From: Eledone cirrhosa
Lineage: Eukaryota
Direction: 5' to 3'
DNA: 64,000 nt
NCBI GenBank assembly: GCA_964016885.1
Contig: OZ024740.1
Span: 24,304,001 to 24,368,000, forward strand
Part shown: positions 1 to 64,000 of the stretch, piece by piece
Layout: every line of letters starts with the position of its first letter
How positions within the stretch are numbered: the stretch's first letter is position 1
Notes under the pieces: generated by a model
Seen by the model: only the letters and a program-made list of their open reading frames with translations
The model's database searches: none
Told to the model about the DNA's origin: nothing
Position numbers and translations under genes: made by a program

Positions 1-121
1 TTATCTAAAAGTGCGATGTGCTGCATCAAGTTAAACATTTTAACGATAAATACAGGTCTATAAGTGAACATACTTGGTCGAAATGTGAAGTAGTGAAACA
101 TTTCTATATATTCAATTCTAA

Positions 122-424
122 CAATAATATTCATAATTGGAAACTATCTTTATAAAACCATATTTATTATATTATATATATTTCAATGGGTACCAATATT
201 TTGGTACGCTATCGTCAAATAAAATACAATAATTGGTTTACAGATAATGACATATCTACATATGAACTTAATGTTATGAGTTCAGATGTCGATATGTCAT
301 GATCTGTAAAACAATTATTGTATTTTATCTGACGATAGCGTACCAAAATATAAGTACCCTTGAAATATATATAATAAAATAAATATAGTTTTAAAAAGAG
401 AGTATCCATTTATTAATATTATTG
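122..424. repeat. Fold-back (inverted repeat) element, arms ~122-245 and ~302-424, each carrying an HHR motif
   Basis: The arms are reverse complements (e.g. aattggtttacagat / atctgtaaaacaatt). The tail 'aaataaatatggttttataaa..tagtttccattt' recurs at ~29581 and ~60297. Confidence 0.8.
322..380 (+). ncRNA. Type-I hammerhead ribozyme motif
   Basis: attttat-CTGACGA-tagcgtac..gtaccctt-GAAA-tatata-TA-ataaaat, with a perfect 7-bp stem I. The inverted copy at 166-225 has C3>T. Confidence 0.75.
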
Positions 425-1076
425 ATATTATACTCCAAAACTTGTCGAGTACTTCTAATCAACACATTAAATAATTCATTGTTATTCAATTCTAAATAGA
501 TATTATATAAGAGTCTTCATTCTATTTTATAAGCAATTTCATAATATCTCTGCGCATGAGCACATCATTCTTTATATCAAGTGTATATTCTCAGTATTTC
601 AAAGTCCCATCTCTCGGTTACGTATATTGTTTGGTTACATACATATGCCGGTCTGGTAAAACCTGAAAAGCTGTTTTCAAACTATATAGTTTTAAAAAAG
701 GGTAAAAAGATGTCCCGGTCCATTTGCTTAATAGTTTAAACCCCTAATCGATATCTGTGATATATGAGGTTCAATACCTCATAGCAGCCGATCGCAATTT
801 TCCCACATCTTTTAAGGGTCTTCACACCTTTTTTATAAGCTATTGCACATCATCCTTCATATTGATACGTTTTTTTTGTTTGTTTGTTTGTTTAAAGCGG
901 ACAATTTCATTATTGATACTTTATTTGATCCACCCCGTAAGGTTAAAAAGCTAATCTAACCGTGGCAAGATTCGAATTCAGAAGGTAAATGATCGGAACT
1001 AAGCATGTTGCCCGATGCTCAACCAATACTGCCAATACATCATTCTCTATGTATGATATATACTTGTTTCTTATAT

Positions 1077-1279
1077 AGGCACAAGGCCAGCAATTTTGGG
1101 GGAGGGCAAAGTCGATTAAATCAACTCCATTGCGTGACTGGTACTTTATTTTATCGAACCCCAAGAATGACAGGTAAAGTTAACCTCAGCAGGTTTTGAA
1201 CTCAGATCATAAAGGCCGTAACTCTTTACTGCAAAGCATGGCGTCTGATCCTCTACCGATTCTGCCAATCCACCGCCCT
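1077..1279 (-). mobile_element. tRNA-derived SINE (family also at 8757, 25645, 45570-46200)
   Basis: Reverse complement of the unit gggcggtggattggca..gagttcaaa..gaggttaactttgcctttcatcct..gtcgataaaataaagtaccag..gctggccttgtgcc, with A/B-box-like motifs. Confidence 0.75.
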
Positions 1280-1559
1280 TTTGTGTATGATATATAATAA
1301 GAAATCGTTTTGGTTGTTGATGACTTTAGGAATGTCCTTTTTTTTTTCTCTTGTCTTGTGGTATATATATATATATATTTATAATGAATATACATTATAT
1401 ATATATATATAACGAAGGAAATGTGGTAAGGAACCAGGTGGACCATAACGCACCAAAGTACTCAATACTTAGGGTAGTAGAGTGGGTAATAGGAACGTGT
1501 GTATATGTGTGTGTGTATGTGTGTAGGTATGTATGTATGTATTATGGTGTTAAAAATAA

Positions 1560-1725
1560 AACAAAACATAACACAGGAACGATAGAAAAACCACAGACCT
1601 TCCACCTCAACTCTACTTTTGAGAAGCAGAAGAACTGCGAAACCGGTAAGGAAACTACATAAATATATATATATATTTTTAAATAAGACTCCAGTTGCAT
1701 TTTCGATTTCATCTTTTTTTCTTTA
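1560..1725 (+). mobile_element. Solo copy of the 3' terminal repeat (pLTR) of the PLE at 61090-64000
   Basis: Matches the reverse complement of ~61090-61230 (agaaaaaccacagacc..ctcaactctactt..gaaaccggta..aaataagactccagttgca). Confidence 0.7.
1615..1652 (+). ncRNA. Minimal hammerhead ribozyme, U3-A8 core variant
   Basis: actt-TTGAGAA-gcag aagaa ctgc-GAAA-ccgg-TA-agga, with palindromic stem III (accggt). Confidence 0.6.
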
Positions 1726-1785
1726 TACTTTCACTCGTGTAGGACACCTCGGTTATTTTTCATTTTGTAAAAAAAACCTCACTTT

Positions 1786-1869
<84 letters not shown>

Positions 1870-1909
1870 TATAATGAATATACATTATATATATCATATA
1901 TGTATACCC

Positions 1910-1958
<49 letters not shown>

Positions 1959-2318
1959 CCATATGCATACATATAAACAACGTATAATCACACCACATTT
2001 CAAATATTTAAATATCTAATTGCAAAACTGATATGCAGAATTAATTATGTAATAGACAAATATGCAGGTAATAAGTGAATATTTTCGCTAATCAATTCGT
2101 AGATAATTATAAAATTATATTGGATCATTGACAATCAGTAATCATAAAAATATTCCATCATACAAACACATACCATATCATGTTACAATGAATATTTAAT
2201 TGGATGTATAGCAAATATCGCTTAATATACACGAATTTTGAATTGTGTAAGGAATTGTGTGAGGCAATCATACGTATAAGGATTTCTGTCTTCAGACACA
2301 CACTCAGAGATACGTACA

Positions 2319-2356
<38 letters not shown>

Positions 2357-2358
<2 letters not shown>

Positions 2359-2545
2359 AAAAAGTATGACCCCGATGGCAGAGCTCAAGCCGTTTCGACG
2401 GCTATTTCTTGTCCAATAATAGCCGACGAGACGGCTTGAGCTCTGCCGTCGGGGTCATACTTTTTCCTATTTCCCACTCTACTATACATGTATTGAGTAC
2501 TCTGGTGCGTTATGGTCCATCTGGTTCCTTTCCACAACTCCTTTG

Positions 2546-2547
<2 letters not shown>
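2357..2547. repeat. Dispersed hairpin element family in (TA)n (copies at 1411-1490, 15901-16119, 29088-29148, 50239-50404)
   Basis: ~52-bp arms ggaaaaagtatgacccc..gagctcaagccgtttcgacggctatt, followed by a shared tail (cccactctact..gtattgagtac..ggtgcgttatggtcca). Confidence 0.8.
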
Positions 2548-2602
<55 letters not shown>

Positions 2603-2899
2603 GTAGGAGGTGAGTTTTATTGTAGTACAATAAAGCAATGCAGATATCGGATATGTTGATTTAAAACTGCACTATCCACAAGTGTTTTTAACCTTCATAT
2701 CATGTCTTCCTATTTTATCTGATGAAAACACAAATGTCTTTGCATGATCATATTTGTTTTTGAAATGCGCATAATAAAATACATGGAACTCTTTTAACCA
2801 TCTTTTGTTCTTATATATTATATATATATATATATATATATTATAATATATATATTTATATATATAGAAATATATGTGTGTGTGTTGTGTAGATGCCGA

Positions 2900-3190
2900 G
2901 TAAAATCGGTGGGGTAACCACAACGTCTGTGTGTATCTAGCCTGTCGATCGACACGATTCCCGACTTCATTCTCTTACCGAGGGGGATAAACATCGTCAA
3001 TTGAACGAAGGAAACAATGTTTCCATTGGCCTTTCCATTGCTGTTATTATCTACCGGAAGCAACAGCTGGCAGAAAGAACAATGGGAAATAATGTATCTT
3101 GCTGAAGGACATAACGCATCTGTCCAGAAATCGAACTGGCAACCTCACAATTGCGAATTCAATTCTCTAATTACTAAGACATGCGCCTGC
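2900..3190 (-). mobile_element. Degenerate tRNA-derived SINE
   Basis: The minus strand has ggcgcatg..ttagtaattaga..gttcgatt..gttatgtccttcagcaagatacat, the same head/body as the copies at 49830, 54064 and 56572. Confidence 0.55.
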
Positions 3191-3829
3191 CCATAAATGT
3201 AAATTTCTTATTTCTACACTTCCCATTATGCTGAAGGGAATGCAAGAGCTGATAGAGAGATTAATACCAGTTTCGTCGCAGTCAACACCTTCAGAACCCA
3301 AAGAGCTAGAATAAATATAGCAAGATGTTCTAATAATTATGTCAGGAAGATGCTCTAATAAGTATGTCAGGAAGATGCTCAAATAATTCTGCAATGGATA
3401 GGGTCTTTATTTATCGACCCTTAGTTAATTTAGCTTTTTACATACAAACATACCGGTTAGACACCACCATATAGCCCTTGCTTTGCTCAATGGAAGCCTT
3501 AATCTCCAGATAACTCTCCACCATTGCTATCTTGATGTTGATTAAAAGAATAATTGTTGTTGCTCTTTCACCTCTTACTAAATCATTGAAATAAATATGT
3601 TTATAAATACACATGTATATATATGTTTACTACAAGGTGATTCACTATCAAATGCATGCGGAAATATATATATATATATAATATTAAAGATACTATTTCT
3701 AGTTATGTATGTATATACTATACTATAAACAACTATAAACAGAGAAGGTCAGTAATTTATTACTACCTTATTACCAGTAAGAGAAATAGCTCAATGTAAG
3801 AAGAACATCAGTTGTTTTACAGAGCAGTA

Positions 3830-3888
<59 letters not shown>

Positions 3889-3950
3889 CGTGTGTGTCGG
3901 TGCTTGTCTGTGTGTATTTATATAAACATGTATATGTATGCATATATATG

Positions 3951-4094
<144 letters not shown>

Positions 4095-4169
4095 CATATA
4101 TATGCATACATATACATGTATATACATATGCCTATATTTATATATACGAGTTTGTGTCTGAGTATGTGA

Positions 4170-4269
<100 letters not shown>

Positions 4270-4734
4270 ACGTTTGTGCATGTTTGTATTTTTTAGTGTT
4301 AGTGAGCATCGTACGTAGAAATAAATAGCTGTATATACACCGAGGTAACATCCTACATATGTACATATACATAGAAACAAGTTAGACTTTTAGCTAGCAC
4401 TGCTGCTTTGCAATATCTTTGTTAAGCTAATCCAATCTTGTTGGCTGAAAATGTTCAGCTAGTTATAATGCTATGTTAAAACTACGTCATAGTCATGTGA
4501 TATACACGGCATATCAGAAGATGACGTAATCAGGCGTTCGCTTTAAAATATGCAAACACTTTGTTTTCATATTAGTTTCACTCGATTCTATTTTATAACC
4601 TAGCCAAAATAAATTATGTTAAGTATTTCACGTTTAGTAGTTGTCACTCTCTGCCCTCTATATTCCGCGTAGTTGAACTCTTTGTGGCTACATCTCTTCT
4701 AATATTCAATGTCAAGAGAATGAGTTATTCAACT

Positions 4735-5349
4735 ATGTATATACGTATGTATTATGTATATATGTATGTATTATGTATGTATGTATGTATGTATGTTTGT
4801 ATGTATTTATGTATGTATGTATGTACGTATGTATATATGTATTATGTATATATGTATGTATTATGTATATATGTATGTATTATGTTATTATCTCTTTCTC
4901 TTAATTTCGAGTATATTTTTTTGACCGGCCACCTTCCTGGTGGCAAGGTTGTAAAAGAAAAGAAATTGTCATCCCTTGAATCGCAAGAATGTTTTGCAAA
5001 TGTTGAAGGTACCAGCTATCGCAGCCATTTGTAGACTATGAATTAGGGAGCTGCGCTTTTTGTCTGCAAATCCAAGTTCAGTCATACTTTGGTCCAAACA
5101 GGTTGGTATATAACCCGTAGCTATGTATGTATGTATGTATGTATGTATGTATGTATGTATGTATGTATGTATGTATGTATGTATGTATGTATGTGTTTGT
5201 ATGTATTTATTTATGTATGTATGTATGTATGTATGTATATATGTATGTATGTATGTATGTATCTAGTTCTCTATGAATGTATTATGTATGTAGGTATGCA
5301 TTAGGTATGTATGTATGTATGTATGTATGTATGTATGTATGTATGTATG

Positions 5350-5383
<34 letters not shown>

Positions 5384-5560
5384 TGTATGTATGTATGAAT
5401 ATATGTATTTATTTATGTATGTGTGTATTATGCATGTATGCATATGTTTGTACGTATTTATGTATGTATGCATGTATGTATGCATGTATGTGTGTATGCA
5501 TGTATGTATGCATGTATGTATGCATGTATGTGTGTATGCATGTATGTATGCATGTATGTA
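4735..5560. repeat. (TATG)n-rich microsatellite with ~230-bp unique insert at ~4890-5121
   Basis: Read directly from the sequence. Confidence 0.85.
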
Positions 5561-5839
5561 TGTTCTGGTTTTATAATTTCACAAATGTTTACCAATAGAG
5601 AGAGAGTCGATTTCTAACAATTCATTGGTATTTACACAACATCAACTAGGTAGATATGTCTGTATGCATGCGTGTATCTGTGCATGTATGGATGTTATTG
5701 TATGTATGGATGTGTATGTTTTGAGTTGTATGTGTGGATGTGTATGTTTTGAGTTGTATGTGTGCATGTGTATGTTTTGAGTTGTATGTGTGCATGTGTA
5801 TATGCTTTGTATCTATACATGTGTATATGCAATTGTTAG

Positions 5840-6229
5840 ATGCAGAATTTTTGGAATGTTTTACATATTTTTACTGTTCCATTAATGGATTGTACTTGTA
5901 ATTTCCTAACTAGTTGTGTTCTTTCTGTTTCTGTGAAGCCTAGCTTCTCAAGATTTGTATTGAGGCGGTTACTAACATACCCCAGTGCCCCAATACACAG
6001 GCATAAATCTGAGGGTGTAATCAGGGTGGAGTATCTGCAGATTTCTCATTAGTTTTGCATAGATATTATCCTTTTCGCTAATCTTTAATATTATATTGAC
6101 ATCTGCTGTACAGCTAACTTCCACTACTGTGCATGGCTTATTTCCCCTGTCCCATATCATTATATCTGGTCTGTTATGCCTGCATTTTACTGGGGCTTTT
6201 ACTGGAACATTCCACCAATACTCTTTCAT
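5840..6229 (-). pseudogene. 3' fragment of a non-LTR retrotransposon with restriction-like endonuclease (R2/R4/NeSL-type)
   Basis: WWN..HNRPDIMIWD..CTVVEVSC..D.N....EK...Y..L matches the RPD..E..K RLE motif. Confidence 0.7.
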
Positions 6230-6851
6230 ATTATGTATATGTATGTCTTACACATTGCTGTAACTTTTAATGTGTTTATTGTTGGGGCTCTCTTTCGTAC
6301 AGAGCAGTTATATAGAATTCACAAGAATCAAAGCTATCTTCAAAGCATTTATTCACTTACAATTGTTTCATCCAAAAAAGTCTTCGGAGCATTTTTCAAT
6401 GTCTGCACACATAATTGACCCCCTTTCCGACGCAAGAGACATGCAGATACATATATATATTGATGTACAGTGGAGTGACATATATTACACTATACTATTT
6501 TTGTACAGCAATTCAAATTCAAGATCAAAATCAAAATCAAAATTAAAATAAAAATCAAAATTAAAATACATTTGGCAGATAACACAGATAATGCAGGAGG
6601 ATAGTTTGATAGTCAGATCTAGTAGGTAGTGTTTGCGTTTGTTACACATGGAGCATGCAAGTGTGTCTCATTTTTATACGATTATTGTGTGGCAGGTGTT
6701 ACATGTAATGCAAGCACTTTAAATTGCTTGCAGAACATAGCTTTGATTCTTGTGAATTCTATATATATATATATATATATGAACACGAAAAATATCTTGC
6801 CTGAGCTCACCATCACAGAATTAAACAAAACAAAAACCATATTTGTATATA

Positions 6852-6945
<94 letters not shown>

Positions 6946-7375
6946 CATATATACGAGTAACGCCCAATTATCAAAGATGTGATAAGTGTGGTGCAGTGGT
7001 ATTATTTCTCTTGGTATACCAGTCGTATGATACGACTGGTATACCAGGAAATTGGTTTTATGCGGGTTGGATTAAAAGATAACATTCGATTGTGTTCACC
7101 ACTCTTTCATGCTACAGAATTGTGCATGCTAAAGATACTGACACTATACTCAGGGCCATAGGAAACATATTTCTATCTCCGGCCACTAATTTGAAGTTAA
7201 GTACAGAAAAGGACTATATTGTCCCTTATTGAATAAAGTATCGCAAAAGTACATTTCAAGGCGGTAGTGTCATTTTGATGCTGTATGTATATATATATAT
7301 ATATAATTAAATATTAAAGAGATATAAACACAGATATAAACATATATGTGTTGAAATATATACCTTTGATATAAA

Positions 7376-7407
<32 letters not shown>

Positions 7408-7534
7408 ATCTGTGTGTGTGTGTTTGTGTAAAAGGTAAACAGAAATAAGCACAGAATCGGTACAGTGTATGGAAGGAACATATTAGGTTAACGCTTGAAA
7501 TAGCAGGAAGAGGGTCTTAACGTTTCGGACGCGA

Positions 7535-7962
7535 TATATATATATGTGTGCATGTATGTATATATATACATACTACTGTACGTCTGTATACATATATGTA
7601 TGTACGTATACATACTTACATTTAAGTAACAGCCGTACTAAGAGTGTGAAATGAAATTTCGTTTCATTCGTTTCCATTTATCGTTTTCGGTGCGCCCGGC
7701 CGACTAACTCACAGTATGCAAATTAGGCTGCTCAGCCGTTAATATGCATAAGGAAAGTATATACTTTCAGACGTTCAATCATCTGGCAGAAAGGTATTCG
7801 ATGCTGACGATAGCTAATAAGCTTGAAACTAGTACAGCGTTCCTGTGTCAGTGTTGAACAAAAGGGCGACGATGGTTGCCGAGCACTGTACGGCTTAATT
7901 CGGGCTGTCTGTTTGTTTACAAACAAACCGAATATTATAATAATTGTTCGGTAAACCCATAC

Positions 7963-8055
<93 letters not shown>

Positions 8056-8130
8056 TAAGTATGTATACGTACATACATATATGTGTACAGACGCACAGTA
8101 GTATGTATATATATACATACATGCACACAT
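7535..8130 (+). mobile_element. Non-coding HHR-bearing element (~430-nt unit, 7535-7966) plus inverted partial copy (8054-8130)
   Basis: Near-identical reverse copy at ~45140-45525 and a partial copy at 46235-46312. Contains the HHR at 7799-7839. Confidence 0.8.
7799..7839 (+). ncRNA. Minimal type-I hammerhead ribozyme
   Basis: cgatg-CTGACGA-t agct aata agct t-GAAA-ctag-TA-cagcg, with palindromic stem III (actagt). Confidence 0.8.
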
Positions 8131-8152
8131 ATATATATATGAGTTTATTGAC

Positions 8153-8246
<94 letters not shown>

Positions 8247-8756
8247 AGAGGTCAATAAACTCATTGCCGTTTACCACGGGGAAACATGAAGTGTACGTAA
8301 TCGGTTGACAGGACGCCAGAAATACCAGCCAAAAACAATATTTTGTTATTTTGGACAATCTGAAGATGTGTATTCGGATAATATATATGCTATGAATAAA
8401 AATCCTTGATTGGGTTACGACTTTCTCGGAAGACATGATAAATATCCCGACATGATAGAAACCAATCTAGCAGAACCTCTATCAATAGAGTGCTTTTTTT
8501 ATCGGTCTCTGAAAGAGATAGATGGAAATATATCCTATAATGGAATGTGTCACCAGCGAATTATAACACCGTGAAAAGGAACATATAGTGTTCGGAATGT
8601 TCTATGTAAAATATATCAATGGTACAACGTTCGGACTACTTGACTAGACGCTAGATGAGATCCCAGCCATCGGTGGTAATATACGATATCTTGTAAGAAG
8701 CAACGGGAATTTCCACATCATCAAATAATAATATACATAATAATATACATACTAAA

Positions 8757-8948
8757 TAATTGTTTCTACTTTTGGCACAAGGCCAGCAATTATCCCACTG
8801 AATTACTGGTACGTTATTCTATCGACCCCGTAAGGATGAAAGGCAAAGTTAACCACGGCGCGATTTGAACTCAGTCCGTAAAGGGACGTAACTGTGCTGC
8901 AAAGCATGGCGTCCGACCCTCTACCGATACTGCCAATCCACCACCCTC
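8757..8948 (-). mobile_element. tRNA-derived SINE
   Basis: Same family as 1077-1279 and 45570-46200. Confidence 0.75.
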
Positions 8949-9373
8949 ATACATACGTAAATAACAGGGAGGCTGATCTTTCGCACAGAATCCAAAAAGC
9001 TTCTGAATGTCTCATCATATACCTTCGACAACATTTATGAATCGCCAAGCGTAGAAAGCCATCCAGGGAACATGTATATGTACATGAGGCAGTTAGCATC
9101 GTTTGAGGAAGGGGAGAGCCTTCGTATAAGTACTCTTTTAATGATATCCGAGCGGAATTCCACAGAACTACCGCATGGAATCAACGATGGCTAAAATAAT
9201 CTACCATCGACCAACAACCGGTATATACAGAATTCCATAGGTGATGGTGTCTCAATTTCAAAGAAAGAGCTTGTTTCTGGGTTGGAAGCTTGATCTCTTT
9301 AACCAACGGTAAGACATATTCACAAATAAAACCAGCAAACCATCAAAATACATCTATCTATCTATCTATCTAA

Positions 9374-9680
9374 ATTTACTGAAAGGTGGGTGAATGAAGC
9401 GAAAATGGCCCGAGTGATTGGGCCTTCTCTGTTTATAAGCCTGTAGGTTGAGGAAGAGAGCAAAAGGAAGAAAGGAGCACTTGCACAACACGCTCCTTGA
9501 GTTGAGGGTTGTTCTATCGACGGGGTATTAAACAACCCATTTGTGGCGCATCCCCCCTATTGGGGATTTCGATTGTTGAAATTGTTTGTTTTTATATTTT
9601 TTACACGACTGTATGTAAAATCCCCGGCATGTCTTTGTATTGTCCCCTTTCTTGTTGCGCCCTTGTGGCTAATAAAGAAA
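9374..9680 (+). mobile_element. Short 3' end of a related Tx1-type LINE
   Basis: tgaaaggtgggtgaa..gcgaaaatggcccgagtgattgggccttc aligns to 12915-12962. It ends ..gtggctaataaagaaa + (TCTA)n, like the long copy, and has (TATC)n on both sides. Confidence 0.75.
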
Positions 9681-9789
9681 TCTATCTATATATCTATCTA
9701 TCTATCAATCCATCTATTTATCTATCTATCTATATATCTATCTATCTATATATCTATATATCTATCAATCTATCTATCTATCTATCCAT

Positions 9790-12700
9790 AAAAACATCTG
9801 GGTCTCGCAACACAGATGGTACATTTGGACCCGGAGGGTCGACTAGTGGTTCTGGACCTTGGCAGTGGTAAAGGCGGAGCGTTTAGGTTGGTAGCCACCT
9901 ACGTCCCTTTCGGGTCAATGCGGCCGGACTTCTTCCATCGTCTGGAGACTTTTCTAGGGACGTCTAGCTCCTTGCTATTAGTGGGGGACTGGAATGGTAT
10001 CCTAGATGCACGCTGGGACTACGTAGGGGCCTGCCCCGATAGAGAGGGGTGTAATAGCCTCAAAGGGTTAATCGGTCGATTTGACCTGGCCGATAGATAT
10101 CGACTAGATTTTCCGACTGCGCCAACTTGGACTTGGGCAAATCGTAGCGGATCATCTAGGTCGTACCTAGATAGGTTCTTAGTTAGAATTAAGGATAAGG
10201 ACTTTTTAAGTTGTCCAAAAATGCGCATGGTTGGCTATTCAGACCACAAATTAGTGACCTGCATGGTCAACCTTGACAGAACTCATAGACAGGGACCCGG
10301 TTACTGGAAGCTCAACTTGTCCTTACCGGCAAGTAAGGCTTACAGGAACCGGATTAGCACTTTAGTTAAGGAGCGGATGACGGGCGCCATCGTCAACAGC
10401 AGGTGGTGGGGATCTCTCAAAAGAGAGATTAGAGTAGTCTCTATAGAATTTAGTAAGGAGTTAGCTTCAAATAGAAATAGGAAGGAAAGGGAGTTGGTAG
10501 ATAGTGTAGAAGAGGCAATTAGAAGCGGCGACGTGGTCAGAGTGCTAGCTAGAGAACGGCCCTGGGCCAGTTCTTCGACGCGAAACACGAAGGCTGCATC
10601 GTCCGAAGCAAAATACGTGATCTGGGAAACGAGGGGACCAAAGCTGTTAGCTAGGCCCGCGTGACAGAAGCCAAAAGAGGGAGCAGATCCACTATCCGGT
10701 CTTTGCGAGACCAGGATGGACGGGTGATCCTTAAACCTAAGCAGATGTGCGAGGCTTTTCAAAAGCACTTTGCCGGATTGTTCGGAACGGGCGGGGGGCC
10801 GGTTGGGGACGTGGACTTCGGTCCATACCTCGACGGCCTGTCGCGTCTCTCGGACAGGGAGGCGAAGTCCTGCGAGGAGCCGATTTCAGCCGCTGAGATA
10901 GAGGACGTGCTGAGCCAATGCGGCAAACGCAAATCCCCGGGTCTCGATGGTCATCCATACGAACTATATCTAGCTATGACGGACTTGTTCCCCGAACTCC
11001 TCGAGGCGGTCTACTGCAACTGGCAACAGAACGGGAGAATTCCCTGTGCTGTGACCAAGGACGTAGTCATGCTAGTGAGGAAGGACGAGAATAAGGGGGA
11101 CGATATAAATAATTTCAGGCCCATAACTCTGCTAAATACAGAGTTACAGATTTTGGCCAAGGTGCTAGCAAAGAGGTTGGCGCTTGTCGTGGGCAACCTG
11201 GTGGGAGATGCGCAGACATGTGCTATCCCGTCCAGGTCCATCCACGATAACCTCCACCTCATGCGATACATCATAGAGAGGGTTGGCAACGAACCCGGCT
11301 TTGGTGGGGCCCTGATCAACTTGGATCAATCTAAGGCATTCGATAGGGTCGACCATGGTTACCTGGATGCGGTGCTAGCGGCGGCAGGCTTCGGACCCGT
11401 TTTCAGGGGCTGGATCAATGCCATGCACAGCAGCCGCATCTGCTCTAGGGTCAAGGTGAACGGCTACCTCTCGGAGCCGTTCGAAATCGCCCTCTCTCCT
11501 CCCTTCTGTATGTAATGACTCTAGAGCCACTGCTGCGGAAGTTGGAGTTGTTGCAGGGCATCCCGTTGGAACCGGGATTGCGGAAAGCGGTGTCAGCCTA
11601 CGCCGATGACGTAACAGTAATGGTGTCGACGGCCTCGGAAATCAGGGCGATCGGCACCTTACTGGAGGAGTACGAAAGGTTTACAGGGGCTAAGCTGAAC
11701 CGGGACAAGTCGATCGGTCTGCAACTCGGCACGTGGAGGGGCAGATCGATGCCCTCTGATGGCGTCGTCGGGCGCTGGACGGAGGGACCGGTGAAGTTGC
11801 TCGGGGTCTGGTTCGGACCAGACCTCCAGGTGGAGACGAACTGGGGTGAGGTGACGAACAGGGTGTTTGCACTGACCCAGAAGTGGGCCGAGTGCAAACT
11901 GTCCCTGAAAGGACGGGCGGAGGTGGCGAACACTTATATAGCGTCCGTCATCTACTACCGCCTGACCGTTGTGCCTTGCCCAAGGGAAACGCTCGCCAAA
12001 ATGGAGCGCGCACTCTTCCAATTCCTTTGGAAGAAGCGGGCTCCTATGGTGAGGAGATCCATCTGCTGTCAACACCCTTCGAAAGGAGGGCTGGGGGTGC
12101 CGTGGCTAATGATACGTAAACACGCATTAAGGCTACGGCACCTTCAGGTATTCCTCTCCGGTCAACCGGTGTGGGCCCCGTTTGTGAGGCGAGCCTTTCC
12201 CAGACTCGTCTCACTCACCGAGCTGCAATCCTGGGTCAAGCAAAGACCGAGAAAACTGGGCGTCTGGCAAACCAAGTGTGCCCAGGCACTCACGGCTCTC
12301 TGGCAGGCGGACCCGGCTGTCAGTGGAGAATCCACCTCGTCATTCTATAGAGGGCTGGTGGTTAGCAGGTGCGACGACGCCCTCGGAGAAACCCTAGGCA
12401 TGGAGGAAGACGAACTGGCCAACCTGTTCGGTAGGACATTCAGCCCGGGACCCATGGATAACTTCCAGAGGTCCCTGGCCTGGCAATGCTACAGAAGGGC
12501 TCTGCCCGTTCGAGAAAGGCTCTACAGACACGGGCGCCCGGGTAGGGACCCATCGAAAAAGATCTGTCCCAGATGCGTGTGCGACGAGGAAACCGTTGCA
12601 CACGCATTGGTACACTGCTCGGGCATTGCCGATCTGTGGGGTTATGTCGAACAACTGCTGTCAAGGGTGGGACCAATCCGGTTGACCACCGTGTCTATTG

Positions 12701-13243
12701 TAACGATCAAGCCGCCTCCCCACTTCAAAAACGAAGGAGAGGCGGTGTTTCTGTGCGTAATAGCCATGGCGAAAGAGGTTGTATGGTGGACGCGTCTGAA
12801 AGGACTGAGGTCAGATACCTTTCTCTCTGGCCAACAACTGGTCCGTTTCTTCCGATATCATTTCGGAAGAAGGATCAGGATGGAGAGAGAGGTGCTGCAC
12901 CCCAGCCGTTTCTATGAAAGATGGGTGAAAGTGGCGAGAATGGCCCGTGTGAATGGGCCTTCACTCTACATCAGACTATAGGTGAGGAAGATGAAAGACC
13001 AAGGGAGCACACCTTCTCTGTGTTCCTGAGGAGAAGTGTTGCACACTTTTTTCGGGGGTGTGTGCGACCCCCCAAGGCGCCTCCTCTCTATTGAGGACTT
13101 TGTTATAAATTTTATTTTTTGTTATATTTTATTTTATTTTTATATATTGTTATTGCCTCCTCCTTATTGAGGACGCCTTGTTTTGTAAACTCCCCCATTG
13201 TACTTGTCCCACTTTTGATGCCCTGGTGGCAAATAAAAGAAAC
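9790..13243 (+). mobile_element. 5'-truncated Tx1/L1-clade LINE (ORF2 + 3' UTR)
   Basis: GC-rich block flanked by (TATC)n. Encodes an APE-RT-zinc knuckle polyprotein. The 3' UTR ends tggcaaataaaagaaa. Confidence 0.92.
9816..12981 (+). pseudogene. Disrupted LINE ORF2: AP endonuclease, reverse transcriptase, CCHC knuckle (pieces 9816-10664, 10661-11515, 11515-12981)
   Basis: APE motifs GDWN, YLDRF, SDHK and GPGYWKLN. RT motifs KSPGLDG, NFRPITLLN, LDQSKAFDRVDH and YADD. Knuckle CPRC..ETVAHALVHC. Frameshift near 10560; the 'RQGC' motif is deleted near 11490. Confidence 0.92.
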
Positions 13244-13372
13244 ATATCTATCTATCTATCTCTCTCTCTATCTATCTATCTATCTATCTATTTATTTCAT
13301 TATTTATTTCTCTCCCTCCATCTATCTCTATACACACATATATATATATATGTAGATAGATGGATATATGTC

Positions 13373-13417
<45 letters not shown>

Positions 13418-13448
13418 TCATACACACATACATACATACATACATACA

Positions 13449-13482
<34 letters not shown>

Positions 13483-13910
13483 AATATATACGGAGATTCT
13501 ATGATGATAGATATCTGTACAGTAGACAGTTCGACATTGAACACATTGAAATAGTGTTAACACAAGTCTAGCACCATTATAAATTCTTACACAATAATCT
13601 CATTTACTTCAACAACGTTGCTAATGGACGAATCTTGTCTGGAGTGCCTTCTAATAGAAATGTTTCTCAATATATTTTATGTTATTCGCTATATTAATGA
13701 CTAATTTTTCCTTTCTTTACTTTTGTTTTGTATTTTCTTTTTTGTATTTTTCTTAGAAAATCAGTTATCTTCATTCTTTTGCATTATCAGCTAATTGTAG
13801 AATCGATACTTTTGAGTTTCCAGTACATTGACCCCCCCCCCCCCCCCGATAAGCCAGAGCCCAATCCATGGGAACGTTAGTAGCCAAATTATAAGCCATT
13901 TCTATATTAA

Positions 13911-14005
<95 letters not shown>

Positions 14006-14152
14006 ATATATGAAAAGTGTAATTTACTACACAACACGAAGGTTGTAGAGAAAATTGAGGTTGGTAATGGCACATGGAATATATAAGAGACAGAATACTT
14101 TTTTGTGAAAAAACATATAATTTTATAAGGTAAGGAAATAATAAAGGGTATA

Positions 14153-14202
14153 AAAAATGACCGGTTTCGATGGGTCTGCAAAAGCCATCTTTTCAAATGT
14201 TG
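14153..14202 (-). ncRNA. Minimal hammerhead ribozyme, U3-A8 variant, weak stem I
   Basis: Minus strand: caacat-TTGAAAA-gatgg..ccatc-GAAA-ccgg-TC-atttt. Confidence 0.55.
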
Positions 14203-15185
14203 ATTAATATTAAGAAAAATTAATAATAAGAAAGTTAAAATTTGAGATTTGAAAATTCAAGTATAAAATTCATTGTGGGATTTCACAGTAGTTTTCATCT
14301 TGGTAGCAGCTCGTTTAGCAGCTCGTTGACTGCTGGGTCCCTTTCTGGTAGTGAATGAGAAGTTATTTGGGGGTGTGGGTTATTTTATAAAGGTCAAATT
14401 TAGCAATGGCCAGCTGCTGGTCAGTGAGGGGTGGAAGCAATATACATACACATATCTTCCTGTGGTGGGTAGGAGAGTGGAGCGTGATAGAAAGGGATTT
14501 AGTGCACTTACACCTATATATACACACATACCTTCATCCACACATACATACATATACATATACATACACATATATACACACATATATATATATATATATA
14601 TATCCATACATATACACACGTACATACACACACACATATACATATATATACACACACACACATATATGCACATACACACACATATATATATATATATACA
14701 CACACACACATATATATACATACACACATACAAACACACACACACACACACACATATATACACATACACACACATATATATACACACACACACACATACA
14801 CACACATATACACATACATACACCCACACACAGAGAAATGGCCTCCAAATATATATATATACATACATACACATATATTTTTTCCATAATATAAGAAGTT
14901 AGGACAGTGAAATTAAAATACAAGTCATTCTGATCACATTGAGTTCTTCGTGTAGATTGGGCCCCGCAACCGACAGTGGTGAATTCTGTGTGCGCATATA
15001 TATATATAGATATATGTGTGTGCACGGGCAGGGTTTAACATGGATGTGTTGGTCACACAAAGGCATGGTTTATCAACGAATAAACCTGATTCTACAGAAT
15101 TGGTCTCTGGTCTTTAATAGTGATGATAATTATATACATGCACACCTACAAACACATATATCTGTCACTCCGTGCGTATGTGTGT

Positions 15186-15892
15186 TTATATTTTATGACA
15201 ATTATATTGGGGTGATAACCCGTTTAGTTTTGGTTTAAATTTGTTAAGGAATAGATTTTCTTTGTTTATTCTTTGTTGCTGTGTGAACGAATCCGAGCAC
15301 TTGTAGAAGGGGAAGATTTTAAAGTTGGGTAGTGTCATTCCTGCGCAGTTCGCAATATGGCTGCTCAAGGGGATTTTTCTTGTGCTAGCATCACGGATTT
15401 GTTGGCGGTGGATGGTCATTCTTTTGCGTAATGAGGTGCCCGTCTGTCCTATGTAGTTGTGTTTGCACCCACCGAAAGTTATTGCGTAAATCAAGTTCTC
15501 CGAGTTGCAGGTGAAATTGTTTTTTACTGTAAATGTTTGGCCATCTTTAAATGTAAATGTTTGTCCTTCAGTGAGGTAGAGGCACGTTCCACAGTTTGTT
15601 CTACCACATTTGGTAACTGTAGGGTTGAGGATTGGTTTGGGTATATTTGGTCCAGTGAGAATGCGTTTTAGTGATTTGGGTTGTCTTTTACTTTTAAGGA
15701 TCTTGTGTGTTTCAAGAATAGACTTCATTTTTACATCTCTAAGTAGGATGGGGAGGTTTTTGTGTAGGTGATCAAACATTTCGGTATTTCTGGGGTTGAA
15801 AGTGGATACATATGGCAGGGTGTTGAGTGTGGTTTTCTGTTTTGGATTGTTAAGTTGATGCGGATTTAGGTGTTTTGCCCTGTCTATTCCAT
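15186..15892 (-). pseudogene. PLE C-terminus: Cys-rich linker + GIY-YIG endonuclease
   Basis: KCGRTNCGTC..NFTCNSENLIYAI...CKHNYIGQT...LRKRMTIHR..RINKENLF..KFKPKLN. Confidence 0.88.
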
Positions 15893-16117
15893 ATATATAT
15901 AACAAGGAAAGTGTGGTAACGAACCATGTGGAATATAAGGCACCAGGGTACTCGACACTTAGGGTAGTAGTGTGGGTAATAAAAAAGAGTCAGGACCTCG
16001 TTGGCTGGGCTCCGGCCGTTTCGACAACTAGATCCGAACTAAATCAGATACTACAGGTTTAGTTAGGATCTAGCTGTCGAAACGCCTGACCTCGGCCGCC
16101 GGGTTCCTGACTCTTTT

Positions 16118-16184
<67 letters not shown>

Positions 16185-16345
16185 AACATAAGTCTGCACC
16201 CCTCTACCCCTAAATTAAATTTCTACTACCACTATTCTATCAACTTGACCTCTAACTACTTTTCTATTGGTCAATTCAAAACCTGTTCCCAAACAGACCT
16301 ATTATATTAAATCTTTGTTGTTTTTTTTTCAATAAACAAATCTCA

Positions 16346-16475
16346 TCATTTCTGAAGACACCATATATATGTGAAGGTATGTATATTTCCTCTGATAGTT
16401 TGTAATATTTTTACATAGATCTATATGATATACATACCAACACACATATATATCCTAGAAACGATCGTAAAATGA
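16346..16475 (+). ncRNA. Type-I hammerhead ribozyme with long stem II
   Basis: tcattt-CTGAAGA-(atatatatgtg..ggtatgtatat / atatacatacc..cacatatatat)-GAAA-cgatcg-TA-aaatga. Stem I is perfect and stem III is palindromic. Confidence 0.75.
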
Positions 16476-16620
16476 ACTTTTTAATATAAGGAACTTGTTC
16501 TTTGTTTTTATTCATTGTTTTTATTAATTTATCTTGACTCTGTTTTCCAATGATTTTCATCGAAAGTTTTTGAATGCATCTTCTCTTTTCATGATATATA
16601 TATATATATATGTATATATG

Positions 16621-16668
<48 letters not shown>

Positions 16669-16673
<5 letters not shown>

Positions 16674-18357
16674 ATACTTTGGGAGGGTCATGTTGCCAAT
16701 AAGAAACACACGCACCAGTTGCTTTCACTTCAATTTATTATAATAAATTTATAAATTTAGGAATTTATAAATTTCTGGTTGGTTGGTTCCACAACCAGAT
16801 AGTTGTTTATATATTGTCAAAGTTCTTTCGTCACACATTCTGTGACCTCTTCAGTGACTGGGGATTCTTTTCTTTGTGTTTGTGCCTCTCCTTTGTTCTG
16901 TCCTACGCCATTTTGTTTCTGTGTGTGTGTTGTGTGCTCAGTCTGCGCATGCGCCACATCCGCGTGTCTGTGTGTGTTTATATTCGTTTATTTATTTGTT
17001 TATTTATATGTTACCGGTTGGATGTTTGTTCTATGTGCGTGTGTGTTTTCATTTTGTCCTTAATTTTAAGTTGTGATGTTGCTGTTCCACTCATATTTTC
17101 TATTTAATTTTGGTTGTAATTCTTTTATGTTTATTGCCTCTGTGATTTGTCTAAACATTGCGTCTTTTCTGTGTGTATATTCTATTTTTATTTCTATGTT
17201 CTCTAATGTACCCTTATGTTCTATTTTAGCATGTTGGTAGCGTGCAGATGATCCTTTACTATCTTGAAGGTCTCGCCAGTGTTCATTTATCCATTCCCCT
17301 ACACTACGAGCTGTCTCATCTATGTACACTATATTTTTCTCTCTACATTGTCCTTCAGTACATCTTATGCTATATACTACATTTCTAGTTTTACAGTTAA
17401 TATGGGGGCTTATTTTACAGGTTATACATTTCTTATCTATAAAGGGGGGTCATTGAAAAGGGTATGTCTTGCTAATAAGTGTTTTTACGGAGGTACCTGG
17501 TCTTTTTACTATCTTAATATTGAGTTTATATTTATCTAGGGCCCTTCTAAATTTGTAAGCTAATTCACCTCTAGGGGTAGTATCGATGAACATTACACTC
17601 TGGTATTTATTGCTATCATACCATGAGTTTATTCTATTAGCCTTATTCCTAGTTCTTTCTATTCTATTCCAAAATTTGCTCCTATACAAGGGGCAGGTCC
17701 CATTTATGTCATTATTCACCATTTTTTCCCATTTGGTTCTGGCTCCTCTATACACTCTGATTTTATCTCTCTGATTGTAACCAGAGAACTGCATACGGTG
17801 GATGAAGTGTTGTATGTGTCTCTCTAATTCTTCGGGGTTGCACATGCGGGACACGTTTCTCATCACCCGTACCAAATCCGCAATCAGTATGTTGATTTTG
17901 GTATGGTCCGAAACAGCTGAGTTTCTGTGGATCAGATGTTTGGAAGTCATGGGTTTGGCATAATGGGAATGGAGGATTTGTTTTTGTTATTAATGGTATC
18001 TAACCAGAACTCTGTGTCTAGTACAGGTAATCGATGGTTGGGGTGTTTACTTGGGTAGTCTATAGTAACTCTAATACTCTGGTGGATGGAGGTATGTCTT
18101 GCTAATAAGTGTTTTTACGGAGGTACCTGGTCTTTCTACTATCTTAATATTGAGTTTATGCTTATCTAGGGCCCTTCTAAATTTGTAAGCTAATTCACCT
18201 CTAGGGGTTGTATCGATGAACATTACACTCTGGTATTTATTGCTATCATACCATGAGTTTATTCTATTAGCCTTATTCTTAGTTCTTTCTATTCTATTCC
18301 AAAATAGACTACCCAAGTAAACACCCAACCATCGATTACCTGTACTAGACACAGAGC
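16669..18357 (-). mobile_element. 5'-truncated, rearranged Penelope-like element (RT end, thumb, GIY-YIG, 3' pLTR with HHR)
   Basis: Reading frame ~18070-17066: DYPSKHPNHRLPVLD..YAKPMTS..MQFSGY..CITC..CKTRNVVYSIRC..YIDETARS..RQITEA..LNRKYEW. There is an internal duplication (18090-18304) and an inversion (18304-18357). The 3' end gtataacaa abuts (TA)n. Confidence 0.85.
16816..16858 (-). ncRNA. Minimal hammerhead ribozyme in PLE 3' pLTR
   Basis: Minus strand: gtca-CTGAAGA-g gtcac agaatgt gtgac-GAAA-gaac-TT-tgac. Confidence 0.75.
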
Positions 18358-18540
18358 TCTGCTTTCAACACACGTTTTCAGATAAAGAATCTTGCTAAAC
18401 AAATTCAGAAACCAAATATATATATATATATTTGTCTAAAGAGGTGATGGTGTCGTCCATTAGGAAGATAAGGCAAACATTTTAAGTTTCGAATTCTTTA
18501 CTAAGACAGAGTAAACATAGTTATAGAATTCTCCTGCGAC

Positions 18541-18842
18541 CAGAGTTGGATTTAGAACTTGGCGGAGGGCCCGGGAACCTCAGGTTAGGTGGGTGGGTGA
18601 TGTGTCTGGGGCTCATGCCGAAAACATTAGAATACACAGCAAAACCCCTAATTTTACATATCAAAGTTAGCTTGGCACAAGTAACTGGAATTAAATTAAA
18701 AAAATTCTAACCTTCCTAAAATTAAACACCCCAGCTGTGGACAGAAATAAATTACCTCGCCTCTTGCTGGTGAGGCCTCTCGCTGGTGGGGCCTCTCTTT
18801 GCAAGGGGTCCAGAGACCCCCCCCCCATTAAATCCGTCCTTG
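18541..18842. mobile_element. Possible non-autonomous DNA transposon (MITE)
   Basis: Imperfect terminal inverted repeats (TIRs) cagagttggattta / taaatccgtccttg. Confidence 0.4.
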
Positions 18843-18964
18843 CCTGCGACGTGATGCTAGCAGCCAAACCTTTTTCAAGTAGTATTTTACTGTTTCAAAT
18901 ACTGAAGGATTCTGAAGAAATATTATTATCACAACTGGAATGCTTTTGACCCTAAATATAGTCA

Positions 18965-19250
18965 ATCAGTTATAGTCGTGATATCGGAGATCAGAGGGTC
19001 ACTCCAGGTAGAGCCGCTACTTCCCCAAATTGAGATATCACAGCTCAGATATGATGAGCATGTGGTTAGAATATCCCAGGAAAGTCTCGCTGGACAGATT
19101 TTGCGGGCAAAACCAACGACAGGAGACCCAGTGATAGACCCCAAGCAAGATGGTTAGATACCTTCCATGAGCTTGGTTGGTCTCGCTTAGGGATCCAGTC
19201 GGATCCGTTGGAGTCTGTTGTACTGGCGTCGATCTAATCGACTTTCCTCT
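18965..19250 (+). pseudogene. Decayed RTE-type LINE 3' fragment
   Basis: QLRYDEHVVRISQESLAGQILRAKP..RP..RWLD resembles the RTE C-terminal QLRWxGHVxRM motif. Confidence 0.5.
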
Positions 19251-19289
19251 CCTCTTCAAATTGCTGGCCTTGTTCCTAAAGTAGAAACA

Positions 19290-19341
19290 ATTATTATTGT
19301 TGTTGTTATTGTTGTTGTTATTGTTGTTGTTATTGTTGTTG

Positions 19342-19383
<42 letters not shown>

Positions 19384-19496
19384 GAAGAAGAAGAAGAAGA
19401 AGAAGAAGAAGAAGAAGAAGAAGAAGAAGAAGAAGAAGAAGAAGAAGAAGAAGAAGAAGAAGAAGAAGAAGAAGAAGAAGAAGAAGAAGAAGAAGA
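19290..19496. repeat. Compound (TTG/TTA)n + (GAA)n microsatellite
   Basis: Read directly from the sequence. Confidence 0.95.
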
Positions 19497-19869
19497 TAAT
19501 CATTATCCACAATACATCTGAAATGGTTACATATTTAGACAAAACTACCTGCGAACCAGGTGACTGTGTTAAACAGGAAAAAGGGGTTATGCACATGGTG
19601 CACAAAAGTACTAAATTAGACATATCATACTAATTCCATTTCAATTTCGGAAATGACAGGTGAAATGATTTGAAATCTGTGCGCACAGAGCCTGCAAAAA
19701 TGTCGCAAGTCATTCCTTTATTTATCCCAAAAGGAAAAGGATGAATGGCAAAGACGACATCGGTGAGATTTATACTGAAGGGCAGAACTCCAGAAGAAGT
19801 ATGAGAGATATTTACTCCGACGTGCGATAGATTCTGGTAGGGGTCTACCTTGAAATTTGAAAGCAATTA

Positions 19870-20212
19870 AAGGCCCCCAGTGGTCACTAATGACCATGGT
19901 TTTATGCACTTAGAAAGTTTTACTCCGCAGTACAACCTTGGGCAATGTTTGTTTGAGGAAGACCAGCAGTCACCCATACATACCAGTCTGTCCCTCACCA
20001 TGCCATCGATGTTGTCCAAGGGAAAGGCAATGGCCGATGCAGCTTGGCACCAGTGACGTCGCAACTCCTTTCTACAGCTGAGTAAACTGTAGTAACATGA
20101 AACAATGTGTCTTACTCAAGGACACAATGTGTCTTACACAAGATCACTCGGGGCGAGAATCGAACTCACAACCTCTCAATTGCAAGCCCAACGTCTAACC
20201 AATAAGGCATCA
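19870..20212 (-). mobile_element. Degenerate tRNA-derived SINE
   Basis: Minus strand: ttggttagacgttgggcttgcaattgagaggttgtgagttcgattctc..attgtgtccttgagtaagacac, similar to 49830. Confidence 0.65.
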
Positions 20213-20606
20213 CTTCATTAAGCTCTAAGTAACTTATAACCAACTAGGAATTGCTTTACAATCAGTCATGCGTTTATGATTCATATTCTACCAAGATTGT
20301 AAGGTTCATTATAAAAATAGATAGGTACCACCCGAAATCAAATAGACTGTAACCATCATCTCACTCACCAGCACCACAATTATCTCCACCTTACCTGCCT
20401 CACCACATGTGATATTCTTGTCATTGGTTTTGTCATGTTGGTAAGTGTTGTGCCCACATATTTCGCAGTCTTCCCGGATCAGCGGTATCCACAAGGAAAC
20501 AGTCCTGGCATGGTACTTGATCAAGATTACATCCTGATGTAATCTGCGCAACAAACACACGATACAAAGAGACACATACACACACGTGCACACCCATACA
20601 CACAAA

Positions 20607-20678
<72 letters not shown>

Positions 20679-21616
20679 AAACACACACACATATTCTTTC
20701 TCTCTTACTTATACAGAAACATAGATATATATTTAAAATACGCACACACATTCTCTCTTACTCTATATCTTGCTTACTTATACACACACACATATATATA
20801 TATTTAAAACACACACACACACTCTCCCATTCTATCTCTTACTTACACATATATAAATATGTATTTAAAATGAATGGTACATATATAATAGAAAATGAGA
20901 TTTAAATAAATAATAAAATAAAGAAAATATTTAGATACAAATTGGTGAATTTAAACTCTATTTCCAGCTCCACAAATACATAACATAACTATAATATAAT
21001 ATAATACAATGTAATATAATAAAATATAATATAACATAAGATTGTAAAACAAAAACAGATATAGGAAAGCCTGTTATGGACTAGAAGCGTAGAAGAGTGT
21101 TAGAAAGACTAGAGAAGTTACTCCGAAGGCAGTTTAAACACTAAAATAAACTGAACTAACATTACAAATATAAGATAACTAGAAGTGATATAAAGACAAC
21201 ATAACAATATAACAATACTTAGAACACCAGTTTTTATATAAATAAAACACAACACACTCTATCTCAGTATTTTGGCAGACAATCAACAATGGAAAGCAAG
21301 CGGAAGGAAAGAAATAAACAAAATATTTAAAGACACAATAATAGAAGAAAAAAGGATAAAATAGTAAAATGAAATACATAAACAGAAAAACACATATAAA
21401 CACATACACACATATACATATACTCACATAGGCACATATACGTATAGTGTACACACTTATAGGCATACATGGAGACAGCGAGACACACAGACATGAGAAG
21501 AGACTGAGAGACACACGGGGAGATAAATATCTTGCGGTTTTTAATAACCAACACACACAAGTATAACAATTCTTGTAAACAGAGTTGATTCGCAAAACAA
21601 ACATAAGCAAAGCAAG

Positions 21617-21683
<67 letters not shown>

Positions 21684-21944
21684 TATGTATATACAAGACA
21701 CATTGTAGAAAATATTAAATGAAATGAACCACAGAGACAAACACGAACGCACACACACACCCACACGCACACATACACACATACACAGACATATACAAAT
21801 AAATATACATAGATACATCCATATATGCATATATATATATGTGTGTGTGTGGAAGGGGGGTATATACATATATATATACACATACACACATACACACATA
21901 CACACAGACATATACATATAAATATACATACAAACATCCATATA

Positions 21945-21987
<43 letters not shown>

Positions 21988-22247
21988 CCTATATATACAG
22001 AATGAGAGGGGGGAGACAGAGAGGAGAGAATGGGGGTTTAATATAAGATCATAAAAAAAAAAAAACAATCTGTAGAAGGAAGAGGAGTCATGGCTGGCAT
22101 TAGAATAGTAAGATCGAAGTCACACAAAGTATCCCAACGAATTTAACCATAAGAGGTTTGAAATATATTAGACTCCCCGTCTTGACATACATATATATAC
22201 GTCTAGCAATCAATGTAATGTCTCTACTTACATCAATCCCTGGGTCT

Positions 22248-22305
<58 letters not shown>

Positions 22306-22819
22306 CACACACACATGTATATAATAGAAAACGAAAAATTCAGTGATGCATCTGAACTCAATTAATTGTGTGTTACAATTGTTTCGCTGGCGGACAGCTC
22401 GAGACGCGATCATTGTGTGGATCTGTCTGATTATGGACCCGCAGGTTTGAGGGACACGTCTCTCATATATATATGTATATATATATCACATAAGAAACGG
22501 AGAATCAGTGGTGCGACGAATAAAATGTATTAGGCATATTACAATCGTTTCTCCGGCGACCAGCTCGAGGCACGATCGATGCAATGATAGAATCTGACTC
22601 TGAAATCGCAAGATCCTCAGATATGTCTCGATATTTGGAAGCAGAGTTTCCAATATATATATATGACGGCGATGAATTTATTTTGCAAGTTCTTTCGTTG
22701 CACCTCAGCAACATCATCAGTGGTACTATTATGTCCCCTCCTATTGTATTGTATCGTAATGTCTACGTCATTTTAATTTTTTCCTATATTTTATTCATTT
22801 CTTAAAATTTAATCTGTTA

Positions 22820-22900
<81 letters not shown>

Positions 22901-22958
22901 CGTAAAATAGGTAAATGTTAAAAAATTTTAAAATATTAACTTACTTACTAAAATTTTC

Positions 22959-23039
22959 ACTCCAACTAATTAGTTTCTGCAATGGGATAAAGACAGTTAC
23001 GTAATAAACTGTCGGGAATTCATTGCGTCATCAGGGAGT
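22959..23039 (-). ncRNA. Type-I hammerhead ribozyme
   Basis: Reverse complement of 23821-23901. Confidence 0.8.
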
Positions 23040-23820
23040 CTATTCTCAGCTGAGTCTCCAGGCAATGCGCGGACACTGGGGACCCATATAAAAATAATAA
23101 TAATTCGGTAGATGGAACAGCTAGCGGGGACTGGATTCCATGTACTGAAAAGCTCGCTGTCACTGGTCAAATGGCAGATTCTAAAGAATCAATCACGTGA
23201 CACTGAGGCTAGTCGGTAGGAGTGGGATGGTAAGATGACAGAAGCCTACCAGCACACCAATAAATTAGTAGTGGTTTTGGCAGGTTTGCTCAACAAATAA
23301 GTAATTTGGAGATAAATATAGAGAATTTAGTATATCTACTAACATATGCGTACAGATGTACGCTAATGCTAGCAAATACACTGGTTATGTCATAGTACCT
23401 AGGTGGTTCAATGCAGGAGGATGCAGAACAATAATATAAAAGACGTAAAATAAGAAAATTTTAAAAAATTTTTAAAAATTAACTTACTTACTAATAGCGT
23501 ACATCTGTACGCATATGTTAGTAGATATACTAAATTCTCTATATTTATCTCCAAATTACTTATTTGTTGAGCAAACCTGCCAAAACCACTACTAATTTAT
23601 TGGTGTGCTAGTAGGCTTCTGTCATCTTACCATCCCACTCCTACCGACTAGCATCAGTGTCACGTGATTGATTCTTTAGAATCTGCCATTTGACCAGTGA
23701 CAGCGAGCTTTTCAGTACATGGAATCCAGTCCCCGCTAGCTGTTCCATCTACCGAATTATTATTATTTTTATATGGGTCCCCATTGTCCGCGCATTGCCT
23801 GGAGACTCAGCTGAGAATAG

Positions 23821-23901
23821 ACTCCCTGATGACGCAATGAATTCTCGACAGTTTATTACGTAACTGTCTTTATCCCATTGCAGAAACTAATTAGTTGGAG
23901 T
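23821..23901 (+). ncRNA. Type-I hammerhead ribozyme
   Basis: actcc-CTGATGA-cgcaatg..cattgca-GAAA-ctaattag-TT-ggagt, with palindromic stem III. Confidence 0.82.
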
Positions 23902-24074
23902 GAAAATTTTAATAAGTTAATTTTTTAAAATTTTTTAAAATTTTCTTATTTTACGTCTTTTATATTATTGTTCTGCATCCTCCTGCATTGAACCACCTAG
24001 GTACTATGACGTAACCTGTGTATTTGCTAGCATTAGCGTACATCTGTACGCATATGTTAGTAGATATACTAAAT

Positions 24075-24114
<40 letters not shown>

Positions 24115-24333
24115 ACTAGAAATTGATTAACATATAAATAAACATATGAAACAATCACAGGGGATAATTTTTACAAGTGTGTTAGCACACATAGCTAGGT
24201 AGCTAACTAAATAAAGTTAAATAGAACTTCATAAATAGATACCTTATAATATGATTAATCTGGCATGACACTCATAATTTTGATTTAGATTAAATTCACT
24301 TTGATTTATCTTAATTTTGGATATATATATATA

Positions 24334-24376
<43 letters not shown>

Positions 24377-24449
24377 CTGTAATTTTAACCGTTGGTCAAT
24401 CAATGATAAACGTAGATTGCCAAATAAATTAACTATGGAGATATAAATG

Positions 24450-24538
24450 TTACAGAAGCGAAAACCAACCAAACAGTGAGTGTGTTCTGTTATTATTTCT
24501 GGCAATATTATTACAACAATATGACTCTCCCCAAGTAT

Positions 24539-24544
<6 letters not shown>
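24450..24544 (+). mobile_element. Solo 3' end related to the PLE at 16669 (another copy at 27100-27248, -)
   Basis: atgactctccc(c)aagtataacaa + (TA)n is shared with 16669-16695 and 27100-27125. Confidence 0.65.
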
Positions 24545-24628
<84 letters not shown>

Positions 24629-24755
24629 GAATGTATGTATAGTATATTTGGTAATATACTGTATGTTTAATCAAAAACATTTAGAAGACCATACGTTATC
24701 AGTTATAAAGATGTGACTATGTCACTTACTTCTTTTCGTCGAAAAAAGGGAGAGA

Positions 24756-24797
24756 AGCTTACAGCCTGTTTCACGCTGGCTGACGTTCATCAGAGCC
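24756..24797 (-). ncRNA. Minimal type-I hammerhead ribozyme
   Basis: Minus strand: ggct-CTGATGA-acg tcagccag cgt-GAAA-caggctg-TA-agct. Confidence 0.7.
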
Positions 24798-25644
24798 ACA
24801 CACTCCCTGCTTCCGCCGAAAATTATAGAGGCTGGATTATTATAGAATTCCAGTAATAATCAGGAGCTGATTATACAGAGCAATTGACAGCCTAGCAAAA
24901 ATTAGGTATTAGGATTGGTGCTCTGAAATAGCGATATATACATGAATGTATATAGTTGTTGTAGGGTTGCAGGTAAACTAGTTCGTATGCGGTATGCCGG
25001 TTGAGCACTCGATGCTCGCGCAGGGCAAAGTATATTATCATAAAGAACGAGGAATCTGTGTTGCATCAAACCACAATTTATTAACATATTACATATTTTT
25101 CCATGTTCGACAGAAAAAACATATGTAATATGTTAATAATTTGTTTTGATGCATCACTGATTACTTGTTATCTATAATATATATATATATATATGTAATA
25201 AACAACATAAGACAATTATTCCATGTACCAAATGTTTCACAAACACAGACGAGCTCGACACTGACGTCTGAAATCGCTCATCAAAATGAAATTTTGTAAT
25301 GGATGTAAGATATGGATTTAAAAACAAAGGGTAAAATAATTGAACGCAAGGCTGATATAAAATATAATAACGGACGTAATGTAATGGGGAAACATAATAA
25401 ATATATATATAACATATTTTTGCGAGGTGTTTTTATATGAAATCGTGTGTCGAAACAAATCATGCTGACATTTTCCTGTCGGCATGACTAGGCAAGCTAA
25501 TTAGAACACTGGATTAACCCCTTTACTTCCCTCTGAAGAAGAGATATTATCTCGAAATATAAGAATATTCAAATAAATTTAAGGTAAACGACTAATTGTC
25601 AGCGATATCTTTTGCATTTGTATTTATATTATATATCTATATAA

Positions 25645-25783
25645 GGATGAAAGGCAAAGTCAACCTCTGAGTTCAAATCCCGCCGAGGTTGACTTTGCCT
25701 TTCATCCTTACGGGGTCGATAAAATAAAGTACCAGTAATGCACTGGGTAATTGCTGGCCTTGTGCCTAAAGTAGAAACAATTA
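25645..25783 (+). mobile_element. SINE 3' half with short inverted duplication
   Basis: gagttcaaatcccgccgaggttgactttgcctttcatccttacggggtcgataaaataaagtaccag, preceded by an inverted aaggatgaaaggcaaagtcaacctc. Confidence 0.75.
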
Positions 25784-25827
25784 TATATCTATACCTGCAT
25801 TGTTCTGGCCTTCTAACTTCAAACGTT

Positions 25828-25921
<94 letters not shown>

Positions 25922-25960
25922 ATATATGTATACAGTGCTGAGGAAATGCTTATAGCTGCC

Positions 25961-26019
<59 letters not shown>

Positions 26020-26051
26020 TACATACATACATATACATACATACATATATT

Positions 26052-26560
<509 letters not shown>

Positions 26561-26929
26561 GAGTGCACTGTCTGCTAAAGTCCAGTAGGATCCAATGTAT
26601 GCAATGAGGATCTCTGATATGACGAGCTCGATTTTTCTGAATCAAAGGAGCCAGTGAGAAATTGATCCATTTGTGAAATGGTACTACAGTTACTCACTCC
26701 ATGGTTCATTAGGTATGAGTACAGCTTGATTCGCAAGTCAGCTGCTGGACTGCCATTACATGGTAGAATGAATGAACCCCGAGCCAGTATTATGACGAGA
26801 CACGGAGTTAAAGTGTCGCATACCTTAACGTCCCTGCAAAACAAAAGCGGGTCTGAAAATCACCTGAGTGCACATAATCGTGCAACGTTCAGTGAAGAGA
26901 TATCACCCTTCTGACCTGAACTACCAATC

Positions 26930-27104
<175 letters not shown>

Positions 27105-27277
27105 ATACTTTGGGAGAGTCATGTTGCCAATAAAAACACACACACCTGTTGGTTTTCACTTCAATTTATTATAAATTTCCGGTTGTTTGTTTAGTTTGAT
27201 AACCAGAACGTTGTTTATATATAATCACAGCTCTTTCGTCACACATATGAAATCTCGCAAAACAAATTTAAAAAAAT

Positions 27278-27320
<43 letters not shown>

Positions 27321-27540
27321 TAAAGAGTTAAACAAGATTCAATGAGTACATCAAACAATGAGATTTACAGTAGATTGGAAGCACTCTACTGGAAAATTAT
27401 TTCCCAGAGTTATTAATATTAAAATACAAATATTAATAAAATAGATGTTCTTTTGATGAATTAAATTTGATCATAAATTTGATCAATTAGATTTTAAATC
27501 TTAACCATTTAACATCTCAGGGTATGTCATGTATCATTAT

Positions 27541-27593
27541 ATTTTCTCTGATGAGGACGTACTGTTGTACCTCTGAAATATGTATAATAAAAT
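27541..27593 (+). ncRNA. Type-I hammerhead ribozyme motif inside a small fold-back element (arms ~27415-27468 / 27590-27642)
   Basis: attttct-CTGATGA-gga cgtac tgtt gtac ctct-GAAA-tatgta-TA-ataaaat. Confidence 0.65.
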
Positions 27594-27633
27594 TTAATTG
27601 ATCAAAAGAACATCAATTTTATTAATATTTGTG

Positions 27634-27677
<44 letters not shown>

Positions 27678-27678
<1 letters not shown>

Positions 27679-43756: not shown

Positions 43757-44914
43757 ACTCTTATTATTCTCTTTTTAATTACCCTTTCTGATTTACTTTC
43801 ATTTTTATCCTTATCATTAATTTCATTTATTTTTATTTTTATATATATTTTTTTATTTTTTATTTTTACTTCACATCCACCAATACCCCCCTCCCGCCTT
43901 ATTCTCCGATTCACTTAACTAATATTTTCACTTCACATTTTTACTCCCCTATTTCCTTCACTAACTGATTACAGTTGTCATTTGTGTTTTCCACTCCAGA
44001 TATATTTTTTATTTTTATTTTTATTATTTTTTTATTTTTTCGCAGCCAATCTTACAATTTTATATTTGTACTTACTTATCCACAAGTTTTTTACACCCTG
44101 TATCAATGTGGCTGAACGCCTTAATGTGTGTATACTTTCTATATATGTACATGAGCGACTACGTATGTGCGCGCGCGTGTGTGTATATATATATATATAT
44201 ATGTGTATGTATGCGTATGTGTATGTGTCTTTATATCCGTGTTTTTACATCTAGGTTTTATGTTTTGTTCCTTTTTTCTTTTCCCCCCTTTTTTTTACTT
44301 ACTCATTTTTATGCGTGTGCATGCAAACAGGTCAATATGCGTGAGTGTAAGTATGTGTGTGTGTGTGTGTGTGAGTACGTATCGAGCGTATGGATGTGTA
44401 AGTGTGCGTGTGTATATAAGCATGTATATTTTTGCGTTTATTTTGTGAGATATACGTGTGTGTGTATGTATGTACCTTTTTTGTCTTCTTTTCTTTAATT
44501 TTTTCTTTCTAAACTTATTGTTCCATTTTTATAAATATATCGAGATTGATACTTTCCTTTAATTATTACACTCCCTTACCTCTTTTACTTCCGCATCTAA
44601 GTGTACGTGTGTGTAGGTGTGTTTATGCGCGTGCCTTCATATTCTTATGATGTATCTATTCTGTCTGTAGATTACAGACATACAGATACATTTGCCCTAA
44701 ATTATATATTTACGCACACTTTTTCACTATACGTATACATATGTGCATACATATATATGCACATCTGTGAGCGTATATACATACATATACACACACCTAA
44801 CTATATTTCTTGAAAGATTATTATATGTTTCATATTCTAATTCATTTGTCTATATCTTTTTTGTTTTTTTTGCTTTTCTTGATGAGACTTTCCAAGTATT
44901 TACCCATGTTTTAT

Positions 44915-44992
44915 ATTGCCTCGTCTGACGAACGAATGAAGACGTTTCTTTCGTATTCGCCTCATTCGGGAAACCTCTGGTAATGAGGTAAT
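44915..44992 (+). ncRNA. Type-I hammerhead ribozyme
   Basis: attgcctcgt-CTGACGA-a cgaatga..tcattcg g-GAAA-cc tct gg-TA-atgaggtaat, with a 10-bp stem I. Confidence 0.88.
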
Positions 44993-45139
44993 TATATTGT
45001 ATTGATTTTTATACATTAAATTTTGCTCTGATACTTACATAGAGCACTCTTCACTTCTATGACCTTTTCTGTTTTCAACGGAAATTTCAATACTTATATA
45101 TATAGAAAAGAATGAAATGAAATCTCATTTCTCACTCTT

Positions 45140-45525
45140 TCGGCAACCATCGTCGCCCTCTTGTTCAACACTGACAAAGGAACGCTGTACTAGTTTCAAG
45201 CTTATTAGCTATCGTCAGCAATGTATACCTTCCTGCCAGATGATTGAACGTCTGAAAGCATATACTTTTCTTATGCATATTAACGGCTGAGCAGCCTAAT
45301 TTGCATATCGAGTGAGTTAGTCGGCCGGGCGTACCGAAAACGATAAATGGAATAGAATGAAACGAAATTTCATTTCTCACTCTTAGTACGGCTGTTACTT
45401 AAATGTAAGTATGTATACGTACATACATATATGTATACAGACGTACAGTAGTAGGTATATATATATACATACATGCACACATATATATATGTACATATGG
45501 GTTTACCGAACTTTTATTATAATGT
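45140..45525 (-). mobile_element. Second copy of the ~430-nt HHR element, circularly permuted relative to 7535-7966
   Basis: Reverse complement of 7535-7880, preceded (on the minus strand) by the segment found at the end of the 7535 copy. Confidence 0.8.
45183..45223 (-). ncRNA. Minimal type-I hammerhead ribozyme
   Basis: Minus strand: cattg-CTGACGA-tagctaataagctt-GAAA-ctag-TA-cagcg. The core is identical to 7804-7839. Confidence 0.8.
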
Positions 45526-45569
45526 ATAGTTTATTATAATGTATAATTTATTATAATGTATTATTACGG

Positions 45570-46200
45570 GGGATTGTCAGTATCGGTAGATGGTCGGACG
45601 CCATGCTTTGCACCAAAGAGTTATAGCCCTTTATAGTATGAGTTCAAATCTTACCGAGGTTAACTTTGCCTTTCATCCTTACGGGGTCGATAAAATAAAG
45701 TACCAGTAATACACTGAATAATTGCTGGCCATGTGCCAAAAGCAGAAACAATTATTATAAATTATTATTATTTAAGGGCGGTGGATTGGCAGTATCGCTA
45801 GAGGGTCGGACGCCAAGCTTTGATGCATAGCGTTACGGCCCTTGCCATTCTGAGTTCAAATTCCGCCGAGGTTAACTTTGCCTTTTATCCTTCCAGGGTC
45901 GATAAAATAAAGTACCAGTAATGAACTGGGTAATTGCTGGCCTTGTGTCAAAAGTAGAAACAATTATTATTTATTATAATGTATTATTATAAATTATTAT
46001 TATTTATAATAATACATTATAAAAAATAATCGGTAGAGAGTCGGACGCCATGCTTTCCAGCATAGTTACGTCCCATTACGGTCTGAGTTCAAATCCCGCC
46101 GAGGTTAACTTTGCCTTTCATCCTTACGGGGTCGATAAAATAATGTACCAGTAATGTACTGGGTATTTGATGGCCTTGTGCCAAAAGTAGAAACAATTAT
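45570..46200 (+). mobile_element. Three head-to-tail SINE copies separated by (TTA)-rich spacers
   Basis: Units at ~45570-45755, 45776-45965 and 46030-46200, each ending agaaacaattat. Confidence 0.85.
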
Positions 46201-46309
46201 TATTTATTATAATATATAATTTATTATAACATTTATTGTAATAAATGTTCGGTAAACCCATACGTACATATATATATATATATATGTGCATGCATATATA
46301 TATACATAC

Positions 46310-46357
<48 letters not shown>

Positions 46358-46489
46358 ATATCTTTGTATAATTATACATATATATCTGTTTGTGTTAATA
46401 TATACATATGTGTAACCCTATATGTGTATTTATGTATGTATGCTTGTATGTATGCATCAATTAAAATTGGGTAGTATATTAGAACGGAA

Positions 46490-47900
46490 ATCGTATGGGC
46501 AGCGTTCGTTATGCATAAGGACCATAAAGAGAAGTTTGCCTTTAGCTCCCAAATGACTATTAATTAACCCCGTTAAAATCGAAATCGGATTAATTAGGAA
46601 GAACATTTTGAGTAGCATTAAGAACAAAATTTAGAAAGACAAATTTCCCGCATTGAAATAACAGCAGCATGGTCATTAATTCGTTTAAGTATATTAATAA
46701 AACAATTATCTCCAGGTTTACCCAATTTGACATTGTTGAATAGTACCGTTCACTATCTAAATCTCTACTCGTTAGCGTCCTACAAATCGCCCAGAGTAAT
46801 AATACGGTAGAAGATGATAAAGTAGAGATTATCTTGCATGAGAGGAAAATAAAACCTTTTCACAATTATTCTGTTTGCTCTAAAACATGATAGCAGCTTG
46901 GTAATTCATCTGTAAAAATGAAGGGTCGTACGGCAACGTGCACATTTGTGACTAGGTGAAGTTAAACCTTATATTTAATAAACAAGAAATTGACTATAAA
47001 CTATAGAAGGATGTCAGGTTGTCTATAGCCCATCACGTTAAATGAAATACATTAGATACACTATAAAAATACTTCATTTATATATTCTATACGTTTAGCC
47101 TAAAAAGACAATTACAAATAGTCTAACTATTGTTAAATGACTATAAGTTACCTCGAAATAAACTTAAAAGTAACTAAACACATTAGCCAAACGTGTGTAT
47201 AACATACATTAAAATAGGCCCCTGCCTATAACATACAACATTTAGTTAATAATAGTAGAAGAGTATCTACTTTGTGTACTAATATGTATATTTCCGTGTG
47301 GGGACTCAAGCGGCAACCTTCTCTTCAGCATGGACAACGAATAAGGGAGAGCCTCTATTTTCTTAAATGTTAAGTACAAACTTTGCCAAGATGTTTCCCT
47401 TTGGTATATACTTAATGAAATGTACTAAAAATAGTCTTAATTCTCGAAACAGTTTCATATCATTAGAGGAAACATTATAACTAAAAGAACACCAACATCA
47501 AACGAGGTGAAGTATATAGACATAAACACCAACAAATGCCAACCCAATAAGCAATTGTATATGAAGTAGAATTAACTCTACGATACCAACCTTGGAATAC
47601 TACACAATCAACAGATAGATATGATCGATGGATAATTTCAACATGTAGACTGTAGCCGTAATTCCTTATTTATCGAGAATAACAAGAAATATAAGTGAGT
47701 CTGGTGGCATAATGTAATTGAAGTTTATAAAAGTCAGAATATCACTGTTCTCTAGGATATATAACAAAGGAAATATTTGTGAACTAATTCAGGATGGAAA
47801 AAGCCTCATTAAAGAACAATACCTGAAGAATTCAGTTAACTATTTAAACACAAAGAGAGGATTTTTTGGGAAAAGTTTAGAGAGAAAAATATTTATTAAA
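46490..47900 (+). pseudogene. Heavily decayed Naiad-like PLE RT region
   Basis: AAFVMHKDHKEKF, LINPVKIEIG, RFTQFDIVE, ILHE(R)K are collinear with 42135-42490. The 3' limit is uncertain. Confidence 0.65.
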
Positions 47901-48217
47901 TCACTTGAGTTCCTGATCAACATCAAACTAAACATCCCATACCAAGCCTACACAAGTAGATATATCATTTAATGTATATGCTTGTTGGATGCATGCATCA
48001 ATATTATAAACGTGCGTGTAGATGCAATCCCCACGCATATAAAATATATTATCATAATCTAAAGTACCCCCTAACATTCCGTATCACCAATTTCAAATAG
48101 ATCTCAATTGATTTTCAATTTTATTTCCGTCCGTTTTATTACATATATTTTTATCCTCTTCACGTTCACTTTTTTTTCTGTACACATAAACACACATTCA
48201 CGCACGCCCACTCAAAC

Positions 48218-48332
<115 letters not shown>

Positions 48333-48520
48333 ATGTGTGTGTGGGTGTGTCTATATATATATATATCAGCTGAAAATGCTCTTGATTACAAATAACTTCG
48401 CTTTCATCTGTCGAATCATCAGAAATTTAATGAGGAAATACTATTGATAAAATATGGAAAGATGAGTAGAAATGTAGTAGAGTGTAAGTGGGAGTAGATC
48501 TGTAAAGGAAAAATAAGGGA

Positions 48521-49150
48521 GGTTGGTGGGTGAGGATGGTGGGTGAGGATGGGGTGGGTGAGGATATGTGGGTGAGGTTGGTGGGTGAGGGTGGTGTGAG
48601 GGTGGTGGGTGAGGGTGAGGGTGGGTGGTGAGGGTGGTGGGTGAGGATGGTGGGTGAGGTTGGTGGGTGAGGATGGTGGGTGATGATGGGTGGGTGAGGA
48701 TGGGTGGGTGAGGATGGGTGGATGGGGATGGGTGGGTGAGGATGGGTGGGTGAGGGTGGTGGATGGGGATGGGTGGGTGAGGATGGATGGATGAGGATGG
48801 TGGGTGAGGATGGGGTGTGTGGATGGGGTGTGAGGATGGGGGGTGAGGTTGGTGGGTGAGGATGGTGGGTGATGATGGGTGGGTGAGGATGGGTGGGTGA
48901 GGATGGGTGGATGGGGATGGGTGGGTGAGGATGGGTGGGTGAGGGTGGTGGATGGGGATGGGTGGGTGAGGATGGATGGATGAGGATGGTGGGTGAGGAT
49001 GGGGTGTGTGGATGGGGTGTGAGGATGGGGGGTTAGTATGTAGGAGAATGGAGGGGGGTGAGGATGGGCGGGTGAGGATGGATGGGGGAGAATGGGTGGG
49101 TGAGGATGGGTGGACGAGGATGGATGGGGAGGATTGTGGGTGAGGCTGGG
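48521..49150. repeat. G-rich (GGTGGGTGAGGAT)-type minisatellite with ~190-bp internal duplication
   Basis: Read directly from the sequence. Confidence 0.85.
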
Positions 49151-49480
49151 TTACTAGATATCTAGGTCTAAACGGGCGGATTAAAATATATATATATAAT
49201 GGTGATATATTTAATTATTCAGAAAACTGTTGAGAAGAAATACATCATTAGATTACAGTATGATTTTGGACGATATCATATGGGCGATTTAATTAAAAAC
49301 TATTTATTCTGAAACATGTCACTTGGTTAGTATGATATCGCTTATTGATATTATTCATATATTCTCTGTGTGATAAACAGTTTTGAAATATCCTAGCGTT
49401 CTAATCCGAGAAGTTACTAAATAACTGTGAATGGTGGAATATTAGACAAGGATATTTCGTATGGACATACTTTATAGTTT

Positions 49481-49524
<44 letters not shown>

Positions 49525-49739
49525 AAACTGTAAAGTCTGTCCATAGAATCATTTGATAATATATATACACCATTTCCTCTCCCAATTAGCATAATCAACC
49601 ACAAAGAAAAAACAATTAAAGCAGGCTATAAGATTAAAAGGCACCTATGAAGAAATAGTAGATAAATAAACGACAGCAATCTATTTGCGATCAACCGCCA
49701 TAGAATATTTACCCAACATTTCAATAGCATGTGTGTATG

Positions 49740-49775
<36 letters not shown>

Positions 49776-49829
49776 AATAGTGTGTGTGTGCGCATGCGTG
49801 CGCGCGTGTGTGTTCGTGTGTGTGAAGAC

Positions 49830-50145
49830 ACATTGTTTAGTGGTTAGGGCCTTGGGCTTGCAATTGGGAGGTTCTGAGTTCGATTCTCGGACCGGGTGGG
49901 TGTTGTGTCCTTGAGCAAGACACTTCATTTCGCGTTGTTCAGTTTAGTCAGCAGTAGAGATGAGTTGCAGTGTCATTAGTGCCAAGCTGTATCGACCTTA
50001 GACAACGTCGGTGGCTAGGAGAGAGGAGATTGGTAGGCAGGGGTCAGTGCTGGTCTGCCACACACAAACTTGCCCAGACTTGTGCCTCAGGGGAGAGTAA
50101 CTTTCTACGTGCAAATCCCATGGTCATCTGTGAACAACAAAGGGA
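49830..50145 (+). mobile_element. tRNA-derived SINE
   Basis: ttagtggttag (A-box-like), gagttcgattc (B-box-like), then tgttgtgtccttgagcaagacacttcatttc. Confidence 0.7.
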
Positions 50146-50514
50146 GTTCTTTCTCGCTCTCTCTCTCTATCTGTCCCTCTCTCTCTAACACACACATACA
50201 CCTCTCTCTCACTCTCTCTATATATATATATATATATAGGTGGACCATAACGCACCAGAGTACTCAATACATAGGGTAGTAGAGTGGGAAATAGGAAAAA
50301 GTATGACCCCGACGGCAGAGCTCAAGCCGATTCGACGGCTATTTCAGACCAGAAATAGCCGTCGAAACGGCTTGAGCTCTGCCGTCGGGGTCATACTTTT
50401 TCCTATATATATATTTGTATATATACATATATATATATATATGTGAAACTAATATTAACATTTGTACTGCCTCTTCGCTTTCACGTTGTTTTTTTTGTTA
50501 TTTCTTTACTGTCT

Positions 50515-51427
<913 letters not shown>

Positions 51428-51756
51428 TAAAGCGTAAATAAATACCTCTATAACTATATAACACACGTTATATGATTATATTTTTAATTATCGTGTCTAT
51501 ACTCTGCCTTTCATAGGTTATAGATTCTATACACTGGTGGTTTTTCCCTGTTTTATTGATAGCGCACTGTATCTCTCTCTAGTGTGTTACCTTTTCAACA
51601 TATTGTATTTATTGACAATCCTTATGAAACAAGGGAGATAACCAACTTTATTGACATAAATATAAACATCAGATTCATTTGAAGATAAATCAATAATATT
51701 ATCGTTTGTTTCTTGTTTATTATTTGTTGCATTTCAAACCTCGGGCAAATCTGGTA

Positions 51757-51788
<32 letters not shown>

Positions 51789-51817
51789 GTGCTTGCACAA
51801 CAGTTAGTTCACCATAC

Positions 51818-51855
51818 CAAGAACAAATGTTTCACCTTAGCGGATCCTCAGCTCG
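51818..51855 (-). ncRNA. Minimal hammerhead ribozyme within a fold-back element (~51784-51918)
   Basis: Minus strand: cgag-CTGAGGA-tcc gctaa ggt-GAAA-catttg-TT-cttg. Confidence 0.65.
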
Positions 51856-51979
51856 TAATGGGCATGATTATAACGATGTTCTCGGTATGGTGAACTAACT
51901 GTTGTGTAACCACTTCTACCTAACTCGTCCCATGGATTGAGTGCTCTACCACTATGGATATTACCTTCAAGTGTTATAC

Positions 51980-52017
<38 letters not shown>

Positions 52018-52169
52018 TTATATATATATAAATGTATTACAGAAAAAAAGAGAATCAGTGTTGCGACCAAAGGACTGATTTTCTTTTTTTCTGTGATATA
52101 TTTTGCTCTACGAGGGCATTGAGTGCTCATACGGCCTACCGCATACGGACGCTTTAAACATCCAACACC

Positions 52170-52250
<81 letters not shown>

Positions 52251-53138
52251 TACTAAGTACGCTTAGATGCAATCGGTAATAACAGGGAAACTTGTGCTAG
52301 TCCGGTCAACTTTTTATTACTTTCTCCCAACTAGCAGATTCATAATGAAAGTCTGTCGAATATTTTCCCCATTTTTTTTTTATTTTGTTTGTTTAAAATA
52401 TAGGCTCTAGTACCAGTTCTATATTTCTCTCTCACTCACCTATTGAATCGTACAAGTGAGATTGATCGGTCTTAAACACGTGGTTGGCCGAATTCGAATT
52501 CTAACCAGCGTGTTAACTCTATATTGCTGTATAATTGCCTGTTGGCATTTAATGACCGGGAAGGTTTTAGGTACTACCATCATTTACCATCGGACCGTAT
52601 TCGCCATGGTACTTGGAGACTAGAGCTGAGTGCTACCATTCTATTGTACAGCAATTCGAGACTAATTTTCTCTAATAACCGGATTTTTTCACTCACTCGT
52701 TAATTTGTGTTTGACTTGAGATATGTTGGTGTATCCTTATGGAGGAATGGAATGAATATAATTTCCACTTCTACCATCACGTAAATTTCTGAATCTGTGG
52801 CCAATCGGTTGACGGCATTTTGATGACGCGTAGGGATTTCAGTTACCAATGTACTATTGAGTCACCTATCGCATTCTCTGCTATAGGCAGCACGGACTGG
52901 AATCGAATTTTGTTGATCGATTGGTTATTGATTTGGCGAGACCCGCTGATGAATTCACATGCGCCGATTGTGCATTGTTGCTGCATCGAGTACGGGTATA
53001 GATTTACGGTAGCCATTTACGTGCGTTATATTGAAGCAATTATCTTTGTGTCTACTCTGGGATATTCACATAACCTTACCTATTGAGTACGCCGAAATGC
53101 AACCGGTACTAGCAGGGAAACCTTATGCTAATCCCGTC

Positions 53139-53235
<97 letters not shown>

Positions 53236-53243
53236 ATATAGAA

Positions 53244-53343
53244 GAGATTCTACAGGACTAGAACTGTTTCATTCGTGAGAAATCATCGGGAATCTCTGAT
53301 GATTTCTCGCGGATGAAACAGTTCTAGTCCTGTAGAATATCTC
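53244..53343. repeat. ~100-bp near-perfect palindrome with a partial HHR-like core (CTGATGA..GAAAC at 53296-53319)
   Basis: ttctacaggactagaactgtttca.. / ..tgaaacagttctagtcctgtagaa. Confidence 0.75.
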
Positions 53344-53425
53344 CTCTATTAAAACCTTTATACTCTGCTATGTATTGAGTACCTTACTTACTGTGGTTAC
53401 CTCCGATTCAACCCCCGGAATAACT

Positions 53426-53577
<152 letters not shown>

Positions 53578-54063
53578 TTACTCTGAGTCAATATTTAGTG
53601 AAGGAAATGATGTTGTAAGATTCTGAACTTTGGGTTAAAGAAAAATCGCTAAAATTCATATTTTATGTGAAGCAAATATTTTATAAATAGCTGTAATAGA
53701 ATAAGAGATCTTTAGAGTTTTATTTAATATTCTTTGTTAAAAGTCTTGCAGTACTTGTGGACGAGGTGGAATGTTATTTATGAAATATTATGGAATATAT
53801 TCGCTACAGTTGCAGAAATGTATTGGTTATATGGAAGATTGAACCAGGTGTTGTTTATTCTACGTTTTCGATTTCTCTTGGTTCATGACATATTAATAAT
53901 TTAATCATCTCCTCAAAACAATTTCGTCAATATACTTGTATCGTATATAACACACTATTTCACAAGAAGAAGAAGAAGAAGAAGAAGAAGAAGAAGAAGA
54001 AGAAGAAGAAGAAGAAGAAGAAGAAGAAGAAGAAGAAGAAGAAGAAGAAGAAGAAGAAAGTAG

Positions 54064-54340
54064 AGGTGCATGGCCTAGTGGTAAGGATGCTGGACTTATG
54101 ATCAATAATGTCATTGGTTTGATTGTTGGGCTGGGTTGCCTGTTGTGTTCTTGAGTAAATCACTTAACTTCACGTTGCCCTAGTATATTCAGCTGAAAAT
54201 GAGTAACAACAATATCTGTTGGCTTAATCCTGCAACGGGCTTGCCTTCTGTCCAGGAGAGAGGGCTAGGGTTACCAGTCGTTTAACGCCACGGAAACTTG
54301 GACAAGTATCGTCTTGACGAGGCCTAATGTTCGAAAGAGA
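54064..54340 (+). mobile_element. tRNA-derived SINE following a (GAA)n tract
   Basis: ggtgcatggcctagtggtaagg..ggtttgatt..tgttgtgttcttgagtaaatcactt; related to 56572-56830. Confidence 0.65.
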
Positions 54341-54640
54341 CTTCAGAAAAAGATGGTGATTTAAAGAGATATCAAAGTCATGAGTGTCTCATTGGCTGAG
54401 GGGTGTGAGAGTGCGTGATCCACTAGTTTACAAATAAACCTCTACAATAAACCTCTGGCTGACATCTGTTAAGCTAAAATATTCCTCTGTCGGTTTTTGA
54501 AAATGAGTGTTCCAGTTATTCCATCAACTGAACTACCTGTGTGTTGAATTTATTTGGATGTTACAGAATGTTCCACAGACTTATGTATCTTAGGGAGATT
54601 CAGTGCAACCGAATGTGCATCGCATCTGGCTCTTTACATT

Positions 54641-55852
54641 CAGAGGTTATGAAAGTGGGCGCTACCACCGTCCACTGGGGGCGTCGAGAAGGTTCAGAGA
54701 GCGCTGGGGCCTAAGGAGGCGATGGGGGTTACAGATGATATAATAGTATATTAAATATCAAATGATAGATATTATATATAAATACTAGCAGTAGAACCCG
54801 GCGTTGCACGGGGTAAGGTATTTTGGTACGCGGGCCTCAACAGACATACTCGTGGAAAAACTGCATGCCTGGACAATATGTAAAGAAAATAAACCGAATA
54901 CTGTGATGACTGGTTAATCTTTAAGATTTTCCTCGGTGAAGCAGGAAAAATGCTGGTTTTCACCTAATGCGGGCCCTAGGGGATAAAGAAAATGAATTCT
55001 TTTTATGTGCATAATATGCCTTGAAATTTCGGGAAAATCGGCTAAAATCGCCTAAAAAAAGCCCTAAAAAGCTGAATAAATGAAGTTTTCCACCTAATGC
55101 GGGCCCTAGGCCCTAGACAAGTTGGATTTTCTCTGCTCACGGTATGAAGAAGAGACTGACTAATAAATAGTTACAATTTCAAGGAAATCGGTCTGATGTA
55201 ACGCCTTAAAATACCCCTAAAAAGCTGAAAAAACGCAGTTTTTCACCTAATGCGGGCCCTAGGGGATAAAAAAACTGAATTTGTTATGTACATAACACTC
55301 CCTGAAACATAACGCAGGCCGCCAACAGACCTAATCGTGGAAAAACTGCATTACTAAACAATATGTAAAGAAAATAAACCGAATGCTCTGATGCAATTAG
55401 TATTAGGTATGCTTAGTCAGCAGGACAGATGTCACCACTTATGTCAGAGGGAAGTCTGCAATACTGCAAGACATGACGTGCAATCGGACAGCATGTGGAG
55501 CCTTCTCGAAGGAGTCCACCGCACCTTAGTAAGTAAACACAACTGGAAAAACGTTTACCAAACTGTGGGTATAATTTAACCAATTTAAAGAGGAATGGTA
55601 CAATAAAATGGGCCCCGGGACGTTTGCATGTTCACTGGCAGCCCTAAACGAAAGGGTCACCATCAGTTATTTCAAGGGCCCTTAAAAGGGCCTTGTAAGA
55701 CGTTTACTGACTCCCCAGTAAGGAGAGGTAACCATCAACAATTTCAAGTGGTGGCCCTAAAAAGGGTCATGTGAGCGTTCACTCGTAGCCCTTAATAGAG
55801 ACTTTGACTGCGTTCTCTGACATCTGGATGGCAAAATGTTTGAGAAACCCTG
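54641..55852. mobile_element. Possible hAT-like non-autonomous transposon with nested inserts
   Basis: Imperfect TIRs cagaggttatgaaa / tttgagaaaccctg. The target-site duplication (TSD) is not clean. Confidence 0.35.
54785..55392 (-). mobile_element. Helitron-like 3' end with internal repeats
   Basis: aCTAGcagtagaacccggcgttgcacggg hairpin end. 'cacctaatgcgggccctagg' occurs three times, and 54841-54900 is duplicated at ~55327-55385. Confidence 0.6.
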
Positions 55853-56179
55853 TTTTACTTTATAGATACAATGGAAATGATGGTCTTCTATACAGATTCA
55901 GACCACTCAATCTCGTCCCAAATGTTTGAGTCGACACTATGATATGGTAAAATATACTTGCTCAAGATGCCACGAAGTCTAACGAACTTGGAATCTCATG
56001 ATCGTGAAAGAACTGTCATAATATTTCGGCCGAACATCACCTATTCTATTATGAGCAATCGACAGTTATTTATAAGTGAATGTTAGTGCTTAACTTTGAT
56101 AGATTTCAGCTAGTATTGGCCCAGGCCATGTCTAATTTAATAAGATCACCTGGCCAAGTCAGGATCTGGACATCATGAT

Positions 56180-56450
56180 CCACTCATGTAGAGCGTTATT
56201 GTTTACGGAGACACATCCGGGTGTAGGAGGTTTATATGGGATTTCTTGGAGGAAGTGGTCCCAAGATTTTTAGAATTTTATGGATGCTTCTGTTTTTATG
56301 TGTTTTAGTGTAATGTTAAAGAGAGCAGGACCAACTAAGTTGAAATAGTTGTGCCGTAATGTTGTTATGAGATGCGGGTTTGATTTTTGTTGTAGGTGGA
56401 TTGCATGGGGCCTAGGCCTTAGGTGTGCTTTAAAGATGACGCCAACATCA
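56180..56450 (-). pseudogene. CR1-group LINE 3' ORF fragment
   Basis: TTLRHNYFNLVGPALFNI..HIK..DHFLQEIPYKPPTPG resembles the CR1-group GPxLFNxLP..LDxxLxxIPDxP motif. Confidence 0.55.
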
Positions 56451-56571
56451 CATGATTAAGAGAGGAGTACGTTTTATTTGATTTTAATTTTATCGATTCC
56501 TATTTTCTGTTATAAACTACTCCAAGCTCTATTTTGTTGTAGGTTATTTCTAGGTGGTCAACAATAACAAG

Positions 56572-56830
56572 CGTAGTTTAGTGGTAAGGGACGTACGATT
56601 ATTATGAGTTGGGTTCGATTCCTTGACTGGGTTATGTGTTGTGTTCTTCAGCAAAACACCTCATTTCACGTTGCCCCAGTATACACAGCTGAAAATGAGT
56701 ACCAGCAATAGCTGGGAATTTAACCCTGCGATGGACTGTCTTCCAGTTCAAAGGGTAGTCTGTACTCCCATTCGCTTCATGTCACGTATACTCTAGCATT
56801 AGCACCTGTCTGATGAGACACCTATCTCCA
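56572..56830 (+). mobile_element. tRNA-derived SINE
   Basis: tttagtggtaagg..ggttcgattcc..tgttgtgttcttcagcaaaacacc..cagctgaaaatgagtac. Confidence 0.65.
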
Positions 56831-56934
56831 GATAGACTATCACTTTAGACTAGACTAGATCGTCAGAAATATATATTTAACAACAATAATAAGCGAGCTA
56901 GTTAAAACAAACTGCTGATCATGATTGGAATATA

Positions 56935-57033
56935 CAGGGTGTCCCATAAAAATGTATACATACTTTGATTACCTGTACAGGCAATATTTATTAGAATGCT
57001 GTTGAAGTGTATATACATTTTTGGGGGCACCTT
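56935..57033. mobile_element. Tc1/mariner-type MITE (related remnant at ~41285-41360)
   Basis: ta|cagggtgtcccataaaaatgtatac ... gtatatacatttttgggggcacctt(a)ta, i.e. TIRs with TA flanks. Confidence 0.6.
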
Positions 57034-57284
57034 ATATTTAGTCACACGTCTGCAAGATCAGGGATATTCTGTGGATAAACAAACATAGCAAGAAAGAACA
57101 CATGATTGAATAAACGACTGGATAGCCATGGATGGAACAACTTTACAGATAGGTCTGTCGGATGAAGTCTGAATTGGAGATAAATATTATCAGCTCTCCA
57201 CCACATACTTGCATCCCATACACTTACTTTCTGCCCCTCCCGTTCTCCAGCATGCTGTCAGACTCTCTCTCTTTCTTTCTCTCT

Positions 57285-57416
<132 letters not shown>

Positions 57417-57540
57417 TATTCAGAGTATGGGGTTAACAGAACAGGGAGGTGAGGATCACATTATGGTCTGTCGGTTGTGAAGGAGATAAAAAGAAGCGCT
57501 CAAAGTCCTGCATAAATTGTACAAGACGGAGAATTTTATA

Positions 57541-57910
57541 TTAATAAAATACTGGAGGCCCTATCCAGTTGATTCAGGTTTATTTAAAACTCCGTTATAC
57601 ATATTTCACTGAGGAGTATCAGTTAAGATAGCCTGAGCTCTTCAGGCGGCAGAACCTAAATGCAGGGCCGGCCGTCGAATAAACAACACCAAGCGTTCGG
57701 CCGGCCCCATGCATCATGTAAAGAAAATCATCTTCCGCGAAATTATTGGATTTTTCCAAATTTAATGGTTTATTAGGAACTTTCAATGTTTATTTTAGGT
57801 TTTGCCGTCTGAAGAGTTCAGGCTATCTGAACTGATAGCCCTCAGTGAAATATGTATAATGGAGTTTTAAATAAACCTGAATCAACTGATTATGGCCTCC
57901 AATCTTTTAT

Positions 57911-57912
<2 letters not shown>
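57541..57912. repeat. Fold-back element, arms 57541-57660 / 57794-57912, with an HHR in each arm (57591-57650 -, 57804-57863 +)
   Basis: ccgt-CTGAAGA-..ggctatc tgaact gatagcc..-GAAA-tatgta-TA-atgg. Confidence 0.75.
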
Positions 57913-57972
<60 letters not shown>

Positions 57973-57976
<4 letters not shown>

Positions 57977-58525
57977 CGTTGAAAGAGATAAAAAGGTTAA
58001 ACAATGCAAAATGGACTGTAAGGTGGGGTAACAAAAAGGAAGTTACCTGGGAATCTTTGTTTTGTTTCTTACTATTGTTCTTTTTTCTGTCCAATAAAGG
58101 AAGCCTTGCTCATACGTGGACTCAACCCGCAAATAAATAATAAATTAGAATTCAGCACACAGTACTTGACATAAAAAGACACACCCACAGGTACACAAAC
58201 TAAACATCTCATAGAAAATAATTGATTTCGCTATAGTGCCAATTGACGTCATTCTCGGGAAAAGCCAATTATCCATAAAAAAATAAAACGGTCGAAAACG
58301 ATTAAACATTTTTTTAATCAAAATCAAAATTTAATCCCAAAAGAGAAGAAATTGGAACATTATCCTCTGAAAGTTTCTTAAACTTTGAAGAAGGGACTTT
58401 TAGGTCCCGAAATATTGGAGAGAAAAAAGAACAAAAAAAAACTTTTCCAGGTAACTTACTTTTTCTTTACTTCATCTTACAGCCCATTGTGTATTGTTTA
58501 GCCTTTTATATCTTTCAACGTTATA
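57973..58525. repeat. Fold-back element with ~100-bp diverged arms and a degenerate HHR-like motif at ~58381-58420
   Basis: tataacgttgaaaga..gttacctgg / ccaggtaac..tctttcaacgttata; motif TTGAAGA-a gggac..gtccc-GAAA-ta-TT. Confidence 0.65.
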
Positions 58526-58619
58526 TATTATATACAATGCTTCAAGCATACTATAACATTTTATCATATATATATATAGGCTGGTTTGTTTACTCCGGAG
58601 AAATGGAAAATAAGTAAGA

Positions 58620-59532
58620 CAAACATGTTAAATTTAGCTTCGTTTATTATAAATTCTCTGCTATATATATTTCAGTGACAGCTATTATTGACTATGACCT
58701 CATCTGGCAGTACGAATTATTGTAGAAAAAACAGGTAAACATGGTGTTGAAATGTGTTCCACTCTGTCACTTCATCGATATGTCCAGCTCCTGGGTGTGT
58801 TGTTAGTCCTCCGACGAACTGGAATCATATGAGCTAGAACAAACAAATTTCACTTCCTTAACCAGAACTCAAGTTAGCTGACACTAGATGATATAAAGAG
58901 ACAAAGTACGTCTGCGGAGTCCTATCCTGTGTGCAAACAGGCACCCCAAGTTTCCGACCAGCGAGCCTCAACACCCAACCCCGGCTTGTGATCCGAGTAC
59001 CCGGAGGATATCCTACCTCGAACCCGACCCCATTCGCACGCATGAGTCAGTGATAAATAGGACGCGCCTATTACAACTACTTACCGCTCTACCCACCTCT
59101 AGAGGTGACTTTTGACCCTGGGTCTGTGTGTGTGTATCCACACGTGGGCGTATATGGAATTGTGTGTATGTGTGCTTGGTAATATGGGAATGTTCCTGAG
59201 CCTGTGTTGGTACGTCTGTACATGCAATGGTGTGCGTTGACAAACATATACGCATATGTACTCTATGCTTAACAAATAAGTGTAGTCCTTTACACTTCTG
59301 GTGTTTGACACAGGTTTTTCGGTTTTTTATTTTTTACTTCACTTTTACTTCATTTGTTTTTAAAAGGCACCCATCTTTTGTTGGACTGTGTGGACGTAAA
59401 TAGGTGAATGCACCCGAGCTATTTTTTCTACAATAATTCGTACTGCCTGATGAGGTCACAGCCAATAATAGCTGCCACTGAAATACATATAGCTGAGAAT
59501 TTATAATAAACGAAGCCAAATTTAACATGTTT
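58620..59532. repeat. Fold-back element, arms ~58620-58731 / 59421-59532, with an HHR in each arm (58652-58718 -, 59435-59501 +)
   Basis: aattcgtactgc-CTGATGA-ggtcacagc..gctgccact-GAAA-tacata-TA-gc(t/a)gagaatt. The left copy has CAGATGA. Confidence 0.75.
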
Positions 59533-59543
59533 GATTTACATAT

Positions 59544-59631
<88 letters not shown>

Positions 59632-60236
59632 GAGGTTATATTTAATTTGTTGGGATTTAACAAGCTTAAAATATTTTATATCTGATATAAAGCACTCAAC
59701 AAATTAGTGGAGTAAAAACACAATATATTCCTCAAACACCAATATTCATGAATGAGACACATATCCACAATGTGTGAAAAAAATGACCCTATGCCTAGTT
59801 TAAAAATTCTTAGGTCTATAAGCAAAATCTGAGACAAAATTAATTCGAATGGATGAGACATAATATATTTTAAATATATCATCTTTCTTTCTTTTTCTCC
59901 TCTACACTGGACGTGATTTATGTGTCGGCTATTTTAACTGTATCCCTTCCCTCCTTAACCTCTCACTTGTACGCTGATCATCTGTCCTCAAGCTGCCTAC
60001 TATTTTTTCACTTCCTCAATATATTTCTCTCTCCCATATCTCCTTCTCTCTCTGTCTCGCTCTGTTGTTTTTCTTTACATACATCTCTTCATCTTCTTCT
60101 TTTTATCTTCGTTTTTATTCGTCTTTCTTTCTCTATAACTGTCCTTAACAGTTTCACTACCAAATCAACTTTTTAAATGGAAGTTGCATTATTCTAAGGT
60201 ATGTCAAAATTATTTATAAAACAGCTTATATATTGT

Positions 60237-60300
60237 ATTTTGTCTGAGGAAGGCATACCATATTTTTAATATGATATCCCAGAAATATATATAACGAAAT
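60237..60300 (+). ncRNA. Type-I hammerhead ribozyme motif
   Basis: attttgt-CTGAGGA-..catat ttttaat atg..-GAAA-tatata-TA-acgaaat. It has the same downstream tail as the 322-380 family. Confidence 0.7.
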
Positions 60301-61026
60301 AAATATGGTTTTATAAATATAGTTTCCATTTGTTTAATATCGTAAACCTACTCCAAAAACTGTTGAGTGCTTTTATATCAGTTATAAAATATTTACTCGT
60401 TGTACCCCAACAATTTAAATAAAACTTTTGCATATATATATATATATATATATATATTCTTAATAGTAATAACGAGGCATAGTACATGGAAGAAATATAT
60501 TGAAACACTGGAAATGGTTGGAAGAGAGACTTGACGTTTTGGATGGTGTTCCTTCATCCGAAGATAGAGCTAAATAGATTGTAAAAAGTGAACAGAAGAA
60601 TGAACGGGGAAAATGAGAACAAAAATTTGGGAGAAAAAAACACACGTGAGAATTTAGTCAGTTATCTTGGATATATATATATTGTTGAGTGTGTGGATTT
60701 CGCAGGCGATTCCTCAAAGCAAACTAACTGAATGGTGTGTGTCGTCTCTGAATCAATTCTATTCTCTGCCTATGTTTACCGTAATCCAGTAATTGTTTAC
60801 TTAGACTTTGTAATTTAAACCTGATGACGTCGCCAGACGTCTTAAGTCAGAGAAAGAGAGACAGAGAGAGAGAGAGTGGGGAGAGAGAAAGAGTGAGTGG
60901 GTCTGCGGTGATGAGACCGAAGAGACCATAAAACATGCGAGTACTTGATATATGGAGAGATGCAGGGTGGGTATCGAAATATGGAAAATACCGACTGCTT
61001 CGTGCCGCGGTCAGGATTTTACATAA

Positions 61027-61092
<66 letters not shown>

Positions 61093-61160
61093 AAAAAAAA
61101 TGTAATCATAAATGCAACTGGAGTCTTATTTAAAAAAAAATATATATTTTTTTGTTTGGT

Positions 61161-61200
61161 TCCTTTACCGGTTTCGCAGTTTTTCTGCTTTTCAAAAGTA
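61161..61200 (-). ncRNA. Minimal hammerhead ribozyme, U3-A8 variant
   Basis: Minus strand: actt-TTGAAAA-gcag aaaaa ctgc-GAAA-ccgg-TA-aagg. Confidence 0.65.
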
Positions 61201-61404
61201 GAGTTGAGATGGAGGGTCTGTGGTTTTTCTCACATCTGGTTGGTCTTTGAATGTTACTTCTTTTATATGGAAAAAAGTGGCTCGCAACGCCAGGTTTTTA
61301 GAGAAGTAATTTGATTGGTTGGTCAAATAATAAATTTCGCGCCAGTTCGCGTTACAAAGTTCTTCAAAACAAGGGGGGAGGCTCAGGTTGTTTTTTCATA
61401 TATG

Positions 61405-62085
61405 AGTGTTTGAATTTCTTTTTACTTTAAAAAAAAGGGGTCCACGAAGGCTTTTTTTTAATAAACGCAATTTGATTGGTTATAAATGAAATTATGGCTG
61501 TCACGTGAACAAGTTTTCATTAAATTTCGCGCCCGTATTTGGAAATTTATTCTGTAGCCTTTTTAGAGAATTTTATGACAAGCAAAAGATAATGGTCAAG
61601 AGAAATGGGATGGGAGAATTGTTCTGGTTAAGTGAATATGGTTAGTTCGCTGGCGCGTCAGAATTCAGATTTTCTATTGAAATAAAGAAAGTAAAGATAT
61701 ATATGTTTATTTGTGTGCTTGTGTGTGTGTATGTGTATGTGTGTGTGTGTGTGTTTGTTTGAATTTCTTTTTACTTTAAAAAAAGGGTCTCACGAAGGCT
61801 TTTTTTAATAAACGTAATTTGATTGGTTATAAATGAAATTATGGCTGTCACGTGAACAAGTTTTCTTTAAAATTCGCGCCCGTATTTGGAAATCTATTCT
61901 GTAGCCTTTTAAGAGAATTTTATGACAAACAAAAGATAATGGTCAAGAGAAATGGGATGGAAGAATTGTTATGGTTCAGTGAATATGGTTAGTTCGCTGG
62001 GGTGTCAGAATTCAGATGTTCTATTGAAATAAAGAAAGGAAAGTTATGTATGTTTATTTGTGTGATTGTGTGTGTGTGTGTGTGT
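61405..62085. repeat. ~350-bp tandem duplication within the PLE 3' region
   Basis: gtttgaatttctttttactttaaaaaaa..cacgaaggc occurs at ~61408 and ~61757. Confidence 0.9.
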
Positions 62086-62360
62086 GTATAGGAAAATGAT
62101 TCTATTAGTAGAAATGAGGGAGGGAGTTGTGTCTGTGTGTGTATATGGGTGTTCTGTGTTTGTGTGTGTGTGGGAGTATGTTAAGATGGAGAGAATATAT
62201 ATATTTTGTGTGTGTGTATATGTGTGTAGGAAAGTGATTCTATTAGTAGAAATGGGGGAGGGAGTTGTGTGTGTGTGGGTGGGGTTGTTATGTGTGTGTA
62301 TAGGTGTTATGTGTGTGTGGGAGTATGGTTAGCATGTTAAGATGAAGAGAATATATATAT

Positions 62361-62477
<117 letters not shown>

Positions 62478-64000
62478 GAAAATGATTCCGTTAGTAGGAA
62501 TATTTTTGAATGAAGATATTTTCCTTACTTATTCGTATCTGTTCTGTTGTATTGTCAGCGCAAACGTGTGATAAGGTTTATTTAGTTCGAGTTTTTATTT
62601 TCTAAAGTAGCAGGTCTTATGTGTGTGTGTATGTGTCTGTTTGGATGGTTAGCATGCTATTGTGTTGACATAATGTATATTAAACCATATTTAATGTTGG
62701 TCTATATTTTTGAATAAACATATGTTCCTTATTTATTCGTATTTGTTCTGTTGTATTGTCAGCGCAAAGGTAAAATGGGAAGACTTGGAATGTGGGTGTC
62801 TTATTACTTGCGCGTATGTCTACATGTGCGCTTATTGTTATCTGTCTCGTGGTTGGATCTCGTATTTGTTGGCGATAAACTGTCATTCTGTTTCTGAGTG
62901 TGAGTTTAGTTTGTCCTATATAATCTTCATTGCGTCCTTTACATTTAATGGCATAAAATAAATTTTTTGATGAGCAAGTGAAGTGATTTTTTACAGCAAA
63001 ATTTTATCCTGATTTAAATGTATACGTGTTGCCTTCAATGAGGTGTGTGCAGGTTCCACAATTAGAGCGACCACATTTTTTGACAGTTGGTTGTTGGTTT
63101 GTGGTAGGTAATTTGGCATTGGTGAGTAATGTTTTCAGTGATTGCTTTAGCCCTTTCTATTCCATTATTTATTAGTAATGGTGGGTACTCTCTTTCGAGT
63201 AGAATTTCCCTTAATTCTTGAAGTCTTTTATTTCGCGTTTCATAATTAGAGACAATTGTGCAAATTCTTCTTGCTAGGTTAAAAGGAATGTTCATCTTCG
63301 TGTGCTTTGGATGGTTGGAGGTGAATAGCAGGTATTGTTTGGAATCTGTTGGTTTGTAGTGTATGTCAGTTTTAATATTTGTGTCTTTTTTTAAGATTAA
63401 GATGTCCAGAAATGGGCGTTGATCTTGGTTGTATTCCATTGTGATTTGGATGTGGTTATTGATGGCGTTTATTAAGTTTTTGAAATCCTTCAGTTGGTCG
63501 AGTGTGTGGGATCATGGTATGAGACAATCATGCAAGTAGCGTTTCCAATTCTCTGATGAATATTTGTGGAAATTCACTCCGTATTTTGATTTGTACTGTT
63601 CATATATCTAGATTTCTAAGTATCCCATGAATAAGTTGTCATAAGTTGGAGCGGATTTTGTACCCATCGCTGTCCCCGATATTTGCTTGTAAGTACTGCC
63701 ATCAAAATCAAAAAAGTTGTTCTGTAAGATGAATTTTAATCGCTCGGTGATGAAGCTTTTTTCTATGCTGCCAGGTATCTCATTGGGATATTTCTCTAGC
63801 CAGAATCCTGTTGCTTCTAGTCCGTATTGGTGTGGGATCGTTGTGTAGAGATTCACTACATCGAAAGACACAATAATAGTGTCGTTGTTGACATGTTTGG
63901 GGAGGTGGTTTAAGAGGTCCAGATCGTCTCTTACAAGGCTTGGTATGTGTTTGAGAATTGGTTTTAGTAATATGTCTATAAGGTTGCTCAGTATGTGTGT

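Follow-up and report, generated by a model that had tools for sequence, protein, structure and literature searches.

The window, a 64-kb stretch of AT-rich animal DNA that is full of TA, CA and related microsatellites, contains three pieces of a ribozyme-carrying repeat unit of ~430 nt (copies 1 to 3, Table 1). The unit, whose length comes to 431 nt if the (AT)5 spacer in copy 2 is included, is non-coding and has a GC content of 38%; its longest ATG frame (78 codons) runs antisense and starts inside a TA run, no sense open reading frame (ORF) of at least 40 codons was found in copy 1, and a search for a tRNA gene found none. Three blocks, termed A, B and C, make up the unit. Copy 1 reads A-B-C (7534-7966) and is followed, after (TA)n, by an inverted A (8055-8139), the minus strand reads C-A-B at 45523-45140, with A-B 94.6% alike over 351 nt, and C runs into A again at 46235-46312, as an earlier reading made from the DNA letters (the sequence-only reading) had described. 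That description did not include the further piece of B with which copy 2 ends. Copy ends sit in (TA)n, and no target-site duplication is discernible.

Table 1. Pieces of the ~430-nt repeat unit and adjoining or related elements, in window positions; PLE, Penelope-like element.
Feature	Position	Strand	Details
Neighbour outside the ~430-nt family: 3' half of a different hammerhead repeat	7377-7533	-	Has a sister at 28936-29088; broken off within helix II at the start of copy 1
Copy 1, block A	7534-7620 (end approximate)	+	(AT)6 at 7534-7545, then AC/TA-rich stem-loop block; predicted hairpin 7537-7600
Copy 1, block B, holds the hammerhead	7621-7932	+	Closed by predicted 8-bp helix 7631-7638/7888-7895, pair probability ~0.6
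Type I hammerhead	7798-7840	+	Core 7804-7834, CUGACGA at 7804, GAAA; predicted cut after GUA at 7834
Copy 1, block C	7933-7966	+	In and 3' of predicted AT-rich-loop hairpin 7927-7952, pair probability 0.95
(AT)15-GTGTATG-(TA)n microsatellite	7967-8054	+	Perhaps the decayed beginning of another A, which would make a weak third C-A junction
Inverted copy of A (unit 7535-7619)	8055-8139	-	85 nt, 97.6% alike; on the ribozyme strand, tail-to-tail with copy 1
Second B piece (unit 7640-7681), end of copy 2	45098-45139	-	42 nt, 85.7%, E 2e-10; followed by short (TA)n
Copy 2, blocks A-B (unit 7536-7882)	45140-45490	-	94.6% over 351 nt, E 1e-158; hammerhead core 45218-45188
Copy 2, block C (unit 7934-7968)	45489-45523	-	91.4% over 35 nt
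Three tandem SINE-like copies with TTATTATAAT-rich spacers	45524-46233 (SINE-like copies 45567-46221)	+	Between copies 2 and 3
Copy 3: C, then first part of A, then (TA)n	46234-46312 (end approximate)	+	C 46234-46269, 94.4% over 36 nt; head-to-head with copy 2
Broken PLE-like ORF fragments	15186-15989; 17066-17986; 41780-43114; 62690-64000	-; -; +; -	

Other hammerhead-bearing repeats share the window. A non-coding family with a unit of ~531 nt, measured by the direct repeat 50781/51312, occupies 22881-24080 and 50606-51400; its helix II is long (z -3.5 for the fold of 23815-23905), its inverted arms stand head-to-head and end in (TA)n, and it is probably the first family of the sequence-only reading. 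A third hammerhead-bearing repeat occurs at 28922-28949 (+) and at 7377-7533 (-), where the missing half of the latter is absent beyond copy 1. Further hammerhead-like cores with a long helix II lie at 329-365 (+), inside a palindrome at 119-427, with relatives at 59447, 27548, 57809 and 60197-60380; the core at 329 has the first 11 letters of core plus helix II in common with the ~430-nt family. A 13-mer shared between the ~430-nt family and the other permuted family was looked for and had no exact match, and blastn of the specific part of the ~430-nt unit against the other hammerhead families and the four PLE fragments of the window found no likeness.

Among the PLE-like fragments, a Pfam GIY-YIG match covers 15189-15989, and the fragment 15186-15989 has a CX4CX2C linker, within the Neptune-linked CX2-5CxxC motif. 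The other three fragments had no Pfam match; we take them to be PLEs from their motifs, and the PLE clade labels used here are likewise our assumption. A hammerhead-like motif (16854-16826, minus strand) lies ~210 nt 3' of the PLE-like ORF end at 17066, in the sense of the ORF, and is followed by (TA)n. Elsewhere, the window contains a GC-rich LINE-like element in three frames (9792-12981, plus strand; Pfam endonuclease, RVT_1 (reverse transcriptase) and zf-RVT), a strongly skewed 15-nt minisatellite with ~420 copies and long open frames on both strands (32068-38400), and short near-perfect palindromes (8139-8264, 2354-2470, 50291-50406 and 53236-53349), some of them (TA)n-centred and one abutting the inverted A.

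The hammerhead motif of block B has the CUGANGA and GAAA boxes, a UH cut site and helices I-III in type I order. Helix II (7811-7824) has four positions, made of a U.U base and three pairs, under a 6-nt loop; the canonical G10.1-C11.1 pair at its base is absent from both copies, each having U.U. Helix III is the palindrome ACUAGU and forms 1 bp, with a predicted self-duplex of -6.8 kcal/mol. Read by hand, helix I pairs at 4 of 6 positions in copy 1, with damage that differs between the two copies, and in a loose end from the public sequencing run X4 its 5' arm ACGTTG pairs with the 3' arm at 6 of 6. In canonical animal hammerheads, helix I has 6 bp and helix II 4 bp, and helix III is short, palindromic and dependent on a dimer (PMC4209133); the predicted geometry here matches that type.

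A hammerhead descriptor, written after the motif had been seen, matched twice in the window (7804+ and 45218-), both times in the ~430-nt family, and gave no match in the reversed window or in any of 60 block shuffles; by this post hoc descriptor, the motif is beyond chance. Narrow Rfam scans of both copies returned no hammerhead family at E≤10, and no hammerhead appeared among the 150 of 163 whole-window Rfam matches listed, which were microsatellite-driven. The ribozyme motif pattern had no match in metagenome, viral and genome contigs. A pattern for block C had one metagenome match, two viral matches and no genome match; we reject all three as chance, since the likeness is limited to 18-21 nt of the pattern.

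The 36-nt hammerhead core that the sequence-only reading gave as identical in both copies is so (7803-7838 equals 45219-45184). The identical run in fact extends to 43 nt, a length to be expected: the copies differ at 19 of 317 columns, and a run of at least 43 nt arises in 81% of random placements (P = 0.81). We thus rejected core identity as a sign of selection, the more so as a longer identical run, of 76 nt, sits in A/B. Among the differences listed within 7622-7972 when public runs were placed on the stretch, 1 of 33 falls in 7802-7844, at the free N7 position.

The circular fold predicted for the unit reaches -130.4 kcal/mol (z -5.7 versus 40 shuffles), and B+C alone gives z -3.6. The minus strand folds almost equally (z -5.3), so the fold does not name the strand. 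In this model the end of C pairs with A (7602-7609/7959-7966). Locally, the hammerhead fold is no better than shuffles (z -0.7 and -0.35). The lowest-energy local fold of both copies traps the core CUG with the 3' arm of helix I (probability 0.96 in copy 1); as predicted, the monomer would thus take an inactive fold. In run X21, a subfamily has changes at 7630-7631 and 7888-7895 that would keep the long helix paired (A-U to U-A), on arms too distant for a single read to connect them.

Copy 1 and its inverted A could at first sight be taken for a miniature inverted-repeat DNA transposon spanning 7534-8139, with A as its terminal inverted repeat and a captured ribozyme fragment between. The near-identity of the 85-nt inverted ends (97.6%), each bounded by (AT)n, is what such an element would show. 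Against it, A is internal in copies 2 and 3, with C outside, and the two sides of copy 1 do not fit together again, as the missing part of the cut neighbour was not found next to it; we consider this explanation very improbable. The motif that starts A follows 4 of the 328 (AT)4+ runs of the window, and all four are pieces of the ~430-nt family. Downstream of C in copy 1, the microsatellite contains a GTGTATG-containing 12-mer that follows 1 of the 162 (AT)8+ runs of the window, GTG following 15 of 162, and a third, decayed C-A junction at this place is weakly suggested.

The sequence-only reading had counted the C-A junction twice, at copies 2 and 3. Both junctions are present, and they face away from each other around the tandem copies at 45567-46221, which we take to be SINEs and read as later inserts at the centre of one inverted insertion. 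The two arms are 78% alike over 139 nt, microsatellite included, and are probably not independent, since both begin at the same hairpin (unit 7933/7934, within the predicted hairpin 7927-7952). The two junctions are therefore probably the two arms of one inverted fold-back insertion, later split by the three SINEs, and the C-A junction counts once, not twice. On the ribozyme strand the geometry of the inverted arms is opposite at the two loci, head-to-head at 45-46 kb and tail-to-tail at 7.5-8.1 kb. Two arms of the family stop in A ~43 nt apart (near 7576 and 7619), in a tail-like manner and as a single case each.

Copy 2 further jumps from unit ~7884 to 7640, two points that adjoin one predicted helix (7631-7638/7888-7895). 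This fits a reverse-transcriptase jump or a PLE tail, for neither of which a circle is necessary. The resulting 42-nt repeat of B was considered as proof of a circle and rejected, as a jump on a linear molecule or a tandem tail explains it equally. The same holds for the earlier claim that the C-A junction closes the unit into a circle: the permuted order stands in the DNA, but an uncleaved tandem transcript gives the same template with C upstream of A.

A linear A-B-C element that targets (TA)n would explain C-(AT)n-A by neighbouring landings or by DNA fold-back at (TA)n, with neither a circular nor a tandem RNA template. The junction is indeed an (AT)n run, of 5, 9 and perhaps 15 units, and such runs seem to be the target as well. 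Copy 1 and its inverted A share the (AT)6 at which they start, (TA)n-centred palindromes are common in the window, and the clear junction counts as one event. Copy 2, however, would then need an upstream copy reduced to 35 nt of C and joined by just 5 AT units; the C end is predicted to pair with A, and the repeated unit 7640-7681 of copy 2 marks a jump between points adjoining one predicted helix. These features make a linear element quite unlikely in our judgement.

We turned to public sequencing runs for the abundance of the repeat. Part of the stretch is contained in 20 runs from 16 studies, with at least half of it in three. Placement on 7425-7972 covered 4 of 23 listed runs, two of which come from the 17 of 20 that share less than half of the words. 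In run X1, which may be near the source of the window, 12,243 of 17,142,217 contigs were placed, mostly 90-99% alike, and in X21 49,117 of 12,467,656 reads (0.39%); X5 and X4, from other organisms, gave 9 and 21 contigs. These counts include the neighbouring repeat 7425-7532 and are not copy numbers; they point to a large dispersed family with subfamilies. Among the 15 of 27 joints listed, eight change strand and five touch 7935-7949, from a RAD library to which chimeras may contribute; block A (7533-7621) was skipped as a repeat during placement, and C-A joints are invisible to the run counts. Apparent element ends at 7655, 7721 and 7900, with piles of loose ends at 7658-7659, were rejected as RAD restriction-site artefacts because they coincide with three of the four AATT sites of the stretch.

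In all four runs depth is continuous across B and C and keeps the same order of magnitude, and single contigs span B-C at 7804-7964 and 7805-7957 in X4 and at 7715-7939 in X5. This continuity bears on the possibility that an autonomous PLE left these pieces as truncated pseudo-LTRs (pLTRs), with C brought before A by a chance partial-tandem integration. PLE pLTRs do carry type I hammerheads and most PLE copies are 5'-truncated (PMC4209133, PMC8557442), inverted arms are typical of PLEs, the hammerhead-like motif 3' of the PLE-like ORF (16854-16826) shows that such elements exist in this genome, and Xenopus retrozymes are described as close to pLTRs in a 2026 preprint (10.64898/2026.07.22.740005). 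Yet in these copies an ORF would not fit at any of the three junctions (A-B in copies 1 and 2, C-A in copies 2 and 3, B-C in copy 1), the depth is comparable across B and C, helix II is short and canonical, unlike the long one of schistosome PLE ribozymes (PMC4209133), and blastn with the specific part of the unit found nothing in any of the four PLE fragment regions of the window. The sequence-only reading had itself allowed that the unit might always be the pLTR of an autonomous PLE; all three pieces in the window lack an adjoining PLE ORF, and we regard a pLTR origin as unlikely.

The sequence-only reading also proposed an independent, retrozyme-like family. A distinct sequence family of ~430 nt is supported by its non-coding nature, 38% GC, predicted structure, type I hammerhead, junctions without an ORF and lack of blastn likeness, but its mobility is not independent, since it must borrow PLE protein. 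Most likely the repeat is just a passenger of Penelope-like retrotransposons. We consider it likely that the copies are dispersed offspring of a non-autonomous, Penelope-mobilised, retrozyme-like element that was inserted in (TA)n from a template with C upstream of A. Each copy in the window has a single ribozyme and hence cannot release a monomer, and no head-to-tail tandem with two ribozymes occurs within the 64-kb window. Since the predicted cut site is crossed intact in both long copies, their template was either circular, an uncut tandem transcript or read with a jump; between circle and uncut tandem transcript we see about even chances, and a circle is plausible.

PLE insertions include partial tandems, inverted truncated arms, optional tails of 30-40 bp and a microsatellite bias, which is tied in Neptune elements to the CX2-5CxxC linker (PMC8557442). 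AT-rich DNA is nicked by the PLE protein, which begins reverse transcription inside the RNA, at two sites of an AC-rich stem-loop, with unprocessed RNA as the dominant substrate in vitro (PMC11167929). The insertion features of this type present here are inverted arms at both loci, the 42-nt repeat and (TA)n at the outer ends. On this model, master loci elsewhere would consist of transcribed head-to-tail repeats, in which two ribozymes could join at the palindromic helix III and release a monomer, perhaps to be circularised. A borrowed PLE protein with GIY-YIG endonuclease and reverse transcriptase, presumably from a Neptune-type partner to judge from the (TA)n bias, would nick AT-rich DNA. 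Reverse transcription starting inside the RNA would yield copies whose two ends vary in their place within the unit, in permuted order, and stalling with fold-back at the C hairpin could have produced the head-to-head pair at 45-46 kb, split afterwards by SINEs.

A more specific reading holds that the family, very high in copy number and mostly dispersed, is copied from circular RNA, with the copies recording starts, jumps and fold-backs of PLE reverse transcriptase on a folded circle, and with a slipped helix I that keeps the ribozyme closed in the monomer, so that it opens only in dimers. Its marks would be the starts ~43 nt apart in the A stem-loop, the jump across 7631-7638/7888-7895 and the fold-back at the C hairpin. 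We hold this reading to be rather unlikely; if it is true, thousands of breakpoints would decide between circular and tandem-linear Penelope-type templates. What the family offers is a small non-coding passenger, very abundant, with permuted and inverted copies that can be placed on a predicted RNA fold; it bears on the question of which template serves PLE-type copying, a circle or an uncut tandem transcript.

Non-LTR retrozymes of animals have been described by Cervera and de la Peña in 2020 (PMC7229834) and by Li, Clavereau and Pollet in 2026 (10.64898/2026.07.22.740005); both argue that they depend on PLEs, and the preprint treats them as non-autonomous PLE derivatives. In the cephalopod and octopus literature searched, with subscription journals and repeat databases outside its scope, we found no retrozyme or hammerhead family of this sort. 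The repeat landscape of the window resembles that of an octopus; if the host is one, the family would be new to those papers. The word 'ribozyme' does not occur in the text or in one supplement of a 2026 paper on Octopus vulgaris repeats (PMC13282606), whose repeat library may hold the sequence under another label.

Animal non-LTR retrozymes resemble the unit in being a few hundred bases long, non-coding and low in GC, below 45-50%, with a canonical type I hammerhead and PLEs alongside. Where they have target-site duplications, these exceed 4 bp. Their dispersed monomers are described as the offspring of tandem masters, with units of 350-390 bp in mussels; the unit here, at ~430 nt, is slightly above the 170-400 nt circles of 2020 and within the 51-972 bp range of 2026. 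It differs from them in the single ribozyme per copy in the window, the strong (TA)n context and the inverted arms. By the rule of the preprint, which asks for two consecutive ribozyme units, neither long copy is an active retrozyme, and both fit its dispersed monomers (10.64898/2026.07.22.740005). The closest descriptions of the ribozyme come from the axolotl (PMC7229834), where HHR_Amex1 has a one-pair helix III with a palindromic tetraloop and HHR_Amex2 tolerates U.U at the base of helix II; both axolotl ribozymes cleave better as dimers. Compared by description, the motif here joins the weak features of the two, a one-pair helix III and U.U.

The mode of insertion is close to that of the endonuclease-bearing Neptune and Poseidon PLEs, with which the family shares a hammerhead, partial tandems, inverted truncated arms, an optional 30-40 bp tail and AT-rich or (TA)n targets (PMC8557442, PMC11167929, PMC4209133). 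Those elements start reverse transcription internally in an AC-rich stem-loop, and block A is an AC/TA-rich stem-loop; unlike them, the unit here has no ORF. Non-autonomous Chlamys PLEs such as MRC1 are likewise non-coding PLE derivatives, theirs with pLTRs and head-to-tail copies (PMC8557442). Chlamys elements of green algae, most of them described as lacking a canonical hammerhead, prefer (CA)n or (C)n and in this differ from the unit here (PMC8557442). The kind of element is thus already known, and this family is a further one, retrozyme-like rather than a proven member.

Follow-up and report, generated by a model that had tools for sequence, protein, structure and literature searches.

The locus described here raised the question of how a short non-coding repeat came to lie as two inverted arms in a (TA)n tract, and from what kind of RNA these arms were copied. 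It was found in a window of 64,000 nucleotides of Eledone cirrhosa genomic DNA, and its unit of about 540 nt carried a hammerhead ribozyme motif. The initial annotation had read it as a retrozyme, suggesting that reverse transcription past a full turn of a circular or tandem RNA had produced the arms and that neighbouring Penelope-like elements (PLEs) had supplied the enzymes. Our reading, to which we give a probability of roughly 0.8, is that the element is a non-LTR retrozyme without a protein of its own, and that both arms arose in one event in which a PLE-type reverse transcriptase and endonuclease would have cut (TA)n and copied one RNA variant, likely often a circle, from two start sites, A and B. 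This reading builds on the unit, the family size, the fixed ends, the pairing of A with B, the (TA)n target, the microhomology joints, the single variant per insertion and the conserved fold, all of which were established in the genomic DNA.

The two arms lay on opposite strands and were 97.3% identical over 475 nt. The repeats that defined the periods were found as claimed: TAGCGTACATCTG at 23495 and 24034 (539 nt apart) and GACGTAAAATA at 22899 and 23442 (543 nt apart). The 1.1 units ascribed to each arm agreed with our value of 1.11. A pattern scan also recovered the single hammerhead proposed for each arm (23826-23896 on the plus strand, 23034-22964 on the minus strand), with the cleavage triplet GUU at 23894-23896 as predicted. 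The (TA)n setting was as described, with (TA)35 at 22825-22895, overlapped by the final bases of the left arm, and (CT)9 followed by (TA)10 on the right; the unit could template no more than two repeats of this (CT)9. The unit indeed lacked an ORF: the longest ATG-started frame was 35 aa in the tripled reference monomer of the window's subfamily and 64-67 aa in two other monomers. This reference was a natural monomer of 543 nt (L009), and units were numbered from the first base past the predicted cut (+1 = 23897). The claim that the arms began at different points was correct for their inner 5' ends, which varied, and failed for the outer 3' ends, which fell at two sites fixed across the family.

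Table. Coordinates of the retrozyme insertion at 22825-24114 and of related features in the window.
Feature	Position	Strand	Details
(TA)n target tract, left part	22825..22895	.	
Left arm	22891..23494	-	1.11 units; starts at +13, contains one hammerhead, ends at fixed end A (+72)
Left-arm type I hammerhead motif	22958..23039	-	core CUGAUGA from 23034; predicted cut after 22964
Arm joint, blunt, 5'-to-5'	23494..23495	.	
Right arm	23495..24079	+	1.11 units; starts at +141, contains one hammerhead, ends at fixed end B
Right-arm type I hammerhead motif	23821..23901	+	CUGAUGA 23826-23832, GAAA 23883, GUU 23894-23896
Site A, read through within right arm	23951..23965	+	TTACGTCTTTT, then ATAT
End B	24071..24114	+	AAATTCTCT, then (CT)9, then (TA)10
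Second insertion of the retrozyme family, ~80% identical subfamily	50616..51376	.	
Neptune-like autonomous PLE, 5'-truncated copy, candidate helper	13980..15900 (bounds approximate)	-	
Hydra-type PLE, broken copy, candidate helper	41880..45092 (left bound approximate)	+	hammerhead 44925-44982

Upstream of the hammerhead lay a nearly invariant, E-box-like GTCACGTGATTGATT (23656-23680) and a TATA-like TTTTTATAT (23766-23777), which together could be a putative promoter of the unit. Positions +6..+58 (window 23902-23950) formed a hypervariable hairpin of A/T runs whose lengths and A/T order varied even among the units of one array, while its self-complementarity was roughly kept. The second insertion in the window consisted of a short minus-strand arm reaching A and a long plus-strand arm reaching B with a CT tail.

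The hammerhead motif combined a stem I of ACUCC/GGAGU, the core CUGAUGA, a stem II of about 50 nt, GAAA, GUU and a palindromic stem III, ACUAAUUAGU. It had the conserved elements of the type I ribozyme (CUGANGA, GAAA and UH within three helices), the helices comprising 5, 6 and at most 4 pairs. Rfam models applied to 22890-24085 returned no hammerhead family at E<=10 and two chance matches, both to snoR144; across the whole window, no hammerhead was present among the 150 of 163 matches listed. The long stem II was probably the cause. Since Rfam was silent, the ribozyme assignment rests on the motif together with the covariation of stem II. Stem III formed no hairpin alone, and two copies formed a 10-bp duplex of -9.0 kcal/mol. 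In the accessible text of Cervera and de la Pena (2014, PMC4209133), such a dimeric arrangement is thought to permit the cleavage of multimers and to spare monomeric circles. A competing fold was lower by 5.7 kcal/mol and the cleavage position 17 was U, both of which suggest that cleavage may be slow. The conserved core, the covariation of stem II and the 5' ends found at the cleavage site bear only indirectly on self-cleavage of the putative transcript.

Conservation of the fold extended over the whole unit. Four monomers folded 4.3-6.7 standard deviations better than their shuffles (15 each). In an alignment of 14 monomers, 15 of 111 predicted pairs, in six helices round the unit, changed on both sides; none of 500 shuffles scored as high and slid controls gave 2-6, the structure being derived from the same alignment and the control taking no account of relatedness.

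Genome-wide, the core pattern matched 8,749 intact hammerhead cores in 3.0 Gb, compared with 0 in the reversed control, and a 20-mer of the hammerhead had 1,942 exact matches. The family thus proved to number in the thousands in the genome-wide count that the initial annotation had proposed, and copies on many contigs showed it to be dispersed. Natural monomers, measured from one core to the next, were 521-571 nt long (a few with expanded homopolymers reached 594 nt) and had a GC content of 34-37%. Subfamilies as distant as 73% identity remained collinear across the whole unit, here 521-559 nt long. A pattern for a short stem II gave 29 matches, read as deletion variants of the retrozyme family, and a search with a motif taken from the loose end of a contig found nothing.

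For closer analysis we assembled 148 distinct loci in four sets. The first 21 came from the 30 best full-length matches once those duplicating a single insertion or a segmental repeat had been removed; 54 were taken in chromosome order among the 20-mer matches, 40 were chosen among the core matches for differing types of stem II, and the last 33 comprised 28 further loci, 4 core matches and one array, C353. Except for the set of 21 and the C353 array, all were located within the first 160 Mb of one contig. The C353 array contained 3.9 and 3.8 units with no substitution among units or arms in the columns compared, and was either a very recent insertion or an assembly collapse.

It has been proposed for vertebrate retrozymes that pLTR stumps of an autonomous PLE were later duplicated locally, at the DNA level, into short arrays (bioRxiv 10.64898/2026.07.22.740005); in its accessible text, 24 of 57 Xenopus families were homologous to annotated transposable elements, nearly all of them PLEs. 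In Eledone, a tblastn search using nine proteins encoded in the window and at one further locus (L131) found none of the 148 loci attached to a PLE ORF, and the PLE fragments near many loci were never continuous with the unit; the sample was a small share of the family and a rare ORF-bearing parent is possible. Tandem multimers, for which the initial annotation had suggested a search, reached 6.3 units per arm. The unit was accordingly, as the initial annotation had supposed, a self-contained tandem hammerhead repeat of about 540 nt rather than a pLTR stump. Units within an arm were no more alike (1.3% divergent) than inverted arms (1.1-1.3%), so the arrays were not homogenised after landing, and all subfamilies were collinear and covarying over the whole unit. 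An origin from duplicated stumps was therefore very unlikely for this family. One candidate tandem of a PLE with the unit was rejected, being a local duplication that held a short insertion.

The evidence for PLE machinery came from the ends. When start and end points were mapped, as the initial annotation had recommended, 227 of 248 arm 3' ends fell at two sites and the inner 5' ends were scattered and variable. Site A (n=110) occupied +58..76, mostly +72, and site B (n=117) occupied +172..200, mostly +189..197 (+194). Of these A and B ends, 219 of 227 entered (TA)n or (CT)n; target-site duplications are unreadable in (TA)n. The two sites were also strictly paired. Among 79 head-to-head joints in 115 loci, 68 united an A arm with a B arm, and a further 33 loci gave 14 such pairs among 17 joints; AA and BB combinations were absent from both samples. 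All 82 intact head-to-head insertions were consequently AB, the other 14 joints having a broken outer end. Where the joints of 79 AB pairs were read, 48 showed microhomology of 1-10 nt, 11 were blunt, 16 carried small inserts and 4 had larger overlaps. Fixed 3' ends, a tail at one end and an inverted 5'-truncated arm are the insertion anatomy of PLEs, and the microsatellite target is likewise one expected of a non-autonomous PLE.

Other origins of the inverted arm agreed poorly with these data. For rotifer Penelope elements that have palindromic joints, fold-back self-priming at a palindrome on the antisense RNA has been proposed (PMC3846280), and in 6 of 79 Eledone joints both arms did start within 5 nt of each other. 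However, the remaining 73 joints united two different positions, and folding back would give both arms an identical outer end, whereas the observed ends were always one A and one B; we consider this route highly improbable here. A DNA-level element of the fold-back or MITE-like kind, or an assembly artefact, was suggested by long inverted arms in low-complexity DNA and by homopolymer lengths that differed among units. Against it, the arms differed in length and end point, their 5' ends were scattered, the same anatomy recurred on many contigs and in ORF-bearing PLEs, and contigs of another data set covered the unit, which makes such an explanation extremely unlikely. Those public contigs had no informative joint or end and do not bear on expression. 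Twin priming of the L1 type on one linear RNA, in which one arm stops at the start site of the other, was also rejected (5 of 158 arms compared with 7.6 expected).

The proposal that PLE machinery moved the element was thus supported by the end anatomy, because fixed ends and the AB rule were common to autonomous PLEs of the same genome. The Neptune-like family had an intact frame of 758 aa from the first Met, with an RT domain, a GIY-YIG domain and a CX4CX2C linker as in PMC8557442. Its two ends lay 36 nt apart, and pairing of the AB type was seen in 12 of 12 two-armed insertions after duplicates were merged. The hammerhead-like core of this family read UUGAAAA, which we take to be U3-A8 in place of the usual C3-G8 pair. 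The Hydra-type family (41880-45092) had the DKT and CxCX5C motifs and the same end pairing in 3 of 3 cases. The Neptune-like PLE (13980-15900; L131) was very abundant and young, with 19,112 first-look candidates that partly belonged to related families, a tandem period of about 4.85 kb and a second long frame that appeared upstream of the RT frame. Several 3' regions of Neptune-like elements contained CACGTG, CCAAT and TATA-like motifs in an order similar to that of GTCACGTGATTGATT and TTTTTATAT in the unit.

The more specific claim, that the neighbouring PLEs were the source of the enzymes, fared less well: they had no significant sequence in common with the unit, and one chimera hinted at the Hydra-type neighbour. 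We found no likeness between the unit and the Neptune-like 783-aa family, a second Neptune-like family, the ends of seven other PLE fragments or the adjoining small hammerhead family, nor with Hydra-type fragments, where 17-93 of 200 shuffles scored as high; the PLE families covered were part of those in the genome. The neighbours were probably close to the unit through their shared (TA)n target. In the chimera (L162:3826-4247), a B arm and an inverted Hydra-type short end of 109 nt met head to head with no TA tract between them; this was one among 44 single-arm flanks listed. If it arose in one event, it suggests the Hydra-type family as helper and the use of two RNAs per insertion; alternatively, it is a chance adjacency.

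Other elements were observed in the same window. A second small hammerhead-like family (22317-22650; L204-L227; 1,814 first-look candidates) had a long stem II, a palindromic stem III, an often degenerate core, inverted arms and a tail of about 75 nt. No PLE ORF was found among 25 of its loci, and it is possibly another non-autonomous PLE. At 24760-24793, 17066-18360 and 61400-63511, all on the minus strand, at least three more PLE families were represented by ends or fragments, most of which ended in (TA)n. A frameshifted LINE with AP-endonuclease and RT domains occupied 9792-12981 on the plus strand. An abundant SINE looked like an octopus SINE, and the named relatives of one PLE protein came from bivalve-symbiont bins. 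About 420 copies of a 15-nt repeat (32068-38400) left a frame open for 2,288 codons, and may represent a mucin-like exon or a mere minisatellite.

The variants carried by each insertion provided insight into its template. At informative columns of two subfamilies (38 and 37 loci), the arms of one insertion differed in 7.9% and 2.1% of cases and the units of one arm in 8.3% and 2.3%, compared with 36% and 39% between loci; within-locus discordance at these columns exceeded the within-locus background. Rare alleles common to both arms numbered 28. With arm ends masked, every comparison within an insertion gave a divergence of 1.1-1.3%, and odd-one-out counts of 70:73:56 favoured no source-unit register. 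A seemingly lower divergence of same-register arms was caused by repeat tails at the arm ends and was gone after masking. Equal divergence without a favoured register indicated that units and arms were essentially identical at landing. Such identity would fit one monomer copied repeatedly, and it would also fit a very young source array.

The start sites shared a common design: both A and B lay in a pyrimidine stretch about 10 nt 3' of a hairpin. The AUA(U) that came next may base-pair with a (TA)n primer. They differed in their tails. Tails of (CT)4-49 occurred at 21 of the 40 B ends whose template was CTCT, and CT tails of at least four repeats at 2 of 39 CTTT B ends, 2 of 35 ATCT B ends and 1 of 112 A ends, templates being assigned by the nearest monomer and some possibly misassigned. 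The sequence TCTCTC was present at 13 of the 112 A ends, yet a CT tail occurred at just 1 of the 112. No CT tail was found at 49 internal B sites, and CT tails were seen at 8 of 18 Neptune-like short ends. Since the repeats accompanied priming at a single site and varied with the template, reiterative copying is suggested as their origin. Slippage tails are known for LINEs. The reverse transcriptases of PLEs are sister to telomerase (PMC8557442).

Whether the template was a circle was a separate question. The initial annotation had taken arms longer than one turn as a sign of a circular or tandem RNA, but such arms do not in themselves indicate a circle: the left arm started at +13 and ended at A, as a linear RNA cut at the upstream hammerhead would give, and such 5' ends were enriched in the family. 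Of 84 arms that reached +40 on a later pass, 23 had their 5' end within +1..+40, where 6.2 were expected (3.7-fold), and this excess exceeded that of other AT-rich parts (p=0.0002); in 77 independently chosen arms the overall excess in the zone was not significant (p=0.16). A second excess appeared at +460..487 after two crossed sites. In five AB insertions the start of an arm lay no more than 2 nt from the cleavage site; in one of them (L252) this was true of both arms. The hammerhead nearest the start site was little affected (4 of 53 B arms; 1.7 times background), and joint stopping of both arms close to the cleavage site did not reach significance (p=0.13). Since a circle would have no such ends, the enrichment of post-cleavage 5' ends indicated that linear RNAs cut at the upstream hammerhead probably also served as template, and 1.1 turns alone show no circle. 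The left arm of 22891..23494 may have come from such an RNA, being in the enriched class.

These ends would also be produced if the template were always linear, that is, a read-through of a young tandem array whose 5' end came from hammerhead cleavage or from a promoter just upstream of the hammerhead, with the 3' hammerheads left uncut. Both excesses, the one at +1..+40 and the one at +460..487 at the second hammerhead, and the insertion with both arms beginning at the cleavage site agree with that explanation, and unprocessed linear RNA was the dominant PLE substrate in vitro (PMC11167929). However, daughters of a linear read-through can never exceed their parents, yet arms of up to 6.3 units persisted in subfamilies whose identity was as low as 73%. 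New variants were fixed in all units and both arms, with no older divergence among source units; we infer from variants fixed in every unit a bottleneck of one unit followed by re-amplification. Furthermore, crossed cleavage sites bore few scars of end-to-end template jumps. We regard an exclusively linear template as possible but rather doubtful.

Other observations favoured circles. A cleavage site was crossed by 128 of 143 arms, and 73 arms were longer than one unit. Survival per turn was roughly level (34 of 122, 7 of 34, 2 of 7 and 1 of 2), and the stop rate showed no rise with length, being 2.0, 3.2 and 2.5 per kb in turns 1-3. The crossed sites were one of three subfamily forms in 235 of 259 cases and most others were one letter off, in a sample drawn in part with a pattern that itself contains the site. 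Within the model of paired priming, we therefore read the template as mixed and lean slightly towards a circle as the regular template, judging from genomic sequence.

The preferred mechanism, a paired event on one RNA variant, would proceed as follows. Arrays would be transcribed. Hammerhead cleavage, with stem III needing two paired copies for stability, would occur mostly in multimers and release monomers, which would be ligated into circles. A dimer of the PLE protein would nick both strands of (TA)n, and each 3' end would pair with the AUA just 3' of the post-hairpin pyrimidine stretch of either site A or site B. Where B is used, slippage of the enzyme on the UCUCU template would first yield (CT)n, after which copying would continue. 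The two cDNAs would then extend variably past at least one intact cleavage site and be joined 5'-to-5' at microhomologies of 0-10 nt. In a more specific form, which we put forward tentatively and at slightly less than even odds, a single RNA circle of 540 nt per insertion would be copied simultaneously by an asymmetric PLE dimer, an A half and a B half each acting on its own strand, with the B half first adding (CT)n in a telomerase-like manner from a hairpin-bounded template. If true, this would be direct genomic evidence that circles of animal retrozymes serve as templates of retrotransposition, and it would explain the one-end tail and the inverted structure of PLEs generally.

Judged by the definition applied to sequences, the unit is a non-LTR retrozyme. 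Like the metazoan non-LTR retrozymes described in the accessible text of PMC7229834 and bioRxiv 10.64898/2026.07.22.740005, it is a non-coding tandem unit of low GC with one type I hammerhead and a length inside the reported 51-972 bp, and PLEs have been proposed as helpers there too. Cervera and de la Pena (2020, PMC7229834) regarded PLEs as a strong candidate helper, and Li, Clavereau and Pollet (2026, bioRxiv 10.64898/2026.07.22.740005) used co-occurrence and resemblance to pLTRs in vertebrates to argue for a PLE origin and suggested local amplification. The Eledone unit differs in forming dispersed short head-to-head arrays with two fixed ends, insertion ends not being described in those texts. 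Circles have been shown for metazoan retrozymes, whereas the Eledone unit is known here from genomic DNA alone. It is distinct from the plant LTR retrozyme, which has type III hammerheads in two LTRs, because it is type I and tandem, and we found no LTR pair. The dimer-dependent hammerheads of metazoan PLEs and satellites, as far as the accessible text of PMC4209133 describes them, likewise have a short palindromic helix III, an extra nucleotide before helix II and covarying families; the Eledone motif departs from them in its very long stem II (about 50 nt with an internal loop) and in the U at the cleavage position. A squid genome paper counted 235 hammerheads and, in its accessible text, reported nothing further (PMC6962438). 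Our search of the open-access literature found no report of retrozyme insertion ends or of cephalopod retrozymes, nor of strict start-site pairing (which subscription reviews of PLEs may state) or repeat addition at one site.

Papers on animal retrozymes state as open, in their accessible text, what moves these elements and whether circles are the template (PMC7229834; bioRxiv 10.64898/2026.07.22.740005), and how PLEs produce inverted ends of which a single one is tailed is likewise stated as open (PMC8557442). The Eledone family links both questions. Its thousands of short, readable insertions combine PLE-type ends on a retrozyme with one start site of each kind, one variant per insertion and repeats at one site. 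It offers a clean record of integration by PLE machinery and mixed, indirect evidence on circular templates, and an RNA of 540 nt whose two start sites are defined makes a convenient substrate in vitro.

Among known systems, the closest parallels in end structure are endonuclease-bearing PLEs (Craig et al. 2021, PMC8557442; Arkhipova et al. 2013, PMC3846280), which share the inverted arm, the tail at one end, the (TA)n target and a hammerhead upstream of the ends. In contrast to them, the Eledone unit has no ORF, its ends are about 122 nt rather than 30-40 nt apart, and a tail "often at one end only" has become a strict rule (82/82). Non-autonomous PLEs of Chlamys such as MRC1 (PMC8557442, accessible text) also form multicopy head-to-tail insertions. 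Their 3' end is generally similar to that of an autonomous family, whereas we found no family resembling the Eledone unit, and canonical hammerheads are absent from most Chlamys. The Anolis PLE Poseidon (Frangieh et al. 2024, PMC11167929) cut and extended both target strands in vitro, used uncut RNA and had two internal start sites downstream of the hammerhead that define the tail. Its start sites were said not to match the cut DNA, whereas both Eledone sites precede AUA(U); the pairing of sites per event and the addition of repeats at one site were seen in the Eledone unit and are unreported for Poseidon. Thus, the kind of element is already known, and the Eledone family is a mechanistic addition to it rather than a new system.
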